Below, in pieces: positions 1 through 64,000 of a DNA stretch of 64,000 bases. The notes below the pieces were generated by a model. It was given only the letters and a program-made list of their open reading frames with translations, searched no databases and was not told the origin of the DNA. This DNA comes from Gammaproteobacteria bacterium. GTDB taxonomy: Bacteria > Pseudomonadota > Gammaproteobacteria > Eutrophobiales > Eutrophobiaceae. Every line of letters starts with the position of its first letter. Within the stretch, counting starts at the first letter, position 1. Both the position numbers and the translations under genes were made by a program. The stretch lies in assembly GCA_965215365.1 (NCBI GenBank), contig CBDCDS010000003.1:2176001-2240000 (forward strand), in the 5' to 3' direction.

Positions 1-936
1 CAGGAACCCGCCCAGGTCTTTGTGGATGAAGTAATCGAAGCTGTTCTTGGCGGTGTAGGTCGCCAAGTGTTTGTCCAGCACGGTGCGCTGCGGATTATTT
101 TCCGTCGGCGCACCCACTGCCAGTAATACCTGCCAGGCAGGTTCCAGGCTGTCCAGGATGCGTTCTGCAACAGCTTGGTTGATGGTCTCCTGCTGTTTGC
201 TGCCATTGCCATTCCAGGTTTTCTTTTCGTTCTCGGTCAGCGGCCGGTGGGTGAACCTGACGACAAGCTCATCACGGGTGATTTCAACTGCGTTGATGCC
301 AGCGCCTTGCGCCAGCAGGAAACGCCGCTGGCGGCCGTTGGCTTCCTTGATATTGTCCTTCTCATTATCGGCTCTGGCGGTTTCAAAGCGCACGCGACGC
401 TGTTCGGCGCCGGCGCCAACCGTGAAAACGTAGCAGGCATAGTTTTCAGTGGTCTTGATGTAATACTGGTCGGCGTTGGCCCAGTGCAGTTTAACCTCTT
501 CCCCATCGTAAGGGAGCAGGTAGGTGGGCTGGCCGCCGCCTGAGTAACGGCGTAATGACATGAAGTCGCCGTCGGCGTAATAGCGGGCGAAGAAATTGGC
601 AAGGTGGTTATAAACGTCCGCTTCTGCCGCCACATCAGCCCTGGCTTCCTTGAGCAGTTGTTGCAGTTCCGTGAATTTTGGCGTGGTCTCGAGATCGATG
701 CCCAGGTCACCGGCAGTTATACGCGCCTTAACCAGTTCATCTTCCAGGTCAGCCAGAGTCCTGGCAGCATTACCCGTCAACGCATCCTGCACCTGGGGCA
801 ACAGGTCCTTATCAAGGAAGTCCTCAATCTCCCTGGCCTTCAGGCTCATAATCCGGTACAAACCAAAGTCCAAATCGCCACGGTCGAGCTGGAACATCGT
901 CCGCAGAATTTCTTTTAAGCGATCGAATTTTTCCAT
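1..936 (-). CDS. Type III RM Mod-like site-specific DNA methyltransferase, N-terminal part (runs off window)
   Basis: Manually translated from ATG 936 (not in ORF track): MEKFDRLKEILRTMFQLDRGDLDFGLYRIM...PYDGEEVKLHWANADQYYIKT...TAKNSFDYFIHKDLGGFL, resembling N-termini of long Mod subunits; catalytic motifs lie outside the window. Confidence 0.75.
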   Translation of the reverse strand, partial: MEKFDRLKEILRTMFQLDRGDLDFGLYRIMSLKAREIEDFLDKDLLPQVQDALTGNAARTLADLEDELVKARITAGDLGIDLETTPKFTELQQLLKEARADVAAEADVYNHLANFFARYYADGDFMSLRRYSGGGQPTYLLPYDGEEVKLHWANADQYYIKTTENYACYVFTVGAGAEQRRVRFETARADNEKDNIKEANGRQRRFLLAQGAGINAVEITRDELVVRFTHRPLTENEKKTWNGNGSKQQETINQAVAERILDSLEPAWQVLLAVGAPTENNPQRTVLDKHLATYTAKNSFDYFIHKDLGGFL

Positions 937-1431
937 TTATTGCTTGCGGCGATGTATTGCCGCGCCCCCGCTTGCCATGTCACGAGCCTTACCCGGTTCG
1001 GCGATCAGTGCGTGTGTTCCAACGATGGCATCACGTAATCCTTCCATTAATCCTTCCTGGCGCGCCAAGCGTCCCTGCAACTGACTCACGGCCTCGCGTA
1101 ACTCTTCCATCAATCCTTCTTGACGCACCACGCGTCCCTGCAACTGACTCATGGCCTCGCGTAACCCTTCTATCAATCCTTCCTGACGCACCACGCGTTC
1201 TTGCAGTTGCCCCACATCCTCGCGTAACCGGTTAATTGCCTCAAGGTGTATATTGAACTCGGCCTTCATTTCCGATCGCACCGCTTTGAATTCCTCATGC
1301 ACCTCCCTGAATTCCGCACGATTCTCCTCACGCAGGTCCAGCATCTCTGCTCTCAGGTTATGTTGGCTGTACAGAATGAGGCCGGCCAGGCTTATGCCGA
1401 CACCGATGATTGCGATCAAATCTTTTGACAT
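937..1431 (-). CDS. Membrane-anchored coiled-coil protein with 21-aa tandem repeats
   Basis: N-terminal hydrophobic LIAIIGVGISLAGLILY; repeats LQ(E/G)RVVRQEGL(I/M)E(G/E)LREA; AAGGAGG RBS; stop abuts ATG of the methyltransferase. Confidence 0.8.
   Translation of the reverse strand: MSKDLIAIIGVGISLAGLILYSQHNLRAEMLDLREENRAEFREVHEEFKAVRSEMKAEFNIHLEAINRLREDVGQLQERVVRQEGLIEGLREAMSQLQGRVVRQEGLMEELREAVSQLQGRLARQEGLMEGLRDAIVGTHALIAEPGKARDMASGGAAIHRRKQ
1032..1228. repeat. 63-bp tandem repeat, ~3 copies
   Basis: C(A/G)CGTAA unit starts at 1032, 1095, 1158, 1221. Confidence 0.9.
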
Positions 1432-1560
1432 GACATGTCCTCCTTAAAACAGTTGTAAAATGTCCGTTTCGTATCCGAACAGGTGTTTTTGAGGATATAT
1501 AGATACGGAACCGGAGTCAAGAAAAAATGAAACGGGCGGCGCCCGGCGCGTGATCATATA

Positions 1561-2538
1561 ATGACAACCCATGAAGGAAAAATTATTACCAGCGGATTCA
1601 AACCGGCCTGGTGGCTGCCGGGCGGGAACCTGCAGACGCTGTGGCCTTATTTCTTGCGGCGGCGGCCGCGGTTGGATTTGACCCGTGAACGACTTGAACT
1701 GCCGGATGGGGATTTTGTTGACCTGTGCCTGACTGCAAATGCCGGCGCGCCGGTGGTGTGTGTGTTGCACGGGCTGGAAGGCTGCATCGATTCTCATTAC
1801 GTGAAACCGCTGCTGGCGGCTGTCGTGCAGCGCGGCTGGCATGGCGTGTTCATGCACTGGCGCGGGTGTAGCGGGACGCATAACCGCCTGGCGCGCAGTT
1901 ATCATTCCGGGGACACCGGCGATATCGGCTTTTTGCTGGAGCAGCTGCGCCGGCGTTTCCCTGGGGTTGCCATCGCCGCGACGGGCTATTCCCTGGGCGG
2001 CAATGCCTTGCTCAAATACTTAGGCGAAGCGTCGCGCCGGGGGCTGGTGCAGGCTGCGGCGGCAGTGTCTGTGCCTTACGACCTTGCGGCCGGCGCCCGC
2101 CGCCTGAAGCGGGGGTTTTCCAGGGTATATCAGCGCCGCTTCCTGCACTTACTGAAGCGCAAGATCAAGAGCAAGTTCAGCTCGATGGACGCTCCTGTTG
2201 ACCTTGATAAACTTCCACAAATGAATGATTTTTTCAGCTTCGATGGCGCCGTCACTGCGCCCTTGCACGGGTTTGCCGGGGCGGATGATTATTATTCCCG
2301 CAGCAGTTCCCGACAGTTTTTAAGGTCCATCGACGTACCGACCTTGTTGCTGCATGCGCGTGATGACCCGTTTATGACTGCGGCGGTGATTCCAACGGCA
2401 GCTGAGCTGTCGGACTGTGTACAACTGGAACTGGTCGCGCGCGGCGGGCATATCGGGTTTGTCGGCGGCTGCCTGCCGGGGTATGCTGTATATTGGCTGG
2501 AACGACGTATTATTGAGTTTTTTGAGGGGCGCTTATGA
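1561..2538 (+). CDS. yheT: YheT-family alpha/beta hydrolase
   Basis: ERLELPDGDFVDL, LHGLEG, GYSLGG nucleophile, DDPF, GGHIGF. Confidence 0.88.
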   Translation: MTTHEGKIITSGFKPAWWLPGGNLQTLWPYFLRRRPRLDLTRERLELPDGDFVDLCLTANAGAPVVCVLHGLEGCIDSHYVKPLLAAVVQRGWHGVFMHWRGCSGTHNRLARSYHSGDTGDIGFLLEQLRRRFPGVAIAATGYSLGGNALLKYLGEASRRGLVQAAAAVSVPYDLAAGARRLKRGFSRVYQRRFLHLLKRKIKSKFSSMDAPVDLDKLPQMNDFFSFDGAVTAPLHGFAGADDYYSRSSSRQFLRSIDVPTLLLHARDDPFMTAAVIPTAAELSDCVQLELVARGGHIGFVGGCLPGYAVYWLERRIIEFFEGRL

Positions 2539-2603
2539 AATACCGAACAGTTTTGGCGCTGGATTTTTGCCTGGACCGGAATAACGAGGTGGCGTGATCA
2601 AGC

Positions 2604-3131
2604 ATGGCGCGGACTTTGTGGTTAATCACTGAACGCCGGTTATTTCTGGTTGCAGCCTTGGCGTGTCTGGCGTTGCTGGGCTTTGGGTACTACCTGCAAT
2701 TTGTGCAGGGGTTGGAGCCGTGTCCGTTGTGTATCCTGCAGCGGGGCGCGTATCTGGGCGTTGGGCTGGTTTGTCTGGTCGCCTGCCTGCACGGTTCTGC
2801 CGTCCGTCTGTACAGTGGGCTGGCGCTGGTTTGCGCGCTGACGGGCGCCGCTATCGCCGGGCGTCAGGTGTGGTTACAGCAGCTACCGCCAGAACGGCTG
2901 CCGGAATGCGGGCCGGGGCTGGATTTTATCCTGCAGGCGTGGCCGTTGTTCGAGGCCTTGAGGCTGATCTTCACCGGCTCCGGGGAATGTGCGGAAACTG
3001 TGTGGACATTCCTGTCTCTGAGTATCGCCGAGTGGAGTTTGTTCTGGTTTGCCGCGTTATCAGCACTGTTTGTATATCAGATTTTTTCAGCCCCCCTGCG
3101 TCATTCCCGCGCAAGCGGGTCAACGCCGTAA
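2604..3131 (+). CDS. dsbB: Disulfide bond formation protein B
   Basis: LEPCPLCILQR, second Cys pair (PECGPGL...GSGEC), four TM segments. Confidence 0.93.
   Translation: MARTLWLITERRLFLVAALACLALLGFGYYLQFVQGLEPCPLCILQRGAYLGVGLVCLVACLHGSAVRLYSGLALVCALTGAAIAGRQVWLQQLPPERLPECGPGLDFILQAWPLFEALRLIFTGSGECAETVWTFLSLSIAEWSLFWFAALSALFVYQIFSAPLRHSRASGSTP
3099..3119. repeat. REP-like palindrome of GTCATTCCCGCG..GCGGG type (solo arm)
   Basis: CGTCATTCCCGCGCAAGCGGG at dsbB/ffh convergent ends; related to pair at 17879-17984. Confidence 0.7.
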
Positions 3132-4511
3132 GCCGCGCGGTATATTTCCCATATTCCCGTTACCCGTATTGCCGGTGAGGCCGCGCATCATGTTCTCTAT
3201 GCCGCCTTTTTTGCTCAGCTTTTTGGTCATCTTCTGCATCCGGGTAAACTGCTTGAGCAGGCGGTTGATGTCCTGTATCTGCGTGCCGGAACCGATGGCG
3301 ATGCGCTTCTTGCGGGAACCGTTGACCACGGCCGGGAAGCGCCGCTCGCCGGAGGTCATGGAGTTGATGATCGCCTCAAAGCGGGCCAGCTCGCGCTCCT
3401 GACCGGCGACTCCACCCATGGCACCGGCGGCGGCTTGCTGCATCCCCGGTATCTTGTCCAGCACACCGCCGAGCCCGCCCAGGTTCTGCAACTGCCGGAG
3501 CTGTTCGCGAAAATCATCCAGGTCAAAGCCCCTGCCCCGTTTCAGCTTCCTGGCCATCTTTTGCGCTTTTTCCTGGTCTGCCTTTTGCTCCACTTCCTCG
3601 ATCAGGCTCAGCATATCGCCCATGCCGAGGATGCGCGAGGCCATCCGCTCGGGATGGAACGGGGACAGTTCCGAGGCCTTCTCCCCGGCGCCCAGGAACA
3701 GGATGGGTTTACCGGTCACGTGGCGGACCGATAACGCCGCGCCCCCGCGAGCATCACCATCGACCTTGGTCAGGATTACTCCGCTCAAATCCAGGGCCTC
3801 GTTAAAGGCCGCCGCCGCGTTGACTGCGTCCTGCCCCATCATGCTGTCTATCAAAAACAAGGTGTCAGACGGTTGCAGCACGCGCTGGATATGGCGGATC
3901 TCCGCCATCATGTCCTCATCCACATGCAGCCGGCCGGCACTATCGACGATGAGTATATCGGCAAAACGGCTACGGGCATGTTGTCGCGCGGCCGCGGCGA
4001 TGGCAACAGGTTCACGGCCGTCCCCGGCGCTGAAATAGTCCAGCTGGTTTTCCTGTGCCAGCACCCGCAACTGCTCCTGCGCCGCCGGGCGATAGACGTC
4101 GCAACTGCTCACCAGCACGGACTTGTTATGCTGCTCCCGACACCATTTACCCAATTTCGCCACCGTGGTGGTCTTGCCGGCGCCCTGCAGGCCGGCCACC
4201 AGGATGATCGCCGGCGGCGACACTTTCAGGTTGAGCTCGGCCTGACCGTCTCCCATCAGGCGCACCAACTCGTCCTGGACGACCCGGAGCAGCGCCTGCC
4301 CCGGGGTGAGGCTGCTTGTTACCTCCCGGCCCAGCGCCTGCCCTTCAACGCGCCGGATAAACTCCTGAACCACCGGCAGCGCCACATCTGCCTCCAGCAA
4401 GGCCCTACGCACATCCCGCAGGGTGGCCGCGACATTCTCTTGCGTCAGCCGCGCATGACCGCGCAACTGTTGCACAATACGCCCGAAGCGCCCGGTCAGA
4501 TTTTCAAACAT
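3120..4511 (-). CDS. ffh: Signal recognition particle protein
   Basis: GLQGAGKTTT, DSAGR, TKVDGDARGG, FHPERMASRILGMGD, M domain. Confidence 0.98.
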   Translation of the reverse strand: MFENLTGRFGRIVQQLRGHARLTQENVAATLRDVRRALLEADVALPVVQEFIRRVEGQALGREVTSSLTPGQALLRVVQDELVRLMGDGQAELNLKVSPPAIILVAGLQGAGKTTTVAKLGKWCREQHNKSVLVSSCDVYRPAAQEQLRVLAQENQLDYFSAGDGREPVAIAAAARQHARSRFADILIVDSAGRLHVDEDMMAEIRHIQRVLQPSDTLFLIDSMMGQDAVNAAAAFNEALDLSGVILTKVDGDARGGAALSVRHVTGKPILFLGAGEKASELSPFHPERMASRILGMGDMLSLIEEVEQKADQEKAQKMARKLKRGRGFDLDDFREQLRQLQNLGGLGGVLDKIPGMQQAAAGAMGGVAGQERELARFEAIINSMTSGERRFPAVVNGSRKKRIAIGSGTQIQDINRLLKQFTRMQKMTKKLSKKGGIENMMRGLTGNTGNGNMGNIPRGLRR

Positions 4512-4597
4512 GCTGTTCTCTCAGGCGCCTCGTGTTTGTGAGAGGCGCCCTTAAGGTTAAAAAACTGTGTTACTCTGTGCCGTCTTTGGATAGATTT

Positions 4598-5401
4598 ATG
4601 ATTATTAGCACTGCCGTTATTCTACTCTATTTCCTGACCGCCGTGTGGCTGGGTAACAGGATTTTCCGGTTGCGTCTGGGTACGGATGCTTTCAGTCACA
4701 GGATTGCCGCGCTGGCCGGATTGGCATTGTCCGGTCACGGCCTGGTCCTGTATCGGGAAATTGTGGTTACCACAGGCTTCAACCTGGGTTTTTACCATGC
4801 CCTGTCACTGGTCTGCTGGGCTATTGCGGCACTGGCCGTGCTGGTCGGGTTATACCGGGCCATGAGTAATCTGGTGGTGATCTTCTTTCCTGCCGCGGCG
4901 CTGGCGCTGTTGCTGCAAAGCGTTACCCCCAGTATCAATATCATTTCCAGTGGCATTACCGCCGGACTGAAAATACACATCATCCTGTCGATAGCGGCCT
5001 ACAGCCTGTTGACTCTGGGCGCCTTGCAGGCGTTGCTGCTGACCGTTCAGGAAACCCGGTTACGCAAGCGGCAACCCGTGTCGGTGTTGCAAGTCCTGCC
5101 GCCCATGCAGGTGCTGGAAGAACTGCTGGTACAGACCCTTGCCATCGGTTTTTTCCTGCTCAGCCTGAGTCTGTCCACAGGCTTCATGTTCATGCACGAC
5201 ATGTTGGAGCAACGCCTCTCACACAAAGTGGTGTTATCCATCCTGACCTGGCTCATCTTTGCGGTCGTACTTTGGGGCCGGTGGGCGCGCGGCTGGCGCG
5301 GGCGCACGCTGAGTCGCTGGACTCTGGGTGGTTGCGCGTCCCTGGTACTGGCTTACTTCGGCTCCAAACTGGTGCTGGAACTCATTCTCCAGCGCGTGTA
5401 A
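4598..5401 (+). CDS. ypjD: Cytochrome c assembly-family inner membrane protein (YpjD/CcsA-like)
   Basis: Multi-TM; HIILSIAAY, HKVVLSILTW, GWRGR, LAYFGSKLVLE; conserved divergent position next to ffh. Confidence 0.85.
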   Translation: MIISTAVILLYFLTAVWLGNRIFRLRLGTDAFSHRIAALAGLALSGHGLVLYREIVVTTGFNLGFYHALSLVCWAIAALAVLVGLYRAMSNLVVIFFPAAALALLLQSVTPSINIISSGITAGLKIHIILSIAAYSLLTLGALQALLLTVQETRLRKRQPVSVLQVLPPMQVLEELLVQTLAIGFFLLSLSLSTGFMFMHDMLEQRLSHKVVLSILTWLIFAVVLWGRWARGWRGRTLSRWTLGGCASLVLAYFGSKLVLELILQRV

Positions 5402-5475
5402 GTTGAACACCGTTCGCCATGCCGACGGAACAGGCGCCGTTATATCATCTTATTACATCAACCGAGGCCATTTCC

Positions 5476-6756
5476 ATGGATGAAATTTCCATATTTCTGT
5501 TAGCAATCATTGTCGTGCTGCTGCTTGCTGTCGCCGCGTTCTTTTCCGGGTCGGAAACCGGCATGATGGCGGTAAACCGTTACCGCTTACGTCATCTTGC
5601 CAACGACGGGCACAAGGGCGCCATTAAGACTGCCGGGTTGCTGGAACGCACCGATCGGCTGCTGGGCTTGATCCTGTTATGCAATAACGTCGTCAATTTC
5701 TATGCCGCCTCCCTGTTCACGCTGATTGTGGTACGGTATCTGGGCGACACCGTCGGCCAGGCCTTGGGGCCGTTGATTTTCACCGCAATCTTCCTGGTTG
5801 TTTCCGAAACGGCGCCTAAGACCGTAGCGGCTTATCGTCCGGAGCAATTCGCCTTCCCCGCCTCCCATGTCCTCAAGCCGTTATCAGTCGTATGTTACCC
5901 GTTGGTCTGGGCCATCAACCGCGCGTCCAACAAATTTCTGGCGCTGCTACGCTTCAAACTGGATGACACCCGGCAAACCAGTCTGTCGCGGGAAGAATTG
6001 AAGACCGCGCTCTCGGAAGCGGGCAAGACGCTGCCGGCCAAGCACCTGAACATGCTGCTCGGCATCCTCGACTTAGAGCAGATAACGGTGGCGGATATCA
6101 TGGCGCCGCGTAATGAAATTGCGGGGCTGGACATCAATGATGATGTCAACGAGATACTGGATTATCTTACCCAGACCTCACATACCCGGCTGCCGTTGTA
6201 CCGGGGCAGTTTGGATGAGATCGTCGGCGTCATCCATGTGCGGCGGGTGCTGCGCCTGCTCCGGGACGCGGATGAAATCACCCGGGAAGACCTGGAACAA
6301 GTGGCCGAAGAGCCCCACTTCGTCCCGCTCAACATGTCCCTGAACGCACAAATGCTGGCTTTCCAGCAGACCAGAAAACGCCTAGGTTTTGTGGTGGATG
6401 AATACGGAATTATCCAGGGGCTGCTCACGCTGGAAGATATCTTAGAGGAGATTGTCGGTGAGTTCACCACAGACTTTCAAGCCCATCACGTCGATATCGT
6501 CAAACAGCAGGACGGTTCCTACATTATCGATGGCAGCGCGCCGTTGCGGGACATCAACCGACAACTGGGCTGGACTTTGCCGGCCGACGGCCCGAAAACC
6601 CTGAACGGACTGGTGCTGGAACGGCTGGAGACTATGCCGGAACCAGGCACCTCCTTGAAGATAGACAACGTCACCCTGGAGATCACGCAGGTCACAGACA
6701 ATGCAGTGAAGTCAGTACGGGTGAAATTGTTGGACGAGCAGTACTCTCTTCTGTAA
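5476..6756 (+). CDS. corB: CNNM/HlyC-CorC family transporter (DUF21-CBS-CorC)
   Basis: AFFSGSETGMMAVNRYRLRH, CBS pair, VVDEYG..GLLTLEDILEEIVGE; alternative start 5419. Confidence 0.9.
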   Translation: MDEISIFLLAIIVVLLLAVAAFFSGSETGMMAVNRYRLRHLANDGHKGAIKTAGLLERTDRLLGLILLCNNVVNFYAASLFTLIVVRYLGDTVGQALGPLIFTAIFLVVSETAPKTVAAYRPEQFAFPASHVLKPLSVVCYPLVWAINRASNKFLALLRFKLDDTRQTSLSREELKTALSEAGKTLPAKHLNMLLGILDLEQITVADIMAPRNEIAGLDINDDVNEILDYLTQTSHTRLPLYRGSLDEIVGVIHVRRVLRLLRDADEITREDLEQVAEEPHFVPLNMSLNAQMLAFQQTRKRLGFVVDEYGIIQGLLTLEDILEEIVGEFTTDFQAHHVDIVKQQDGSYIIDGSAPLRDINRQLGWTLPADGPKTLNGLVLERLETMPEPGTSLKIDNVTLEITQVTDNAVKSVRVKLLDEQYSLL

Positions 6757-6806
6757 GTTCTTGACGAACTGCCCTGCCCTATCACAACAACCCGACGACA
6801 GAGCCC

Positions 6807-7493
6807 ATGAGCAAAACAAAAATCGCAGTATTCGCCGCAGTCAGCGCGTTGGTGGCTGCATTTTTCATTTTCGACCTGGGGCAGTATTTCAACCTGGAAT
6901 ACCTGAAGGCGCAACAGGCCGTGATAGACAGGTATTACGCAGCAAAGCCGTTGGTGACTGCGGCCTCCTTCTTTTTTCTGTACGTCGTTATTACCGGTTT
7001 ATCGCTGCCCGGTGCGGCAATCCTGACCCTGGCCGCAGGCGCGATTTTCGGCCTGCTGTGGGGAACGGTCATTGCCTCGTTGGCCTCTACGCTGGGAGCG
7101 ACCCTGGCTTTTCTGTTCTCCCGCTACCTGTTCCGGGACGCCATACAGTCTCGTTTTGCCGACAAACTGGGCGCCATCAACAAGGGCGTGGCCGAGGACG
7201 GCGCCTTTTACCTGTTCACGCTACGCCTGGTGCCGCTGTTCCCGTATTTTGTCATCAATCTGGTCATGGGGCTGACCCCCATCCGGGCGCTGACTTTCTT
7301 CCTCGTCAGTCAGGCCGGGATGCTGGCCGGCACTATCGTCTATGTCAATGCCGGCACCCAGATCGCCAAAATCGAACAACTCAAGGACATCGCTTCACCG
7401 GGGTTGATCCTGTCCTTTGTGCTGTTAGGTATCTTCCCGTTGCTGGCAAAAAAGGCGGTGGATTACCTGAAACAGCGTAAGGCTCACGCCTGA
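6807..7493 (+). CDS. TVP38/TMEM64 (DedA superfamily) membrane protein
   Basis: LSLPGAAILTLAAGAIFG, YLFTLRLVPLFPYFVINLVMGLT. Confidence 0.9.
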   Translation: MSKTKIAVFAAVSALVAAFFIFDLGQYFNLEYLKAQQAVIDRYYAAKPLVTAASFFFLYVVITGLSLPGAAILTLAAGAIFGLLWGTVIASLASTLGATLAFLFSRYLFRDAIQSRFADKLGAINKGVAEDGAFYLFTLRLVPLFPYFVINLVMGLTPIRALTFFLVSQAGMLAGTIVYVNAGTQIAKIEQLKDIASPGLILSFVLLGIFPLLAKKAVDYLKQRKAHA

Positions 7494-7499
7494 ACAAAC

Positions 7500-8852
7500 A
7501 TGGCTGACCATGACTATGATTTGTTTGTTATTGGCGCCGGCTCGGGGGGGGTGCGCGCGGCGCGCATGGCCGGCGGCTTTGGCGCGCGGGTGGGGATTGC
7601 TGAGGAACGTTATCTGGGCGGTACCTGTGTCAATGTCGGCTGTATCCCGAAAAAACTGTTTGTGTACGCCGCACACTTTGCCGAGGAGTTCCGGGATGCT
7701 GCGGGCTATGGCTGGCAGCTGGCCGGAGCGGACTTTAACTGGAACGCGTTACTGAAAAATAAAAATAATGAAATTAAACGGTTAAATGAAATTTATGCAA
7801 ATTTACTTAAACTTAACAACGTAGTTATCCATGATGGCCGGGGCGTAGTGACGGGACCCCACTCGGTACGGGTTAATGGCAAGGAGCTCAGCGCCGAGCG
7901 TATCCTGGTGGCCACCGGCAGCTGGCCACAGCTCCCGGATATCCCGGGCCGGGAACATATCATCTCTTCTAATGAGGCGTTTTTTCTCGAGTCCCTGCCG
8001 CAACGCGTGGTGATCGCGGGCGGCGGGTATATCGCAGTCGAATTTGCCGGTATCTTCCACGGACTGGGAGTGGACACCACCCTGGTCTATCGCGGTGATT
8101 TATTCCTGCGCGGGTTTGACGAGGAACTGCGCGAGTTCCTGGCCGAGCAGCTGCGCGCGCAAGGCATTAAGCTGTTGTTCAACACCCACATAGACCGCAT
8201 AGAGCAGCATAACGGCCATTATCAGGCGCACTCGCCAGAGGCGGGCGCCCTGCCGGCTGACCTGGTGTTATACGCAACCGGGCGCCGACCGCATACACAC
8301 GACCTAGGACTGGAAACAGCCGGCGTAGCCTTAAACGACAAGGGCGCCATCATCGTGGATGCGGATTACCGTAGTTCTGTGCCTTCCATTTACGCCATCG
8401 GCGACGTCACCGATCGCATGAACCTGACCCCGGTCGCCACCGCGGAGGGTACGGCGCTGGCGCACAACCTGTTCAACCGGCAGTCAAGACGGGTGGACTA
8501 CCGTGACATCGCCACCTGCATCTTCAGCCAGCCCACTCTGGGTACAGTGGGCCTGACCGAGGCCCAAGCGCGCCGGGACTATAAGCATGTGGATGTGTAC
8601 AAGTCCCGCTTCACCCCCCTCAAACACACCTTGACCGATAATCCCGGGCAGACTCTGATGAAACTGCTCGTGGACCGGGACAGCGACCGGGTGCTGGGCG
8701 TACACATGGTCGGCCCGGATGCCGGCGAGATCATCCAGGGTCTGGCTATCGCCCTGAAAGCCGGCGCCACCAAGGCCACCTTCGATGCCACTATCGGGAT
8801 TCACCCCACTGCGGCGGAGGAATTTGTGACCATGCGGGAGCCGGTGAGTTGA
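7500..8852 (+). CDS. gor: Glutathione-disulfide reductase
   Basis: [42 protein letters not shown]. Confidence 0.96.
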
Positions 8853-8857
8853 AGGAG

Positions 8858-8910
8858 TTATCCGCAGCTTAGCGCAGAAAAAAAGACAATCTGCGTCACA
8901 CCTGCCGATA
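8858..8910. repeat. Degenerate GCAGAT-family inverted repeat pair
   Basis: TTATCCGCAGCTTAGCGCAG...ATCTGCGTCACACCTGCCGATA between gor and modA. Confidence 0.65.
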
Positions 8911-8914
8911 CATT

Positions 8915-9673
8915 ATGCGTATATCTGTCTGTCTGTTATTGTTGCTTTGGTTGCCGGGCGCTTACCCGGAAGCCCTGAATGTCGCAGTGGCGTCCAACCT
9001 GACTCATACCCTGACTGAGATCAGTGAGGCGTTTTACCGGGAGCAAGGGCGGCGGGTGAACCTGACGTTCGGCTCGTCCGGTAATTTTGCCCGGCAGATC
9101 GTGCAGGGCGCGCCTTATACCGTGTTCATCTCCGCCGGCAGACAGTATGTGGACTTTGTGCGCGCCCACCACCGGGGCGCAAGTCGGGTCAAGCCCTTGA
9201 TCAACGGTAGCCTGAGCCTGTACATACCGCCCGGCGCCCGGCTGGAACCGCCGGCAACACTGGCCGCAGCGCAGCGCCTGCTGCGCTACAGTGAGTATCG
9301 CCGTCTGGCCATGGCCAACCCGGAACACGCGCCTTACGGTCAGGCGACCCGGATCGCCTTGATCAATGCCGGAGTATGGGCTTTTGACGCAAAAAAACTG
9401 CTGTTGGGAGAAAACGCCGCCCAGGCCATGCAATTCTGCCTGTCCGGCAGCGTGGATCTGTGTGTCGTCCCGACCTCATTTCTGACTCTGGAACAATTCG
9501 CCGCCAGGGGGACGCACTTCCAACTGCCACAACACTGGCATCCGCCTATTGCCCAATATGCGGTACTTCTCGGTGAAGACAACGAACCGGGACTGCGCTA
9601 CTACGATTACCTGTCCTCCCGCACCAGCACCGACATTTTCAGGAAATACGGGTATGGACTGGCAAGCCCTTAA
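8915..9673 (+). CDS. modA: Molybdate/tungstate ABC transporter periplasmic protein
   Basis: Signal peptide, VAVASNL, FGSSG, ANPEHAPYG, GENAAQA. Confidence 0.92.
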   Translation: MRISVCLLLLLWLPGAYPEALNVAVASNLTHTLTEISEAFYREQGRRVNLTFGSSGNFARQIVQGAPYTVFISAGRQYVDFVRAHHRGASRVKPLINGSLSLYIPPGARLEPPATLAAAQRLLRYSEYRRLAMANPEHAPYGQATRIALINAGVWAFDAKKLLLGENAAQAMQFCLSGSVDLCVVPTSFLTLEQFAARGTHFQLPQHWHPPIAQYAVLLGEDNEPGLRYYDYLSSRTSTDIFRKYGYGLASP

Positions 9674-10325
9674 CGTTTCCCTGTTGCTGGCCGGATTGAC
9701 GGCGCTGCTGCTGACGCCGGTCGGGGTTGTCATTGCGCGCAAGCTGGCCTGGTCGCGCTTTGCCGGACGCAACGTCATACAGGCGTTGATTGCTCTACCC
9801 CTGATACTACCGCCGACAGTGCTGGGTTTTTACCTGATGGTCAGTCTGGGCGAGCTCTCGCCCCTGGGCGCGCGCTACCGGGACCTGACCGGAGACGCGC
9901 TGGTATTTTCGTTCGAGGGCATCCTGCTGGCGTCCGTGCTCTTCAACATCCCGTTTGCGGTGCAACCGGCGCAACGCAGCTTCGAGGCCATCCCGATCAA
10001 TATCCGTGAAGCGGCCTGGTGTAGCGGCCTGTCGAACTGGCAGACCTTCTGGCGTATTGAGCTGCCCCTGGCCTGGCCGGGCGTAGTGTCTTCCGCAGTG
10101 CTGACCGTAGCCCACACCCTGGGCGAGTTCGGCGTGGTGCTCATGGTGGGCGGCAATCTGGCCGGTGAGACGCGCACGGTAGCCATAGCCATTTATGACC
10201 GCGTACAGGCATTCGATAATGCCGGCGCCGCCACCATGTCTGCGGTGCTGCTGGCGATTTCGCTGTTTGCCATCAGCTTGATCTACTTCCTGACTGACCG
10301 TAGCGGACACTTTGACAAGCAGTAA
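9654..10325 (+). CDS. modB: Molybdate ABC transporter permease
   Basis: LPLILPPTVLGFYL, AHTLGEFGVVLMVGGN; start MDWQAL at 9654. Confidence 0.95.
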   Translation: MDWQALNVSLLLAGLTALLLTPVGVVIARKLAWSRFAGRNVIQALIALPLILPPTVLGFYLMVSLGELSPLGARYRDLTGDALVFSFEGILLASVLFNIPFAVQPAQRSFEAIPINIREAAWCSGLSNWQTFWRIELPLAWPGVVSSAVLTVAHTLGEFGVVLMVGGNLAGETRTVAIAIYDRVQAFDNAGAATMSAVLLAISLFAISLIYFLTDRSGHFDKQ

Positions 10326-10337
10326 TGACAGCTAATT

Positions 10338-11483
10338 ATGACAGACACTGACGCCATCAGTGTGCGCCTGCGACAACCGGGGCCGATCCCGCTGGATGTG
10401 TCGCTGTCCTGCAACAGCGGCGAGATACTGGTCATTCTGGGCCCGTCCGGCAGCGGCAAGACTACCCTGCTCAGATCGATCAGCGGCTTGTACACGCCCG
10501 CGTCCGGCGCCATTCGTTGTCACGGGGAACAATGGCTGGATAGCGCCAACGGCATCAACCTGCCGGTGCAGCGCCGACGTATTGGCATGGTGTTTCAGCA
10601 GTACGCGCTGTTCCCCCACCTCACCGCCCTGCAGAATATCATGCTGGCCCTGCATAACGGTGCGCGCCGACACCGGCGCGACACCGCGCAAAACCTGTTG
10701 CGCGCCATGCACATGGAAGGTCTGGAAGAACGCTACCCGCAGCAGTTGTCGGGGGGGCAACAGCAGCGAGTGGCCCTGGCTCGAGCGCTGGCGCGCGAGC
10801 CCAGTGCACTGTTGCTGGACGAACCTTTCTCAGCCGTGGACCAGCAAACGCGCAGGAAACTGGTGCGGGAACTGGTGAGCCTGAAGCAACACTTCAAACT
10901 GCCCATTATCCACGTCACACATGACCTGAACGAGGCGCGCCGCATCGCCGACCGGCTGTGCATCATCCACCATGGCAAAACCCTGCAAAGCGCTGCGCCC
11001 GAACAGGTGATGAACCATCCCGACAGCGCCGCCATTGCCGCGCTCATCGGCCATTACAATATCTTTCGCGCCCGGGTGGCAGGGCACGATCAGCAGGCGC
11101 AGACTACCCGCATCGAATGGGGCAGCCTGACCCTGAACGCGCGCTATCGCCCGGAATTTGCCCCCGGCGTCGCGGCAGACTGGGTCATCCCCGCAGACAG
11201 TATCATCCTGCATCGTCGCGACCGTCCGTCCCAGGGGGAGCGCGAAAACCCGGTGCCGGGCCGCATTGAAGAACTGCTGCCCCTGGGCGAGCAGGCCGCG
11301 CTCACCATGAAGACCGCACAGGGCGAGTCACTCTACCTGAACATCCCCACCCACGTCGCCCGTCGCAACCAACTGAGCAAGGGCGGCGACCTCAGTGTCT
11401 CGCTGCTGGCGGAGCGGATACATTTGATGAAAATATCTAAGGAATTGTCCGCAGATGACACAGATGAACGCAGATTAAAATAA
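10338..11483 (+). CDS. modC: Molybdate ABC transporter ATP-binding protein
   Basis: GPSGSGKT, LSGGQQQRVALARAL, DEPFS, C-terminal TOBE-like region; follows modAB. Confidence 0.9.
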   Translation: MTDTDAISVRLRQPGPIPLDVSLSCNSGEILVILGPSGSGKTTLLRSISGLYTPASGAIRCHGEQWLDSANGINLPVQRRRIGMVFQQYALFPHLTALQNIMLALHNGARRHRRDTAQNLLRAMHMEGLEERYPQQLSGGQQQRVALARALAREPSALLLDEPFSAVDQQTRRKLVRELVSLKQHFKLPIIHVTHDLNEARRIADRLCIIHHGKTLQSAAPEQVMNHPDSAAIAALIGHYNIFRARVAGHDQQAQTTRIEWGSLTLNARYRPEFAPGVAADWVIPADSIILHRRDRPSQGERENPVPGRIEELLPLGEQAALTMKTAQGESLYLNIPTHVARRNQLSKGGDLSVSLLAERIHLMKISKELSADDTDERRLK

Positions 11484-11724
11484 GGAATTATCCGCAGATG
11501 ACACAGATGAACACAGATAATGACAAGAGGGATCAGGAAACTTATGAAATCATCGGGGCTGCTAAAGCCTTACAAAGAACATCGGGTCATGAGGAATCTC
11601 AGCTGATCAACTATCTGAAGGCCGCTGGGATGAACCGTGGGTTACTCATCAATTTTGGCGCCAGACAACTACAATACAAGAGACTCGTTTTTAATCTGCG
11701 TTCATCTGCGTCATCTGCGGACAA
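11445..11724. mobile_element. Inverted-repeat-bounded element enclosing a GxxExxY remnant
   Basis: Left arms at 11445-11476 and 11488-11518 (43-bp tandem duplication); right arm 11693-11724 is the reverse complement of the outer left arm with one mismatch. Confidence 0.7.
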
Positions 11725-11728
11725 ATAA
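11498..11728 (+). pseudogene. Internally deleted GxxExxY (PD-(D/E)XK-like) protein
   Basis: RDQETYEIIGAA joined directly to KALQ..EESQLINYLKAAGMNRGLLINFG..LQYKRLV; central GxxExxY/catalytic segment missing. Confidence 0.85.
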
Positions 11729-11729
11729 G

Positions 11730-13355
11730 TCAACTGTTAATAACAGGCGCCGCCGCCAGTAACGCCTGGGTGTACTCGTGTCGAGGTGCTGCTAAAACCT
11801 GACTGGTTTCGCCCTGTTCCACAATTTTACCCTGGCGCATCACGGCCACTTCGTGGGCGAAGTTGCTGATCAGGTTGACGTTGTGGGTGATAAACAGGCA
11901 GGCCAGCTTCAATTGTTGTTGTAATTCGGTCAGCAATGCCATGATGCGCGCCTGTACCGTGACATCAAGGGCACTGGTGGGTTCGTCGCAGACCAGCAGT
12001 TGCGGCCGCACTGCCAGCGCCCTGGCAATGCAGATGCGTTGCCGTTGCCCGCCGGAAAACTCGTGCGGGTAACGGTACTTGTGGCCCGGTTCCAGGCCAA
12101 CCTGTTCCAGCAGGCGGTCGATTGACGCCTGACGCTGCCCGGCAGTCTGTGCCGTACCCAGGGTGAGCATACCTTCCTCAATAATGTCCTTTACCTTGAA
12201 CTGCGGGTCCATGGAGGAAAATGGGTCCTGGAATACGACCTGCATGTACGTCCGGCGGCGGCGCAGCTGTTGCGGGCTGAGCCCGGACAGGCTCTCACCG
12301 GCCAGACAGACTGTGCCGGCCGCCGGTTGCAGCAGTTGCAGAATGCCTTTGCCAAGCGTGGTCTTGCCGGAGCCGGACTCGCCTACCAGTGCCAGGGTAC
12401 GGCCGCGCGCCAGCGTCAGCGACACACCCTCTACTGCATTGAAGTAGCTGGCCGGGCGCCCAAACCAGCCTGGTTTAATGGGGAAACGGATGTGCAGGTT
12501 GTTGACTTGCAGCAGGGGGCTGTGGTGTTTGTTGCCAGCCTCACTGACTTCAGGTTTGCGCGCGCTAACCCCGGACCCCATAGCCCTAGCTACTGCCAGC
12601 AGTTGTTGGGAATAGGAATGCTGCGGCTGACGAAAAAACTCGTTTGCAGGGCCGGTTTCCACCAGCCGGCCGCGGCGCATGACGGCGACGCGACCCGCCA
12701 CCTGGGCGGCCACAGCCAGATCGTGGGTGATAAACAGCATGGCCATGCCGGTCTCGCGCTGTAGCTTGTGCAGCAGCGCCAGAATGCGCGCCTGGGTGGT
12801 GACATCCAGTGCCGTAGTGGGTTCATCGGCGATAAGCAGCTCAGGTTCTCCGGCCAGGGCCGTGGCCAGCATGACCCGCTGTTTCATGCCGCCGGAGTAC
12901 TGGTGCGGGTAGTCATGCAGGCGGCGGGCGGGGTCCGGTAGCTCCACGGCCGCCAGTAATTCGACCACCCGCTGCCGTAGCGCCCGGCCACGCAACCCGC
13001 GCCGGCGCAGCGCCTCGCCCACCTGTACGCCTACCGTCAGCGCCGGATTCAGCGAGCTGTGCGGTTCCTGAAAGATCATGGCAAGCTGCCGCCCGCGCAG
13101 GGCGCGCAGGCGCCGTGTAGACAGGGTGGCAAGGTCGCGGTCATGCAGCCGGATGCTGCCGCTGACTGCGGCTGAGCCGGGCAACAGCCTGAGCAGGCTC
13201 AGCGCAGTCACGGACTTGCCACTGCCCGATTCACCTAGCAACGCCAAAGTCTCCCCGGCCTGAATTTGGAAAGACACGCCGGCAACGGCAGGCGCGTCGC
13301 TGCCAAAGCGCACCGTCAGGGAGTCAATATTGAGTAACTCAGCCATAGCTCGCAT
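11730..13355 (-). CDS. Dual-domain peptide ABC transporter ATP-binding protein (YejF/GsiA-like)
   Basis: Two GESGSGK motifs, [12 protein letters not shown] and [22 protein letters not shown]. Confidence 0.93.
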
Positions 13356-13364
13356 ATCTCATTG

Positions 13365-14723
13365 TTAATCTGCGTCAGCGGCAGATAAATCTCCAGCAGG
13401 TTGCCGCATCAGGTAAATGACCAGCAACAGCGCCGGCAGGCCCAGCGCGCCGGCGTACAGGAAGAACCAGGCGTAGTTGGCGACCTCGACTACGATGCCA
13501 GAGAAGCCACCGACGATCTTGGCAGGGAGAGTCATCAGAGAGGAAAACAAGGCGTACTGAGTGGCGGTATAGGTGGTATTGGTCAGACTCGACAAGTAGG
13601 CGATGAAAGCTGAGGTGGCAAAACCACCGCTGAGGTTATCCATGCTGATGACCACCGCCAGACTGGTCAGGTTCGGTTCGCTCAGCGCCAGCCAGACAAA
13701 GAACAGGTTGGTCACGGGCACCAGGATGGCGCCCACCAGCAACGGTCGGTAAATGCCGTAGCGCAGCACCAGGACGCCGCCCAGGCCGGCGCCGAGAAGG
13801 GTCATAAAAAACCCGAATATCTTGGTGATATTGGCAATTTCGACCTTGCTGAAACCCAGGTCCAGATAGAACGGGTTAGCCATCACCCCCATGGTGATGT
13901 CGCTGAGGCGGAAGCTGCCGATCAGCAACAGGATCAACAAAGCCGGCAACCCATGGCGGCGGAAGAATTCGGCAAAGGGGCTGAGTACGGCACCGGTGAA
14001 CCAGGCCGCGCACCGGCTGAGCACAGGCGCGTGACCTTGTAAGCCCAGTTTTCCTGCCAGCTCACGTTCCAACTGCGCGGCAGACTCGGATACCGGGTGC
14101 TCCGGTTCGGCAATCAACAGGGTCGTGACGATACCTATGCCCATCAGTGCCGCCATGGTGAAATACGCATACTGCCAGGATTGGGCCGCAGCAATATAGA
14201 AGGCACCGGCGCCGGCCACCAGCAACGCCACGCGGTAGCCGAACACATAGCTAGCTGCCATCGCTCCCTGTAATAGTCGCTCCACCGCCTCAATACGGTA
14301 CGCGTCAATCGTGATGTCCTGAGTGGCGGAACCGAACGCAACCAGCAACGCAAACAGCGCGAGCTGCTGCAAGTGTGCCTGCGGATCGCTCAGGGCCATC
14401 CCGGCCAGACCCAGGGCAATCAGCAGCTGAGCCGATAACATCCAGGCACGCCGTTTGCCCAGCCGCCCGTTCAGGAAAAAAATCGGTGTCCGATCCACCA
14501 CCGGTGCCCAGAATACCTTGATTGAATAGGTAATGCCTATCCAACTGAAAAACCCGATGGTGGACAGGGCCAGCCCGGCATCACGCAACCATGCGGACAG
14601 GGTGGAAAACACCAGCAGGAACGGCAGCCCCGCGGAAAAACCAAGGAAACTCATGGCAATGACGCGCGGGCGGCGGTAAACCGCCAATGCCGTGCGCCAG
14701 TCTGTGCCGGCTTTATCGGTCAT
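13365..14723 (-). CDS. ampG: Muropeptide MFS transporter
   Basis: LGFSAGLPFLL, KVFWAPVVD, SATQDITIDAYRIE, YTATQYALFSS. Confidence 0.93.
   Translation of the reverse strand: MTDKAGTDWRTALAVYRRPRVIAMSFLGFSAGLPFLLVFSTLSAWLRDAGLALSTIGFFSWIGITYSIKVFWAPVVDRTPIFFLNGRLGKRRAWMLSAQLLIALGLAGMALSDPQAHLQQLALFALLVAFGSATQDITIDAYRIEAVERLLQGAMAASYVFGYRVALLVAGAGAFYIAAAQSWQYAYFTMAALMGIGIVTTLLIAEPEHPVSESAAQLERELAGKLGLQGHAPVLSRCAAWFTGAVLSPFAEFFRRHGLPALLILLLIGSFRLSDITMGVMANPFYLDLGFSKVEIANITKIFGFFMTLLGAGLGGVLVLRYGIYRPLLVGAILVPVTNLFFVWLALSEPNLTSLAVVISMDNLSGGFATSAFIAYLSSLTNTTYTATQYALFSSLMTLPAKIVGGFSGIVVEVANYAWFFLYAGALGLPALLLVIYLMRQPAGDLSAADAD
13367..13388 (-). repeat. Truncated GCAGAT-family arm in ampG 3' end
   Basis: Minus strand TTATCTGCCGCTGACGCAGATT encodes LSAADAD-stop. 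Confidence 0.55.
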
Positions 14724-14735
14724 CGGATACTGGGG

Positions 14736-16439
14736 CTAATTTTGCAGCGCCTCTGCCGACATGTGGTGTTTGGGATGGACCGGACGCATGAGGGCATTGC
14801 TGGCCAGGGCAATGGCCAGTAGCAGAGCCATAAGATACATGGTGCTGTTGTACAGGTTGGGGGTCGGGTCTATGACGCCGGCCGGGGCGATATCCATGAG
14901 GCTGGCGATAGTCACGGTTTTGGCCTCGAGCAGCGCCGGCAACTGCTCGATGCCGGCGCCGAACGCCTCGGCGAATGTTGCCGGGTCGATCTTTGCAACC
15001 AGCTCGTCGATCGCCCGGGCCACGGCGTTCTCCCGCAACGAAGTGATGGCCAGCGGCCCCAGCACGCCGGCGGTGCTCCACGCGGTGAGCAGACGACCAT
15101 GGATGCCGCCCACGTAGCGGGTGCCGAATATATCTGCCAGATAAGCGGGAATAGTGGCAAAACCGCCGCCGTACATGGTGAAGATAATCATGGTGGCGGC
15201 GTAGAAATACACCAGCCAGACCACTGCCGGGTTGACGCTGACCTGCCGCGCAGTATAAGGGATGGAACAGTACAGCAGGATACCCAGCGCAAAGAAGATC
15301 CAGTAGGTATTGCGGCGTCCGATATAATCCGAGGTGCTGGCCCAGATGAACCGCCCCACCATGTTGAAAACGCTGATCATCACCACGTAGGTCGCGGCGA
15401 AGGCTCCGTCCACAACCTGTGGCAAGGTAGTGCCGAAGATCTCGCTCATCATGGTCTTGGCCACGCCCAGTACGCCGATGCCTGCGGTCACGTTAAAACA
15501 GAGCACGATCCACAACTGGTAGAACTGGCGGGTCTTGAGCGCCTGATCGATGTCCACATGGTTGCGCGTCATCATCTTTTTTTCCGCATGCGCCTCATCC
15601 GGCGGCGTCCAGCCTGCCGGCTGCCAGCCGGGCGCCGGCACGCGGTAGGAGAACGCAGCAACCATCATGATCACGAAATAAATAATGCCCATGGTGAAGA
15701 AAGTCTGGGCAATGCCGACCGAGCCGGTGCCCACCAGATAGACGCCTTCGGCGCCGGGCATGACCATCTGCGCCACTTCATTGGCACCGATCACAACCAC
15801 TTCGCGCAATTCCCCGCCGACTTCCGCAAAGCGCCGACCGGCGCGGGTGACCAGTTCCAGCTCCGTCACTGCGCCCAGGTAGTCGGGCGCCCGGTAATAA
15901 TGCCTGATAAAAAATTCTTTCAGCGGCGCGCCGATCATGGCGCCGCCGCCGAAACCCATGATAGCCATGCCTGTGGCCATACCACGCCGGTCCGGGAACC
16001 AGCGGATCAAGGTGCTCACCGGCGACACATAGCCCAGGCCCAGGCCGCATCCCCCCAGCACACCATAGCCCAGGTACAGCAACCATAACTGGTGCGTGAC
16101 GATACCGATGCCGCCGATAATAAAGCCGCCGCCCCAGCAGCAGGCCGACACCACGCCCACCATACGCGGCCCCACCTGCTCCAGCCACCTGCCGGCGATG
16201 GCCGCAGCCAGCCCCAGCACGACAATCGACACGGTGAAGATCCACACCACCTCCTTCAGCGTCCAGTCATCAGCAGCGCTGAGCACCACCCCGACCTGCT
16301 TGATCAGAGCGGGATTGAAAATACTCCAGGCATAGACCGAACCGATACACAGGTGAATGCCAAGAGCCGCAGGAACGATCAACCAGCGATTGAACCCCGG
16401 CTGCGCGATGATGTGCTGTTTGGACAGGATGCCCGACAT
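14736..16439 (-). CDS. OFA-family (oxalate/formate antiporter-like) MFS transporter
   Basis: IHLCIGSVYAWS, YVSPVSTLIRWFPDRRGMATGMAIMGFGGG, MYGGGFATIPAYLAD. Confidence 0.9.
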   Translation of the reverse strand: MSGILSKQHIIAQPGFNRWLIVPAALGIHLCIGSVYAWSIFNPALIKQVGVVLSAADDWTLKEVVWIFTVSIVVLGLAAAIAGRWLEQVGPRMVGVVSACCWGGGFIIGGIGIVTHQLWLLYLGYGVLGGCGLGLGYVSPVSTLIRWFPDRRGMATGMAIMGFGGGAMIGAPLKEFFIRHYYRAPDYLGAVTELELVTRAGRRFAEVGGELREVVVIGANEVAQMVMPGAEGVYLVGTGSVGIAQTFFTMGIIYFVIMMVAAFSYRVPAPGWQPAGWTPPDEAHAEKKMMTRNHVDIDQALKTRQFYQLWIVLCFNVTAGIGVLGVAKTMMSEIFGTTLPQVVDGAFAATYVVMISVFNMVGRFIWASTSDYIGRRNTYWIFFALGILLYCSIPYTARQVSVNPAVVWLVYFYAATMIIFTMYGGGFATIPAYLADIFGTRYVGGIHGRLLTAWSTAGVLGPLAITSLRENAVARAIDELVAKIDPATFAEAFGAGIEQLPALLEAKTVTIASLMDIAPAGVIDPTPNLYNSTMYLMALLLAIALASNALMRPVHPKHHMSAEALQN

Positions 16440-16562
16440 GATTTACCCCCCTGCTATTTGACGACGTTTGACGTTACGCCCCGCCGCAGCCCGCAGACCC
16501 GGGCGGCAGGGCGAACCATTGTAACGCGAATGGAACGGCTGTTGTAGAACCTTGTGGCCCTT

Positions 16563-16571
16563 TGCTATACT
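16563..16571 (+). promoter_or_regulatory. Extended -10 promoter, probably leaderless transcript
   Basis: TGcTATACT 6 nt before ATG 16578; no SD sequence. Confidence 0.5.
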
Positions 16572-16577
16572 GTGGGC

Positions 16578-16817
16578 ATGAAACTCACTCAAGAAACCTT
16601 TGCCATTCTCGGTGTCGGAGCTGGCCTGCTGGTCGGACTGGGAGGGCTGCAAATCAGTTTGCACGGTGATTTATCCCGGCGTATTGATACTCTGGCTACC
16701 GGGCAGGCGGAGGTGCGTGAACGGTTGGCCCGCGTTGAGACTCGCCTTTCACTCCCGAACATTACCGACACCGCTACGGTTGCTGGCATCGAACCGGCTG
16801 GCAGCCCGGACCGGTAG
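16578..16817 (+). CDS. Small TM + coiled-coil protein
   Basis: [16 protein letters not shown] then [22 protein letters not shown]; same architecture as 937-1431. Confidence 0.7.
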
Positions 16818-16849
16818 CTGCTGCCCCACGCTTGCACAGGGGCGGGATT

Positions 16850-17854
16850 ATGATGAGACGGAACGGCGATACACTCATCGATAATTTCGGCCGCACGGTC
16901 AATTACGTCCGTATCTCGGTGACCGACCGGTGTGACTTCCGTTGTGTCTATTGTATGGATGAAGAGATGCAGTTCGTGCCCCGGGCCAAACTGCTGTCGC
17001 TGGAAGAGCTTGCAGAAATTGCCCGGGCCTTTACTGAACTGGGTGTCGGCAAGATCCGCATTACCGGCGGCGAACCGCTGCTCCGGCGTAATATCGTCAA
17101 GCTGTTCCGCGACATAGGCCGCCTGGAAGGGCTGCGCGAGCTGGTACTGACTACCAACGGCTCACAATTACCAAAACTGGCGGGCGAGTTGCAAGACGCC
17201 GGGGTAAAACGCATCAATATCAGCCTGGATTCCCTGGACCCGGACAAATTCAGGCGGCTGACCCGAGTCGGTGAACTGGGCAAGGTGTTGGCGGGTATTG
17301 ATGCGGCGCTGGCGACCGGCTTCGAGCGCCTCAAGCTCAATGCGGTCATTTTGAAAAACCGCAATGACGATGAGGTGGTTGACCTAGTAGAGTTCGCCTC
17401 AGTACGCGGCCTGGACATCAGTTTCATAGAGGAGATGCCGCTGGGCGTGATCGGTGAGCATGACCGCGCCGAGGTCTATTATTCCAGCGACGAGATCAAG
17501 GCTGACCTAGAACGCCATTATACGCTGCTGCCCACGCTCGATACCACCGGCGGCCCCTCACGTTACTACCGGCTCGTCGAAACCGACACCCGCGTGGGCT
17601 TTATCTCTCCACACAGCCATAACTTCTGCGACAGTTGCAACCGGGTCCGGCTCACTTGTGAGGGGCGCCTGCTGCTGTGTCTCGGTCAGGAGCATTCGGT
17701 GGACCTGCGTCAGGTCGTCCGTGCTCATCCCGGAGACAGGGAGCGGTTAAAGCAGGCCATCCGTGCCGCCATGGCCATCAAACCCAAGGGGCATGAGTTT
17801 GATCTGGCTGTCAAACCCGTCATTTTCCGCCACATGAATATGACCGGAGGCTAA
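16850..17854 (+). CDS. moaA: GTP 3',8-cyclase
   Basis: [32 protein letters not shown]-terminal GG. Confidence 0.97.
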
Positions 17855-17878
17855 GCAACAAAACATGGAATTCTCGTT

Positions 17879-17984
17879 CGTCATTGCTGTGCAAGCAGAA
17901 ATCCGGTCAAACGAACAATTCCTTATCAGGGTGCGCGAACAACGCGTGTTTATCCACTGGCTTCCTGCTTGCGCAGGAATGACG
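17879..17984. repeat. REP-like inverted pair (GTCATTCC-type)
   Basis: CGTCATTGCTGTGCAAGCAGAAATCC ... GGCTTCCTGCTTGCGCAGGAATGACG. Confidence 0.75.
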
Positions 17985-17994
17985 TAGCATCGAC

Positions 17995-18861
17995 ATGAAT
18001 AATTTGTCACGGCAACACCCGGCAATGACCGATGCCGGCCTTAACCCTACCAGCGCCGTCGAAGCGATTGATGAATTTCATAATGTGCGGGAGCTGCACA
18101 TTGCCGAGGAGCGGCCGTTGACCATTTACGTGGACAGCTACGAGATCGTGACCCTGATGACCCTGGGCAAGACCCCGGAGCTGCTGACCCTGGGCTACCT
18201 GAAGAATCAGGGTATTGTTACGGACCTCAATGAGATTCGCGCGGTGCAGGTGGATTGGGAGGTCAATGCCGCCGCGGTGACGACCTGGTCAGAACGGGAC
18301 GACTGGAAAGAGCGGCTGGGGCCGAGAATAGTAACTACCGGTTGTGGCCAGGGCACGGTATATGGTGACATCCTGGAGCAAATCAATCGGATTGAGCTAC
18401 CGGAGCTGCGCCTCAGACAATCCGACATCTACGCCCTGTTGAAAAATCTGGCCCATTACAACGACGTCTATAAAAGCGCCGGCGCAGTGCATGGCTGCGC
18501 CCTGTGCACCGGTACCGACGTATCCGTTTTCATCGAAGATGTGGGTCGCCACAACGCCGTGGATGCGATCGCCGGGCAGATGTGGCTGGAAGGCACCTCG
18601 GGCCATGACAAGCTGTTTTACACCACCGGCCGCCTGACCTCGGAGATGGTCATGAAGGTGGCGCAAATGGGTATCCCGGCGCTGCTGTCCCGTTCCGGCA
18701 TTACCCAAATGGGGCTGAAACTGGCAAAGGATTTTGGAGTGACCCTGTTTTCCCGCGCCAAGGGCACGCATTTCCTAGTGTATAACGGTGCTGAACATAT
18801 TGAATTTGATGTGTCGCTGCCACCGAAACGCGCGCTGGCCAACTTAAAACGCGCCGACTGA
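17995..18861 (+). CDS. fdhD: Formate dehydrogenase accessory sulfurtransferase
   Basis: TTGCGQGT, AGAVHGCAL, EDVGRHNAVD, TTGRLTSEMV. Confidence 0.95.
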   Translation: MNNLSRQHPAMTDAGLNPTSAVEAIDEFHNVRELHIAEERPLTIYVDSYEIVTLMTLGKTPELLTLGYLKNQGIVTDLNEIRAVQVDWEVNAAAVTTWSERDDWKERLGPRIVTTGCGQGTVYGDILEQINRIELPELRLRQSDIYALLKNLAHYNDVYKSAGAVHGCALCTGTDVSVFIEDVGRHNAVDAIAGQMWLEGTSGHDKLFYTTGRLTSEMVMKVAQMGIPALLSRSGITQMGLKLAKDFGVTLFSRAKGTHFLVYNGAEHIEFDVSLPPKRALANLKRAD

Positions 18862-18883
18862 ATCACCCGCTCCGTTCCCCACG

Positions 18884-19477
18884 ATGAAAAAAACCGGCAT
18901 TACCGGCGCAGTCCTTGCAGGCGGGGAGGCAAGGCGCATGGGCGGCGGCGACAAGGGGCTAGTAGAACTGTGCGGTAAGCCCCTGGTCGAGTATGCACTG
19001 ACCGCGCTGTCCCCCCAGGTTGATACGGTCATCATCAATGCCAACCGCAATCGGGAGCGCTATGCCGCCTACGGCCACCCCGTGATTGCGGATAGCAGGC
19101 AGGGCTTCCAGGGACCTCTGGCCGGGATGTTGAGTTGCCTGAAAGCAGCCGAGACGGAGTTGCTGGTGACAGTCCCCTGTGATTCACCGTTGCTGCCCGA
19201 GGATCTGGTCTCTCGCCTGTTCCGGCAACTGCGCGCACAACAGGCAGACCTCAGCGTTGCCCACAACGGCGCCCGGATGCAACCGGTCTTTGCGCTCATG
19301 TCCACCTCCCTGGCCTCATCCGTACAGGCATTTCTCGGGCGCGGTGAGCGCAAAATAGATCGCTGGTTTGAACAACACAAGCTGGCAGTAACCGATTTTT
19401 CCGACAAACCGGACTGCTTCAGGAACGTCAATGCCCCGGATGAACTGGCACAGTTGGAGGCGCAGTTGCATGCCTGA
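18884..19477 (+). CDS. mobA: Molybdenum cofactor guanylyltransferase
   Basis: LAGGEARRMGGGDKG, GPLAG, VPCDSP, NVNAPDEL. Confidence 0.95.
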   Translation: MKKTGITGAVLAGGEARRMGGGDKGLVELCGKPLVEYALTALSPQVDTVIINANRNRERYAAYGHPVIADSRQGFQGPLAGMLSCLKAAETELLVTVPCDSPLLPEDLVSRLFRQLRAQQADLSVAHNGARMQPVFALMSTSLASSVQAFLGRGERKIDRWFEQHKLAVTDFSDKPDCFRNVNAPDELAQLEAQLHA

Positions 19478-20006
19478 GCGCCCGGAAGTGCCGTTGATGG
19501 GTTTCGCCGCCTGGAGCGGCACCGGGAAAACCACCCTGCTGGTCAACCTGCTGGGGATATTCACCGCCCGCGGCCTGCACGTGGGTGTTATCAAACATGC
19601 TCACCACACCTTTGAAATCGATTATCCGGGCAAGGACAGCTACGAACTGCGCAAAGCCGGCGCCAGTCAGGTGCTGATTGGCTCTGACAAACGCTGGGCG
19701 CTGTTGGTGGAGCATCAGGACGAGGATGACAAACCCCAGGATAAGCCCTTGGCATACCACCTCCGACACCTGGACCTGGAGCACCTGGACCTGATTCTGG
19801 TGGAAGGCTTCAAACCCGAAGCCATTCCCAAAATAGAACTGCACCGCCCCAGCCTGGGACATGATTTACTGTATCCTGGTGATGAAAGTATCATTGCGGT
19901 GGCGACCGACACGGAGTCGTCCGTCGCCACCGATTTACCACTGCTGGACCTGAACGACCCACAACAGATCGCACAGTTTATTATTGACCGCTACAGTCTG
20001 AGCTAA
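19470..20006 (+). CDS. mobB: MGD biosynthesis protein B
   Basis: AAWSGTGKTTL, IKHAHH, DYPGKDS, LVEGFK. Confidence 0.95.
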   Translation: MPERPEVPLMGFAAWSGTGKTTLLVNLLGIFTARGLHVGVIKHAHHTFEIDYPGKDSYELRKAGASQVLIGSDKRWALLVEHQDEDDKPQDKPLAYHLRHLDLEHLDLILVEGFKPEAIPKIELHRPSLGHDLLYPGDESIIAVATDTESSVATDLPLLDLNDPQQIAQFIIDRYSLS

Positions 20007-20039
20007 CGGCGGATTTAATCCTGTTTATCCTGCATCTCC

Positions 20040-21308
20040 ATGTCAAACAAACACCTTGAAAAAGACCCCAGTTGCAAGGACGACTTTGACCCGAAGTCAC
20101 TGTCGGCCCATGCTGCCCTGGAGCAGGTAAAGGCTGGCGTCAAACCCATCAGGGGCATCGAGAAAATCGCCATTCGGGAGGCGCTGAACCGTATCCTGGC
20201 CGAGGATATCCGTTCCCGCATCAATGTGCCTTCCGGCACTAACTCCGCAATGGATGGCTATGCGGTACATGGTGCGGCTATCCCCGCCGACGGCACGGCC
20301 GAGTTGACGGTGCTAGGTACGGCCTGGGCCGGCAAGCCCTTCACCGGCACGGTCACGCCTGAAGGCTGTGTGCGTATTATGACCGGCGCAATCATGCCGG
20401 CCGGCACCGACACCGTGATCATCCAGGAGGACGTACAGGTCACGGCAACGGGCATCAGGATCGACAACGCGACCGGCGGCGGCGACAATGTGCGTCAGGC
20501 CGGTGAAGACATCGCCGTCGGCGACCTGGTATTGACCCGGGGCCGGCGCCTGAACCCCGCCGACATCGGCCTGCTGGCTTCGCTGGGCATGGCCGAGGTC
20601 TGTGTGACGCGGCGCCTGCGGGTGGCGTTTTTTTCCACCGGGGATGAACTGCGTTCCCTAGGTGATTCCCTGAGTGACGGTGCCATCTACGACAGCAACC
20701 GCTACACCTTGTACGGGATGTTGACGCGCCTGGGCACCGACATCATCGACATGGGCGTAATCAAAGACGACCTGAACGCCTTGGAAGACGCCTTTGCTGT
20801 GGCCGGCGCCAATGCCGACGTCCTCATTACCTCTGGCGGCGTCTCCGTCGGCGAGGCGGATTACATCAAGCAAGTCCTCGCCAAGCTGGGCCAGGTGGAC
20901 TTCTGGAAAGTCGCCATCAAGCCCGGCCGCCCGCTCGCCTTCGGCCAGGTCGGTGACGCCGTATTTTTCGGACTGCCGGGCAACCCGGTGTCGGTCATGG
21001 TGACTTTCTACGAGTTCGTACAACCGGCGCTACGCAAAATGACCGGCGAGGATACCACCGGCGCGCTGACCCTGAAAGCGCGTTGCGATTCCCACCTGAA
21101 AAAACGCCCCGGCCGGGTGGAATACCAGCGCGGCATCCTGCAACAGGACGCCGACGGCAACCTGACCGTCAGCAAAACCGGCGCCCAGGGCTCCGGCATA
21201 CTCACCTCAATGTCGCAAGCCAACTGTTTTATCATTCTGCCACTTGAAGCAAGCGGCATAGAACCGGGCATGTACGTGGATATTCAGCCTTTTTCGGGGT
21301 TGATTTGA
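20040..21308 (+). CDS. moeA: Molybdopterin molybdotransferase
   Basis: SAMDGYA, RIMTGA, STGDEL, TSGGVSVG, KPGRP, GLPGNPVS. Confidence 0.97.
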   Translation: MSNKHLEKDPSCKDDFDPKSLSAHAALEQVKAGVKPIRGIEKIAIREALNRILAEDIRSRINVPSGTNSAMDGYAVHGAAIPADGTAELTVLGTAWAGKPFTGTVTPEGCVRIMTGAIMPAGTDTVIIQEDVQVTATGIRIDNATGGGDNVRQAGEDIAVGDLVLTRGRRLNPADIGLLASLGMAEVCVTRRLRVAFFSTGDELRSLGDSLSDGAIYDSNRYTLYGMLTRLGTDIIDMGVIKDDLNALEDAFAVAGANADVLITSGGVSVGEADYIKQVLAKLGQVDFWKVAIKPGRPLAFGQVGDAVFFGLPGNPVSVMVTFYEFVQPALRKMTGEDTTGALTLKARCDSHLKKRPGRVEYQRGILQQDADGNLTVSKTGAQGSGILTSMSQANCFIILPLEASGIEPGMYVDIQPFSGLI

Positions 21309-21329
21309 ATGACAGATAAAATGAGAGAA

Positions 21330-21497
21330 ATGATGCCACAACTAGATGTTCTTCAATCCATTCTGAGAGATAGCAATTACAATCTGTCTCTGTTCTCGGA
21401 ACATGAGCTCGGTGCACTGAGAGAAAGGGTCCAAACCAGACATAAAGGAGAAAAATAAACCCATTTTGTGAAATGTATTATTCGAAATAACGAATAA
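21330..21497 (+). pseudogene. Remnant of RM restriction/N6-methylase N-terminus
   Basis: LQSILRDSNYNLSLFSEHELGALRERV..GEK*THFVKCIIRNNE* with in-frame stops; resembles HsdR_N-containing RM enzymes from memory. Confidence 0.5.
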
Positions 21498-21547
21498 ACG
21501 GCGATGGATTGGCTGAATACACGGGCACAGGGGCATATGCAAGATGG

Positions 21548-21964
21548 CTACAAGCAGGATTGCTGTGAAATATAGTCTGTCATTGATGTGGCAACCGAAG
21601 GGAATGCTTCATGAATTTTTTTGTCTTCGGTGACAAGTGAGCAATTAAGATATTCCGCAAGAGCAACAAATTCGCAGTCATATGACGAGCAAGCACTTTT
21701 GTCTACATACTTGAGCACTTGTGAGGACGCAACATCAAACTCGTTGTTGAGCATAACCGCCTCAGCAGACTCCTGCAGTTGCAGCGCTCGTTGAAAAGAA
21801 ATCTGCTTCTTTCTCAAATAAAGCGCCAACACACTGCGAAATTCACTTCTCCATAGAACAGGCGCCGCCCAGTTCGAATCAAGCCGGTACAATCTATCAG
21901 CTGCATCTGAATAGGGGGTAGGCAACAAAAAATAGGAGATAATATTGGTATCCGCAACGATCAC
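21548..21964 (-). CDS. PIN-domain toxin (VapC family)
   Basis: MIVADTNII, SEFRSVL, SSYDCEFVALA, LVTED. Confidence 0.92.
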   Translation of the reverse strand: MIVADTNIISYFLLPTPYSDAADRLYRLDSNWAAPVLWRSEFRSVLALYLRKKQISFQRALQLQESAEAVMLNNEFDVASSQVLKYVDKSACSSYDCEFVALAEYLNCSLVTEDKKIHEAFPSVATSMTDYISQQSCL

Positions 21965-22203
21965 AGGCGGCCTTCATCAATGGCGCGACTGATGTCTTCT
22001 GCGGAGACAACATCAGGCCGGATCTGTGAGCGGAGCATGCGGATATCCCTTAGCCTGTCCTCTGGCTTGATTCTTACAGACTGCAAGCTGCGTTTAAGGC
22101 AAACGATCACCTCACTGTTAATGCTCCGGTGATGGTGCTCGGCGGCAAGTTTGAGATCCTGATAGAGGTCATACGGAATATTTTTTATGGTCAAGGCAGG
22201 CAT
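21961..22203 (-). CDS. Arc/FitA-like ribbon-helix-helix antitoxin
   Basis: MPALTIKNIPYDLYQDLKLAAEHHHRSINSEVI; 4-bp overlap with PIN gene. Confidence 0.88.
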   Translation of the reverse strand: MPALTIKNIPYDLYQDLKLAAEHHHRSINSEVIVCLKRSLQSVRIKPEDRLRDIRMLRSQIRPDVVSAEDISRAIDEGRL

Positions 22204-22234
22204 TGAACGCATCTCTGTGCAAGGCTGTGCTGCC

Positions 22235-22263
22235 ATTGTGGTTGCATTATGGAATATTGTCAA
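22235..22263 (-). promoter_or_regulatory. Sigma70 promoter of the FitA/PIN TA operon
   Basis: TTGACA-17 bp-CACAAT on minus strand. Confidence 0.55.
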
Positions 22264-22269
22264 TAAATA

Positions 22270-22430
22270 ATCCTGAAGGACAAGTAAGCAAGAGCTTAAG
22301 GAACTCGATAACAGACTTGTGTCCGACCCGCACCTTTATGGTTTATTCCGGTGATGATACCTATCCCGTGGCCAGGGATATCGACGCTATCGGCTTGATA
22401 GGTTGCCGTCCTGGTCGATTGCGCACCTGA
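22270..22430 (+). pseudogene. C-terminal fragment of AAA ATPase (DUF4143-type)
   Basis: SKSLRNSITDLCPTRTFMVYSGDDTYPVARDIDAIGL; no credible start. Confidence 0.5.
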
Positions 22431-22599
22431 AGCCGGAATCCTGAGCGGTGAGAAAATTCCGCACTGAATCCCGGGCGGTTCGAGTAGGCAGTTCTGTCAA
22501 GGGCATAATCAATAACTCAATGCTGAAAAAAGAGGGCGACAGTGATGCAAGATATTAGCATAGTTGGAATAGTTTAGCTTAATAAACAAGTGCTTGCGA

Positions 22600-23529
22600 C
22601 TACAACTTGATGTCCATCCCGTCGTAGGACACTTCCCAGCCGGCGGCTTCCACTTGCCGGCGTTCGGCGCTGTTGGCAAACAGGATCGGGTTGGTGGTGT
22701 TGATGTGGATGAAGACTTTACGCCGGAGACCTAGGTCTTTCAGTGCGGCAAGGGCGCCGTCTGCCCCGGAGACGCTGAGGTGGCCCATGCGTTGGCCGGT
22801 CTTGATGCCTACACCGTCGCGGATCATCTCGTCGTCCACCCACAGAGTGCCGTCAAAGAAAATCAGGTCGGCGCCGCGAATGCGCGTAGCGAGTTCCGGT
22901 GTCACCCGGGCGCAGGCCGGCATGTAATAAAATGACTTGCCATTGTTAGTATCTTCCACATACAGGGCAATGGTATCCTCGGCGACGGAACCGAAATCCT
23001 TGCCCTTGCTTTCGTCTTCTAGCCACAGCGCCACCTTACCCGGCACGGCAAAGGGCGTTATGCGTAGCCCCATGGCGTTGCCGTCCGGCCTTAGCAGTTC
23101 CAGAGATTCGTCCAAGGTCATGGGTTCGCGGCTGACGAATTTCGGGTTCAGCACATTGAAGATGGTATTCGCCTGTAGCACGCCCAATACCCGCCGGGTG
23201 GCATAGATGCGTAGCGGCTGCGATTCGCGCAGGTTCAGCAGTCCCGCCACATGGTCCACATCGGCGTTGGTCAGCACCGCGCCCATGATCGGGCTGTGGC
23301 GCAGATCTTTTTGCGGATGCAGGATGTCGTTGTCATTGATCTGCTGGCGCAGGTCCGGCGAGGCGTTGAACAGATACCAGTCCTCCCCGTCGGCGCTGAT
23401 GGCGATGGATGACTGAGTGCGCGACGGTGCCGCCGGGTCATCCTGTCTGGCCCGCCTGCTGTTGGGATGGTTGCAGTTCCACTGCGGGTAGCCACCGCCG
23501 GCGGCCGCGCCTAATACTCTGATGTGCAT
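22600..23529 (-). CDS. pqqB: PQQ biosynthesis protein B
   Basis: VLGAAAGGGYPQWNC, RTQSSIA, NASPDLRQQI, MGHL, FIHINTTNPIL. Confidence 0.97.
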   Translation of the reverse strand: MHIRVLGAAAGGGYPQWNCNHPNSRRARQDDPAAPSRTQSSIAISADGEDWYLFNASPDLRQQINDNDILHPQKDLRHSPIMGAVLTNADVDHVAGLLNLRESQPLRIYATRRVLGVLQANTIFNVLNPKFVSREPMTLDESLELLRPDGNAMGLRITPFAVPGKVALWLEDESKGKDFGSVAEDTIALYVEDTNNGKSFYYMPACARVTPELATRIRGADLIFFDGTLWVDDEMIRDGVGIKTGQRMGHLSVSGADGALAALKDLGLRRKVFIHINTTNPILFANSAERRQVEAAGWEVSYDGMDIKL

Positions 23530-23552
23530 TTTATAAACTCTGGCGTGTTAAG

Positions 23553-23620
23553 TCCGCAGATGACGCAGATGAACGCAGTAAATTTGCTTTATCTGCGTTC
23601 ATCTGCGTCATCTGCGGATA
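23553..23620. repeat. Near-perfect GCAGAT-family inverted repeat (empty element)
   Basis: TCCGCAGATGACGCAGATGAACGCAG-short loop-CTGCGTTCATCTGCGTCATCTGCGGA; overlaps moaE stop. Confidence 0.92.
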
Positions 23621-24056
23621 AATATCCGGTAGTATTCCGCTCGACCCAGCGCGCGCCGCCACTGACCACTTCCTTTTTCCAGAACGGCGCCTTGTGCTTG
23701 AGGTCCTCAATGATGAAGCGGGTGGCGTCGATGGCATCGCCACGGTGTGCAGACCAGGTGGCAATAAGCACAATGTCTTCGCCGACTTCAATGTCCCCGG
23801 TGCGGTGCAGCAGCAGGATGTCGTGTACTGCCCACTGTTCGACCGCCTGTGCGCAGATCTCCTGTAAGTGCTTCTCGGTCATGCCAGGATAATGCTCCAG
23901 GGTCATGGCGCCGACCTCCTCACCGTCGTTGAAGTCGCGCATCGTGCCGATGAAAATGCTGGTGGCGCCGGATTTACCAGGATTCCCGGTCGCCGTGCGC
24001 TGGTTCATTACTTCAGCCGCGGCGTCAAAGGGCGCTGGTCTCAGCTCTACCCGCAT
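23589..24056 (-). CDS. moaE: Molybdopterin synthase catalytic subunit
   Basis: FIGTMRD, LEHYPGMTEK, HRTG, SAHR, LKHKAPFWKKE. Confidence 0.96.
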   Translation of the reverse strand: MRVELRPAPFDAAAEVMNQRTATGNPGKSGATSIFIGTMRDFNDGEEVGAMTLEHYPGMTEKHLQEICAQAVEQWAVHDILLLHRTGDIEVGEDIVLIATWSAHRGDAIDATRFIIEDLKHKAPFWKKEVVSGGARWVERNTTGYLSADDADERR

Positions 24057-24068
24057 AATACGTAGCTC

Positions 24069-24302
24069 TCACCCGCCGGTAACGGGAGGGAAGAAGGCAA
24101 CCTCGTCACCCTCTTGCAATTCAGGGTCGCCCTTGACGTGTTCCATGTTAACGGCTACCAGCATGGACGCGGGCATTTCAGCAGCGCCGCTGGCCCAGGT
24201 CCAGACCTCCGAGACCTTGAGGCCGGGCTTGAAATCCAGCCGGTCTTCGGCGCGCCCTAAATCCTCGCGGATGCGGGCAAAAAACTTGACTTTGATAGAC
24301 AT
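24069..24302 (-). CDS. moaD: Molybdopterin synthase sulfur carrier
   Basis: KVKFFARIRE, GDEVAFFPPVTGG; start MSIK at 24302. Confidence 0.95.
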   Translation of the reverse strand: MSIKVKFFARIREDLGRAEDRLDFKPGLKVSEVWTWASGAAEMPASMLVAVNMEHVKGDPELQEGDEVAFFPPVTGG

Positions 24303-24328
24303 GTGTTGTCCTGCGTGCCAACCTTTAA

Positions 24329-24412
24329 CCTGCAAATCTCACCAAGTCGCTTGTTGCCTTATGGAACATTTTTGCTATCAATAAGTTATGATAATTTGGT
24401 GAGATATGCGGG
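24329..24412. mobile_element. Short MITE (84 bp), same family as 38963-39201
   Basis: TIRs CCTGCAAATCTCACCAA / TTGGTGAGATATGCGGG, flanked by TTAA and TTAG; first ~60 bp match the larger copy. Confidence 0.85.
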
Positions 24413-24459
24413 TTAGGTATTGTCGTATTATACGCATAACACACCAAGAATGAATCTTT

Positions 24460-24945
24460 ATGGCAAAACTGACACATTTTAACGAGACTGGCGAAGCACA
24501 CATGGTGGATATCGGCGGCAAGGATTCAACACGCCGTATCGCCATCGCTGAAGGAACCATTACCATGCAGGACGGTACGCTGAAGCTGATTATGGAGGGA
24601 GGGCATAAAAAAGGAGAGGTGCTGGGAATCGCCAGAGTGGCCGGCATCATGGCGGCAAAGAAAACTGCGGAACTGGTGCCGTTGTGTCATCCGTTGGCGC
24701 TCAGCCATATCGATATAAGCCTTGAACCCAGACCCGCTGAGGGCGCGGTGTATTGCCAGGCCCGGGTGGAGACCATCGGCCCCACCGGGGTTGAAATGGA
24801 GGCGTTGAACGCGGTGCAGGTGACCCTGCTGACGATCTACGATATGTGCAAGGCCGTGGACCGGGGCATGAGCATCGAGACGGTGCGGCTGCTGGAGAAA
24901 TCAGGTGGAAAGTGTGATTTTTCGTTTCCGTTTAACCATACTTGA
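24460..24945 (+). CDS. moaC: Cyclic pyranopterin monophosphate synthase
   Basis: [46 protein letters not shown]. Confidence 0.97.
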
Positions 24946-25321
24946 TGTACTTGAAGCGCGGATCGTCCGGCGTGCCGTCCAGGGCGCTGTCTGCGTCCAC
25001 ACCGGGCTGCCACATGACGACCTCTTCGATTTTCCTTGCCAGTTCGAAGTCCTTGTCTGTGACCCCTTTAGCCGCGTGGTTCATCAGTTTGACGACCACG
25101 AAGGCGTAGCTGGCGCTCAGGTCAGGGTGGTGCCAGGCTGCTTCGGCCAGATGCCCGACCGTGTTGATCACCATTAGCGTACCTTTCCAGCCGCTGGTGT
25201 TGTATTTGCGCCGGATCCAGCCGTCTTCGTAATACCAGTGCGGCAGCTCGTCCTTGAGCCGCTGTTCAATCTCGGCCACCTCGTAGGTGGTGTCTTGCGT
25301 TGCTTTGCGCCACTTTGCCAT
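24932..25321 (-). CDS. Pterin-4a-carbinolamine dehydratase family protein
   Basis: [27 protein letters not shown]. Confidence 0.9.
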
Positions 25322-25333
25322 GGTTGTTCTCCG

Positions 25334-26065
25334 TTATGGAATACGTTCGGACTGACATTGTAGCAAATTGTTGTTTTTGGGCACTCTACTTTTGGGAATC
25401 AGTTTCCTGATTTCTGCCACTTTGGCAGTGTCTATCTGCGCAGTACGCCGGTGTTGTTGACACAAGGCAGCGCGAAAGCCCAGGTAGTCCGGGTTAATAC
25501 GCAGCAACGGCATAATATCTGCACAGGTAAGAGACCCTGCCAGACCGGTGAGCAGTCCTGAATGTTGGGCCTGATTCACAAATTCAGCCAGCGCGCCGTC
25601 ATCAAGTTTGTCCCGCAGGTTGCCGTTTGCTTTCTCGCAGGTATCCAGCATGACCCCGGTGATGCCTCCCCGTCGAAGCTGCTGAAAATCGATGGCAGCT
25701 GGATACAGTTCGGCAAAAAAAACCAGCACCATGGAGATACCCCGGCCTGCGAGGCGCTCCAGGACGGATAGCATGAACGGTGAGAGAGTCCGGTCAAACA
25801 CGCCGACCTTGACGATATCGACGCCACAGGCGTGCATGCCGATGACGCGAGCCTCCAGTTCCCTGGCATAGACCGGGAGGTCGCCGATAGTGGCGCTGAG
25901 CAGGGTATTGTTATCCGGCAGCAACGCGCTGGCGCGTACGCTGTCTTCATGCAGCGCACCCAGTGCCCCCCGGGTCGGGTCCTTCAGGTCGATCACGTCC
26001 ACCCCCAGCGCACACACCCGCTGCGCCTCAGCCGGCGATGCGACACTGGCAAGAAATCCGGTCAT
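25334..26065 (-). CDS. mfnB: (5-formylfuran-3-yl)methyl phosphate synthase (MfnB/Orf22, DUF556)
   Basis: LASV..AEA, DLKDPTRGALGAL, SATIGD, MLDTCEK, GLAGSL, PDYLGFRAALC. Confidence 0.88.
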   Translation of the reverse strand: MTGFLASVASPAEAQRVCALGVDVIDLKDPTRGALGALHEDSVRASALLPDNNTLLSATIGDLPVYARELEARVIGMHACGVDIVKVGVFDRTLSPFMLSVLERLAGRGISMVLVFFAELYPAAIDFQQLRRGGITGVMLDTCEKANGNLRDKLDDGALAEFVNQAQHSGLLTGLAGSLTCADIMPLLRINPDYLGFRAALCQQHRRTAQIDTAKVAEIRKLIPKSRVPKNNNLLQCQSERIP

Positions 26066-26078
26066 GGCCGGTCTTCGT

Positions 26079-26630
26079 TCATGCGTAATAATTCTCCACT
26101 TTTTCCAGCAACCATTGCCACGCGGTGCGCTCGTTCTCCCCGGCAGTCTTGCTGATGGCAAGGTCCAGATATTTCAGTTCCGAGCGAATCTTGTGCTCCG
26201 GCAGCAGGTGCAGGCGGCTTACCAGGATTGCCGCTTCGACCACCGCGGCCTGGGCGCGGTTGAAGCCCGGGAATGGCCCATGGGTAGCGCGGTACACCGG
26301 GCTACAGGTAAATACCGGCCGCAATTCGTGGTCCTGGCGGCTTGCGACCCGGACTTCTATGTGGGCCAGTGCCGCAGCCAGACGTTGGCAGGGGATCTGA
26401 GTCGCCGCCGCCAGCGGCCAGTCCCGGCGACCGGTCAGACACCCGGCGAAGATCAACACGTCTGTTGTGGCGTTAATCACCGCCACCCCGGAGTGTAGCA
26501 GATTATCCAGAGTCCGGGATGGCTTGAATGGGGCAATCAGGTATTTTTCGTGCCTGTGGCGAATGCCCATGGGGGCGATGTGCGTGCTCCCGTCCGGATT
26601 CATGGTGGTGATGACAGCTTCGTAAATCAT
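26079..26630 (-). CDS. DUF447 family protein (methylotroph Orf19-like, H4MPT-linked)
   Basis: MIYEAVITT..HIAPMG, APFKPSRTLDNL, FNRAQAAVVEAAILVSRL. Confidence 0.85.
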   Translation of the reverse strand: MIYEAVITTMNPDGSTHIAPMGIRHRHEKYLIAPFKPSRTLDNLLHSGVAVINATTDVLIFAGCLTGRRDWPLAAATQIPCQRLAAALAHIEVRVASRQDHELRPVFTCSPVYRATHGPFPGFNRAQAAVVEAAILVSRLHLLPEHKIRSELKYLDLAISKTAGENERTAWQWLLEKVENYYA

Positions 26631-28078
26631 GAGGATTTGCGCCTGCTCGCGCGTAACGTTGAGCCGGCGGATTGATATTCCTGCGCGGCACGATTCTTCA
26701 TATCGTGCGCGGACTGCCGGCGCTGTTGCCGTTGTTCGGTCTGTTCGGGGATGACTGCAACCCCCCAGTTCAGATCCTCATCCTGCACGTAACGCTTGCC
26801 CAGCTTCAGGGCGATCTCTGCCTTGGCCAACTCCATGCCCATATAGAAGGCATGAGGCGCATCGCGCTCCAGCAACTTCAGCGCCGGGAACAGCTGGTAG
26901 GGGTCCGGCCCCGTCACCAGACCGTCCCGATTAAACACGTGGATGCCTTCCGATGTGACTTCCACCCGGTAGCTGGGGTCGGTGATCTGTTCGGCCAGCT
27001 CCCGGACTTCGTCCAGGTCGTATGGAAACGGCTTGCGTTCATGGCCGGTCAACAGGCCGTGGTCGATACCCTTGGGCAGCCCCTCATCCTGTTTGGCCGC
27101 GTGCATGATGCGCCGGGCCCGATTCAGTTCGCGCACTACGGAACAGGCATGAGGACTGACTTCGGTTGCCAGCACGTGGTTGATATCCAGTTCCGATATG
27201 ATGCCGCACAACATGGCATTGATGCCGCTGGTGTCGGCCTCGGTCAACTCGGTAAGGTTGCCGGTGCCCATCAGGATTTCAATGCCGGGGTAGCGTTCCC
27301 GCAGCGCGTGGTAGCGGATAATGGACTCGGTAAAGCCAAAGTGCACCGGGTCCAGAATGCTATCAGCGATGAACGGCTTATCCTGTTCCAAGAAATGCTC
27401 TATCAGCCGGTACAAGGAAGACGTATCGGTGTGCTGCGCCGGGATCAGCACCGGCGTGGCCGCCGTCTCCTGCGCTATCCAGGCGCTGCCTTCATGCAGG
27501 CTGAGCAGGTAATCGGCACCGGCATTGGCGCCGCGCAACAGTTCCTTGTCGTCCAGGGAATCGACGCTGACCAAGTAGCCGGCCTCGTGCAAGGCTTGTA
27601 CGGCTTCCTCTAGGTGCGGGAACGGCGTGTCCGGCAGGCAACCGATGTCAATCACATCGGCGCCATCCCGTTGATAGCGGGCGGCCCTTGCCAGAATGCT
27701 TTCCACACTGAGCTGCGGCGCCTCCACGAGCTCGGCAAAAATACCCATGCTGTAGTCATCCAGACTGACCGGTTGCGCCGCGCGCCCGAAGAATACCGGC
27801 AGCTCCTTAACATCCACCGGGCCGCGCTGCACCGGTATTCCCAGCCGCTCACCCAGCGCCTCTAGGTCGCCCTGGCACAGCCCCGGCACAATGATGCGGT
27901 CTATACCTTGCACATCTTGCAGCCGACGCCCAATCATCTGTGCTGTCATCAGCGCGGCGACGCTGACCCCGATGTTGCGAACCTCGTAACCAAACTCCAC
28001 CGGCTGCATGGCGTTAAGCACGCGCTGCAAACGCTTTTGTGCAAGTTTACCGGTGAGAAAGAGAATCTGTTCGGTCAT
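26627..28078 (-). CDS. Dihydropteroate-synthase-related H4MPT biosynthesis protein (Orf20-like)
   Basis: ILFLTGKLA, VAALMT, GADVIDIGCLP, MGTGNLTELTEADTSG, HAFYMGMELAKA..GKRYVQDE. Confidence 0.85.
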   Translation of the reverse strand: MTEQILFLTGKLAQKRLQRVLNAMQPVEFGYEVRNIGVSVAALMTAQMIGRRLQDVQGIDRIIVPGLCQGDLEALGERLGIPVQRGPVDVKELPVFFGRAAQPVSLDDYSMGIFAELVEAPQLSVESILARAARYQRDGADVIDIGCLPDTPFPHLEEAVQALHEAGYLVSVDSLDDKELLRGANAGADYLLSLHEGSAWIAQETAATPVLIPAQHTDTSSLYRLIEHFLEQDKPFIADSILDPVHFGFTESIIRYHALRERYPGIEILMGTGNLTELTEADTSGINAMLCGIISELDINHVLATEVSPHACSVVRELNRARRIMHAAKQDEGLPKGIDHGLLTGHERKPFPYDLDEVRELAEQITDPSYRVEVTSEGIHVFNRDGLVTGPDPYQLFPALKLLERDAPHAFYMGMELAKAEIALKLGKRYVQDEDLNWGVAVIPEQTEQRQQRRQSAHDMKNRAAQEYQSAGSTLRASRRKSS

Positions 28079-28090
28079 GGAGCAGGTGAT

Positions 28091-28121
28091 TTATCCGCAG
28101 ATAACGCAGATTAGCGCAGAT
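28091..28121 (+). repeat. Solo GCAGAT-family arm
   Basis: TTATCCGCAGATAACGCAGATTAGCGCAGAT. Confidence 0.85.
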
Positions 28122-28359
28122 GATGGGAACATAAAAGTCACATTGCTTTCAGAGCGTTGGGAGATTGGGAATTGCCATTGGCTGATATGAACCACTCATC
28201 ATCGAATGGTTTAATATGGCGCCTTGTCCTGCTATAATCTTTTTCTTATCGGTCTTATAAATTATTGTTTTCCATGATCTATTTTTTCTAATGTAAATAT
28301 CATGGGAACTGGCATGATTTTCGCCCTGTTTATTTGAGCAAACAAACGCAGAGGTGTAG

Positions 28360-29094
28360 ATGGGCATTACCGCAACACAGGCTCCCTGGTCGCGACAGGA
28401 CTTTGAGCAACGCTTGCGCGACAAGGAGAAATATTACCATATTCATCATCCGTTCCAGGTATTGATGAACTCGGGCAAGCTGGACAAACCGGCAATCCAG
28501 GGTTGGGTAGCGAACCGGTTCTATTACCAGACCAGCATTCCCGTCAAGGACGCCGCGATCATGGCCAACTGCCGCGAGCGTGACGTGCGGCGCCAGTGGG
28601 TGCAGCGTATTATCGACCACGACGGCGAGCAAGGCGAAGACGGCGGCATCGAAGCCTGGCTGCAACTGGGCGAGGCCGTGGGACTGGAGCGGAGCGAACT
28701 GCTCGCCGAGGCACGCGTGCTGCCGGGCGTGCGCTTCGCCATCGACGCCTACTACAATTTTGCTCGCACGGCCACCTGGCAGGAAGCGGCCTGTTCATCA
28801 CTCACCGAACTGTTTGCTCCGAAAATACACCAGCAGCGGCTGGACAACTGGCCGCAGCATTACACCTGGATAGACGCCCGGGGATACCACTACTTCCGCA
28901 AGCGCCTGCGCGAGGCGCGGCGGGATGTGCAGCACGGCCTGGACGTGACTCTGGATTATTTCAAAACCCGAGCCGAACAGGAACGGGCGCTGGGTATCCT
29001 GCAATTGAAGCTGGACATACTCTGGACGATGCTGGACGCCATGTGGATGGCCTATATTGAAAACAAGCCGCCTTATCACTGCGTAGCAGGATGA
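28360..29094 (+). CDS. pqqC: Pyrroloquinoline-quinone synthase
   Basis: [43 protein letters not shown]. Confidence 0.97.
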
Positions 29095-29354
29095 GCAACA
29101 TCCCTGAAATTGCCCCGACCTTCCGCTTCCAATGGGAAGAAGTACAGGACTGTTATGTGATCCTGTATCCGGAGGGCATGGTGAAACTCAGCGGCAGCGC
29201 CGGCGAGATCATGAAACGTATAGACGGCAGTCATAATACCGACGAGATCATCGCCGATCTCAAAAACGCGTTCCCCGGAGTCGAACTTGATAATGACGTG
29301 CGTAACTTTTTAGACAATGCGAGAGACAATGGCTGGATCAGATACAAAACGTAG
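29091..29354 (+). CDS. pqqD: PqqA-binding chaperone
   Basis: [21 protein letters not shown]. Confidence 0.95.
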
Positions 29355-30480
29355 CCAACCGCTGTGGCTTTTGGCTGAGCTCACCTACCGATGTCCATTG
29401 CAGTGTCCCTACTGCTCGAACCCGGTGGAGATCGCCCAATACAATAATGAACTGGGCACCGAGGACTGGCTCAGGGTGTTGCAGCAGGCACGCAAGATGG
29501 GCGCCACCCAGCTGGGCTTCTCCGGCGGAGAACCGTTGGTACGGCGCGACCTAGAAGAGCTCATCGGCGAGGCGCGACGCCTGGGTTACTACACCAACCT
29601 GATCACTTCCGGGATAGGTATGGATCGGGACCGGGTCAAGGCCTTTAAGGAAGCGGGGCTGGACCATATCCAGATCAGCTTCCAAGCCAGTAATGAAGAA
29701 CTGAACAATTTCCTGGGCGGCAGCAAAAGTTTCCGCCACAAGCAGGAGATGGCCAGGGTGGTGAAGGAGTTTGAATATCCCATGGTGCTGAACATCGTGC
29801 TGCATCGGAAAAATGTGGATCAGATCCGAGACATTCTGGACATGACGGTGGAGTTGAACGCCGATTACGTGGAGCTGGCCAGCACCCAGTATTACGGCTG
29901 GTCGCGGGTCAATATCGAGCAGTTGTTGCCCACCCGGGAGCAACTGGCCCGAGCTGAAGCGGTGACCAGAGAGTATCAGGAAAAGATGAAGGAGAAGATG
30001 AAAATCATCTACGTGATCCCGGATTATTTCGAGAACCGCCCCAAGGCCTGCATGAATGGCTGGGGTGCCGTCTTCCTGACCATCGCCCCGGACGGCAGCG
30101 CCCTGCCCTGCCACGCTGCGGCGCAGTTGCCGGGACTGGAATTTCCCAATGTGAAGGAGCACAGTATCGACTACATCTGGAACGACTCCGATGCCTTCAA
30201 CAGGTATCGTGGCTTTGACTGGATGCAGGAACCGTGCCGCAGCTGCCCGGAAAAGGAAAAAGACTTCGGCGGCTGCCGCTGTCAGGCTTACATGCTCACC
30301 GGTGATGCCACCAACGCCGACCCGGTCTGTGATAAATCACCGCACCATGGCACGCTGCACGCCGATGTGGAGCGCATCGGCGGCTTGTCCGGCACGAAAG
30401 AATTTGAAAGCAAGCCGCTGGTATTCAGGAATATGCGCAATTCCAAAGAGTTGAGCAGGGAAACAGCTACTGCGGTGTGA
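29329..30480 (+). CDS. pqqE: PqqA peptide cyclase (radical SAM/SPASM)
   Basis: [36 protein letters not shown]. Confidence 0.97.
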
Positions 30481-31303
30481 CCCCCCGTCTTGCAACCAGC
30501 GCCCAGGCCACATCCAGGGCCTGGCGGTTTGCCGTTACGTCGTGTACGCGCAAGATGTTGACACCGGCGAAGACGCCGATGGTGGTAGTAGCGCAGGTGG
30601 CGCCCACCAGTTCGCGATAGCGGGTTATGTCACAAATGGAACCCATGAAGCGTTTGCGACTGGCACCTAACAGCACCTTGTAGCCGGTGGCGGTGAAACT
30701 GTCTAGGTTCAAGATGAGGTCCAGGTTGTCGCGCTTGGATTTGCCGAAGCCGATACCCGGGTCGATGACCAGATTTTCCGGCCTGACGCCGGCCACCATG
30801 GCAGCCTCGGCGCGCGCCAGCAGGAACGTCCTGATTTCTGCCACCACATCGTCGTAATGCGGGTTGTCCTGCATGGTGCCGGGCGTTCCCTGCATGTGCA
30901 TGATGATATACGGCACGCCAGCCTCGGCGACCAATCTGAACATATCGGGGTCGTCGCGTCCCGCCGCCACATCGTTGACGAGGCTTGCGCCCTGTTCCAG
31001 CGCAGCACCGGCGACCCGGGTTGAGGTCGTGTCGATACTGATGGGGATGTGCGCCGGCAGTTGTTGTTGCAAGGCCTTGATGACCGGTAGCACGCGCGGT
31101 AACTGTTCCGCCGCCGTCACGCGCGTGGCGCCAGGGCGGGTGGACTCACCACCGATATCGATGATATCCGCGCCTTGTTCCACCATCTGCAAGGCGTGGG
31201 CTATGGCCGCGTCCCGGCCATGATACAACCCACCATCGGAAAAACTGTCTGGAGTCACGTTCAGTATCCCCATGAGCAGTGGCTTAGCCAGGTTGCCGGA
31301 CAT
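30467..31303 (-). CDS. folP: Dihydropteroate synthase
   Basis: [45 protein letters not shown]. Confidence 0.96.
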
Positions 31304-31321
31304 TCAACTTAACCGGCAATA

Positions 31322-32275
31322 TCAGGTTGCAAGAGTACCAGCAAACTCATCGGTCGCAGTCACCAGCGCATCCGTCATAACGGCCTCGCCGGCCAGGTGC
31401 CCGCCTTCCCGGACGATCACCAGTTCCGCATCCGGGCGCGCCCGATGTAACGACCAGGATGTGTCCAGAGTGCAGGTCAGGTCGCGGCGACCGTGAATAA
31501 TCCGCATCGGCACGGCTGGAAGCAGGGCTGCGTTATCCAGAATTTGATTCTCCGCAATAAAGTAGCGATGTTTTGCGTAATGGGTCTCTATCAGCACCTC
31601 GCAAACCGTCTTATCAACATTGCTCGGCGTATAATCCTCCACGCCCGGTAACAGGTAAGTCACCAGCCGCCCCGCCCATTGCGACCAGGCCAGGGCTGCG
31701 GCCTCCCGTATTTTTTTATCAGAACCATGCACACGGGTATGGTAGGCCGTCACCAGATCGTCCCGCTCGGCTGGTGGAATGAGTTCGGTAAACTCCTGCC
31801 AGTAGTCGGGGAAGATCATGCCGGCACCCTGTCCGGCGAACCAGTCCAGGTCCTTCTGCCGGGCCAGAAATGTACCGCGCAGGATCAGGCCGAGCACCCG
31901 TGACGGGTATGACTGTGCATACAGCAACCCCAGGGTGGCACCCCAGGAACCGCCGAATACCAGCCACTGTTCTATACCCAGGTGCGCCCTGATGTGCTCA
32001 ATATCCTGCAGCAGCGCCGGGGTGGAATTGTTACGGGTCTCACCCGCCGGCGCGGAACGGTTACAGCCGCGCTGGTCAAACAATACCACCCGGTATTTTT
32101 TCGGATTGAAGTAACGCCGGTGGTTCTCATTGCACCCCGAACCGGGCCCGCCGTGCAGGAAGATAACCGGAATGCCACGCGGGTTGCCGGCTTCCTCGGC
32201 ATAGACGGTATGCACTTCGTCCACTTGCAGGTGGTAGCGCTGCAACGCGTCGATTGAGGGATACAGTTCTCGCAT
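31322..32275 (-). CDS. pip: Proline iminopeptidase
   Basis: LHGGPGSG, FDQRGC, FGGSWG, HGRRD, GGH. Confidence 0.93.
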   Translation of the reverse strand: MRELYPSIDALQRYHLQVDEVHTVYAEEAGNPRGIPVIFLHGGPGSGCNENHRRYFNPKKYRVVLFDQRGCNRSAPAGETRNNSTPALLQDIEHIRAHLGIEQWLVFGGSWGATLGLLYAQSYPSRVLGLILRGTFLARQKDLDWFAGQGAGMIFPDYWQEFTELIPPAERDDLVTAYHTRVHGSDKKIREAAALAWSQWAGRLVTYLLPGVEDYTPSNVDKTVCEVLIETHYAKHRYFIAENQILDNAALLPAVPMRIIHGRRDLTCTLDTSWSLHRARPDAELVIVREGGHLAGEAVMTDALVTATDEFAGTLAT

Positions 32276-32337
32276 GGAAGTCCGGTTTCGCAGGAAGGTT
32301 TCGCAGGAGGCTGGGCAGGTATTGAGCCGGACCGAAC

Positions 32338-33294
32338 TTATATCTCGCCGAGAATCTGTTCCCGTTTCTGCTGGTATTCCTCGGCGCTGATCAGTTCCTT
32401 GTCGCGTAACTCTTGTAGCGTCAGCAGCCTTTGTTCAGGTGTTTGGCCGGACGCCGCCGCGTTCGAAGATTGCATCTCTTTACGCATTCTGGCCATTTCC
32501 AGACGCATTTCCCGCCGCTCGCGCGCCAGCCTGGCAGCCTCAGCCTGCATGGCCGTGCCAGTCCCGGTCTGTTGCGGCGCAGTCTGACTTGCTTTTTCCG
32601 CCAGATACACCGTTGCGGCTTGCTCGATGTCTATTGCTATCCAGTCCCGGCGCGCTTTCTGCCCATCCATATATGGTTCAACGCCGGCCCGAGCGACGAT
32701 GGAACCCTTAAAACCAACCGGTTTAGCGCGGCGACCATGTTTGAAATATTGCCTTGTTTCCATAACGCCATGACTCTTCTCAACCGTTTCCTTAAACCGG
32801 TCGCCCTGATGGTTATAATCGCCGATGATGAGATGCAATTTGTCGTTCAGGTAGAACGCCCGTCCTCCCGTGTAACCCCTGTTCTGAATAACACGGTACT
32901 TCCTTTCCGAACGCGCCAGCACAAAAACGATATCCTGGTCGGGTCTGGCTTTGGCCAAACCGGCGCTGAGGTACTGCCCAAGCAGGCGCGACTGTTGCAG
33001 GGAAAACAGCGAGTTGAGTTGTTTTTTCTTGAACAGGCCACCACCGCTCCAGGTCTCAAGCCCTTCAAGCGCGCCGGTAACCTGAGCGGTGCTCAACTGC
33101 ACCGGATGCTGGTTCGGCGGTGTCACATCCTGTTTCGACCGGTCCTGGTCCGTCAAGCGAATATACAGGTTGGCGCCGGACTTCCACAACACCTCGTCAT
33201 TAGCACCGAAGTTGGGCAGTAAATCGGCCTGACTAATGCCTGTGAGTAAGTATATGAATAAACACAGCAGGCTGGTTTTGGTGAAGCTTTTCAT
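32338..33294 (-). CDS. Exported protein with C-terminal coiled coil and SHOCT-like domain
   Basis: Signal peptide MKSFTKTSLLCLFIYLLTGISQA; ends EQRLLTLQELRDKELISAEEYQQKREQIL. Confidence 0.8.
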   Translation of the reverse strand: MKSFTKTSLLCLFIYLLTGISQADLLPNFGANDEVLWKSGANLYIRLTDQDRSKQDVTPPNQHPVQLSTAQVTGALEGLETWSGGGLFKKKQLNSLFSLQQSRLLGQYLSAGLAKARPDQDIVFVLARSERKYRVIQNRGYTGGRAFYLNDKLHLIIGDYNHQGDRFKETVEKSHGVMETRQYFKHGRRAKPVGFKGSIVARAGVEPYMDGQKARRDWIAIDIEQAATVYLAEKASQTAPQQTGTGTAMQAEAARLARERREMRLEMARMRKEMQSSNAAASGQTPEQRLLTLQELRDKELISAEEYQQKREQILGEI

Positions 33295-33400
33295 TGAGAT
33301 TGCAGAGCAGTATGGATGCGGAGCATGATAGCACAGTTTTATGCTTACAGTGCTCCCTGATAGAATTTCCCAATATGAAATGAGCCTGAAGGACAGACGC

Positions 33401-33445
33401 TTGACGTAACCGAAAAAATAGACTAAGTTTACCAGACCAAGTTTG
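33401..33445 (+). promoter_or_regulatory. Promoter/operator of Phd-VapC operon
   Basis: TTGACG-17 bp-TAAGTT with AGAC(T/C)AAGTTT direct repeats. Confidence 0.5.
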
Positions 33446-33456
33446 ATAGAGACAAT

Positions 33457-33702
33457 ATGCGCACTGTCAATATACACGAAGCCAAGACCCATCTTTCGCG
33501 TCTCATCCAGACCGCCGCCGATGGCGAACCGTTTATTATCGCCCGTGCCGGCAAGCCGATGGTCAAAGTCAGCGCAGTGACTGCTTCGGAGTCCGGGGCT
33601 ATACGTCGCACCGGGTTTCTGGCAGGCAGGATATCAGTCCCTCCTGATTTTGATCGTATGGGATTGCTCGAGATTGAGGCGCTGTTTGAAGACAACGCGT
33701 GA
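33457..33702 (+). CDS. Phd/YefM family antitoxin
   Basis: VNIHEAKTHLSRLI..GEPFIIARAGKP. Confidence 0.93.
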   Translation: MRTVNIHEAKTHLSRLIQTAADGEPFIIARAGKPMVKVSAVTASESGAIRRTGFLAGRISVPPDFDRMGLLEIEALFEDNA

Positions 33703-34085
33703 GTGTTCTTCTTGATACTCATATCCTGCTTTGGGCTGCGGGAGCGCCAGAGCGGTTGCCGCCCGATACCCGCCTGCTGATTGAAAATCCGTCCACGGAA
33801 CTGATCTTCAGCGCCGCGTCGCTTTGGGAGATCACCATCAAAAACAGTTTGGCGCGCGCTGACTTCAACGTTGATGCACGCCTGCTGCGGCGAAAATTAT
33901 TGGAGAATGACTACACAGAGTTGGCCGTAACCAGTGCCCATGCAGTGGCAGTGGACTTGCTACCACCGATTCATAAAGATCCCTTCGATCGCATTCTGAT
34001 CGCTCAGGCTCAGGCTGAAATGGTGACACTGTTGACGGCGGATGAAATTATGGGGCGCTACCCGGGCCCTGTCCGGTTGATCTGA
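33699..34085 (+). CDS. PIN-domain toxin (VapC family)
   Basis: LLDTHILLW, SAASLWEI, HKDPFDRILIAQA. Confidence 0.94.
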   Translation: MSVLLDTHILLWAAGAPERLPPDTRLLIENPSTELIFSAASLWEITIKNSLARADFNVDARLLRRKLLENDYTELAVTSAHAVAVDLLPPIHKDPFDRILIAQAQAEMVTLLTADEIMGRYPGPVRLI

Positions 34086-34092
34086 CTACCAA

Positions 34093-34311
34093 TCACCTTG
34101 TAAAAACCAGATAGTTGGCAAACTCATCAAATTCCGAAACTTTCACCCTGAACGGAAGGAAAAGAAGTACTAATCCGATGCGAGGTTGTGAGTAATTGCC
34201 CCTGTGCGCCATTCGTTCGCGCAGCTCTGTTCCCATTGCGTTGAGTTTCGGCATGATCAACCCGGCTAAAACCAGGCCTGTGCCGATTATGCTGTAAAAT
34301 TCAGGGCTCAT
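34093..34311 (-). pseudogene. Truncated TM + coiled-coil family member
   Basis: MSPEFYSIIGTGLVLAGLI...ELRERMA followed by unrelated sequence. Confidence 0.5.
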
Positions 34312-34373
34312 TTTCCTGTCTCCCTATTTCTGCCTGACGCTTCAGTTAAAATTGTCAGGCCTGATCAATAAAA

Positions 34374-34416
34374 ACAAGGGGCAATACACAGATGTTGCCC
34401 CTTGTTCGTTACAATT
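34374..34416 (-). terminator. Intrinsic terminator of porin gene
   Basis: ACAAGGGGCAA..TTGCCCCTTGT stem followed by T-run on minus strand. Confidence 0.8.
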
Positions 34417-34454
34417 TACAGACGTCGCTCCACTCGAGTCCTTAGCTCAGAGAG

Positions 34455-35687
34455 TTACCAGAGCAGGAAGCCACCGATGGAGAAGGTGTCAACATCTTTC
34501 TGGTTCAGTATGGTGTGATCATAGTTGCCATACTCAGCGATGACCTTCAGCCAGGAATTAACGTCATGGTAAACACCAACGGTCCAAAGTGAACCCTCAT
34601 GGGGGTTAATGCCATACGTCATGTTGGCATCCTGCCTGGACTCACCGTAGCCGCCACCAATCTTGGTTGCGCCATTGAAGGTATAGCTGGCCTGCACATA
34701 GAAGCCATCGTTATCAGCCTCGGTACAGCCCATAGCATGGCAGTTAAAGCCGAACCCGCCACCACTATTGTGCAGAATAACGCCTAATGCTTCACCATCA
34801 TAATATTGACCGGTAATGCCAAACCCCTGGGCAGAAACCTCGGCACCGATATTCCAGCCTACAGTCTCTATATCTCCCTCGCCGCCTGCTGGAGAACCGG
34901 TAATTTCCTGCTCCTGCCAGATAAACCCGGCCCAGCCGCTGAAATTACCGCCTTCAAATGCGGAGTTGAAAGTGGCCTCCGCCTGGAATTGAGGCGTATC
35001 CGTCTCGGAAAACCAACCAGCCGCAGTACCAAGCAGTCCACCCGGCTCCTGCGGATCAAAAATACCCACAGACAACTGGAAGCCATTCATATCCGGAGTC
35101 TGGTAAACAATACGGGTGCGGAAATCAGGATAGACATAGCCGTAACCGATACGACCCAGGCCGGTACCGCTGCCATCCGGCCCCGCCAAAGCACCCATGC
35201 CAAACAGAGTGATATCCTTTAGGATAGACTGGCGCCCGAACAGTGCCAAGGTGCGACCCACGCTGATGGTGCCAAAATCACCGGCTACATTGAAGAAAAC
35301 TTCGCGCATATCAATATTCGAGTCAGTGCCAAACGTCCCGTTTTTATTCAGCCTGCCTCTTTTGTTGTTGGAAGAGTCCACCGCAAAAGTAATCTGGCCG
35401 GTGCCGGTCAGACCGTTGACTTCAGGAGACTTGACTGTCATGGTGTGAAAAGCTGGCAATAGACCCTCGTTCAGATGGGCACTGTCTTCGCTTGTGTTAC
35501 CGGCAGCGTCGGGGGCAATCCACTCAAAATCACTCTGCGTATAAAACAGGTTGATAAAGCCGCCGTAGCTGACTTCCCAACCGTCGGCGCCGCCCAGAAC
35601 TACTGCTGCATTGGTGGGCAGGCTGAGAACGCCAGCCAGCGCCAATGTGCTCAGAGCAGTTACGAGCTTGGTTGTGTGTCGTTTCAT
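34455..35687 (-). CDS. Outer membrane porin
   Basis: Signal peptide, amphipathic beta-strands, IGYGYVYPDF, C-terminal aromatic W; strong RBS and terminator. Confidence 0.88.
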   Translation of the reverse strand: MKRHTTKLVTALSTLALAGVLSLPTNAAVVLGGADGWEVSYGGFINLFYTQSDFEWIAPDAAGNTSEDSAHLNEGLLPAFHTMTVKSPEVNGLTGTGQITFAVDSSNNKRGRLNKNGTFGTDSNIDMREVFFNVAGDFGTISVGRTLALFGRQSILKDITLFGMGALAGPDGSGTGLGRIGYGYVYPDFRTRIVYQTPDMNGFQLSVGIFDPQEPGGLLGTAAGWFSETDTPQFQAEATFNSAFEGGNFSGWAGFIWQEQEITGSPAGGEGDIETVGWNIGAEVSAQGFGITGQYYDGEALGVILHNSGGGFGFNCHAMGCTEADNDGFYVQASYTFNGATKIGGGYGESRQDANMTYGINPHEGSLWTVGVYHDVNSWLKVIAEYGNYDHTILNQKDVDTFSIGGFLLW

Positions 35688-35896
35688 CAAATCTCCTCCT
35701 CTGGGAAAAGTAGTGAGTGAAAGGTGTTATCCGAATTTTTCGCGTCTCTGGTCCGGGTGTTATCTAAATCCGGAGGGTATAGCATAGTTGAACAAATTGC
35801 AACATGTTTAAGACACTTTTACAACGCTTTTTTCAATTTTTGGGCTTTTTCAGGTTTTATTGTTTCTTTAATGCAACAAGCGCCAACAAAGACGGG

Positions 35897-36060
35897 CTAT
35901 TGCTCTACCACGGCCTCCTCGGTTCGCCTGCTCAGCAAACCGTGAATAAAGGCCACTTCTTTTTCCACGGTTGCCAGCCTTCGCTCCAGGATTACCTGTC
36001 CCTTCTCCAGAGTTATGTGTATGTGTTCCTTAGCTCAGATCCGTCCCGGACAATATACAC
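35897..36060 (-). pseudogene. Degenerate coiled-coil family remnant
   Basis: TLEKGQVILERRLATVEKEVAFIHGLL resembles [17 protein letters not shown] at 16578; no in-frame start. Confidence 0.35.
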
Positions 36061-36105
36061 AAATCGGGATCAGGTTGCCACTTTTTTCGACTCACTTTCT
36101 TCGAC

Positions 36106-36384
36106 TCACCCTCCGCCCCGTTGATACGCCAGATCAAAGCGTTTCAGGAAAGCTTCCTGCTCAGATGGGTTGCAGTCGTGGAATTCCATGGTGACGGTTG
36201 TTACGGGAAATTCCAGCAGGCCGAGTTGTCTGGTGGTTTCCGGGGCCAGGGTGATTGTTACCCGACCGGCTGTTGTTTTGATAGTGAGGCGGTTGTCGCG
36301 CCGGCTAACGGACGCTCCCTGAACTGCAAGTGGCAACAGGCGCAAGAATTCCTTGTGAGTGATGCTCATTTCCCGGGTTAACAT
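36106..36384 (-). CDS. Hypothetical protein
   Basis: 92-aa ORF REMSITHKEFLRLLP...FLKRFDLAYQRGGG. Confidence 0.7.
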   Translation of the reverse strand: MLTREMSITHKEFLRLLPLAVQGASVSRRDNRLTIKTTAGRVTITLAPETTRQLGLLEFPVTTVTMEFHDCNPSEQEAFLKRFDLAYQRGGG

Positions 36385-36583
36385 TTTATTCGCGCCCCCC
36401 GATCAAGGAGATAAAGCGGGGAGCTTTACAATCCAGCGAGAACGCATCTTTCAGCGGTTAGCGACAAACTCATCAACGGTGAGGCCGGCAGCTCTGAGCA
36501 GACTCCTCAAAGTTCCTTTGGCAACTTCCTTGTGATCCGGCACAGACAGTGTTGCCATCTCTCCTTCCTTCGTCAAAACGTAA

Positions 36584-38101
36584 CTACTCGCCCCCCTTAC
36601 CCTGATCTTTTGTTCTGATCTGGTTTTTCTTAACCGTTTTATTTTTGAGCGGTTTTTCCACCATGGTGGCGGCGTCTCCCTTGAGTGCTATCTCGATGGC
36701 GGCGAGGGGATTGTAGCCCTTCAGGGTCATAGACTGCAAGTAGCTGGAGATGCGGCAGTAGGTGTCGGCGTAGGCGGTGGTTCGGAAGCAGCCGGAGACT
36801 TTTTGTTTGACTTTAGCCATACGGATATCGCGTTCGGCGCGGTTGTTGGTGAACGGCACGTTGGGGTCGCGGGCGAAGCGGAGGACTTCGGTTTCGTACT
36901 TGACGAGGGCATCATGGAGGTTTTGTGCCTCACATTGGGCAATCCGTCCGCGTTGGCCGGTGAGCCGTTTCGGGGGTGTGGGGAGTTCCCGTTTGGCTTG
37001 TGTCAGGATAGTCCGGTAGCGGGTGCGCAGGGACTGGTAGTCGGTCTCGCTGAGTGCCTTGTTTTTATGTGTGCGCACCTGTCGGCAGGTCTTGAGCAGG
37101 AGGCGGCTCATACGTTGGGCCCAGGCATGGCCGTGGGCGTCCTCGATAAAGGCCAAGTTACGCAACAGGTGACTGCCGCACAGGGCATGCTCGCAGTTGT
37201 CATAGGCGAAGTAGCTGGCCCAGCGGTCGTGCACGAGAACACCGCCGTAGCGGGGGACGATGCCGATGTCCTTGAGGGCGTCCCCGCCCCGCTTGCGGTG
37301 GCAGTGTTTCAGTACCAGGTTCCCGGCACTGGTGCTGTGCAGCCAGTGTTGTGTGCGGTCGATGCGCAAGGAGGTCTCATCGGCGTGCAGCACGGGCTCT
37401 GTGAGCAGGCGGGCGATAGCCGCCCGCTCCCACCCGGCCAGGGCCTCATGCACCCGCGTGAGCCAGGCCAGTAAGGTCGCCTCGGCGACGGCGCGCCCGG
37501 TCAGTGCATGAAGTGTCTGCGCCGTACGTTTGAGCGAGAGCATTTGGGCCGTTAACAGGTGCGTGGCGAAAGCCACGATGCCAGGGCCGTATTGTAAAGG
37601 CCCCGGCATGTCATCGGGAAACGCCCCGTGGGTCTCAGTGCCACAGCGCGGACAGGTTTTTATCTCGGCGTCAATGGTCAACTCGGTCGTCTCGAAGACT
37701 ATATCGACCTTGACTCGTCGCACATGGCCGGTGGGGGCGGTGCCTTTGAGATCATGCCCGCAGGCCCGGCAGCCGGTCACGGGCACCGTGCGGGTCTGAG
37801 CCACCACGCGCCGGGACGCGCTGGGCACCGTCCCGGTCTGCGGCCCCTTGCCCTGCTTGCCGGGCCGTGTGCGCGCACTGTCATCGGGGTCGGTGCGGGA
37901 ACTGGGCAGGCTGGAGTTGTGCGCCCCCTTCGGTGTGGTCTTCTCTAAGAACACCGCCAGCAGCAACTCGAATAGCAGCAACATCGACTCGAACAGCGCA
38001 CGCCCTTCGGGACTCAGCGCGCCGTCGGCGCACAACGCCTTAAAACGCATTCGGATGGCCTCGAACTCCGCACGCAATGAGGCCTTGTTCACCGTGGCCA
38101 T
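36584..38101 (-). CDS. IS66-family DDE transposase (ISBst12-like, no tnpA/tnpB)
   Basis: NSSLPSS, CxxC..CxxC zinc finger, LHADETS, VHD, CGSHLLRNL, PFTNNRAERDIRMAKVKQKVSGCFR. Confidence 0.95.
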   Translation of the reverse strand: MATVNKASLRAEFEAIRMRFKALCADGALSPEGRALFESMLLLFELLLAVFLEKTTPKGAHNSSLPSSRTDPDDSARTRPGKQGKGPQTGTVPSASRRVVAQTRTVPVTGCRACGHDLKGTAPTGHVRRVKVDIVFETTELTIDAEIKTCPRCGTETHGAFPDDMPGPLQYGPGIVAFATHLLTAQMLSLKRTAQTLHALTGRAVAEATLLAWLTRVHEALAGWERAAIARLLTEPVLHADETSLRIDRTQHWLHSTSAGNLVLKHCHRKRGGDALKDIGIVPRYGGVLVHDRWASYFAYDNCEHALCGSHLLRNLAFIEDAHGHAWAQRMSRLLLKTCRQVRTHKNKALSETDYQSLRTRYRTILTQAKRELPTPPKRLTGQRGRIAQCEAQNLHDALVKYETEVLRFARDPNVPFTNNRAERDIRMAKVKQKVSGCFRTTAYADTYCRISSYLQSMTLKGYNPLAAIEIALKGDAATMVEKPLKNKTVKKNQIRTKDQGKGGE

Positions 38102-38769
38102 GTGCACTGTGCCTCCACCGCCATCATCGCCGCCAGCACCGCCAGCCGCTCGGCCGGGGGCAAGTCACGATAACGCCGCCCCCAGTTCTCAGCCTTGCGC
38201 TTGACCTGCTGGCGGTGCGTGAAGTTGCGCCCCGCATAGCGCACCCAGTGCACCCGGTCCGGCACAAAATTGAACCAGACCCGCTCGGTCACCACCCCGC
38301 CCTGATTCATCACCTGCAAGGACACACTGCGCCAGCCCGCCAGCACCTCATCATACAAGGCCGAAGGATACCCCGACACCATCACCGCACAGGGCAGCCC
38401 CTGCAGTAACGCCAGCAGCGCCTCATGGTCTGAGTCCTCGTAGTCATACCGGTAACGGTGCCGTGACTTGCGCGTGCTGTGCAGGTAGGGCGGGTCGCTG
38501 TACACCAACTCCGTGCCGTCAAACGGAAAAGTCGCCAACCAGCGGTGACAACACCCCTGCACCAACTCCACCGGATACCTACACGTAAACCCCGCCAACG
38601 CCCGCACATCAAGATCAATCCCAATGTTGCGCAACGCCGCCGGCTTGCGCTGCATAATCGCCCCGCCGCCTAAGTGTGTCTCAATGTACACACTGTGCGG
38701 CGGCATCATCGCAATGAGCGGCTGGCACAGACCCGTCGTGGCTTTCGACCCTCGGTACGCATTCCCCAT
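38089..38769 (-). CDS. Dam/D12-like N6-adenine DNA methyltransferase (IS passenger)
   Basis: YRGSK, PPHSVYIETHLGGG (motif I), GID, YSDPPY (motif IV), MVSGY; overlaps transposase start. Confidence 0.87.
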   Translation of the reverse strand: MGNAYRGSKATTGLCQPLIAMMPPHSVYIETHLGGGAIMQRKPAALRNIGIDLDVRALAGFTCRYPVELVQGCCHRWLATFPFDGTELVYSDPPYLHSTRKSRHRYRYDYEDSDHEALLALLQGLPCAVMVSGYPSALYDEVLAGWRSVSLQVMNQGGVVTERVWFNFVPDRVHWVRYAGRNFTHRQQVKRKAENWGRRYRDLPPAERLAVLAAMMAVEAQCTWPR

Positions 38770-38776
38770 GACGACC

Positions 38777-38819
38777 AACATAACGCCATGACGCTATGTT
38801 GTCAAGGACGCCTTGACAA
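38777..38819 (-). promoter_or_regulatory. IS-internal sigma70 promoter with overlapping palindrome
   Basis: TTGACA (38805-38800)-17 bp-TATGTT (38782-38777); TTGTCAAGG-ACG-CCTTGACAA palindrome 38799-38819. Confidence 0.65.
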
Positions 38820-38962
38820 AAAATTCAGTAGAATTAGAGGGAGGGGGCGAGTAGTTACGTCAAAACAATGTGGCTGCTTCTGCGCCGCGCCACACTCCAA
38901 CCCAGTCTCTTGAAAACTCGTACAACCTCTTGCCCGCTTAAAGCAGGCAACACCGGCATTAA

Positions 38963-39201
38963 CCCGCAGATCTCACCAAGTCGCTTGTTGCCTTATAAAA
39001 CATAATTGCTCTCAATAAGTTATGGTAGTACTGCTGCTCTTTCCACCTGACACACTGCGCTTGATGCGCCCTCGCTGGTCTTGGTTCTGCCTGCGGGCAC
39101 ATGCTTCCTCAACCATAGCTACCGCTATGGTTTCGGTCGCAGGCACCCGCAGGCAGAACCAATCCGGCGCGATCTTCGCATCACTTGGTGAGATATGCGG
39201 G
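38963..39201. mobile_element. MITE (239 bp) inserted at hicB/hicA junction
   Basis: TIRs CCCGCAGATCTCACCAAGT / ACTTGGTGAGATATGCGGG; TTAA duplicated at 38959-38962 and 39202-39205. Confidence 0.9.
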
Positions 39202-39408
39202 TTAAGCGGCAACCTCAATTTGTCTGGTTTCAATAGTCAGTGGCAGCCCCTGTTCGGCTCGCACTTCAAGACAAAGAGAAATTGCCTGTTTGATATTTTC
39301 CATGGCCTGTTCTCTGGTTACGCCCTGACTGACACAACCTGGTATGGCAGGACATTCAACCACCCATACGCCGTCCTCATCACGGTCAACAGTTATATTG
39401 AATTTCAT
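39202..39408 (-). CDS. hicB: HicB family antitoxin
   Basis: DEDGVWVVECPAIPGCVSQGVTREQAMENIKQAI. Confidence 0.92.
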   Translation of the reverse strand: MKFNITVDRDEDGVWVVECPAIPGCVSQGVTREQAMENIKQAISLCLEVRAEQGLPLTIETRQIEVAA

Positions 39409-39461
39409 AAATCCGACACCCTCCAGTTGCTTCTTGCCACTTTCGAAGATGTTACCATAAC

Positions 39462-39713
39462 TTACCCCCCCGCTACCGGCGGCCATATTGCTAGGGTGTC
39501 GCCGTCGCTGAATATGGGTTTGTTGCGGTCTTCCGGTTTGATATAGATGCCATTGAGTAATACCAGATGCGCCATTTCCCTGGGGACATTGTAGTGATCA
39601 ATGATTTCGTAGGCGGTGTTGTGTTCGGATATTTCTATGACGAGTTTGTTATCTACGGCGTCCGGCGGAAGATAATCCGTTAAGCCAGCGTAGAGTTTGA
39701 AGGTAAGTTTCAT
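39462..39713 (-). CDS. MoaD/ThiS family sulfur carrier associated with AOR
   Basis: KLYAGL, LVLLNG, GDTLAIWPPVAGG. Confidence 0.9.
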   Translation of the reverse strand: MKLTFKLYAGLTDYLPPDAVDNKLVIEISEHNTAYEIIDHYNVPREMAHLVLLNGIYIKPEDRNKPIFSDGDTLAIWPPVAGG

Positions 39714-39836
39714 GATCCGGTGTCGCTGTGCGGCAGGTTATTCGACTGGATTGCCCCATGTGCGAGTAATAACGAACAGGCGGGTATTTGCAATTACCAC
39801 AACGCTTCCCGCAGCGTCAGGGGTTGGTCGGTTCGC

Positions 39837-41102
39837 TCAAAGCAGCGCGGCGTTATGGCCGATGGACTGAGTGGCTCCTAGGTAGGCCTCCATGATCCGG
39901 GTCGGGTCGCGCCGCAGGTGCTCTTTCCATTTGCCCAGCTTCAGTCTGGTCTGGATCAGGCCGCGCAGAACGCCTACGTGGTGGGTCAGACCCAACGCCT
40001 GGGCGCCGATCAGGACATCGTCCTGGAATTGCAGGCGGAGATAGCGGTATCTTTCCTCGTCCACCAGTGCTGCGGAGTCACCGCCTTCGACACCCATCCA
40101 CAAGCCGTAGGAAGTGGAAATCAGGCCCATGGTATCGAGCACATTCATGCTCACGCTGCCCTGGTGGCGAGTATCCCGACCACACATGTTCATGGCGGCA
40201 ACCCTGCCATGGTCGGCGGCGGTAGGCTGGATGGCATGCACACTGAACTCCCCGGTGGAGAAATCCCGGCCCTGGCACACATCGCCGGCGGCATAGACAT
40301 CCGCGTGGCTACTCTGCAAGCGGTCATTAACCAGCACGCCGAAGTCGGTGTCAATGCCACTGCCCGCCAGAAAGTCGATATTGGCGCGCACGCCGGTGGC
40401 GGAAATAACCAGGTCCGCAGCCAGACGGTCGCCGTTGTCCAGCCTTGCTGTCAGCCGGCTGCCGCCGTGCTGTTCGATAGCCTCTACCCGGGTCGAGGTG
40501 AGCACCTTGACACCCTTAGCCAGGCACCACTGCTTGATCAGGTTGCCGGCAGTCTGATCCATCATGCGCGGCACCATGCGGTCTCCCATTTCGATCACGG
40601 TCAGGTTGACCCCGCGCGCGGCCAGCGCTTCCAGAATAATACAGCCGATAAAGCCGGCACCCATGAGAATGACGTCGGCGCCTTGGGTGGCATTTTGTGC
40701 AATGTTACGACCGTCTTCCAGGGTCCAGCAGGAATGCACACCGGGCGCATCCAGGCCCGGGATCGGTGGCCTGATGGGGTGCGAACCGGTGGCGATCAGC
40801 AACTTGTCGAAGTTGACCGTAGCGCCACTATCCAACTGCAGAGTATGGGCGCCCGGGTCCGCTGACGCAGCCCGGCCCTGGAGCACCTCAATGCCCTGGT
40901 CGGCATAATGGGAATCCGACTTGCGCAGATAGGTGCCGGTCTCATCAATATCGTCAATGAGGTAGTACGGCAACGCCATGCGCGAGTACGGCGGTTCCGC
41001 TTCGTCGCCGAGCAGCTTGATCGAGCAGGCGGGGTCGGTTTTCCTGAGCGTTTCCGCAGCGATGACCCCGGCGGGGCCGGCACCGATGATGACATGTTGC
41101 AT
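39837..41102 (-). CDS. FAD/NAD(P)-dependent oxidoreductase (AorC-like)
   Basis: GAGPAG, PYSRMALPY, LLIATG, GAGFIG, YAAGD; downstream of AOR. Confidence 0.88.
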   Translation of the reverse strand: MQHVIIGAGPAGVIAAETLRKTDPACSIKLLGDEAEPPYSRMALPYYLIDDIDETGTYLRKSDSHYADQGIEVLQGRAASADPGAHTLQLDSGATVNFDKLLIATGSHPIRPPIPGLDAPGVHSCWTLEDGRNIAQNATQGADVILMGAGFIGCIILEALAARGVNLTVIEMGDRMVPRMMDQTAGNLIKQWCLAKGVKVLTSTRVEAIEQHGGSRLTARLDNGDRLAADLVISATGVRANIDFLAGSGIDTDFGVLVNDRLQSSHADVYAAGDVCQGRDFSTGEFSVHAIQPTAADHGRVAAMNMCGRDTRHQGSVSMNVLDTMGLISTSYGLWMGVEGGDSAALVDEERYRYLRLQFQDDVLIGAQALGLTHHVGVLRGLIQTRLKLGKWKEHLRRDPTRIMEAYLGATQSIGHNAALL

Positions 41103-41135
41103 GTTGTCAGCCTCTGGTAGGGTATGACTTTGCCA

Positions 41136-42986
41136 TTACAAGCCGAGGCGTTGCCGGGTCTCAGCCGTCGGTACGCCCTGTTCAGTCCAGCCGCGCACTT
41201 CGTAGTATTTCGGCATCATCTCATGCAACCGATTGACATTACCCTTGGCCGGGCCGGTCTGAGCCGGTTCCGTCAGCAGGCGTTTCGGCAGAGTGTCGTC
41301 CGCCGCGCTGAGACCTGCCGCCAGATTGAACTCGCGTTCTAAGTTCCAGATGCGTTCGCCCGCTTCCAGCATGGTCTCCGGCGTCCATTCGCCTGCACAG
41401 GCGGCGGCAACCTGAGGCGCGATATCTTCCAACGTCCAGGCGAACGTGGTGAATACACACAGGCCGCTCGAATCCACAATGGCGGTGGCATCTTGGAAGG
41501 CCTTGACCATTTCCGGCTTGCCTTCGGTGGCCAGCGGATCGGTCTTTTCGGGAACGCCCATCACCTCGGAGGAAACGGTGTAACCGCGCAGATGGCAGGC
41601 GCCGCGGTTGGAGGTGGCATAAGCCAAGCCCATACCTTGGATGCCGCGTGGGTCGTAGGCGGGGAATTCCTGCCCCTTGACCGTCATCGACAGGTCCGGG
41701 TGGCCGTACTTCTCGCACAACCGCTTGGAACCCAGACCCAGGTCCAGGCCGAAACCCTCACCCTTGCAGGTCACCTCGGTCGCCCAGGTCAGCGCTTCGG
41801 CAGAACCGAACTTCAGTTCCACGCCGCCGGTCTGTTCCCTGGTAATGGCGCCAAGGTCGTAGAGTTCCATGGCTGCGGCAACGGTGGCGCCGAAAGAGAT
41901 AGGATCGATGCCGTCTTCGTTACAGATGAAGTTGGCATACGTTAATGCGTCGATGTCATCGACGCCGGTGTCCGAACCCAGCGCCCAGGCGGCCTCGTAT
42001 TCCAGGCCGCCGGAGGCGCCCCAGTACTGCGGCTTGTTCTCAATGGAAAAATGGCCCTGGTCGATGGTGGAGATACGCCCGCAAGCAATGGTGCAACCGA
42101 AACAACCGGCATTGGTGACCAAATTGGGCTTGCCGTCGCTTGCGCGTGGCTCGTGCATGGCCTCGGCGGAGATCTTGCTGGCGCCTTCGAACTGTACTTC
42201 ACGCATGTTGCGGGTGGGCATGGCGCCGACCTCGTTGATGATATTCATCAACACCTGGGTGCCATAGGTAGGCAACCCCTGGCCGGTCACTGCATTCTCA
42301 GCCAAAACCTGCTTGCCGGCATTGACCGCCTGCATGAACGCACCCGGGTCCTTGATGTTGCCCACGCCTTTGGTGCCGCGCACGGCAACGGCCTTGAGGT
42401 TCTTGGAGGCCATTACTGTGCCGACACCGGAACGGCCGGCGGCGCGATGCAGATCGTTGACAATGGAGGCATACAGGCAGCCCTTCTCGGCGGCGCGGCC
42501 GACTGCCGCGACGCGCAGCAGCGGGTCCTGGTATTTTTTGTGCAACCACTCGTCTGCAGTCCAGACCGACTGCCCCCAGATCTCGGCGGCAGGGACAATT
42601 TCCACCTTGTCATTCTCAACATACAGATAGACAGGTTGTGGTGATTTGCCCTCAAAGATGATCATGTCGTAACCTGCCGCCTTTAACTCGGCGCCGATGA
42701 AGCCGCCGGAATTGGAACAGGCGACGGCGCCGGTCAGGGGGCTCTTGGTCACTACGGAATAACGGCCACCGGTGGACGCCATGGTGCCGGTCAGGGGCCC
42801 GGTGGTCATAATCAACTTGTTATCCGGACTCAGCGCGTCGCAGGCCGGGTCAATCTCTGCCGCCAGATACTTGGTGGCAAGCCCACGCTGCCCCAGGTAA
42901 AGTCGCGCCCACTCCATCTTCAAAGGTTCGTTGCTGACGGCACCTTCGGTCAGGTTCACTCGCAATACATTATTAGCCCAAGCCAT
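41136..42986 (-). CDS. Tungsten-type aldehyde:ferredoxin oxidoreductase (AorB-like)
   Basis: KSPLTG, SNSGG, AAGRSGVGTVMASKNLKA, CFGCTIAC, LEYE, YDPRG, RGACH, DSSGLC. Confidence 0.93.
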   Translation of the reverse strand: MAWANNVLRVNLTEGAVSNEPLKMEWARLYLGQRGLATKYLAAEIDPACDALSPDNKLIMTTGPLTGTMASTGGRYSVVTKSPLTGAVACSNSGGFIGAELKAAGYDMIIFEGKSPQPVYLYVENDKVEIVPAAEIWGQSVWTADEWLHKKYQDPLLRVAAVGRAAEKGCLYASIVNDLHRAAGRSGVGTVMASKNLKAVAVRGTKGVGNIKDPGAFMQAVNAGKQVLAENAVTGQGLPTYGTQVLMNIINEVGAMPTRNMREVQFEGASKISAEAMHEPRASDGKPNLVTNAGCFGCTIACGRISTIDQGHFSIENKPQYWGASGGLEYEAAWALGSDTGVDDIDALTYANFICNEDGIDPISFGATVAAAMELYDLGAITREQTGGVELKFGSAEALTWATEVTCKGEGFGLDLGLGSKRLCEKYGHPDLSMTVKGQEFPAYDPRGIQGMGLAYATSNRGACHLRGYTVSSEVMGVPEKTDPLATEGKPEMVKAFQDATAIVDSSGLCVFTTFAWTLEDIAPQVAAACAGEWTPETMLEAGERIWNLEREFNLAAGLSAADDTLPKRLLTEPAQTGPAKGNVNRLHEMMPKYYEVRGWTEQGVPTAETRQRLGL

Positions 42987-43005
42987 GTTCAATCTCCTCT
43001 GTTAA

Positions 43006-43461
43006 TCAGTTGGCGGCAGCGTGTGCACGCATCCGGGCCAGTCCGGTGTGGTCAGCATCGACGTAAGTAATGGCTGCCGTGGGACAGGCCCTGGCGCATT
43101 CGGGGTCGCCGCCGCACAGGTCACATTTATATACCACCTTGCTGTCCTGGCTGTAGTTCACCGTGCCAAACGGGCAGGCGATAGTGCATACCTTACACCC
43201 AACGCAGACATCGGCAAGCACCTCCTTGGCGCCGGTTTCCTCGTTCAACACGATAGCCTCAACCGGGCAGGCGTGCATACACCAGGCCTCGCTGCACTGG
43301 GTACAGGTGTAGGGGACAAACCGGCCTTCATCATGGAAGGTGAATACCTTAATCCGGGACTTGGCGGGGTTAAACACCCCTTCGGCCTGATAGGAACAGG
43401 CCAATTCGCATTGCAGGCAACCGGTACACTTCTCCGGCTCAATCTGGAGCGCTCTCAGCAT
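43006..43461 (-). CDS. 4Fe-4S polyferredoxin subunit (AorA-like)
   Basis: Four Cys clusters: CTGCLQCELAC, CTQC..CMHACP, CVGCKVCTIACP, KCDLC..CARACP. Confidence 0.92.
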   Translation of the reverse strand: MLRALQIEPEKCTGCLQCELACSYQAEGVFNPAKSRIKVFTFHDEGRFVPYTCTQCSEAWCMHACPVEAIVLNEETGAKEVLADVCVGCKVCTIACPFGTVNYSQDSKVVYKCDLCGGDPECARACPTAAITYVDADHTGLARMRAHAAAN

Positions 43462-43695
43462 CACAATCTCCTGTTGAATAGTAATGGTTTGGCAGGTAAA
43501 AAGTGAAAAAATGTTATGCTGCGCTAGGGAAAACTCCCAGTTGCAGCAGCTTTGACTTTGATTATAACAGGACTGGACGGCATTTTTCTGTTGTGTGGTT
43601 TGCTGTAGCAACATTTTTCGGATGGGAGGCAGCGTAGCAGAACCATTTCCCGATACCGGGGTCAAATGTACAGACTGACAGGCGCAAGATTATTT

Positions 43696-44517
43696 ATGAA
43701 AACAGCACTTTATACTTTCACCACGTTCATGTTACTGGCTTGCGCTACGGCCGGTGCTGCGGACAGGTCCACGGCTGTCAGGGAAGTCCGCTTTGCGTTT
43801 ATAGGCGAAGCCGGCGGCAACGCACATTCGGGCGTTGTGCAGGGTATCCACGAGGCTAACCTGCAGGGACGATTCCTGGGTCAGAACTACACCTTGCAGG
43901 AGTTCAACCGGAATGATTGGGATGAGATAGACCCGGGCGAGTTTATCGCGCTCATCGTCGCCACCGACGCGGACAACCTGACGCGGATCGGTGAACATTT
44001 CGGCAGCCACGCGGTTTTCAATGTCAGCGCGCACGATGACGCGCTCAGAGCGGCTTGCGCACCAAACCTGTTGCATGTCATCCCCAGTGCCAAAATGCTG
44101 GCTGATGGCAAAGCTCAATGGTTGCAAAAAAAACCGGATGCCGACGTTGAGGCCTCGGGTTGGCACCCGAAGTTTGTGAAATTTGCGGCCCGGGACCTGA
44201 ATAAACGCTACCAGGAACGCTTTTCCCGGCAGCTGGACCAGTATGCCTGGGCCGGCTGGGCCGCAGTGAAGATGACTTCGGATTCAGTGGCCAGGAAAGC
44301 CATCACCGCACCCGGCGCCATGCTGGAGTTCCTCAAAGGCGATCTGGGGTTTGACGGACAGAAAGGTCAGGGCCTGGATTTTCGTAACACCGGCCAGTTA
44401 CGCCAATTACTGCTGATCAGCGACTCTGAGGGGACACTGCTGGGCGAGGCGCCGGTCAGAGGGGTCGCAAAGGCGGACGACATGGACAGCCTGGGGCTGG
44501 CTTCATGCCCGAACTAA
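43696..44517 (+). CDS. PQQ-catabolism-associated periplasmic binding protein-like
   Basis: Signal peptide; EANLQGRFLGQ, DDALRAAC, WH..F...AARDLNKRY, FDGQKG..FRNTGQLRQ, APVRG. Confidence 0.75.
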   Translation: MKTALYTFTTFMLLACATAGAADRSTAVREVRFAFIGEAGGNAHSGVVQGIHEANLQGRFLGQNYTLQEFNRNDWDEIDPGEFIALIVATDADNLTRIGEHFGSHAVFNVSAHDDALRAACAPNLLHVIPSAKMLADGKAQWLQKKPDADVEASGWHPKFVKFAARDLNKRYQERFSRQLDQYAWAGWAAVKMTSDSVARKAITAPGAMLEFLKGDLGFDGQKGQGLDFRNTGQLRQLLLISDSEGTLLGEAPVRGVAKADDMDSLGLASCPN

Positions 44518-44555
44518 GGTATGCTTATGGCAATAATCAAACTACGGAGTCACTG

Positions 44556-45506
44556 ATGAAACATCTTATCACCCTCAGCCTGGTCCTGTTAGCCGGCGCG
44601 CAGCTTGCTTATGCGGCCAGCGGCCGTATCTTCGTCACCAACGAACGCAGCAATGACATATCCGTGATCAACGGCACAACCCTGGAAGTGGAACGCACTA
44701 TTGAAGTGGGCGGCCGCCCCCGGGGTATCGGTATCTCACCGGATGGCGCGGAGTTATACATCGCCGTCAGCGACGAAAACGTGATCGCAGTTGTTGACCT
44801 TGACACCTTGGAACTGTTGCGCAAATTCGAGGCGGGGTCGGATCCGGAAACCTTTGCGGTGCACCCGGACGGCAATATCTACATCTCCAACGAAGACGAC
44901 GCCAAGGCGTCGGTCTTTGACCCTCGCACCGGTGAGCAGTTGGCCGAGATTGAGGTGGGATTGGAACCGGAGGGCGTAGCCATCTCCCCCGACGGCAGAT
45001 ATGTCATTATTACCAGCGAATCAACCAATATGCTGCATGTCATTCAGGTCCCCGAACATACTATTGCCGCCAATATCCTGGTGGGTGCCAGACCGCGCGC
45101 GGCCACCTTCACTCAGGACGGCAAGACTGTCTATTCCACTTCCGAGATCAGCGGCGAGGTGAAAAAGGTCGATATGACAACTTTCGAGGTAGTCGCCGCA
45201 CAGAAGATTGAAAAAGACAATGCCAAACCCAAGGATGTGCTGTTGAACAAGGACGAGACCAAGCTGTATGTCGCCGGCGGCAGAGCCAACAAGGTGGTGG
45301 TCATGGACCCTGAGACGCTGGCAGTACGCAAGGGTATCCCGGTGGGCAAGCGGGTCTGGGGTCTGGCCATGACCAAAGACGGTAGCAGGGTATTCAGCAC
45401 CGACGGGGTCAGCGGCACGGTTTCCGTGATCGACACGGCGCAGGACGAGGTCATCAGGACCATCGAGGTCGGCAAGTTTCCGTGGGGGGTTGTTATCGAC
45501 GACTGA
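44556..45506 (+). CDS. YVTN beta-propeller protein (PQQ-catabolism-associated)
   Basis: FVTNERSNDISVI, VGGRPRGI, VGLEPEGVAISPDG, VGKRVWGL, VGKFPWGV. Confidence 0.88.
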   Translation: MKHLITLSLVLLAGAQLAYAASGRIFVTNERSNDISVINGTTLEVERTIEVGGRPRGIGISPDGAELYIAVSDENVIAVVDLDTLELLRKFEAGSDPETFAVHPDGNIYISNEDDAKASVFDPRTGEQLAEIEVGLEPEGVAISPDGRYVIITSESTNMLHVIQVPEHTIAANILVGARPRAATFTQDGKTVYSTSEISGEVKKVDMTTFEVVAAQKIEKDNAKPKDVLLNKDETKLYVAGGRANKVVVMDPETLAVRKGIPVGKRVWGLAMTKDGSRVFSTDGVSGTVSVIDTAQDEVIRTIEVGKFPWGVVIDD

Positions 45507-45521
45507 CCTGACGGCCACCAT

Positions 45522-45597
45522 GCCGGATTAGCTCAGCTGGTAGAGCGCCCGCCTTGTAAGCGGATGGTCGGCGGTTCAAATCCGTCATCCGGCACCA
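45522..45597 (+). tRNA. tRNA-Thr(TGT)
   Basis: GCCGGAT/ATCCGGC acceptor stem, anticodon loop CTTGTAA, GGTTCAAATCC T-loop, encoded CCA. Confidence 0.95.
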
Positions 45598-45814
45598 TCT
45601 GATCTGAGTGTTGTTTACACGCAGTTTTCGTGAGATAACCACGAAAATCACTGGCACGGTCACCTCGTGTTTGTGAGAGGTGACCTTTACCTGTAAATGT
45701 CGCCTGGTGTAAAAATGCCACGGAGGGCATTCTTAGAATTTACTATAATATAATTGTAATATTACAAAGAAACTACTATTATAGTGTATTTATTGAGTAA
45801 CCTGACCAGACATT

Positions 45815-46150
45815 GTGAAAACATTGATTGAAATATCTTCCGGAATTGAGAAGCGTCGACGTGATTTGGGTTTGAAGCAATCGGATATGCTGATGAAAAT
45901 CGGCATGTCACAGCAACAATACCAACGCATTGAGGCCGGTCACGACATGCGGGTTGCCACTCTTCTGCGCGTCCTAGAAGGGATGGAGCTGGAACTGCTG
46001 ATAGCGCCCCGCGAGCAGGTTCGATACCTAGAAAACCTGCTGCGAACCGGTGAGCATGACTATGGCCTCATTGCTGCCGGTCCTGACTGGCAGGATGATG
46101 CCCGGGAATCCTCATGGGACCCACTATTGAAAGAATTTGAGGACGAATAA
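45815..46150 (+). CDS. XRE-HTH antitoxin (HipB-like)
   Basis: RRRDLGLKQ..IGMSQQQYQRIEAG..LLRVLEGM; upstream of hipA. Confidence 0.88.
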   Translation: MKTLIEISSGIEKRRRDLGLKQSDMLMKIGMSQQQYQRIEAGHDMRVATLLRVLEGMELELLIAPREQVRYLENLLRTGEHDYGLIAAGPDWQDDARESSWDPLLKEFEDE

Positions 46151-46152
46151 CA

Positions 46153-47421
46153 ATGTCTGAAACTAGCCGGGAAGCAGAATCCATTGAAGCGTTGCAACTG
46201 ACCTTGCATGGGCACAAGGTTGGTATTCTCACCCATTACACCGGCGGCAGGAATATCCTGACCTTTGACCCGGAATACCGGGCATTGCCGGCGCGTGACC
46301 GGCCGACAATGACGCTAACTCAAAGAATAGACCCCGACTACCCGGACAAGGTGTTGACAAGTTCCCAGAGAGTCCCGCCCGTCCTGTCCAATCTGTTGCC
46401 AGAAGGTGCGCTGCGCGAACTGCTGTCCGGAGCATTGAAAATTCATCCTGCAAACGAGTTTCCTTTACTGGCATGGGTCGGCAACAACCTGCCCGGGGCC
46501 ATCATCGCAACGCCGGTGCCTGCCGGCGAGATTCCGGGCTGGGCCTTGTCGGCGCGAAACCACATTGAAGCGGTCCGGATTGACGTTGCGGGAGGTGAGC
46601 CGAAGTTTTCACTGGCCGGTATCCAGATGAAATTTTCCACCATCCGGCAGGACGGACGCTACAACATCAGCGCCGGGTTGGGGACTGATAACTGGATCGT
46701 CAAAACACCGTCCACCCTTCACCGGAACGTGCCGGAAAACGAATTCAGTGCCATGAAACTGGCCGAAGCAATCAACGTGTATATCCCCGAGATAGCTCTC
46801 ATTTCCCTGGATACACTGGACAACCTGCCTTCAATTCAACTGCCGGAGGAGGCACATGCTTATGCCATCCGCCGTTTCGACCGTAGCGCCCGCGGGCGTA
46901 TCCATGCAGAAGACTTCGCCCAGGTATTCGAGTTGTTCGCCCACGAAAAGTATGGGAAGGCCAATTACGAACAGGTTGCCGGCGCACTGTACCGTTACGG
47001 CGCCGGCGGGTTGGCGGATATCCAGCAGATGGCCCGGCGTTTGCTGGCGAATATCCTGCTGGCGAACGGCGATGCCCACTTGAAGAACTGGACCCTGACA
47101 TATCCCGACGCAATCAACCCGAAACTGGCGCCAGCCTACGATATCGTATCGACGCTGCCGTACGTCCCGAGCGAAACCGGCATCGCACTAAACTTAGGCA
47201 GACAGAAAAAATGGCATTCCATCAACCTCGACACCTTTCAGACCTGGAGTAAACGAATAGACGTCCCGTGGCCGGCCGTGAGAGTGCATTTGCTCGATGC
47301 CTTGGCAGCCGCCCGCGACCTGTGGCCGGGGATGTTGCAGGACTTGCCCATGCATGGGCTACACAAGGAAGTCTTGAGAAGCCACTGGACGAAACTTTCC
47401 GCAGACCTTAAATTGCCGTGA
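46153..47421 (+). CDS. hipA: HipA-family kinase toxin
   Basis: NLLPEG, KFSLAGIQMKFS, WIVK, RRFDR, NGDAHLKNW, LAPAYDIV. Confidence 0.93.
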   Translation: MSETSREAESIEALQLTLHGHKVGILTHYTGGRNILTFDPEYRALPARDRPTMTLTQRIDPDYPDKVLTSSQRVPPVLSNLLPEGALRELLSGALKIHPANEFPLLAWVGNNLPGAIIATPVPAGEIPGWALSARNHIEAVRIDVAGGEPKFSLAGIQMKFSTIRQDGRYNISAGLGTDNWIVKTPSTLHRNVPENEFSAMKLAEAINVYIPEIALISLDTLDNLPSIQLPEEAHAYAIRRFDRSARGRIHAEDFAQVFELFAHEKYGKANYEQVAGALYRYGAGGLADIQQMARRLLANILLANGDAHLKNWTLTYPDAINPKLAPAYDIVSTLPYVPSETGIALNLGRQKKWHSINLDTFQTWSKRIDVPWPAVRVHLLDALAAARDLWPGMLQDLPMHGLHKEVLRSHWTKLSADLKLP

Positions 47422-47525
47422 TTCACCCGGATAATAAATTCGATGACGCGATACTATCCCGCAGGGCGCATCAAGCGCAGTGGGTTATCACGAGGTAACC
47501 ATATGTATTGAACCTGGACAAGGTC

Positions 47526-47554
47526 TTGAATTGGGTTCAAGAAAGCGTTATACT
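47526..47554 (+). promoter_or_regulatory. Sigma70 promoter of ssrA
   Basis: TTGAAT-17 bp-TATACT upstream of tmRNA. Confidence 0.7.
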
Positions 47555-47595
47555 CCCGGTCGGTACTCGAGAAACTGAGTACCGTTCGTTTTCAT

Positions 47596-47952
47596 GGGGG
47601 CGTATCTGGTTTCGACGAGGGTACTGAATCCCAAGGGGCATGCCGAGGTGCAGAGTACCTCGTTAATCCATCTGCAAACTTCAATAGTTGACGAAAAGTA
47701 CAACTACGCTCTGGCCGCTTGAACCGGCCAGCCTCTGACTGATTGGTGCTTGTGCTGTCTGTCCAGAGGTTATAACCACAAGATCGCGCTGAAGTCTGTC
47801 CCGGGTGGAGGCGTTAAATCCTAAGGGAATCGTTGCCTGCGTTCCCCCGCCGTTTCGGGTAACAGGCGATTAAATTTAACGAAACGGCTAAGCATGTAGA
47901 ACCGAAGGTTGATGGCTCGCGGACGCCGGTTCGACTCCGGCCGCCTCCACCA
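47596..47952 (+). ncRNA. ssrA: tmRNA
   Basis: 5' GGGGGCG..GGTTTCGAC, 3' GGTTCGACTCC..CGCCTCCACCA with G3:U pair; tag ORF ..NYALAA-stop at 47690-47722. Confidence 0.96.
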
Positions 47953-48010
47953 ATAAGGCGTCTCTAAAAATCAGAGACACCCTTGCTGCACAAGGATGTG
48001 CGGCCACGTT

Positions 48011-48412
48011 TCAACCAGAGCTCGCAGCGCCCTCATCTTCTTCCGAGTTCGGCAGCGGCCGGTCAACCAGTTCCACGATAGCCATGGGCGCCTTGTCGCC
48101 GGCCCGGTGGCCGCATTTAAGGATGCGCAGGTAGCCACCCGGACGACTGCGGTAACGCGGCCCCAGTTCATTAAACAATTTGGTCACCGTGGTCCGATCG
48201 CGCAACCGGGAGAATGCTAGCCTGCGTCTGGCAACGGAATCGGTTTTTGCCAGGGTAATCAACGGTTCCGCGACACGCCGCAGCTCCTTCGCTTTGGCCA
48301 GAGTGGTTTTAATCACTTCATGCTGCACCAGCGAGGCAGCCATATTACGAAACATTGCCGTACGATGGCTGCTGTTCCGGTTCAGTTTCCGTCCGCTTTC
48401 TCTATGACGCAT
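48011..48412 (-). CDS. rplQ: 50S ribosomal protein L17
   Basis: [27 protein letters not shown]. Confidence 0.98.
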
Positions 48413-48430
48413 TTCGACTACCCACCCCTG

Positions 48431-49453
48431 TTAATGTGAGATGACGGGAGACATTTCCCTTTCTTCATATAAGTCAGAGGGCGGCCAGACCTCCAGTCTC
48501 ATGCCCAACGTCAGGCCGCGGGAGGCCAATACATCCTTGATTTCCGTCAGAGATTTCTTGCCCAGGTTCGGAGTTTTCAACAACTCCATTTCCGTGCGCT
48601 GAATAAGGTCGCCGATATAGTAAATACTCTCTGCTTTCAGACAGTTTGCCGAACGCACCGTGAGTTCCAGATCATCGACCGGGCGCAACAGGATAGGATC
48701 GATGTCCGGTTCATTACTGGCGATTGGGGTTTCCTCGGTCTGCTCCGCCTCCAGATCAACAAAAATCGACAACTGGTTGCGCAGGATCAGCGCGGCTTCC
48801 TTGATGGCCTCTTCCGGATTGACGGTGCCATTCGTTTCCACCTCCAAGATCAACTTGTCCAGGTCGGTCTGCTGCTCTACACGAGTGCTTTGAACATCGT
48901 AGGAAACGCGTTTGATTGGACTGAACGAGGCATCCAGCTTCAACCGACCGATACTTTGTCCGACTTCATCGTCAGGATTGCCGACAACAACCGGTCGATA
49001 CCCGCGCCCGCGCTCAACCATGATATTCATGTTCAATTCGCAACCGGCCCGGGTAAGATGCGCGATCAGCTGGTCAGGATTGGCAATCTCCACGCCGTGG
49101 TCGAGCTTGATGTCGCTGGCCCGGACTTCACCCGGCCCGGCCTTGTTCAGGCTCAGGGTAACGTCGTCCCGGGCGTGCACGCTGATTGCCAGTTGCTTGA
49201 GGTTGAGCAGGATGTCGGTGACGTCTTCATGGACACCGTCAATGGTCGTATATTCATGGAGCACGCCGTCAATTTCCACCTCCGTGACTGCGCAGCCGGA
49301 CATGGATGACAACAACACCCGGCGCAAGGCATTGCCCAGAGTATGGCCAAAACCCCTGTTTAGCGGCTCTATGGTAATTTTTGCCATGGTCGCGTTGACG
49401 CTCTCCACGTCCACCCGGCGCGGCTTTAACAATTCACTGAATGTTGAGGGCAT
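48431..49453 (-). CDS. rpoA: RNA polymerase alpha subunit
   Basis: [35 protein letters not shown]. Confidence 0.99.
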
Positions 49454-49474
49454 AAATAGGATTCCTCTGGCTGC

Positions 49475-50095
49475 TTATTTGGAATAAAGCTCCACCACTA
49501 ACTGTTCGTTGATATCCGAAGGTAACTCACTACGCTCGGGTGTGGATCTGAAGATCCCCACCTTTTTTTTGACGTCCACTTCGACCCATTCAGGAAACCC
49601 GATTTGTTCTGCCACGTTCAGGGCATCCTGGATACGCAGTTGTTGCTTGCTCTTTTCCCTGATCTCAACCTTGTCCTCAGGGCTGACCTGGTAAGACGGG
49701 ATATTGACTGACTGTCCGTTTACCAGTACTGATTTATGGCTCACCAACTGTCTGGCTTCGTTACGCGTACAACCAAACCCCATCCTGAATACCACGTTAT
49801 CCAGACGGCATTCCAGGATTTGCAGCAGGTTCTCGCCGGTTGAGCCTTTACGGCGCACCGCTTCCTGATAGTAGCGCCGGAACTGTTTTTCCAGCACACC
49901 GTAAATGCGCCGCAGTTTCTGCTTTTCCCGCAGTTGCACCGCATAGTCCGACAACCGCTTTGACCTGACCCCCTGCTCACCGGGGGGTTTGTCTATCTGA
50001 CATTTCGATTCAAGCGGACGGGCGCGGCTTTTCAGAAACAAATCCACGCCCTCGCGCCGACTCAGTCTGCATTTGGGACCCAGGTATCGAGCCAT
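49475..50095 (-). CDS. rpsD: 30S ribosomal protein S4
   Basis: [24 protein letters not shown]. Confidence 0.99.
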
Positions 50096-50117
50096 ATCTC
50101 CTCCAGGTTCTGTCTGT

Positions 50118-50504
50118 TTATACCCGCCTTTTTTTCGGCGGGCGACAACCGTTATGCGGGATGGGAGTCACGTCGGTAATATTGGTAATTTTATAACCCA
50201 GCGCGTTCAATGCGCGCACCGCCGATTCCCGGCCCGGCCCCGGACCTTTGATATTCACGTCCAGGTTTTTCATGCCAAACTCTTTCACCACTTCACCCAC
50301 CTTCTGGGCGGCGATCTGCGCCGCAAACGGGGTGCTCTTGCGTGAGCCGCGAAACCCGCTACCGCCGGCGGTGGCCCAAGCCAGGGTATTCCCCTGCCGG
50401 TCGGTGATATTGATGATCGTGTTGTTGAAGGACGCATGCACATGCGCGATACCATCAACCACAGTTTTCTTGACCTTCTTTCTGGTACTTCTTGGTTTTG
50501 CCAT
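50118..50504 (-). CDS. rpsK: 30S ribosomal protein S11
   Basis: [32 protein letters not shown]. Confidence 0.98.
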
Positions 50505-50520
50505 TGACCTTCTCGCAACG

Positions 50521-50877
50521 TTATTTCTTGATGAGGCGGCGCGGCCCCTTGCGGGTTCTTGCATTGGTGCGGGTACGCTGACCATGCAGGGGCAGCCCAC
50601 GCCGATGGCGGATCCCCCGATACGAACCCAAGTCCATCAGGCGTTTGATATTCATGGATATATCCCGACGTAAATCACCTTCCAGCTCATAGTTGGTGAC
50701 TTCCGCACGTAACTGGTCAAGCTGTTTTTCAGTGAGCGCCGATACCTTGACATGCGGCTCTATGCCCGTGGCGACACAAATCTTCCCGGCGGCGGTGCCG
50801 CCAATGCCATAGATATGAGTCAACGCAATGCGAACATGCTTTTGGTCCGGAATGTTTACACCTGCTATGCGAGCCAT
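50521..50877 (-). CDS. rpsM: 30S ribosomal protein S13
   Basis: [23 protein letters not shown]. Confidence 0.98.
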
Positions 50878-50914
50878 AAAATTTCTCTGTGGTTTGTTAG
50901 GTTGCTCGGCGCGC

Positions 50915-51028
50915 TCATCCCTGCCGTTGCTTGTGACGTGGGTCCGAACAGATGACCCGGACACGACCGCGCCGGCGGATAATGCGGCAGTTACGACAAA
51001 TCTTTTTTACTGAAGCCCTGACTTTCAT
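50915..51028 (-). CDS. rpmJ: 50S ribosomal protein L36 (Zn-binding form)
   Basis: Manual translation [37 protein letters not shown]. Confidence 0.97.
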
Positions 51029-51043
51029 TTTATTCTCTCGTTG

Positions 51044-52393
51044 CTATACACGCCGCCGCCCATGGCTCTTCAAATTAGCTTTTTTTAACGCCCCCTCATA
51101 CTGGTGCGACATGAGATGCGCCTGGATTTGCGCCATGAAATCCATGACAACCACTACGATAATCAACAATGACGTACCGCCGAAATAAAACGGCACGTTG
51201 TATTGCAGGATCAGGAACTCGGGCAACAGACATACAAACGTAATGTAAATAGCGCCCACCATAGTCAGTTTCGTCAGCACCCCATCCAGATAGCGGGCAG
51301 TCTGCTCTCCCGGTCGCATCCCGGGGATAAAGGCGCCCGATTTTTTCAGGTTGTCCGCAGTTTCCCTGGGGTCGAACACAACGGCGGTATAGAAAAAACA
51401 AAAGAAAATAATACCCGCCGCATAAAACGCGACATAGATGGGCTGGCCGGGTTGCAGCAGCACGGCCAGATCCTGCAGCCAGCGCATTTGCTGGGACTGG
51501 CCGGCCCAGCTTGCCAGTGTTCCCGGAAACAGGATCAGGCTGGAGGCAAATATCGGGGGGATGACGCCGGCCATATTCAATTTCAGGGGCAGGTGGCTGG
51601 ACTGGCCGGCATACATCTTCCGACCCACCTGACGCTGGGCATAGTTGACCGTGATGCGGCGCTGCCCTCGTTCTACGAAGACCACGAAGCCCGTCACGGC
51701 AACGGCCAGGGCAAACAAGGTAAATACCATGATCAAATGTAATTCTCCGGTACGGGACAACTCCAGGGTGCCGCCGATAGCAGCCGGCAAGCCGGCGACA
51801 ATACCGGCAAAAATAATCAGCGAGATGCCGTTACCCACGCCGCGTTCGGTGATTTGTTCACCCAGCCACATCAAAAACATAGTACCGGTTACCAGCGTAG
51901 TGACCGCAGTGATACGGAAACCGATGCCGGGGTCAAGCACCACCGAGCCGCCCAATACCTGCTGTCCTTCCAGCGCCAGCGACACGCCCAGAGCCTGAAA
52001 GGTGGCCAGCAGCACCGTGCCGTAACGGGTATATTGGGTGATCTTGCGTCGTCCCGCTTCACCTTCCCGCCGCAACTGTTTCAGACGCGGGTCAACAAAT
52101 GACAGTATCTGCATGATAATGGAGGCGGAAATGTAAGGCATGATGCCAAGCGCGACCACCGACAGGCGTTCCAGCGCGCCCCCGGAGAACATGTTGAACA
52201 TGTCCAGGATGGTGCCGCGTTGCTGCTCGAACAACTGTGCCAACGCATCCGGATTGATTCCCGGTACGGGAATGAAGGTACAGATACGGTAAACAAACAG
52301 GGCAAACAGCACAAACAGCAGGCGCCGGCGTAATTCCGTCACCTGGGTCAGTCCAGCCAGACCGCCCGGCACAGCAGGGTTTCTTGCCGCCAT
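51044..52393 (-). CDS. secY: Preprotein translocase subunit SecY
   Basis: [44 protein letters not shown]. Confidence 0.99.
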
Positions 52394-52404
52394 ACGTCAG
52401 CCCC

Positions 52405-52839
52405 CTACTGCTCGAACTTGCCGCCAGCCGACTCAATGGCAGCTCGCGCCCCTTTCGTTGCTCGCAGTCCCTTCACAGTCACCGCCCTGGCGATAGTTCC
52501 GCTGGCGATAATTTTGACCCGTTTTATTTTTTTTGAGATCAGACCGGCTTGCTGCAATACTTTCAAGTCGATAACGTCGGCAGCGACCTTTGCCAGCTCA
52601 TCCAGACGGACTTCATCGGTGACCCGGGCCAGGCAGGAGCGGAAACCCACCTTGGGCAGGCGGCGCTGCAAGGGCATCTGTCCGCCCTCGAAACCCACCT
52701 TGTGATAGCCGCCGGAGCGGGATTTCTGTCCCTTATGGCCGCGACCTGCGGTCTTGCCGTGTCCGGAACCGATACCGCGACCGACCCGTTTGGCTGCACG
52801 CCTGGCACCCTCGGCCGGCTTAATTGAGTTAAGTCTCAT
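52405..52839 (-). CDS. rplO: 50S ribosomal protein L15
   Basis: [24 protein letters not shown]; alternative start 52851. Confidence 0.98.
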
Positions 52840-52840
52840 C

Positions 52841-53032
52841 TCAGGTTTCATCCACTGCCAGCAAATAGGCTACCTTGTTAATCATGCCACGGTTTTCCGC
52901 GGTGTCTGCAACCAGCACCGAATGACCGATACGGCGCAGCCCCAGCCCCGCCACACAGGCCTTGTGCTGTGCAGTCCTGCGGTTGATACTGCGTTTGAGT
53001 GTCACTTTGAGCTGTTTCTTTGCTGCTGCCAT
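52841..53032 (-). CDS. rpmD: 50S ribosomal protein L30
   Basis: [24 protein letters not shown]. Confidence 0.97.
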
Positions 53033-53071
53033 CGTTACCATCCGTACCGTTATCTCACCATACCACCGCGC

Positions 53072-53578
53072 TCAGGTGCTGATTTCCTCAACCGATTTGC
53101 CGCGCTTTGCCGCAAAGTATTCAGGGGCGGCGATTGATTGCAGACCTTTCATGGTCGAACGCACCACGTTAATCGGATTGGTCGAACCGGTGCATTTGGC
53201 CAGTACGTTCTGCACGCCGGCACATTCAAATACCGCCCGCATGGCACCGCCGGCGATAATGCCAGTGCCCTCGGAAGCAGGCTGCATATAGACCTGAGCC
53301 GCGCCGTGTCTTGCCGTTACCGCATAGTGCAGGGTATCGCCCTTAAGCGGCACGCTAACCATATTCCGGCGCGCTTTTTCCATCGCCTTCTGTATTGCCA
53401 CAGGCACTTCACGCGCCTTGCCGCGCCCGAAACCGACTTTGCCATTACCATCACCGACGACGGTCAGCGCGGTGAAACCAAAAATACGCCCCCCCTTAAC
53501 GACCTTGGCCACCCGGTTGACTGCAACCAGTTTTTCCAGTAAGTCTTCGTTACCGGTAATTGAATCTGTTAATGCCAT
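53072..53578 (-). CDS. rpsE: 30S ribosomal protein S5
   Basis: [19 protein letters not shown]. Confidence 0.98.
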
Positions 53579-53650
53579 ATTGCTTTTGTCTCCTCGCGGC
53601 CCGGACCCGGCTCCATAGTTGAGACGGGGACGAACTTGTTCAGAGCCTCA

Positions 53651-54004
53651 CTAAAATTTCATACCCTGCGCCCTGGCTGCATCCGCCAGCGCTTTTATTC
53701 TGCCGTGGAACCTGAACCCGGAACGGTCAAAGGCAACGGTGGAAATACCGGCCTTCAGGGCGCGTTCGGCCACCACCTGGCCTACTATCCCGGCGGCTTC
53801 CTTATTGCCGCCGTTGTTAATCCTGCCGCGTACTTCCTTGTCGAGAGTGGAGGCACTGGCCAGCACTTGCGCGCCACCGGCGGCGATGACCTGCGCATAA
53901 ATGTGCCGTGGAGTACGGAATACGCACAAGCGACTGACGCCCTGTGCCCTGATGCGCATGCGGGCTTTAACTGCCCTTCTCAATCTTGCGGTCTTCTTTT
54001 TCAT
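53651..54004 (-). CDS. rplR: 50S ribosomal protein L18
   Basis: [25 protein letters not shown]. Confidence 0.98.
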
Positions 54005-54018
54005 GGCAATCAACCCGG

Positions 54019-54552
54019 TCAGGCTTTCTTCGCTTCCTTACGCAGGACTTGTTCATCGGCATAGCGCACGCCTTTACCTTTGTAGGGTTCGGGCGGCCGG
54101 TAATTACGAATATCGGCGGCCACTTGTCCGACCTGCTGCTTGTCTGCGCCCCTGACAATAATCTGTGTCTGGCTGGGGGTCTCGACGGTAACGCCGTCAG
54201 GAACAGCCAGCTGCACCGGGTGCGAGAAACCCAGCGCCAGCTCGATGCCGGCGGGCTGCGCCTGCGCCCGGTAACCCACCCCGATAATTTCCAGCGTGAT
54301 CTCGAAACCTTCAGACACGCCGGTGACCATATTTTGCAGTATTGCCCTGGTGGTGCCAGCCATCGCCCGGGCCGATTTGGAATTATTCCTTGCCGAGAAC
54401 CTGAGTAACTCGCCGTCCCGGTCCATACTCACCAACGCATGGAGCTGATGCGTCAGTTCGCCTTTGCCCCCCTTAACCTGAACCTGCGCGCCGCGCACAT
54501 CAACCTCGACGCCGCCGGGAACAGTGACCGGATTGTTGGCTATTCTCGACAT
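54019..54552 (-). CDS. rplF: 50S ribosomal protein L6
   Basis: [20 protein letters not shown]. Confidence 0.98.
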
Positions 54553-54570
54553 AACTTGTTCCGCCCTGCC

Positions 54571-54966
54571 CTACGCCACAATACAAATAATCTCGCCGCC
54601 AATGCCAAGTTGTCTGGCGCTGCGATCGGTCATGACACCCCTGGAAGTAGAGACGATGGCTGTGCCCAGCCCGCCATATACCCGAGGTAATTTGTTGGTC
54701 GGGCTGTAGCGGCGCAGTCCGGGTGAACTGATACGCTTTAGCAACTCAATAACCGGCTTGCCTTCAAAATACTTCAACCTGATAGTCAACACCGGCTTCA
54801 CCTTGTCTTCACTGACACTGTAGTCTTTGATATAACCTTCCTGCTGAAGGATTTCAGCCACTGCGATTTTCAACTTCGATGAAGGCATACCGACTTCCTG
54901 CTTCATTCGTTGCTGGCCGTTGCGAACCCGTGTCAGCATGTCCGCGATTTGATCTTGTAAACTCAT
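54571..54966 (-). CDS. rpsH: 30S ribosomal protein S8
   Basis: [23 protein letters not shown]. Confidence 0.98.
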
Positions 54967-55006
54967 ATTACTCTTGCTCGTAACTCTTGCTCATAATGCG
55001 CGCCGT

Positions 55007-55312
55007 TCACCAACTCGCCTTGACCAGGCCCGGTATGTCTCCGCGCATGGCCGCCTCGCGCAACTTGTTCCGGCCCAGGCCAAACTTCCGGTAGTAGCCA
55101 TTCGGTCGCCCGGTCTGGCTGCACCGATTCCGCAGCCGCGACGGGCTGGAATCTCTGGGCATCTTGTTCAATTTAATCCGCGCCTCTTTACGCACTTCCG
55201 GGGCTAACGACATGTCTTTGATAATACGTCTTAATTCATCCCGTTTGTCAGCATATTTTGCAACTAGCCGCGCCCTTTTCCGCTCCCGGTTTACCATTGA
55301 TTGCTTTGCCAT
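55007..55312 (-). CDS. rpsN: 30S ribosomal protein S14 (long, Zn-independent form)
   Basis: [21 protein letters not shown]. Confidence 0.98.
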
Positions 55313-55327
55313 AACTGTTGTTCTCCG

Positions 55328-55867
55328 TTACCCGCGCAGCGGAAAATTGAAGGACTGCAATAACGCTTTTGCTTCTTCATCCGTTTTTGCCGAGGTCGTG
55401 ATTGTTACGTCAAGACCACGTAACGTGTCGATTTTATCGTAGTCGATTTCGGGAAAAATAATCTGTTCCTTAATCCCCATGCTGTAATTGCCGCGCCCGT
55501 CAAATGAACGCGGATTAAGGCCGCGAAAATCCCTGATCCTGGGAATTGCAATACTGATCAACCGATCTAGGAACTCATACATGCGTTCACGTCGCAGGGT
55601 CACCATACAGCCATTGGGAAAGCCCTTCCTGACCTTGAAGTTCGCCACAGATTTTCTGGCCTTGATCAGGATCGGTTTCTGACCGGCGATGCGGGCCATA
55701 TCATCCAGCGCGTGTTCTATCATTTTCTTATCGGACATGGCCTTGCCCAGCCCCATGTTCAAGGTAATTTTAGTGACCTTCGGCGCCTGCATCACCGATT
55801 GGTAGCTGAACTTTTCCATCAGTTGCGGCAGCACCGCAGTCCGGTAATGTTCCTGTAATCTGGCCAT
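55328..55867 (-). CDS. rplE: 50S ribosomal protein L5
   Basis: [23 protein letters not shown]. Confidence 0.98.
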
Positions 55868-56187
55868 CAGACATCAACCACTTCGTTATTGGATTTGAAA
55901 TAACGCACCTTGCGACCGTCTTCCAGAAAGCGAAAGCCGACGCGATCCGGCCTGTTGGCCACGGAATTCCACAGTGCCACGTTGGAAATTGCAAACGGCA
56001 TCTCCTTCTCGATGATCCCGCCGGGCGTTCCCCGCATGGGATTGCCCTTGGTGTGGCGCTTGACCATATTGATATTTTCCACCATCACCTTGTGCTTTTC
56101 CCGATCGATTTTCAGCACTACGCCGCGCTTGCCTTTATCCTTGCCGGCAATCACTACGACTTCGTCACCTTTGCGTATCCTGTTCAT
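55867..56187 (-). CDS. rplX: 50S ribosomal protein L24
   Basis: [15 protein letters not shown]. Confidence 0.98.
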
Positions 56188-56201
56188 AAGCGGCGCCGCG
56201 G

Positions 56202-56570
56202 CTACAGCACCTCGGGAGCAAGAGAGACTATTTTCATAAAATTCTCGCTCCTGAGTTCACGGGTAACCGGACCGAAGATGCGGGTACCGATGGGTTGTAA
56301 CTGGTTATTGAGCAACACTGCGGCGTTGCCGTCGAAGCGAATCAGGGAACCGTCCGACCGCCTCACTCCCTTTCTGGTGCGCACTACCACTGCGTTGTAA
56401 AGCTCGCCTTTTTTGACCTTGCTTCTGGGAATAGCTTCCTTGACACTGACTTTTATCACGTCGCCAATCCTCGCATAGCGTCGCTTCGAACCACCCAGGA
56501 CTTTCACACACAAGAGACGCCGCGCGCCACTGTTGTCTGCGGCACCCAACACTGTCTGCATCTGTATCAT
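56202..56570 (-). CDS. rplN: 50S ribosomal protein L14
   Basis: [21 protein letters not shown]. Confidence 0.98.
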
Positions 56571-56592
56571 GATTCTGCTCTGGACGCTCTGT

Positions 56593-56859
56593 TCACACGT
56601 TCTGGGCTTTGCTGACAACACTGTGCAAGCGCCAGGCCTTATTCTTTGAAACAGGCCGGGATGCTTCGATAATCACCGTATCGCCTATGTTGCACTCGTT
56701 GTTTTCATCATGGGCAAGCAACCTGGTGGTGCGCCGGATATATTTTCCGTACAGCGGATGCTTTACGGTGCGCTGGATTGTGACCGCAATCGACTTGTCC
56801 ATCTTGTTGCTCACCACGGTCCCGGTCAGGGACCTGACTGTTTTGGCAGATTCACCCAT
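56593..56859 (-). CDS. rpsQ: 30S ribosomal protein S17
   Basis: [17 protein letters not shown]. Confidence 0.98.
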
Positions 56860-57049
56860 CTTGTTTCGCCTTCTCGCTTAGTACCGTCTTAATCCTGGCA
56901 ATTTCCCGACGCAGCAGCTTGAAGCGACCGGGGTTGCCAAGCTGGCCGGAGCCTTTCTGCATACGCAGGTTGAACTGCTCGCGCAGCAACTCCAGCAGCA
57001 GTGCCTGCAGCTCAGCGGGTTTTCTGGCTCTCAGTTCCGCGGCCTTCAT
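56852..57049 (-). CDS. rpmC: 50S ribosomal protein L29
   Basis: [17 protein letters not shown]. Confidence 0.97.
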
Positions 57050-57462
57050 CACAAAATCGTCCTGCCCACGAATACGGTCTTGACCGGCAATTTTGCCGCA
57101 GCCAGCCTGAATGCGTCGCGCGCCAGATCTTCCGCCACTCCTTCAATTTCGTACAACATTTTGCCCGGCTGGATCACGGAGACCCAGTACTCGACATTGC
57201 CCTTACCTTTGCCCTGCCGCACTTCCAGCGGCTTCGTGGTAATGGGCTTGTCGGGAAAAATGCGGATCCAGACCTTGCCGCCGCGCTTGATCTTGCGGGT
57301 GATCGTCCTGCGGGCGGCTTCTATCTGACGTGCGGTAATGCGCCCCCGGGTTGTGGCCTTCAAGCCGAACTCGCCGAAACTGACTTTGTTGCCGTTATTG
57401 GCCAGCCCGCGATTCCTGCCCTTGCTCTGCTTCCTGAATTTGGTTCGTTTCGGTTGCAACAT
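57049..57462 (-). CDS. rplP: 50S ribosomal protein L16
   Basis: [18 protein letters not shown]. Confidence 0.98.
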
Positions 57463-57466
57463 CGGC

Positions 57467-58138
57467 TTATGCTCCGCTCACTGGCGCCTCGTCCTCAGTC
57501 CGCTCATTGACATTAAACACCTCGCCCTTGAAGATCCAGACTTTCACGCCGATAACACCGTAAGTTGTATTCGAGTTGGCCGTGCCATAATCGATGTCCG
57601 CGCGCAAGGTATGCAAGGGCACCCGGCCTTCCCGATACCATTCGGAGCGGGCAATCTCAGCGCCGTTCAAACGACCGCTGACATGGATTTTTATACCCAA
57701 AGCACCGAGGCGCATGGTATTGGTTACCGCCCGCTTCATGGCGCGCCGGAACATAATTTTGCGTTCAATTTGCTGGGCCACGCTTTCCGCCACCAGATTT
57801 GCGTCAAGCTCGGGCTTTCTGATTTCCTGCACGCTGACCTTGGCCCTAATGCCCATCATGCCAGAAACTTCCTGACTCAGACGTTCGATGTCCTCGCCTT
57901 TCTTACCAATAACAATACCTGGTCTGGCACTGTGGATGATGACCTTTATTTCGTTTGGCGGACGCTCAATCTGGATCCGGCTGACCGAGGCATTGGCCAG
58001 CTTTTTTCTCAGAAATTCACGCACTTTCAGGTCCGTATTCAAATATTCGGCATAGTGTTTGGTATCGGCATACCAGGTTGAGGTCCAATCCTTGATGATA
58101 CCGATACGTATCCCCGTCGGATGTACTTTCTGTCCCAT
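57467..58138 (-). CDS. rpsC: 30S ribosomal protein S3
   Basis: [21 protein letters not shown]. Confidence 0.99.
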
Positions 58139-58144
58139 GGTGTA

Positions 58145-58480
58145 TTACTCTGTGGTCTCTGTGACCGTGATGTTCAGGTGGCAGGTGCGTTTGAAAATCC
58201 GGTCGGCGCGCCCCCGGGCCCGGGTACGTAAGCGTTTATGCTTGGGCCCCTGATCCACGGTGATGGCACTGATTTTCAGCTCGTCTATATCGGCAGCGTC
58301 GTTGTGCTCGGCGTTTGCTATCGCCGATTCCAGTACTTTTTTGACGATACCGGCAGCCTTTTTGTTGCTGTAAGTCAGAATGTTTATGGCGCGCTCCACC
58401 GGCAACCCACGCACCTGGTCGGCAACCAGTCGCACTTTCTGGGGTGCCATACGCACATATTTAAGACACGCGGTGGTCAT
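58145..58480 (-). CDS. rplV: 50S ribosomal protein L22
   Basis: [26 protein letters not shown]. Confidence 0.98.
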
Positions 58481-58489
58481 ATCACACTG

Positions 58490-58765
58490 TTACTTCGAGG
58501 TCTTTTTATCTGCGGAATGACCGCGGAAGGTGCGGGTCATGGCAAACTCGCCCAATTTGTGCCCGACCATGTTCTCGGTAATAAACACCGGCACGTGGTC
58601 GCGGCCGTTATGTACCGATAGGGTCAAGCCAACCATATCCGGTACGATCATGGACCTTCTCGACCAGGTCTTGATCGGGCGCTTGTCATTATTCTGACGC
58701 GCGGTTTCGACCTTTTTCAGCAAGTGATGGTCTATGAACGGGCCTTTTTTAATCGAACGCGGCAT
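58490..58765 (-). CDS. rpsS: 30S ribosomal protein S19
   Basis: [19 protein letters not shown]. Confidence 0.98.
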
Positions 58766-59589
58766 CAGTTTTTCCGTTTGCGAATAATCATGTTGTCGGT
58801 ACGCTTGTTCTTCCTGGTTTTGTAACCCTTGGTCGGATAACCCCAAGGGGTGGATGGATGTCGCCCGCCTGAGGAACGCCCTTCGCCACCGCCATGGGGA
58901 TGATCGACCGGATTCATGGCCACCCCACGCACCGTAGGCCGGACCCCGCGCCAGCGCTTGGCGCCGGCCTTGCCCAGTTTTTGCAACGAGTGTTCAACGT
59001 TGCTCACCTCACCGATGGTGGCGCGGCAATCCAACGGCACCTTTCTCATTTCACCCGAACGCAAACGCAAGGTGGCATGGGCGCCTTCGCGCGCCACCAG
59101 TTGCACACCGGTGCCGGCACTACGAGCCAACTGCGCGCCCTTGCCCGGCTTGAATTCTACACAATGGACGATTGTTCCTACGGGAATATTGCGCAACGCC
59201 AAGCAGTTCCCAGGCGCAATCTCGGCGCGCGTCCCGGACATCAAACGGGCGCCGGCCTTGACGCCGGCCGGGGCAATGATATAGCGGCGCTCGCCGTCCT
59301 CGTAACACAGCAGGGCTATGTGGGCGGTGCGATTCGGATCGTACTCAAGCCGCTCCACCCGGGCCTGTATCCCATCCTTGTCCCGCTTGAAATCAATAAT
59401 GCGGTAGCGCTGTTTGGCGCCGCCGCCCCTATGTCTTACGGTAATCCTGCCGCGATTGTTGCGCCCCGCATTTTGTCCCTGCTTTTCCACCAGCGGGTTG
59501 TGCGGACCGCCTTTGTGCAAGTCCGGGCTGACTACCTTGACCATGCCCCGGCGACCGGGCGAGGTGGGTTTTGGTTTAATCAAAGGCAT
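58765..59589 (-). CDS. rplB: 50S ribosomal protein L2
   Basis: [21 protein letters not shown]. Confidence 0.99.
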
Positions 59590-59602
59590 CTGTTCAGGTT
59601 CC

Positions 59603-59896
59603 TCAAGCACCACCGAAATCAATATCAAAGCCGGGTTTCAGCTTCACGTAGGCCTTCTTCCAATCCGAACGTTTGCCCGGGGCGCGCCGGAACATCTTGT
59701 TCTTGCCAGGCACATTCAGCACTTGCACCGACTCAACCTCGACTTCAAACATTTTCTCCACCGCTTGCCTGATCTCAGGCTTGCTGGCATCGCGCACCAC
59801 CTTAAACACGAACTGGCGGTGCTGGTCGGCGGCCGCTGTGCTTTTTTCCGTCACCCGCGGTGCCAGCAACACTTTCGCTAACTTCTCGTCATTCAT
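59603..59896 (-). CDS. rplW: 50S ribosomal protein L23
   Basis: [15 protein letters not shown]. Confidence 0.98.
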
Positions 59897-60578
59897 CGTC
59901 CGCTCGCTCCGGTTCTGCCGCGGGTGTCGCTACGGCTTCATCCGCTTTGTCTGCGGTGCCGCGACCTAGCCACTGCTGCACGTGTACCAACGCGTCCGCA
60001 GTGATCAGTACCCGGTCAAAGCCAACCAGCGAATAGGGCTCAATCTCCCGGGTATTGATAACAGCCACTCGCGTCAGGTTGCGCGTCGCCAGACGCAACT
60101 CGTCGCTGATGGTATCGGTAATAATCAATACTTCTTCAAGCCCAAGCCCTGCCAGCAACTGCAACGCGACTTTTGTCTTCGCCTCGCCGACAGTCAACTG
60201 ATCGATACACAACAACCGTTCCTGACGCACTAACTCCGAGAAAATCGAGCGCAGCGCGCCGCGATACATCTTCTTGTTTATTTTTCTAACAAACGTGCGC
60301 TCATTGTTCGGGAACGTCACGCCGCCGCCACGCCACAGCGGGCCGCGGGTGGTGCCGGCGCGGGCGCGCCCTAAGCCTTTTTGACGCCAGGGTTTTTTGC
60401 CGCCGCCGCGCACCGCGGCGCGGTTTTTCAGTAACCGGGATGCGGACCTGCCCGTTGACAGGTAACAGGTCAACACCTGGTGTACCAACGCTTCGTTGTA
60501 CTCCACGGCAAACACCTCGTCGGCAACCGTGACCTGTCCCGCCCGTTTATCCCCGGCTTTATGCAGCGCTAATTCCAC
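59889..60578 (-). CDS. rplD: 50S ribosomal protein L4
   Basis: KPWRQKGLGRARAG, KINKKMYR; GTG start. Confidence 0.97.
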   Translation of the reverse strand: MELALHKAGDKRAGQVTVADEVFAVEYNEALVHQVLTCYLSTGRSASRLLKNRAAVRGGGKKPWRQKGLGRARAGTTRGPLWRGGGVTFPNNERTFVRKINKKMYRGALRSIFSELVRQERLLCIDQLTVGEAKTKVALQLLAGLGLEEVLIITDTISDELRLATRNLTRVAVINTREIEPYSLVGFDRVLITADALVHVQQWLGRGTADKADEAVATPAAEPERADDE

Positions 60579-60594
60579 GGTATAGCTCCAGGGT

Positions 60595-61236
60595 TCAGCT
60601 CGACTTCAACGCCGGCCGGATGATCAGCGTCCCGCCGGCAGCGCCCGGGACGGAACCCTTGACCAGCACCAGATTCCGGTCTGTATCAACCTTGATAACT
60701 TCAAGGTTTTGCGCTGTCTGTGTGACGTTACCCATGTGTCCGGCCATTTTCTTACCCCGGAAAACACGGCCGGGGGACTGATTCTGGCCTATTGAGCCAG
60801 GCGCCCGGTGGGCGCGGGAATTACCATGGCTGTTACGCTGACCGCTGAAATTATGCCGTTTTATGGCACCGGCAAAGCCCTTGCCAATGGTCTTGCCGCT
60901 CACGTCCACCTTCTGTCCGGCTGCGAAGATGCTTACGGTAATTTCCGAACCTGCTGCCAGCTCGCCGAACTCGTTGTCATTGAGCCGAAACTCATGCAGT
61001 CCCTCGGCAGCCTCGACGCCAACCCGGGCCAGCGTCCCCGCCAGTGGCCGGCTGATCAGGTTGCGCCGCTTGCTACCGTAAGCGACCTGCACGGCGCAAT
61101 AGCCACGCTGCTCGGCAGTGGCCAGGGCGGTCACCCGGTTGGGAACGGCTTCAATAACCGTTACCGGCACCGACTGACCGGTGTCGGTGAAGACCCGGGA
61201 CATACCCCGCTTTTTGCCCACAATGCCGATTGCCAT
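60595..61236 (-). CDS. rplC: 50S ribosomal protein L3
   Basis: GKGFAG, HRAPGSIG, GKKMAGHMG. Confidence 0.98.
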   Translation of the reverse strand: MAIGIVGKKRGMSRVFTDTGQSVPVTVIEAVPNRVTALATAEQRGYCAVQVAYGSKRRNLISRPLAGTLARVGVEAAEGLHEFRLNDNEFGELAAGSEITVSIFAAGQKVDVSGKTIGKGFAGAIKRHNFSGQRNSHGNSRAHRAPGSIGQNQSPGRVFRGKKMAGHMGNVTQTAQNLEVIKVDTDRNLVLVKGSVPGAAGGTLIIRPALKSS

Positions 61237-61265
61237 ACTCTTGCCCCGTTGCCGACCTGCGCGCA

Positions 61266-61580
61266 TCAACTCAGTTTTATCTGGACATCCACACCGGCGG
61301 CCAGATCCAGCTTCATCAACGCATCAACCGTCTTGTCGGTGGGGTTGATAATATCTACCAGACGCTTGTGTGTCCTGATTTCGTATTGATCCCTAGCATC
61401 CTTGTTGACATGGGGAGAGATCAATACCGTGTAGCGTTCTTTTTTGGTCGGCAGCGGAATCGGCCCCTTCACCTGGGCACCGGTACGGCGCGCAGTCTCG
61501 ACGATTTCCCGGGTTGACTGATCAATCAGCCGGTGGTCGAACGCTTTCAACCTTATTCTTATAACCTGTTGTTGTGCCAT
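61266..61580 (-). CDS. rpsJ: 30S ribosomal protein S10
   Basis: [23 protein letters not shown]. Confidence 0.99.
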
Positions 61581-61607
61581 TACTTTATCGCTCTCTACCC
61601 GGGGTTA

Positions 61608-63713
61608 TCAAGATGCTGATTTTTTCGTGATTTCATCCGAGATGCCAGCGGGAACCGGCGTATATCTGGAGAATTCCATGGTGTAGGTGGCGCGCCCCTG
61701 GGTGGCCGACCGCAATGCCGTGGCATAGCCGAACATCTGCTCTAATGGAACTTGCGCCTTGATGATAGTGCCGGCGGGCGAACTGACTGTTTCCGACAAC
61801 ATAGCCCGACGCCGACTCAGGTCACCCGTCACCGAACCCAAGTAGTCTTCCGGCGTTACTACCTCCACCTCCATAAGCGGTTCTAGTAACACCGGGGCGG
61901 CCCGACCGGCACCATCCTTAAAGCCCATGGAGCCGGCTATTTTGAAGGCCATTTCACTTGAGTCAACCTCATGGTAGGAGCCGTCATACAGGGTGACTTT
62001 CACATCCACCACCGGATAGCCGGCTATCACACCGTTCTCCATCTGCTCTTGTATGCCCTTGTCCACAGCCGGGATAAAATCCTTGGGTACTGCGCCGCCG
62101 ACAATTTTGTTGATAAATTCGTAACCGTGGCCAGGCTCCTGCGGTTCGATTTTCAGTATCACGTGACCGTATTGACCGCGACCACCGCTCTGGCGCACGA
62201 ACCTGCCTTCTGCCTTCTCTACCGGCTTGCATATAGTTTCCCGGTAAGCCACCTGAGGCTTGCCGACGTTGGCGTCAACCTTGAACTCCCGTTTCAACCG
62301 ATCGACGATGATTTCCAGATGCAGCTCACCCATGCCGGAGATGATGGTCTGTCCGGATTCATCATCGGTATGCACCTTGAACGAGGGATCCTCCTGGGCC
62401 AGCTTGCCCAGCGCCAGGCCCATTTTCTCCTGGTCGGGCCGGGTTTTCGGTTCGACGGCAATAGAGATGACGGGTTCGGGAAATTCCATTCGCTCCAGAA
62501 TAATGGAGTCATTGGCCGGACACAGGGTATCACCGGTGGTGACGTCCTTAAGTCCCACCGCCGCGGCGATATCACCCGCCCGTACTTCTTTTATTTCTTC
62601 GCGCGAGTTGGCATGCATCTGCAAAATGCGTCCGATACGCTCTTTCTTGCCTTTTATCGGGTTCAGGATCGTATCACCGGATTTCAATATGCCGGAATAG
62701 ACCCGGAAAAAGGTTAAAGACCCGACAAACGGGTCGGTGGCTATCTTGAAGGCCAACGCTGCGAACGGTTCGGTATCGGACGATTGCCGGGTAATTTCGG
62801 TCTCGGCACCGTTGGCGCGCACGCCGGTGACCGCCGGCACATCAACCGGTGCCGGCAGATAGTCGATGACCGCATCTAGCATGCTCTGCACGCCCTTGTT
62901 CTTAAATGCGGAACCGCACAGCACCGGCACTATTTCATTGGCCAAGGTTCTGACCCTGAGACCGCGTTTAATCTCTGCTGCCGTCAAATCACCTTCTTCC
63001 AGGTACTGTTCCATCAATGTATCATCAGCTTCTGCGGCGGCCTCCACCAGCTGCTCACGGGCTTGCTCACAGACCTCCGTCAGCTGCGCCGGAAGGTCTT
63101 CCTCGGTAAAGGTCATGCCCTTGTTCCGGTCGTCCCAGTAAATCGCCTTGAGTCGGAGCAGGTCAACAACCCCCCGGAATTTGTCCTCCGCGCCAATCGG
63201 CAGCTGCAGCGGCACCGGCGTGCTGCCCAGCCGTTCCCGGATCTGGTTGACCACCCTGGCGAAATCCGCCCCGGCGCGATCCATCTTGTTGACAAAGGCC
63301 AGTCTTGGCACCTGATACTTATTGGCCTGGCGCCATACTGTCTCTGACTGCGGCTCGACCCCACCGACGGCGCAAAATACCGCGCAGGCACTGTCCAGCA
63401 CCCGTAGCGAGCGCTCCACCTCAATGGTAAAATCCACATGCCCGGGGGTGTCGATGATATTGATGCGATGTTCCGGGTATTGACCGGCCATACCTTTCCA
63501 GAAACAGGTGGTCGCAGCGGAAGTGATGGTGATGCCGCGCTCCTGCTCCTGTTCCATCCAGTCCATGGTGGCGGCACCATCGTGCACCTCGCCAATCTTG
63601 TGGGAAACGCCGGTGTAATACAGAATACGCTCTGTAGTAGTCGTCTTGCCCGCGTCAATATGGGCCATAATGCCGATATTACGATAACGTTCAATGGGGG
63701 TGCTGCGCGGCAT
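61608..63713 (-). CDS. fusA: Elongation factor G
   Basis: [43 protein letters not shown]. Confidence 0.99.
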
Positions 63714-63737
63714 GACTGAATAACTCCTTCCCCGTTG

Positions 63738-64000
<263 letters not shown>

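What the first reader, a model, noticed from the sequence alone, without database searches (positions are those of the whole stretch)
11445..11728. Candidate GxxExxY-nuclease / (GCAGAT)x3 inverted-repeat mobile system seen as a decay series
Seen: a ~30-bp arm T(A/G)TCCGCAGATGACGCAGATGAACGCAGAT with 9-10-bp internal periodicity occurs in three states. It brackets a GxxExxY gene whose centre is deleted in frame (IIGAA joined to KALQ), and the arms encode the ORF's own ends (MTQMNTD...NLRSSASSADK). It forms empty IR pairs at 23553-23620 and 8858-8910. It also occurs as solo arms at 13367-13388 and 28091-28121. Known: GxxExxY proteins are PD-(D/E)XK-like and have no established function. Inference: IR-gene-IR decays to a deleted derivative, an empty IR and then solo arms. 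This mirrors autonomous elements and their MITEs, or RAYT/REP systems, and suggests the nuclease mobilises or recognises these repeats.
Basis: partly seen in the sequence, partly recalled or inferred. Interest (0 to 1): 0.85.

Follow-up and report, generated by a model that had tools for sequence, protein, structure and literature searches.

The report
Decayed nuclease cassette with iteron arms
This is a broken copy of a very small gene cassette, a nuclease gene enclosed by matching inverted repeats, which together with many gene-less hairpin relatives is scattered through this and many distantly related bacterial genomes and gives a first functional context to a widespread protein family of unknown role.

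Summary
Window 11445-11728 is a centre-deleted GxxExxY (PF13366/TIGR04256) gene. It is enclosed by about 33-bp inverted arms, each TTATCC plus three RCAGAT hexamers spaced 9-10 bp apart. The genome has 33 such arms against 0 in simulations. It has one intact gene, between atpG and atpD, with the same kind of arms.

At two orthologous sites, 23 genomes of the genus show every state from intact gene to a single hexamer.

The pattern is general:
- 12 of 12 genus genes are bracketed by iteron arms.
- 36 of 76 loci from many phyla pass a strict arm test, against 0 of 290 controls.
- Arm sequence follows the protein clade.
- RCAGAT arms co-occur with RCAGAT-type genes and not with other GxxExxY types.

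The protein models as a minimal Cas4/RecB-like nuclease and is predicted to self-associate head to tail.

That the nuclease moves the arms is not shown:
- No target duplication was found.
- Arms stay intact in genomes without the gene.
- The unrelated four-helix-bundle "23S IVS protein" family sits in the same kind of cassette.

Best reading: a selfish cassette related to both IVS elements and MITEs, with cognate iteron arms. I found no description of it in print. Interest 0.72.

The parts
11445..11475 (+). Left arm, outer copy: TTGTCC plus three hexamers (GCAGAT, ACAGAT, GCAGAT). It supplies the last codons and the stop of the upstream ABC ATPase ORF (10338-11483).
11488..11518 (+). Left arm, inner copy: TTATCC plus three hexamers. 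It is a 43-bp tandem duplicate of the outer copy and holds the ORF's ATG (11498).
11498..11728 (+). Centre-deleted GxxExxY pseudogene (76 aa). Only the family's last 48 profile positions remain, and the catalytic E, D and E of ExK are gone.
   Evidence: It is 81% identical over 130 nt and 87% over 46 nt to the intact G005 gene at the same site.
11694..11724 (-). Right arm: three perfect GCAGAT hexamers plus GGACAA, the reverse complement of the left arm. It encodes the ORF's tail.
   Evidence: It pairs with the left arm in the fold of 11480-11730 (-79.1 kcal/mol, z -4.7).
23548..23621 (.). Empty inverted pair of arms with a loop of about 10 nt. The third hexamer of the left arm is degenerate.
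   Evidence: At the same site the arms are present or decayed in G006, G002, G005, G021 and G003, and absent in 13 other genus genomes.
8858..8910 (.). Degenerate inverted pair of arms.
   Evidence: z -4.1.
13368..13388 (-). Degenerate solo arm (right-arm orientation).
   Evidence: read by eye. It does not reach the pattern searches.
28090..28121 (+). Solo arm: TTTATCC plus three perfect GCAGAT hexamers. It lies about 15 bp upstream of what I read by eye as the start codon of a minus-strand gene.

Best explanation
The locus is a dead relic of a minimal selfish cassette of about 480 bp. The cassette has one gene, for a roughly 115-125-aa GxxExxY protein, a minimal Cas4/RecB-type PD-(D/E)XK nuclease. 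Tightly around the gene lie two inverted arms of about 33 bp. Each arm is (a)TTTATCC, then three hexamer iterons in direct repeat 9-10 bp apart, then an A/T-rich inner edge.

SHOWN:
- Gene and arms are inherited as one unit across many phyla.
- The iteron sequence is specific to the protein clade.
- Cassettes decay in place by internal deletion into gene-less inverted pairs, short hairpins and solo arms, which far outnumber the genes.
- The inner part can be inverted between the arms.
- Arms sit almost only between genes or at their edges.
- The hexamers are conserved, while the spacers vary and are not compensated.

INFERRED:
- The encoded nuclease reads its own iterons. It probably does so as a head-to-tail array of protomers, one per hexamer, on both arms.
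- It cuts at or near the arm ends. The arm-bounded segment is then copied or moved without a target duplication.
- Gene-less units are non-autonomous derivatives. They are moved in trans while a cognate gene is present and persist after it is lost.

The window copy lies at a site occupied since before the genus diversified. It has lost the catalytic core and cannot act.
For: ANATOMY.
- The ORF is a truncated TIGR04256/PF13366 protein.
- The one intact gene of the genome lies between atpG and atpD (names confirmed). It has its own ACAGAT-type inverted arms.

GENERALITY.
- 12 of 12 genus loci have iteron arms.
- In 80 loci from many phyla, 76 had enough flank. Of these, 36 (17 with three repeats) have the same 5-mer phased at 8-11 bp upstream and its complement downstream. 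Displaced control windows gave 0 of 290.

COGNATE LINK.
- Four or five arm types occur in one genus, each with its own gene subtype. Two types sit side by side in G001 and in G007.
- On a tree of 87 proteins the RCAGAT label needs 5 changes, against a shuffled mean of 15.8 (0 of 500 shuffles as low). 15 of its 17 rows fall in one 18-row clade that spans at least 6 phyla.

CO-OCCURRENCE.
- In the genus, 10 of 10 genomes with a GxxExxY hit have arms, and 0 of 5 arm-free genomes have one.
- The CACAGAG arm family peaks at 172 copies in G019, which has the intact cognate gene. G007, the other genome with that gene type, has 27. Genomes without it have at most 40.
- 5 of 5 genomes from other phyla with RCAGAT-type genes hold 13-167 arms.
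- In 20 Terriglobia genomes, 8 of 11 arm-bearing genomes have an RCAGAT-type gene (2 of the 8 typed from arms on one side only). 0 of 9 arm-free genomes do, although 5 of those 9 have other GxxExxY types.

DECAY AND TURNOVER.
- Two orthologous sites show every state.
- The gene is inverted in G005 and the cargo in G015, relative to other genomes at the same site.
- Related non-coding cargo sits at different loci.
- Cargo of the G019 units keeps GxxExxY C-terminal coding remnants. One cargo matches the reverse complement of the gene's last 70 nt (71%, E 5e-6).

CONSTRAINT ON THE ARMS.
- In 42 pairs, the 4-nt spacer is identical between partner arms in 31%, against 24% with shuffled partners (168 of 1000 shuffles reach this). 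The hexamers are kept.
- 30 of 33 arms lie outside long ORFs in a genome that is 87% coding.

PROTEIN.
- E21, Y24, D61 and K73 are invariant in 50 sequences. E71, Q85 and Y89 are at 90% or more.
- The AlphaFold model has pLDDT 95.3.
- The best PDB match is Cas4 SSO0001 (E 9e-5, TM 0.64). AddAB, lambda exonuclease, MGME1 and RecE nuclease domains follow.
- There is a weak Cas4 profile hit (E 0.0081).
- Three copies are predicted to bind head to tail. The score is 0.46, best of 3 controls 0.00. That mark was reached by 20 of 30 proteins solved as pairs of one chain and by 1 of 23 solved as single chains. The runs agree in at least 95% of contacts and the partner's pLDDT is at least 84. The job held three copies and my own alignment, unlike the calibration.
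Against: - No target-site duplication was found in 28 pairs at offsets 3-8 and lengths 2-5. No clean empty site was found either: the nearest relative, G006, has one-hexamer remnants at both gene-bearing sites. Insertion was therefore never caught in the act.
- Both well-studied sites look vertically inherited. The window remnant is 81-87% identical to the G005 gene, and the flanking genes are 79-81% identical.
- Only 4 of 18 arm-bearing genus genomes have an intact cognate gene. The complete genomes G020 and G022 have 56 and 71 arms and no GxxExxY at all.
- The share of arms with perfect hexamers is no higher with the gene than without it. With the gene: G000 28/34, G001 48/65, G005 83/95, G018 43/62. 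Without: G002 82/89, G016 117/129, G021 34/38, G022 68/85, G020 55/70.
- 32 of 33 RCAGAT cargos show no convincing likeness to the gene; the one that does is the window copy, and two others give only 18-nt matches at E 0.003.
- An unrelated, non-nuclease family (TIGR02436) sits in the same kind of cassette: 20 of 36 loci pass the test against 0 of 134 controls. The architecture therefore does not need a nuclease.
- Gene and arms are physically linked, so co-variation alone cannot separate recognition from common descent.
- No nuclease-only transposition mechanism of this kind is known to me (recalled).
Confidence: 0.5

Rival explanations
1. Homing rather than transposition. The close inverted pair of arms (the 'empty' hairpin, as at 23548-23621) is the nuclease's palindromic target. 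The nuclease cuts it, and repair from a gene-bearing copy places the gene between the half-sites. This splits the target and protects it. On this reading the empty pairs are targets, not derivatives.
For: - It explains why the gene always lies exactly between inverted cognate arms.
- It explains the lack of target duplication.
- It explains why either orientation occurs at one site.
- It explains the cycle of intact, degenerate and lost states at fixed sites.
- It explains arms in genomes without the gene.
- In the genomes listed from other phyla, many arms form inverted pairs about 40-65 bp apart, start to start.
- The lambda-exonuclease/RecE-like fold fits recombination.
Against: - It does not explain how 30-170 empty hairpins spread in the first place.
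- It does not explain how the cassette, arms included, reaches new phyla that lack the target.
- Cargo of the G019 units keeps gene-end remnants, so at least those units derive from gene-bearing cassettes.
- Arms of about 33 bp are short as homology for repair (my own judgement).
Confidence: 0.17
2. An IVS-type element that works at the RNA level. The arms matter as an RNA stem that host RNase III cuts. This releases the cassette from the host transcript, so an insertion within an operon is tolerated and the promoter-less ORF is expressed. The protein has another role, or none in spread.
For: - The Coxiella 23S rRNA IVS is a 428-nt element with a 28-bp terminal inverted-repeat stem cut by RNase III. 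It has a small ORF and three tandem GACAGAT heptamers at its 5' end (PMC4990558, abstract and passages).
- The ORF family of that IVS (TIGR02436) sits between inverted arrays of tandem repeats outside rRNA as well: 20 of 36 loci against 0 of 134 controls.
- The arms here fold into long stems.
- No promoter-like site was found in 11200-11900.
- The intact gene lies inside the atp operon and is co-directional with it.
- The upstream neighbour is co-directional in 67 of 81 loci, the downstream one in 51 of 78.
Against: - A stem needs pairing, not a fixed hexamer. Yet the hexamer is kept across phyla while the spacers are not compensated.
- Three repeats at 9-10 bp spacing are kept across clades with different hexamers.
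- Arm type follows the protein clade, not the host.
- In G000 I read the arm loci as about 12 between tandem, 2 between convergent and 3 between divergent genes. That shows no preference for 3' ends.
- None of 137 loci lies within 1.5 kb of a 23S rRNA match.
Confidence: 0.18
3. The arms are a host-kept, REP-like repeat family that is moved or homogenised by some other factor. GxxExxY genes are merely passengers that tend to sit in such hairpins.
For: - Arms are abundant, with intact hexamers, in genomes without the gene.
- The same intergenic sites attract other hairpin repeats as well.
- A CACAGAG-type pair lies nested between GCAGAT remnants at the window's site in G019.
Against: - The obvious candidate, a RAYT-type Y1 transposase, does not fit. 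It was not found in the arm-rich G002, G011 and G021, and it is present in the arm-free G010.
- 0 of 7 Y1 loci have arms within about 1.5 kb, and 3 of the 5 scanned for flanking repeats have GGGGTCAGAG hairpins instead.
- A host factor would not explain why one hexamer follows one protein clade through at least 6 phyla.
- It would not explain why several arm types coexist in one genome, each with its own gene type.
- It would not explain why genomes with only other GxxExxY types have 0 RCAGAT arms (5 of 5 in the Terriglobia sample).
Confidence: 0.1

Closest known systems
ORF-bearing intervening sequence (IVS) of 23S rRNA (Coxiella, Leptospira), with the S23p / '23S rRNA IVS protein' ORF (TIGR02436, PF05635)
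   Same: - It is an element of about 430-500 nt called selfish.
- It has terminal inverted repeats of about 28 bp.
- Tandem short repeats (GACAGAT x3) make up the 5' end.
- One small ORF fills the inside, and the ORF decays.
- Its way of spreading is unknown (PMC4990558, passages).
- In the genomes searched here, TIGR02436 genes outside rRNA are bracketed by inverted repeat arrays.
   Different: - The ORF here is a PD-(D/E)XK nuclease, not a four-helix bundle.
- The repeats are three hexamers at a 9-10 bp period, not heptamers at 7-8 bp in variable number.
- The location is intergenic, not in 23S rRNA (0 of 137 loci).
- There are large families of gene-less derivatives.
- RNase III cleavage is untested here.
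Autonomous DNA transposons and their MITEs
   Same: - Terminal inverted repeats are shared by gene-bearing and gene-less units.
- There are internal-deletion derivatives.
- There are tens to more than 100 short copies per genome, in intergenic positions.
   Different: - No target-site duplication was found.
- The only gene hits just PF13366 in Pfam and NCBIfam, not a transposase family.
- No recent insertion was caught.
- Arms stay intact without the gene.
REP / REPIN elements with RAYT (Y1 transposase)
   Same: These are short intergenic palindromic repeats in many copies. A single-copy gene is flanked by its own repeats in inverted orientation, and there is no target duplication (recalled for REPIN).
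   Different: - The enzyme family differs.
- RAYT-like genes of this genus carry other hairpins and no arms.
- The arms are built of phased iterons rather than one imperfect palindrome.
Free-standing homing endonuclease genes
   Same: - A small nuclease gene has no other gene beside it.
- Distribution is patchy.
- One site cycles through intact, degenerate and lost states.
- PD-(D/E)XK homing enzymes exist (recalled; I-Bth0305I appears at rank 29).
   Different: - Homing genes are not known to carry inverted iteron arms or to leave families of gene-less hairpins.
- Cleavage of an empty site is untested.
Cas4 / RecB-family nuclease domain
   Same: - It is the best structural match (4ic1, E 9e-5, TM 0.64).
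- The E, D, ExK and Q...Y residues are conserved.
- There is a weak Cas4 profile hit.
- A published pipeline labelled a cas4 gene as GxxExxY (PMC8934634, passage).
   Different: - It is about half the size (114 aligned residues against about 200).
- No conserved cysteines for an Fe-S cluster occur among the invariant columns.
- I did not look for CRISPR genes near any locus.

Membership tests
GxxExxY protein (TIGR04256) / PDDEXK_3 (PF13366) | Profile score over the curated cut-off | tested here: met
   The window ORF scores 41.7 bits (cut-off 35) and 35.7 bits (cut-off 22), but only over the last 48 profile positions. The intact G000 gene scores 134 bits and 122.8 bits.
GxxExxY protein (TIGR04256) / PDDEXK_3 (PF13366) | GxxExxY motif and the D...ExK catalytic residues present | tested here: not met
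   These are deleted in the window ORF, so it is a pseudogene. They are present in the intact copy at C3:2036823-2037164 and conserved in the alignments.
MITE / autonomous transposon pair | The same terminal inverted repeats on gene-bearing and gene-less units, in many copies | tested here: met
MITE / autonomous transposon pair | Target-site duplication | tested here: not met
   In 28 pairs at offsets 3-8 and k 2-5, nothing was clearly above shuffled partners. The best case was 3 against 0.88 expected, reached in 10 of 300 shuffles.
MITE / autonomous transposon pair | Transposase of a known class | tested here: not met
   The only gene is PF13366, and no other family was hit in Pfam or NCBIfam.
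MITE / autonomous transposon pair | Insertion polymorphism with a clean empty site | tested here: inconclusive
   Presence and absence vary among species at three sites. The closest relative, however, has remnants rather than empty sites, and intergenic DNA is otherwise unalignable.
REP / RAYT (REPIN) | Y1 (HUH) transposase gene flanked by the repeats | tested here: not met
   0 of 7 PF01797 loci have arms within about 1.5 kb. The distributions of the gene and the arms do not match.
23S rRNA intervening sequence | Inserted in the 23S rRNA gene | tested here: not met
   No LSU rRNA match lies within 1.5 kb of 101 loci or of 36 loci. The window and atp copies lie between protein genes.
23S rRNA intervening sequence | Terminal inverted repeats that form a stem of about 28 bp around a small ORF | tested here: met
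   Compared with PMC4990558.
23S rRNA intervening sequence | Excision from the transcript by RNase III | not testable with these tools
   No RNA run was listed for this DNA.
Cas4 / RecB nuclease family | Nuclease fold with E, D, ExK and Q...Y residues | tested here: met
   Calling the Q...Y pair a family motif is recalled.
Cas4 / RecB nuclease family | Four-cysteine Fe-S cluster and CRISPR or helicase context | tested here: not met
   No cysteine is among the invariant or nearly invariant columns. The cassette holds no second gene. CRISPR context was not searched for.
Homing endonuclease gene | Cuts the gene-less allele of its own site | not testable with these tools
   This needs a cleavage assay.

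The most novel reading that the evidence does not exclude
There is one widespread class of minimal selfish cassettes in bacteria: a single small ORF between inverted arrays of short direct repeats. In this class the ORF product forms a ring or a head-to-tail array that reads the repeats one per subunit, and so drives the copying or movement of its own cassette. The GxxExxY cassettes, their gene-less hairpin families, and the ORF-bearing 23S rRNA intervening sequences with their four-helix-bundle protein would all be members. That would name the function of two large families of unknown role. It would also answer how IVS elements arise and spread, which the one IVS paper I read still calls unclear more than 25 years after their discovery (PMC4990558).
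Probability: 0.3. Interest if true: 0.88.

Novelty: new variant of a known kind. Interest (0 to 1): 0.72.

Why it matters
GxxExxY / PDDEXK_3 proteins occur in many bacterial phyla, often several per genome. The one superfamily survey I found lists their function as unknown and their phylogeny as full of transfers (PMC3424549, one table row).

This work gives the family a concrete context that can be tested:
- Each gene is the sole cargo of an arm-bounded cassette whose repeat sequence is specific to the protein clade.
- The cassettes leave families of tens to more than 150 gene-less hairpins per genome.

It matters for several reasons:
- It makes a specific protein-DNA recognition testable. 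Natural specificity variants are already at hand (RCAGAT, CACAGAG, ACAGGAT, ACGAAG, CGAAT types).
- It links these cassettes to the long-unexplained ORF-bearing rRNA intervening sequences.
- It explains odd ORF ends in annotation. Arms add codons to host genes such as the ABC ATPase here, and to the GxxExxY ORFs themselves.
- It identifies a repeat family that shapes intergenic regions, even inside the atp operon.

Tried and rejected
- RAYT/REP mobilisation: tested and rejected.
- Known RNA family: the only Rfam hit over 8000-29000 was a microRNA-precursor model on the empty pair, at 34 bits against a gathering score of 82. That is a generic hairpin hit.
- Terminator or promoter role at the finding: none was found in 11200-11900. 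This is a simple consensus scan only.
- Location in 23S rRNA: no locus.
- Gene origin of the RCAGAT cargos: 32 of 33 show no convincing likeness to the gene. Two give only 18-nt matches at E 0.003.
- Defence or phage family: PADLOC gave only a weak Cas4 hit and PHROGs gave none.
- Solved relatives by sequence: none.
- Expression: no RNA holder was listed for the atp cassette, so RNA ends could not be mapped.
- Strain polymorphism: contigs of 4 DNA runs carry the atp cassette unchanged. The few joints have sides of 23-27 letters with 638-841 other letters between, so I take them for other organisms' atp genes. Nothing can be concluded from this.
- Literature: I found no description of GxxExxY cassettes or of these repeats. 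The searches were 'GxxExxY' (3 papers, none on function), PDDEXK_3/PF13366/TIGR04256 (2 papers), six arm 15-16-mers (3 unrelated papers), PF05635/IVS-protein names (8 papers) and PDDEXK + inverted repeats + mobile (4 papers). Supplements were not seen, and subscription journals are not in the library.
- Not done: arm counts for the ACAGGAT type, the family search in G362, and a check of which arm type the small gene fragments in G003 and G014 carry.
Full report
WHAT IS THERE.

Window 11445-11728 holds a 76-aa ORF (11498-11728). It matches the GxxExxY family (TIGR04256, 41.7 bits, cut-off 35) and PF13366 only over their last 48 profile positions. Compared with intact relatives, the stretch between ...IIGAA and KALQ... 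is missing in frame. With it went the Glu of GxxExxY, the catalytic Asp and the Glu of ExK. The copy is dead.

The ORF is enclosed by inverted arms. The right arm runs 11694-11724. The left arm is present twice (11445-11475 and 11488-11518) as a 43-bp tandem duplication. An arm is TTATCC plus three RCAGAT hexamers separated by 3 and 4 bases.

The arm core has 6 matches in the window, against 0.00 expected. The genome (2.73 Mb, 3 contigs) has 33 triple-hexamer arms, against 0 in three simulations. A profile of 74 arms places the conserved outer edge at (a)TTTATCC and shows an A/T-rich inner edge.

23548-23621 is a clean empty pair and 28090-28121 a clean solo arm. 8858-8910 and 13368-13388 are degenerate.

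THE INTACT COPY.

The genome has one full-length GxxExxY gene, at C3:2036823-2037164. It lies between atpG and atpD (both confirmed over the curated cut-offs) and is co-directional with them. It is bracketed within a few bases by its own inverted arms, here of ACAGAT hexamers.

DECAY AT FIXED SITES.

I aligned three orthologous junctions across the 23 genomes of the genus.

At atpG-atpD:
- G000 has the full cassette.
- G003 has arms with an internally deleted gene remnant.
- G011 has arms with a short spacer.
- G005 and G014 have arms with about 100 bp of non-coding cargo.
- G022 has two hexamers. G007 and G006 have one each.
- G015 and G016 have doubtful traces.
- 6 genomes have a different hairpin element of about 125 bp.
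- G001 has another insert.
- 6 genomes have nothing.

At the window's own junction, 20 genomes were readable:
- G005 has an intact gene in the opposite orientation.
- G001 has a frameshifted full-length gene: two overlapping hits in different frames.
- G000 has the centre-deleted copy.
- G003 has arms plus only the gene ends.
- G016 and G022 have arms with about 115 bp of cargo, and G015 has the same cargo inverted.
- Several genomes have one-hexamer remnants, including the closest relative G006 (92-93% identical flanks).
- G019 has an empty pair of another arm type (CACAGAG) nested between GCAGAT remnants.

At the 23.5-kb site, arms are present or decayed in 6 of the 19 genomes read and absent in 13.

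The two gene-bearing sites seem to have been occupied since before the genus diversified. The window remnant is 81-87% identical to the G005 gene, and the flanking genes are 79-81% identical, which fits vertical descent with local decay. Recombination between the inverted arms evidently flips the inside.

THE ARCHITECTURE IS GENERAL AND THE ARMS ARE COGNATE.

All 12 gene loci examined in the relatives (11 in the genus, 1 in G034 of another family) are bracketed by inverted arms of three phased repeats, but the repeat differs by gene subtype:
- GCAGAT or ACAGAT
- CACAGAG
- CACGGAG
- ACAGGAT or ACATGGAT

Two types coexist in G001 and in G007.

I fetched 80 loci from named genomes of many phyla, of which 76 had enough flank. 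In 36 of them the same 5-mer is phased at 8-11 bp at least twice upstream and its complement at least twice downstream. In 17 it occurs three times. Displaced control windows in the same loci gave 0 of 290. Many of the rest show degenerate arms by eye.

On a tree of 87 proteins the arm classes cluster. RCAGAT needs 5 changes against a shuffled mean of 15.8 (0 of 500 shuffles as low). 15 of its 17 rows sit in one 18-row clade. Members of that clade are named Deltaproteobacteria, Planctomycetota, Terriglobia, Thermoanaerobaculia, Verrucomicrobia, Flavobacteriales and Gammaproteobacteria. The proteins of that clade are only about 50-60% identical, and yet the non-coding hexamer is the same.

Within 42 inverted pairs, the 4-base spacer is identical between partner arms in 31%, against 24% for shuffled partners (168 of 1000 shuffles reach this). 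The 3-base spacer matches in 69% against 51% (1 of 1000). What is kept is the hexamer and its phase, not perfect pairing. That is the signature of sequence-specific reading rather than of a mere stem.

CO-OCCURRENCE ACROSS GENOMES.

In the genus:
- 18 of 23 genomes have RCAGAT arms. The reversed-pattern control is 0 in all.
- All 10 genomes with a GxxExxY hit are among the 18, and the 5 arm-free genomes have none.
- Only 4 genomes (G000, G001, G005, G018) have an intact RCAGAT-type gene.
- G002 (85 arms), G022 (71), G020 (56), G011 (52) and G021 (36) have no hit at all. G020 and G022 are single-contig genomes.

The second arm family behaves alike. CACAGAG arms number 172 in G019, which has the intact cognate gene, and 27 in G007, which also has it. 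Other genomes have at most 40.

Outside the genus:
- The 18 other relatives have no arms (17), or a different tandem repeat (1).
- 5 of 5 genomes from other phyla chosen for their RCAGAT-type gene have 13-167 arms. In the two genomes whose places were listed, many of these form close inverted pairs.

As a replicate, I took 20 relatives of the Terriglobia genome.
- 11 of the 21 genomes have RCAGAT arms.
- 20 of the 21 also have gene data. An RCAGAT-type gene occurs in 8 of the 11 arm-bearing genomes, including all 4 with 26 or more arms. In 2 of the 8 (G350 and G359) the typing is weak: G350 has hexamers on one side only, and G359's 2 arms lie elsewhere on its contigs.
- 0 of the 9 arm-free genomes have that gene type, although 5 of those 9 hold 1-5 GxxExxY genes of other arm types.

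The link is therefore type-specific. These genomes are related to each other, so I give counts and no test.

WHAT SPEAKS AGAINST THE NUCLEASE AS THE MOVER.

- I found no target-site duplication (28 pairs) and no clean empty site.
- The share of arms with perfect hexamers (over at up to 2 mismatches) is no higher in genomes with an intact cognate gene than in those without.
  - With: 28/34, 48/65, 83/95, 43/62.
  - Without: 82/89, 117/129, 34/38, 76/91, 71/87, 59/77, 68/85, 55/70, 51/68.
- Some genomes do hold decayed populations: G006 5/20, G007 4/20, G013 12/26. Something other than a resident gene therefore keeps the arms intact, or the gene is lost and regained often.
- Cargo of the RCAGAT gene-less units is not recognisably gene-derived: 32 of 33 show no convincing likeness.
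- By contrast, cargo of the G019 CACAGAG units keeps GxxExxY C-terminal coding remnants, often at both ends and pointing outwards. One cargo matches the reverse complement of the gene's last 70 nt.

A SECOND FAMILY WITH THE SAME ARCHITECTURE.

Following a recollection, I looked at the four-helix-bundle '23S rRNA IVS protein' family (TIGR02436). In 36 loci (6 from relatives, 30 from a sample of 301 genomes of the phylum), 20 pass the same strict test with a 6-11 bp period, against 0 of 134 controls. Most of the others show degenerate 7-8-bp repeat arrays by eye. None lies near a 23S rRNA match.

The published Coxiella IVS is described as follows (PMC4990558, abstract and passages):
- It is a 428-nt selfish element.
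- It has a 28-bp terminal inverted-repeat stem cut by RNase III.
- It has an S23p ORF.
- It has two or three tandem GACAGAT heptamers at its 5' end.

The GxxExxY cassette is thus a sibling of the ORF-bearing IVS. The IVS is the closest known thing, and the source of the strongest rival reading, in which the arms act as an RNA stem.

THE PROTEIN.

- The alignments keep E, Y, D, (E)xK and Q...Y.
- The model is confident (pLDDT 95.3).
- Its best solved match is Cas4 SSO0001 (E 9e-5). AddAB, lambda exonuclease, MGME1 and RecE nuclease domains follow.
- Three copies are predicted to bind through a head-to-tail interface: residues 47-58 and 81-88 against residues 11-30. The score is 0.46, best of 3 controls 0.00. 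That mark was reached by 20 of 30 proteins solved as pairs of one chain and by 1 of 23 solved as single chains. The runs agree in at least 95% of contacts and the pLDDT is at least 84. The job was unlike the calibration.

A head-to-tail array is what direct repeats would require. This is a model, not a measurement.

VERDICT.

I commit to a selfish cassette in which the nuclease reads its own phased hexamers on both arms and promotes copying or movement of the arm-bounded unit without target duplication. Gene-less units are derivatives that outlive the gene (0.5). The rivals are homing into empty pairs (0.17), an RNA-level IVS-type element (0.18) and a host-kept repeat with passenger genes (0.1).

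I found nothing in print on this cassette. I rate it a new variant of a known kind, related to both the IVS and MITEs.

Noticed in passing
L175-L180 and L207-L236 (relatives and a sample of the phylum): Genes of the four-helix-bundle '23S rRNA IVS protein' family (TIGR02436) lie between inverted arrays of tandem 7-8-bp repeats, such as GTAGGCA x6-13, AATTACG/AATTAGG, GTGAGAT and GTGACTG. All are outside rRNA. 20 of 36 loci pass a strict test, against 0 of 134 controls.
   Followed up: partly
window 11445-11518; G000 C3:1183171/1183220, 1253688/1253740, 1793783/1793827, 181381/181408: Single arms are often duplicated in tandem together with a few flanking bases, with a period of 43-52 bp. This may be a footprint of whatever process acts at the arms.
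   Followed up: no
atpG-atpD junction of G021, G008, G002, G020, G018, G013 (L021, L022, L024-L027): A different palindromic element of about 125 bp (gcaggtc..gataGCCTTTTCAAGAC ... GTCTTGAAAAGGC..) occupies the same intergenic site in 6 relatives.
   Followed up: no
L170, L172, L173; also the 23.5-kb site in G021, G008, G014, G019, G003: REP-like GGGGTCAGAG...CTCTGACCCC hairpins were the best flanking repeat at 3 of the 5 Y1 transposase (RAYT-like) loci scanned. They recur in intergenic sites that hold iteron arms in other genomes.
   Followed up: partly
G000 C3: about 1658800-1658860, 2039753-2039800, 2508703-2508760: A further hairpin family (..CCTCTAAAAATGCC...GGCATTTTTAGAGG..) lies directly beside arms at three loci.
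   Followed up: no
window 11440-11483: The last 14 or so codons and the stop of the upstream ABC ATPase ORF are supplied by the arm (...KELSADDTDERRLK*). In L008 the GxxExxY reading frame can start at an ATG that overlaps the upstream gene's stop, just outside the arm. Arms therefore reshape host and cassette ORF ends.
   Followed up: no
L128 (G014), the window's junction: G014 has an unrelated 854-bp insertion at this junction and no arms.
   Followed up: no
L237-L256 (G019): Gene-less CACAGAG units carry remnants of the gene's 3' end next to both arms, pointing outwards. They look like two right ends joined tail to tail.
   Followed up: partly
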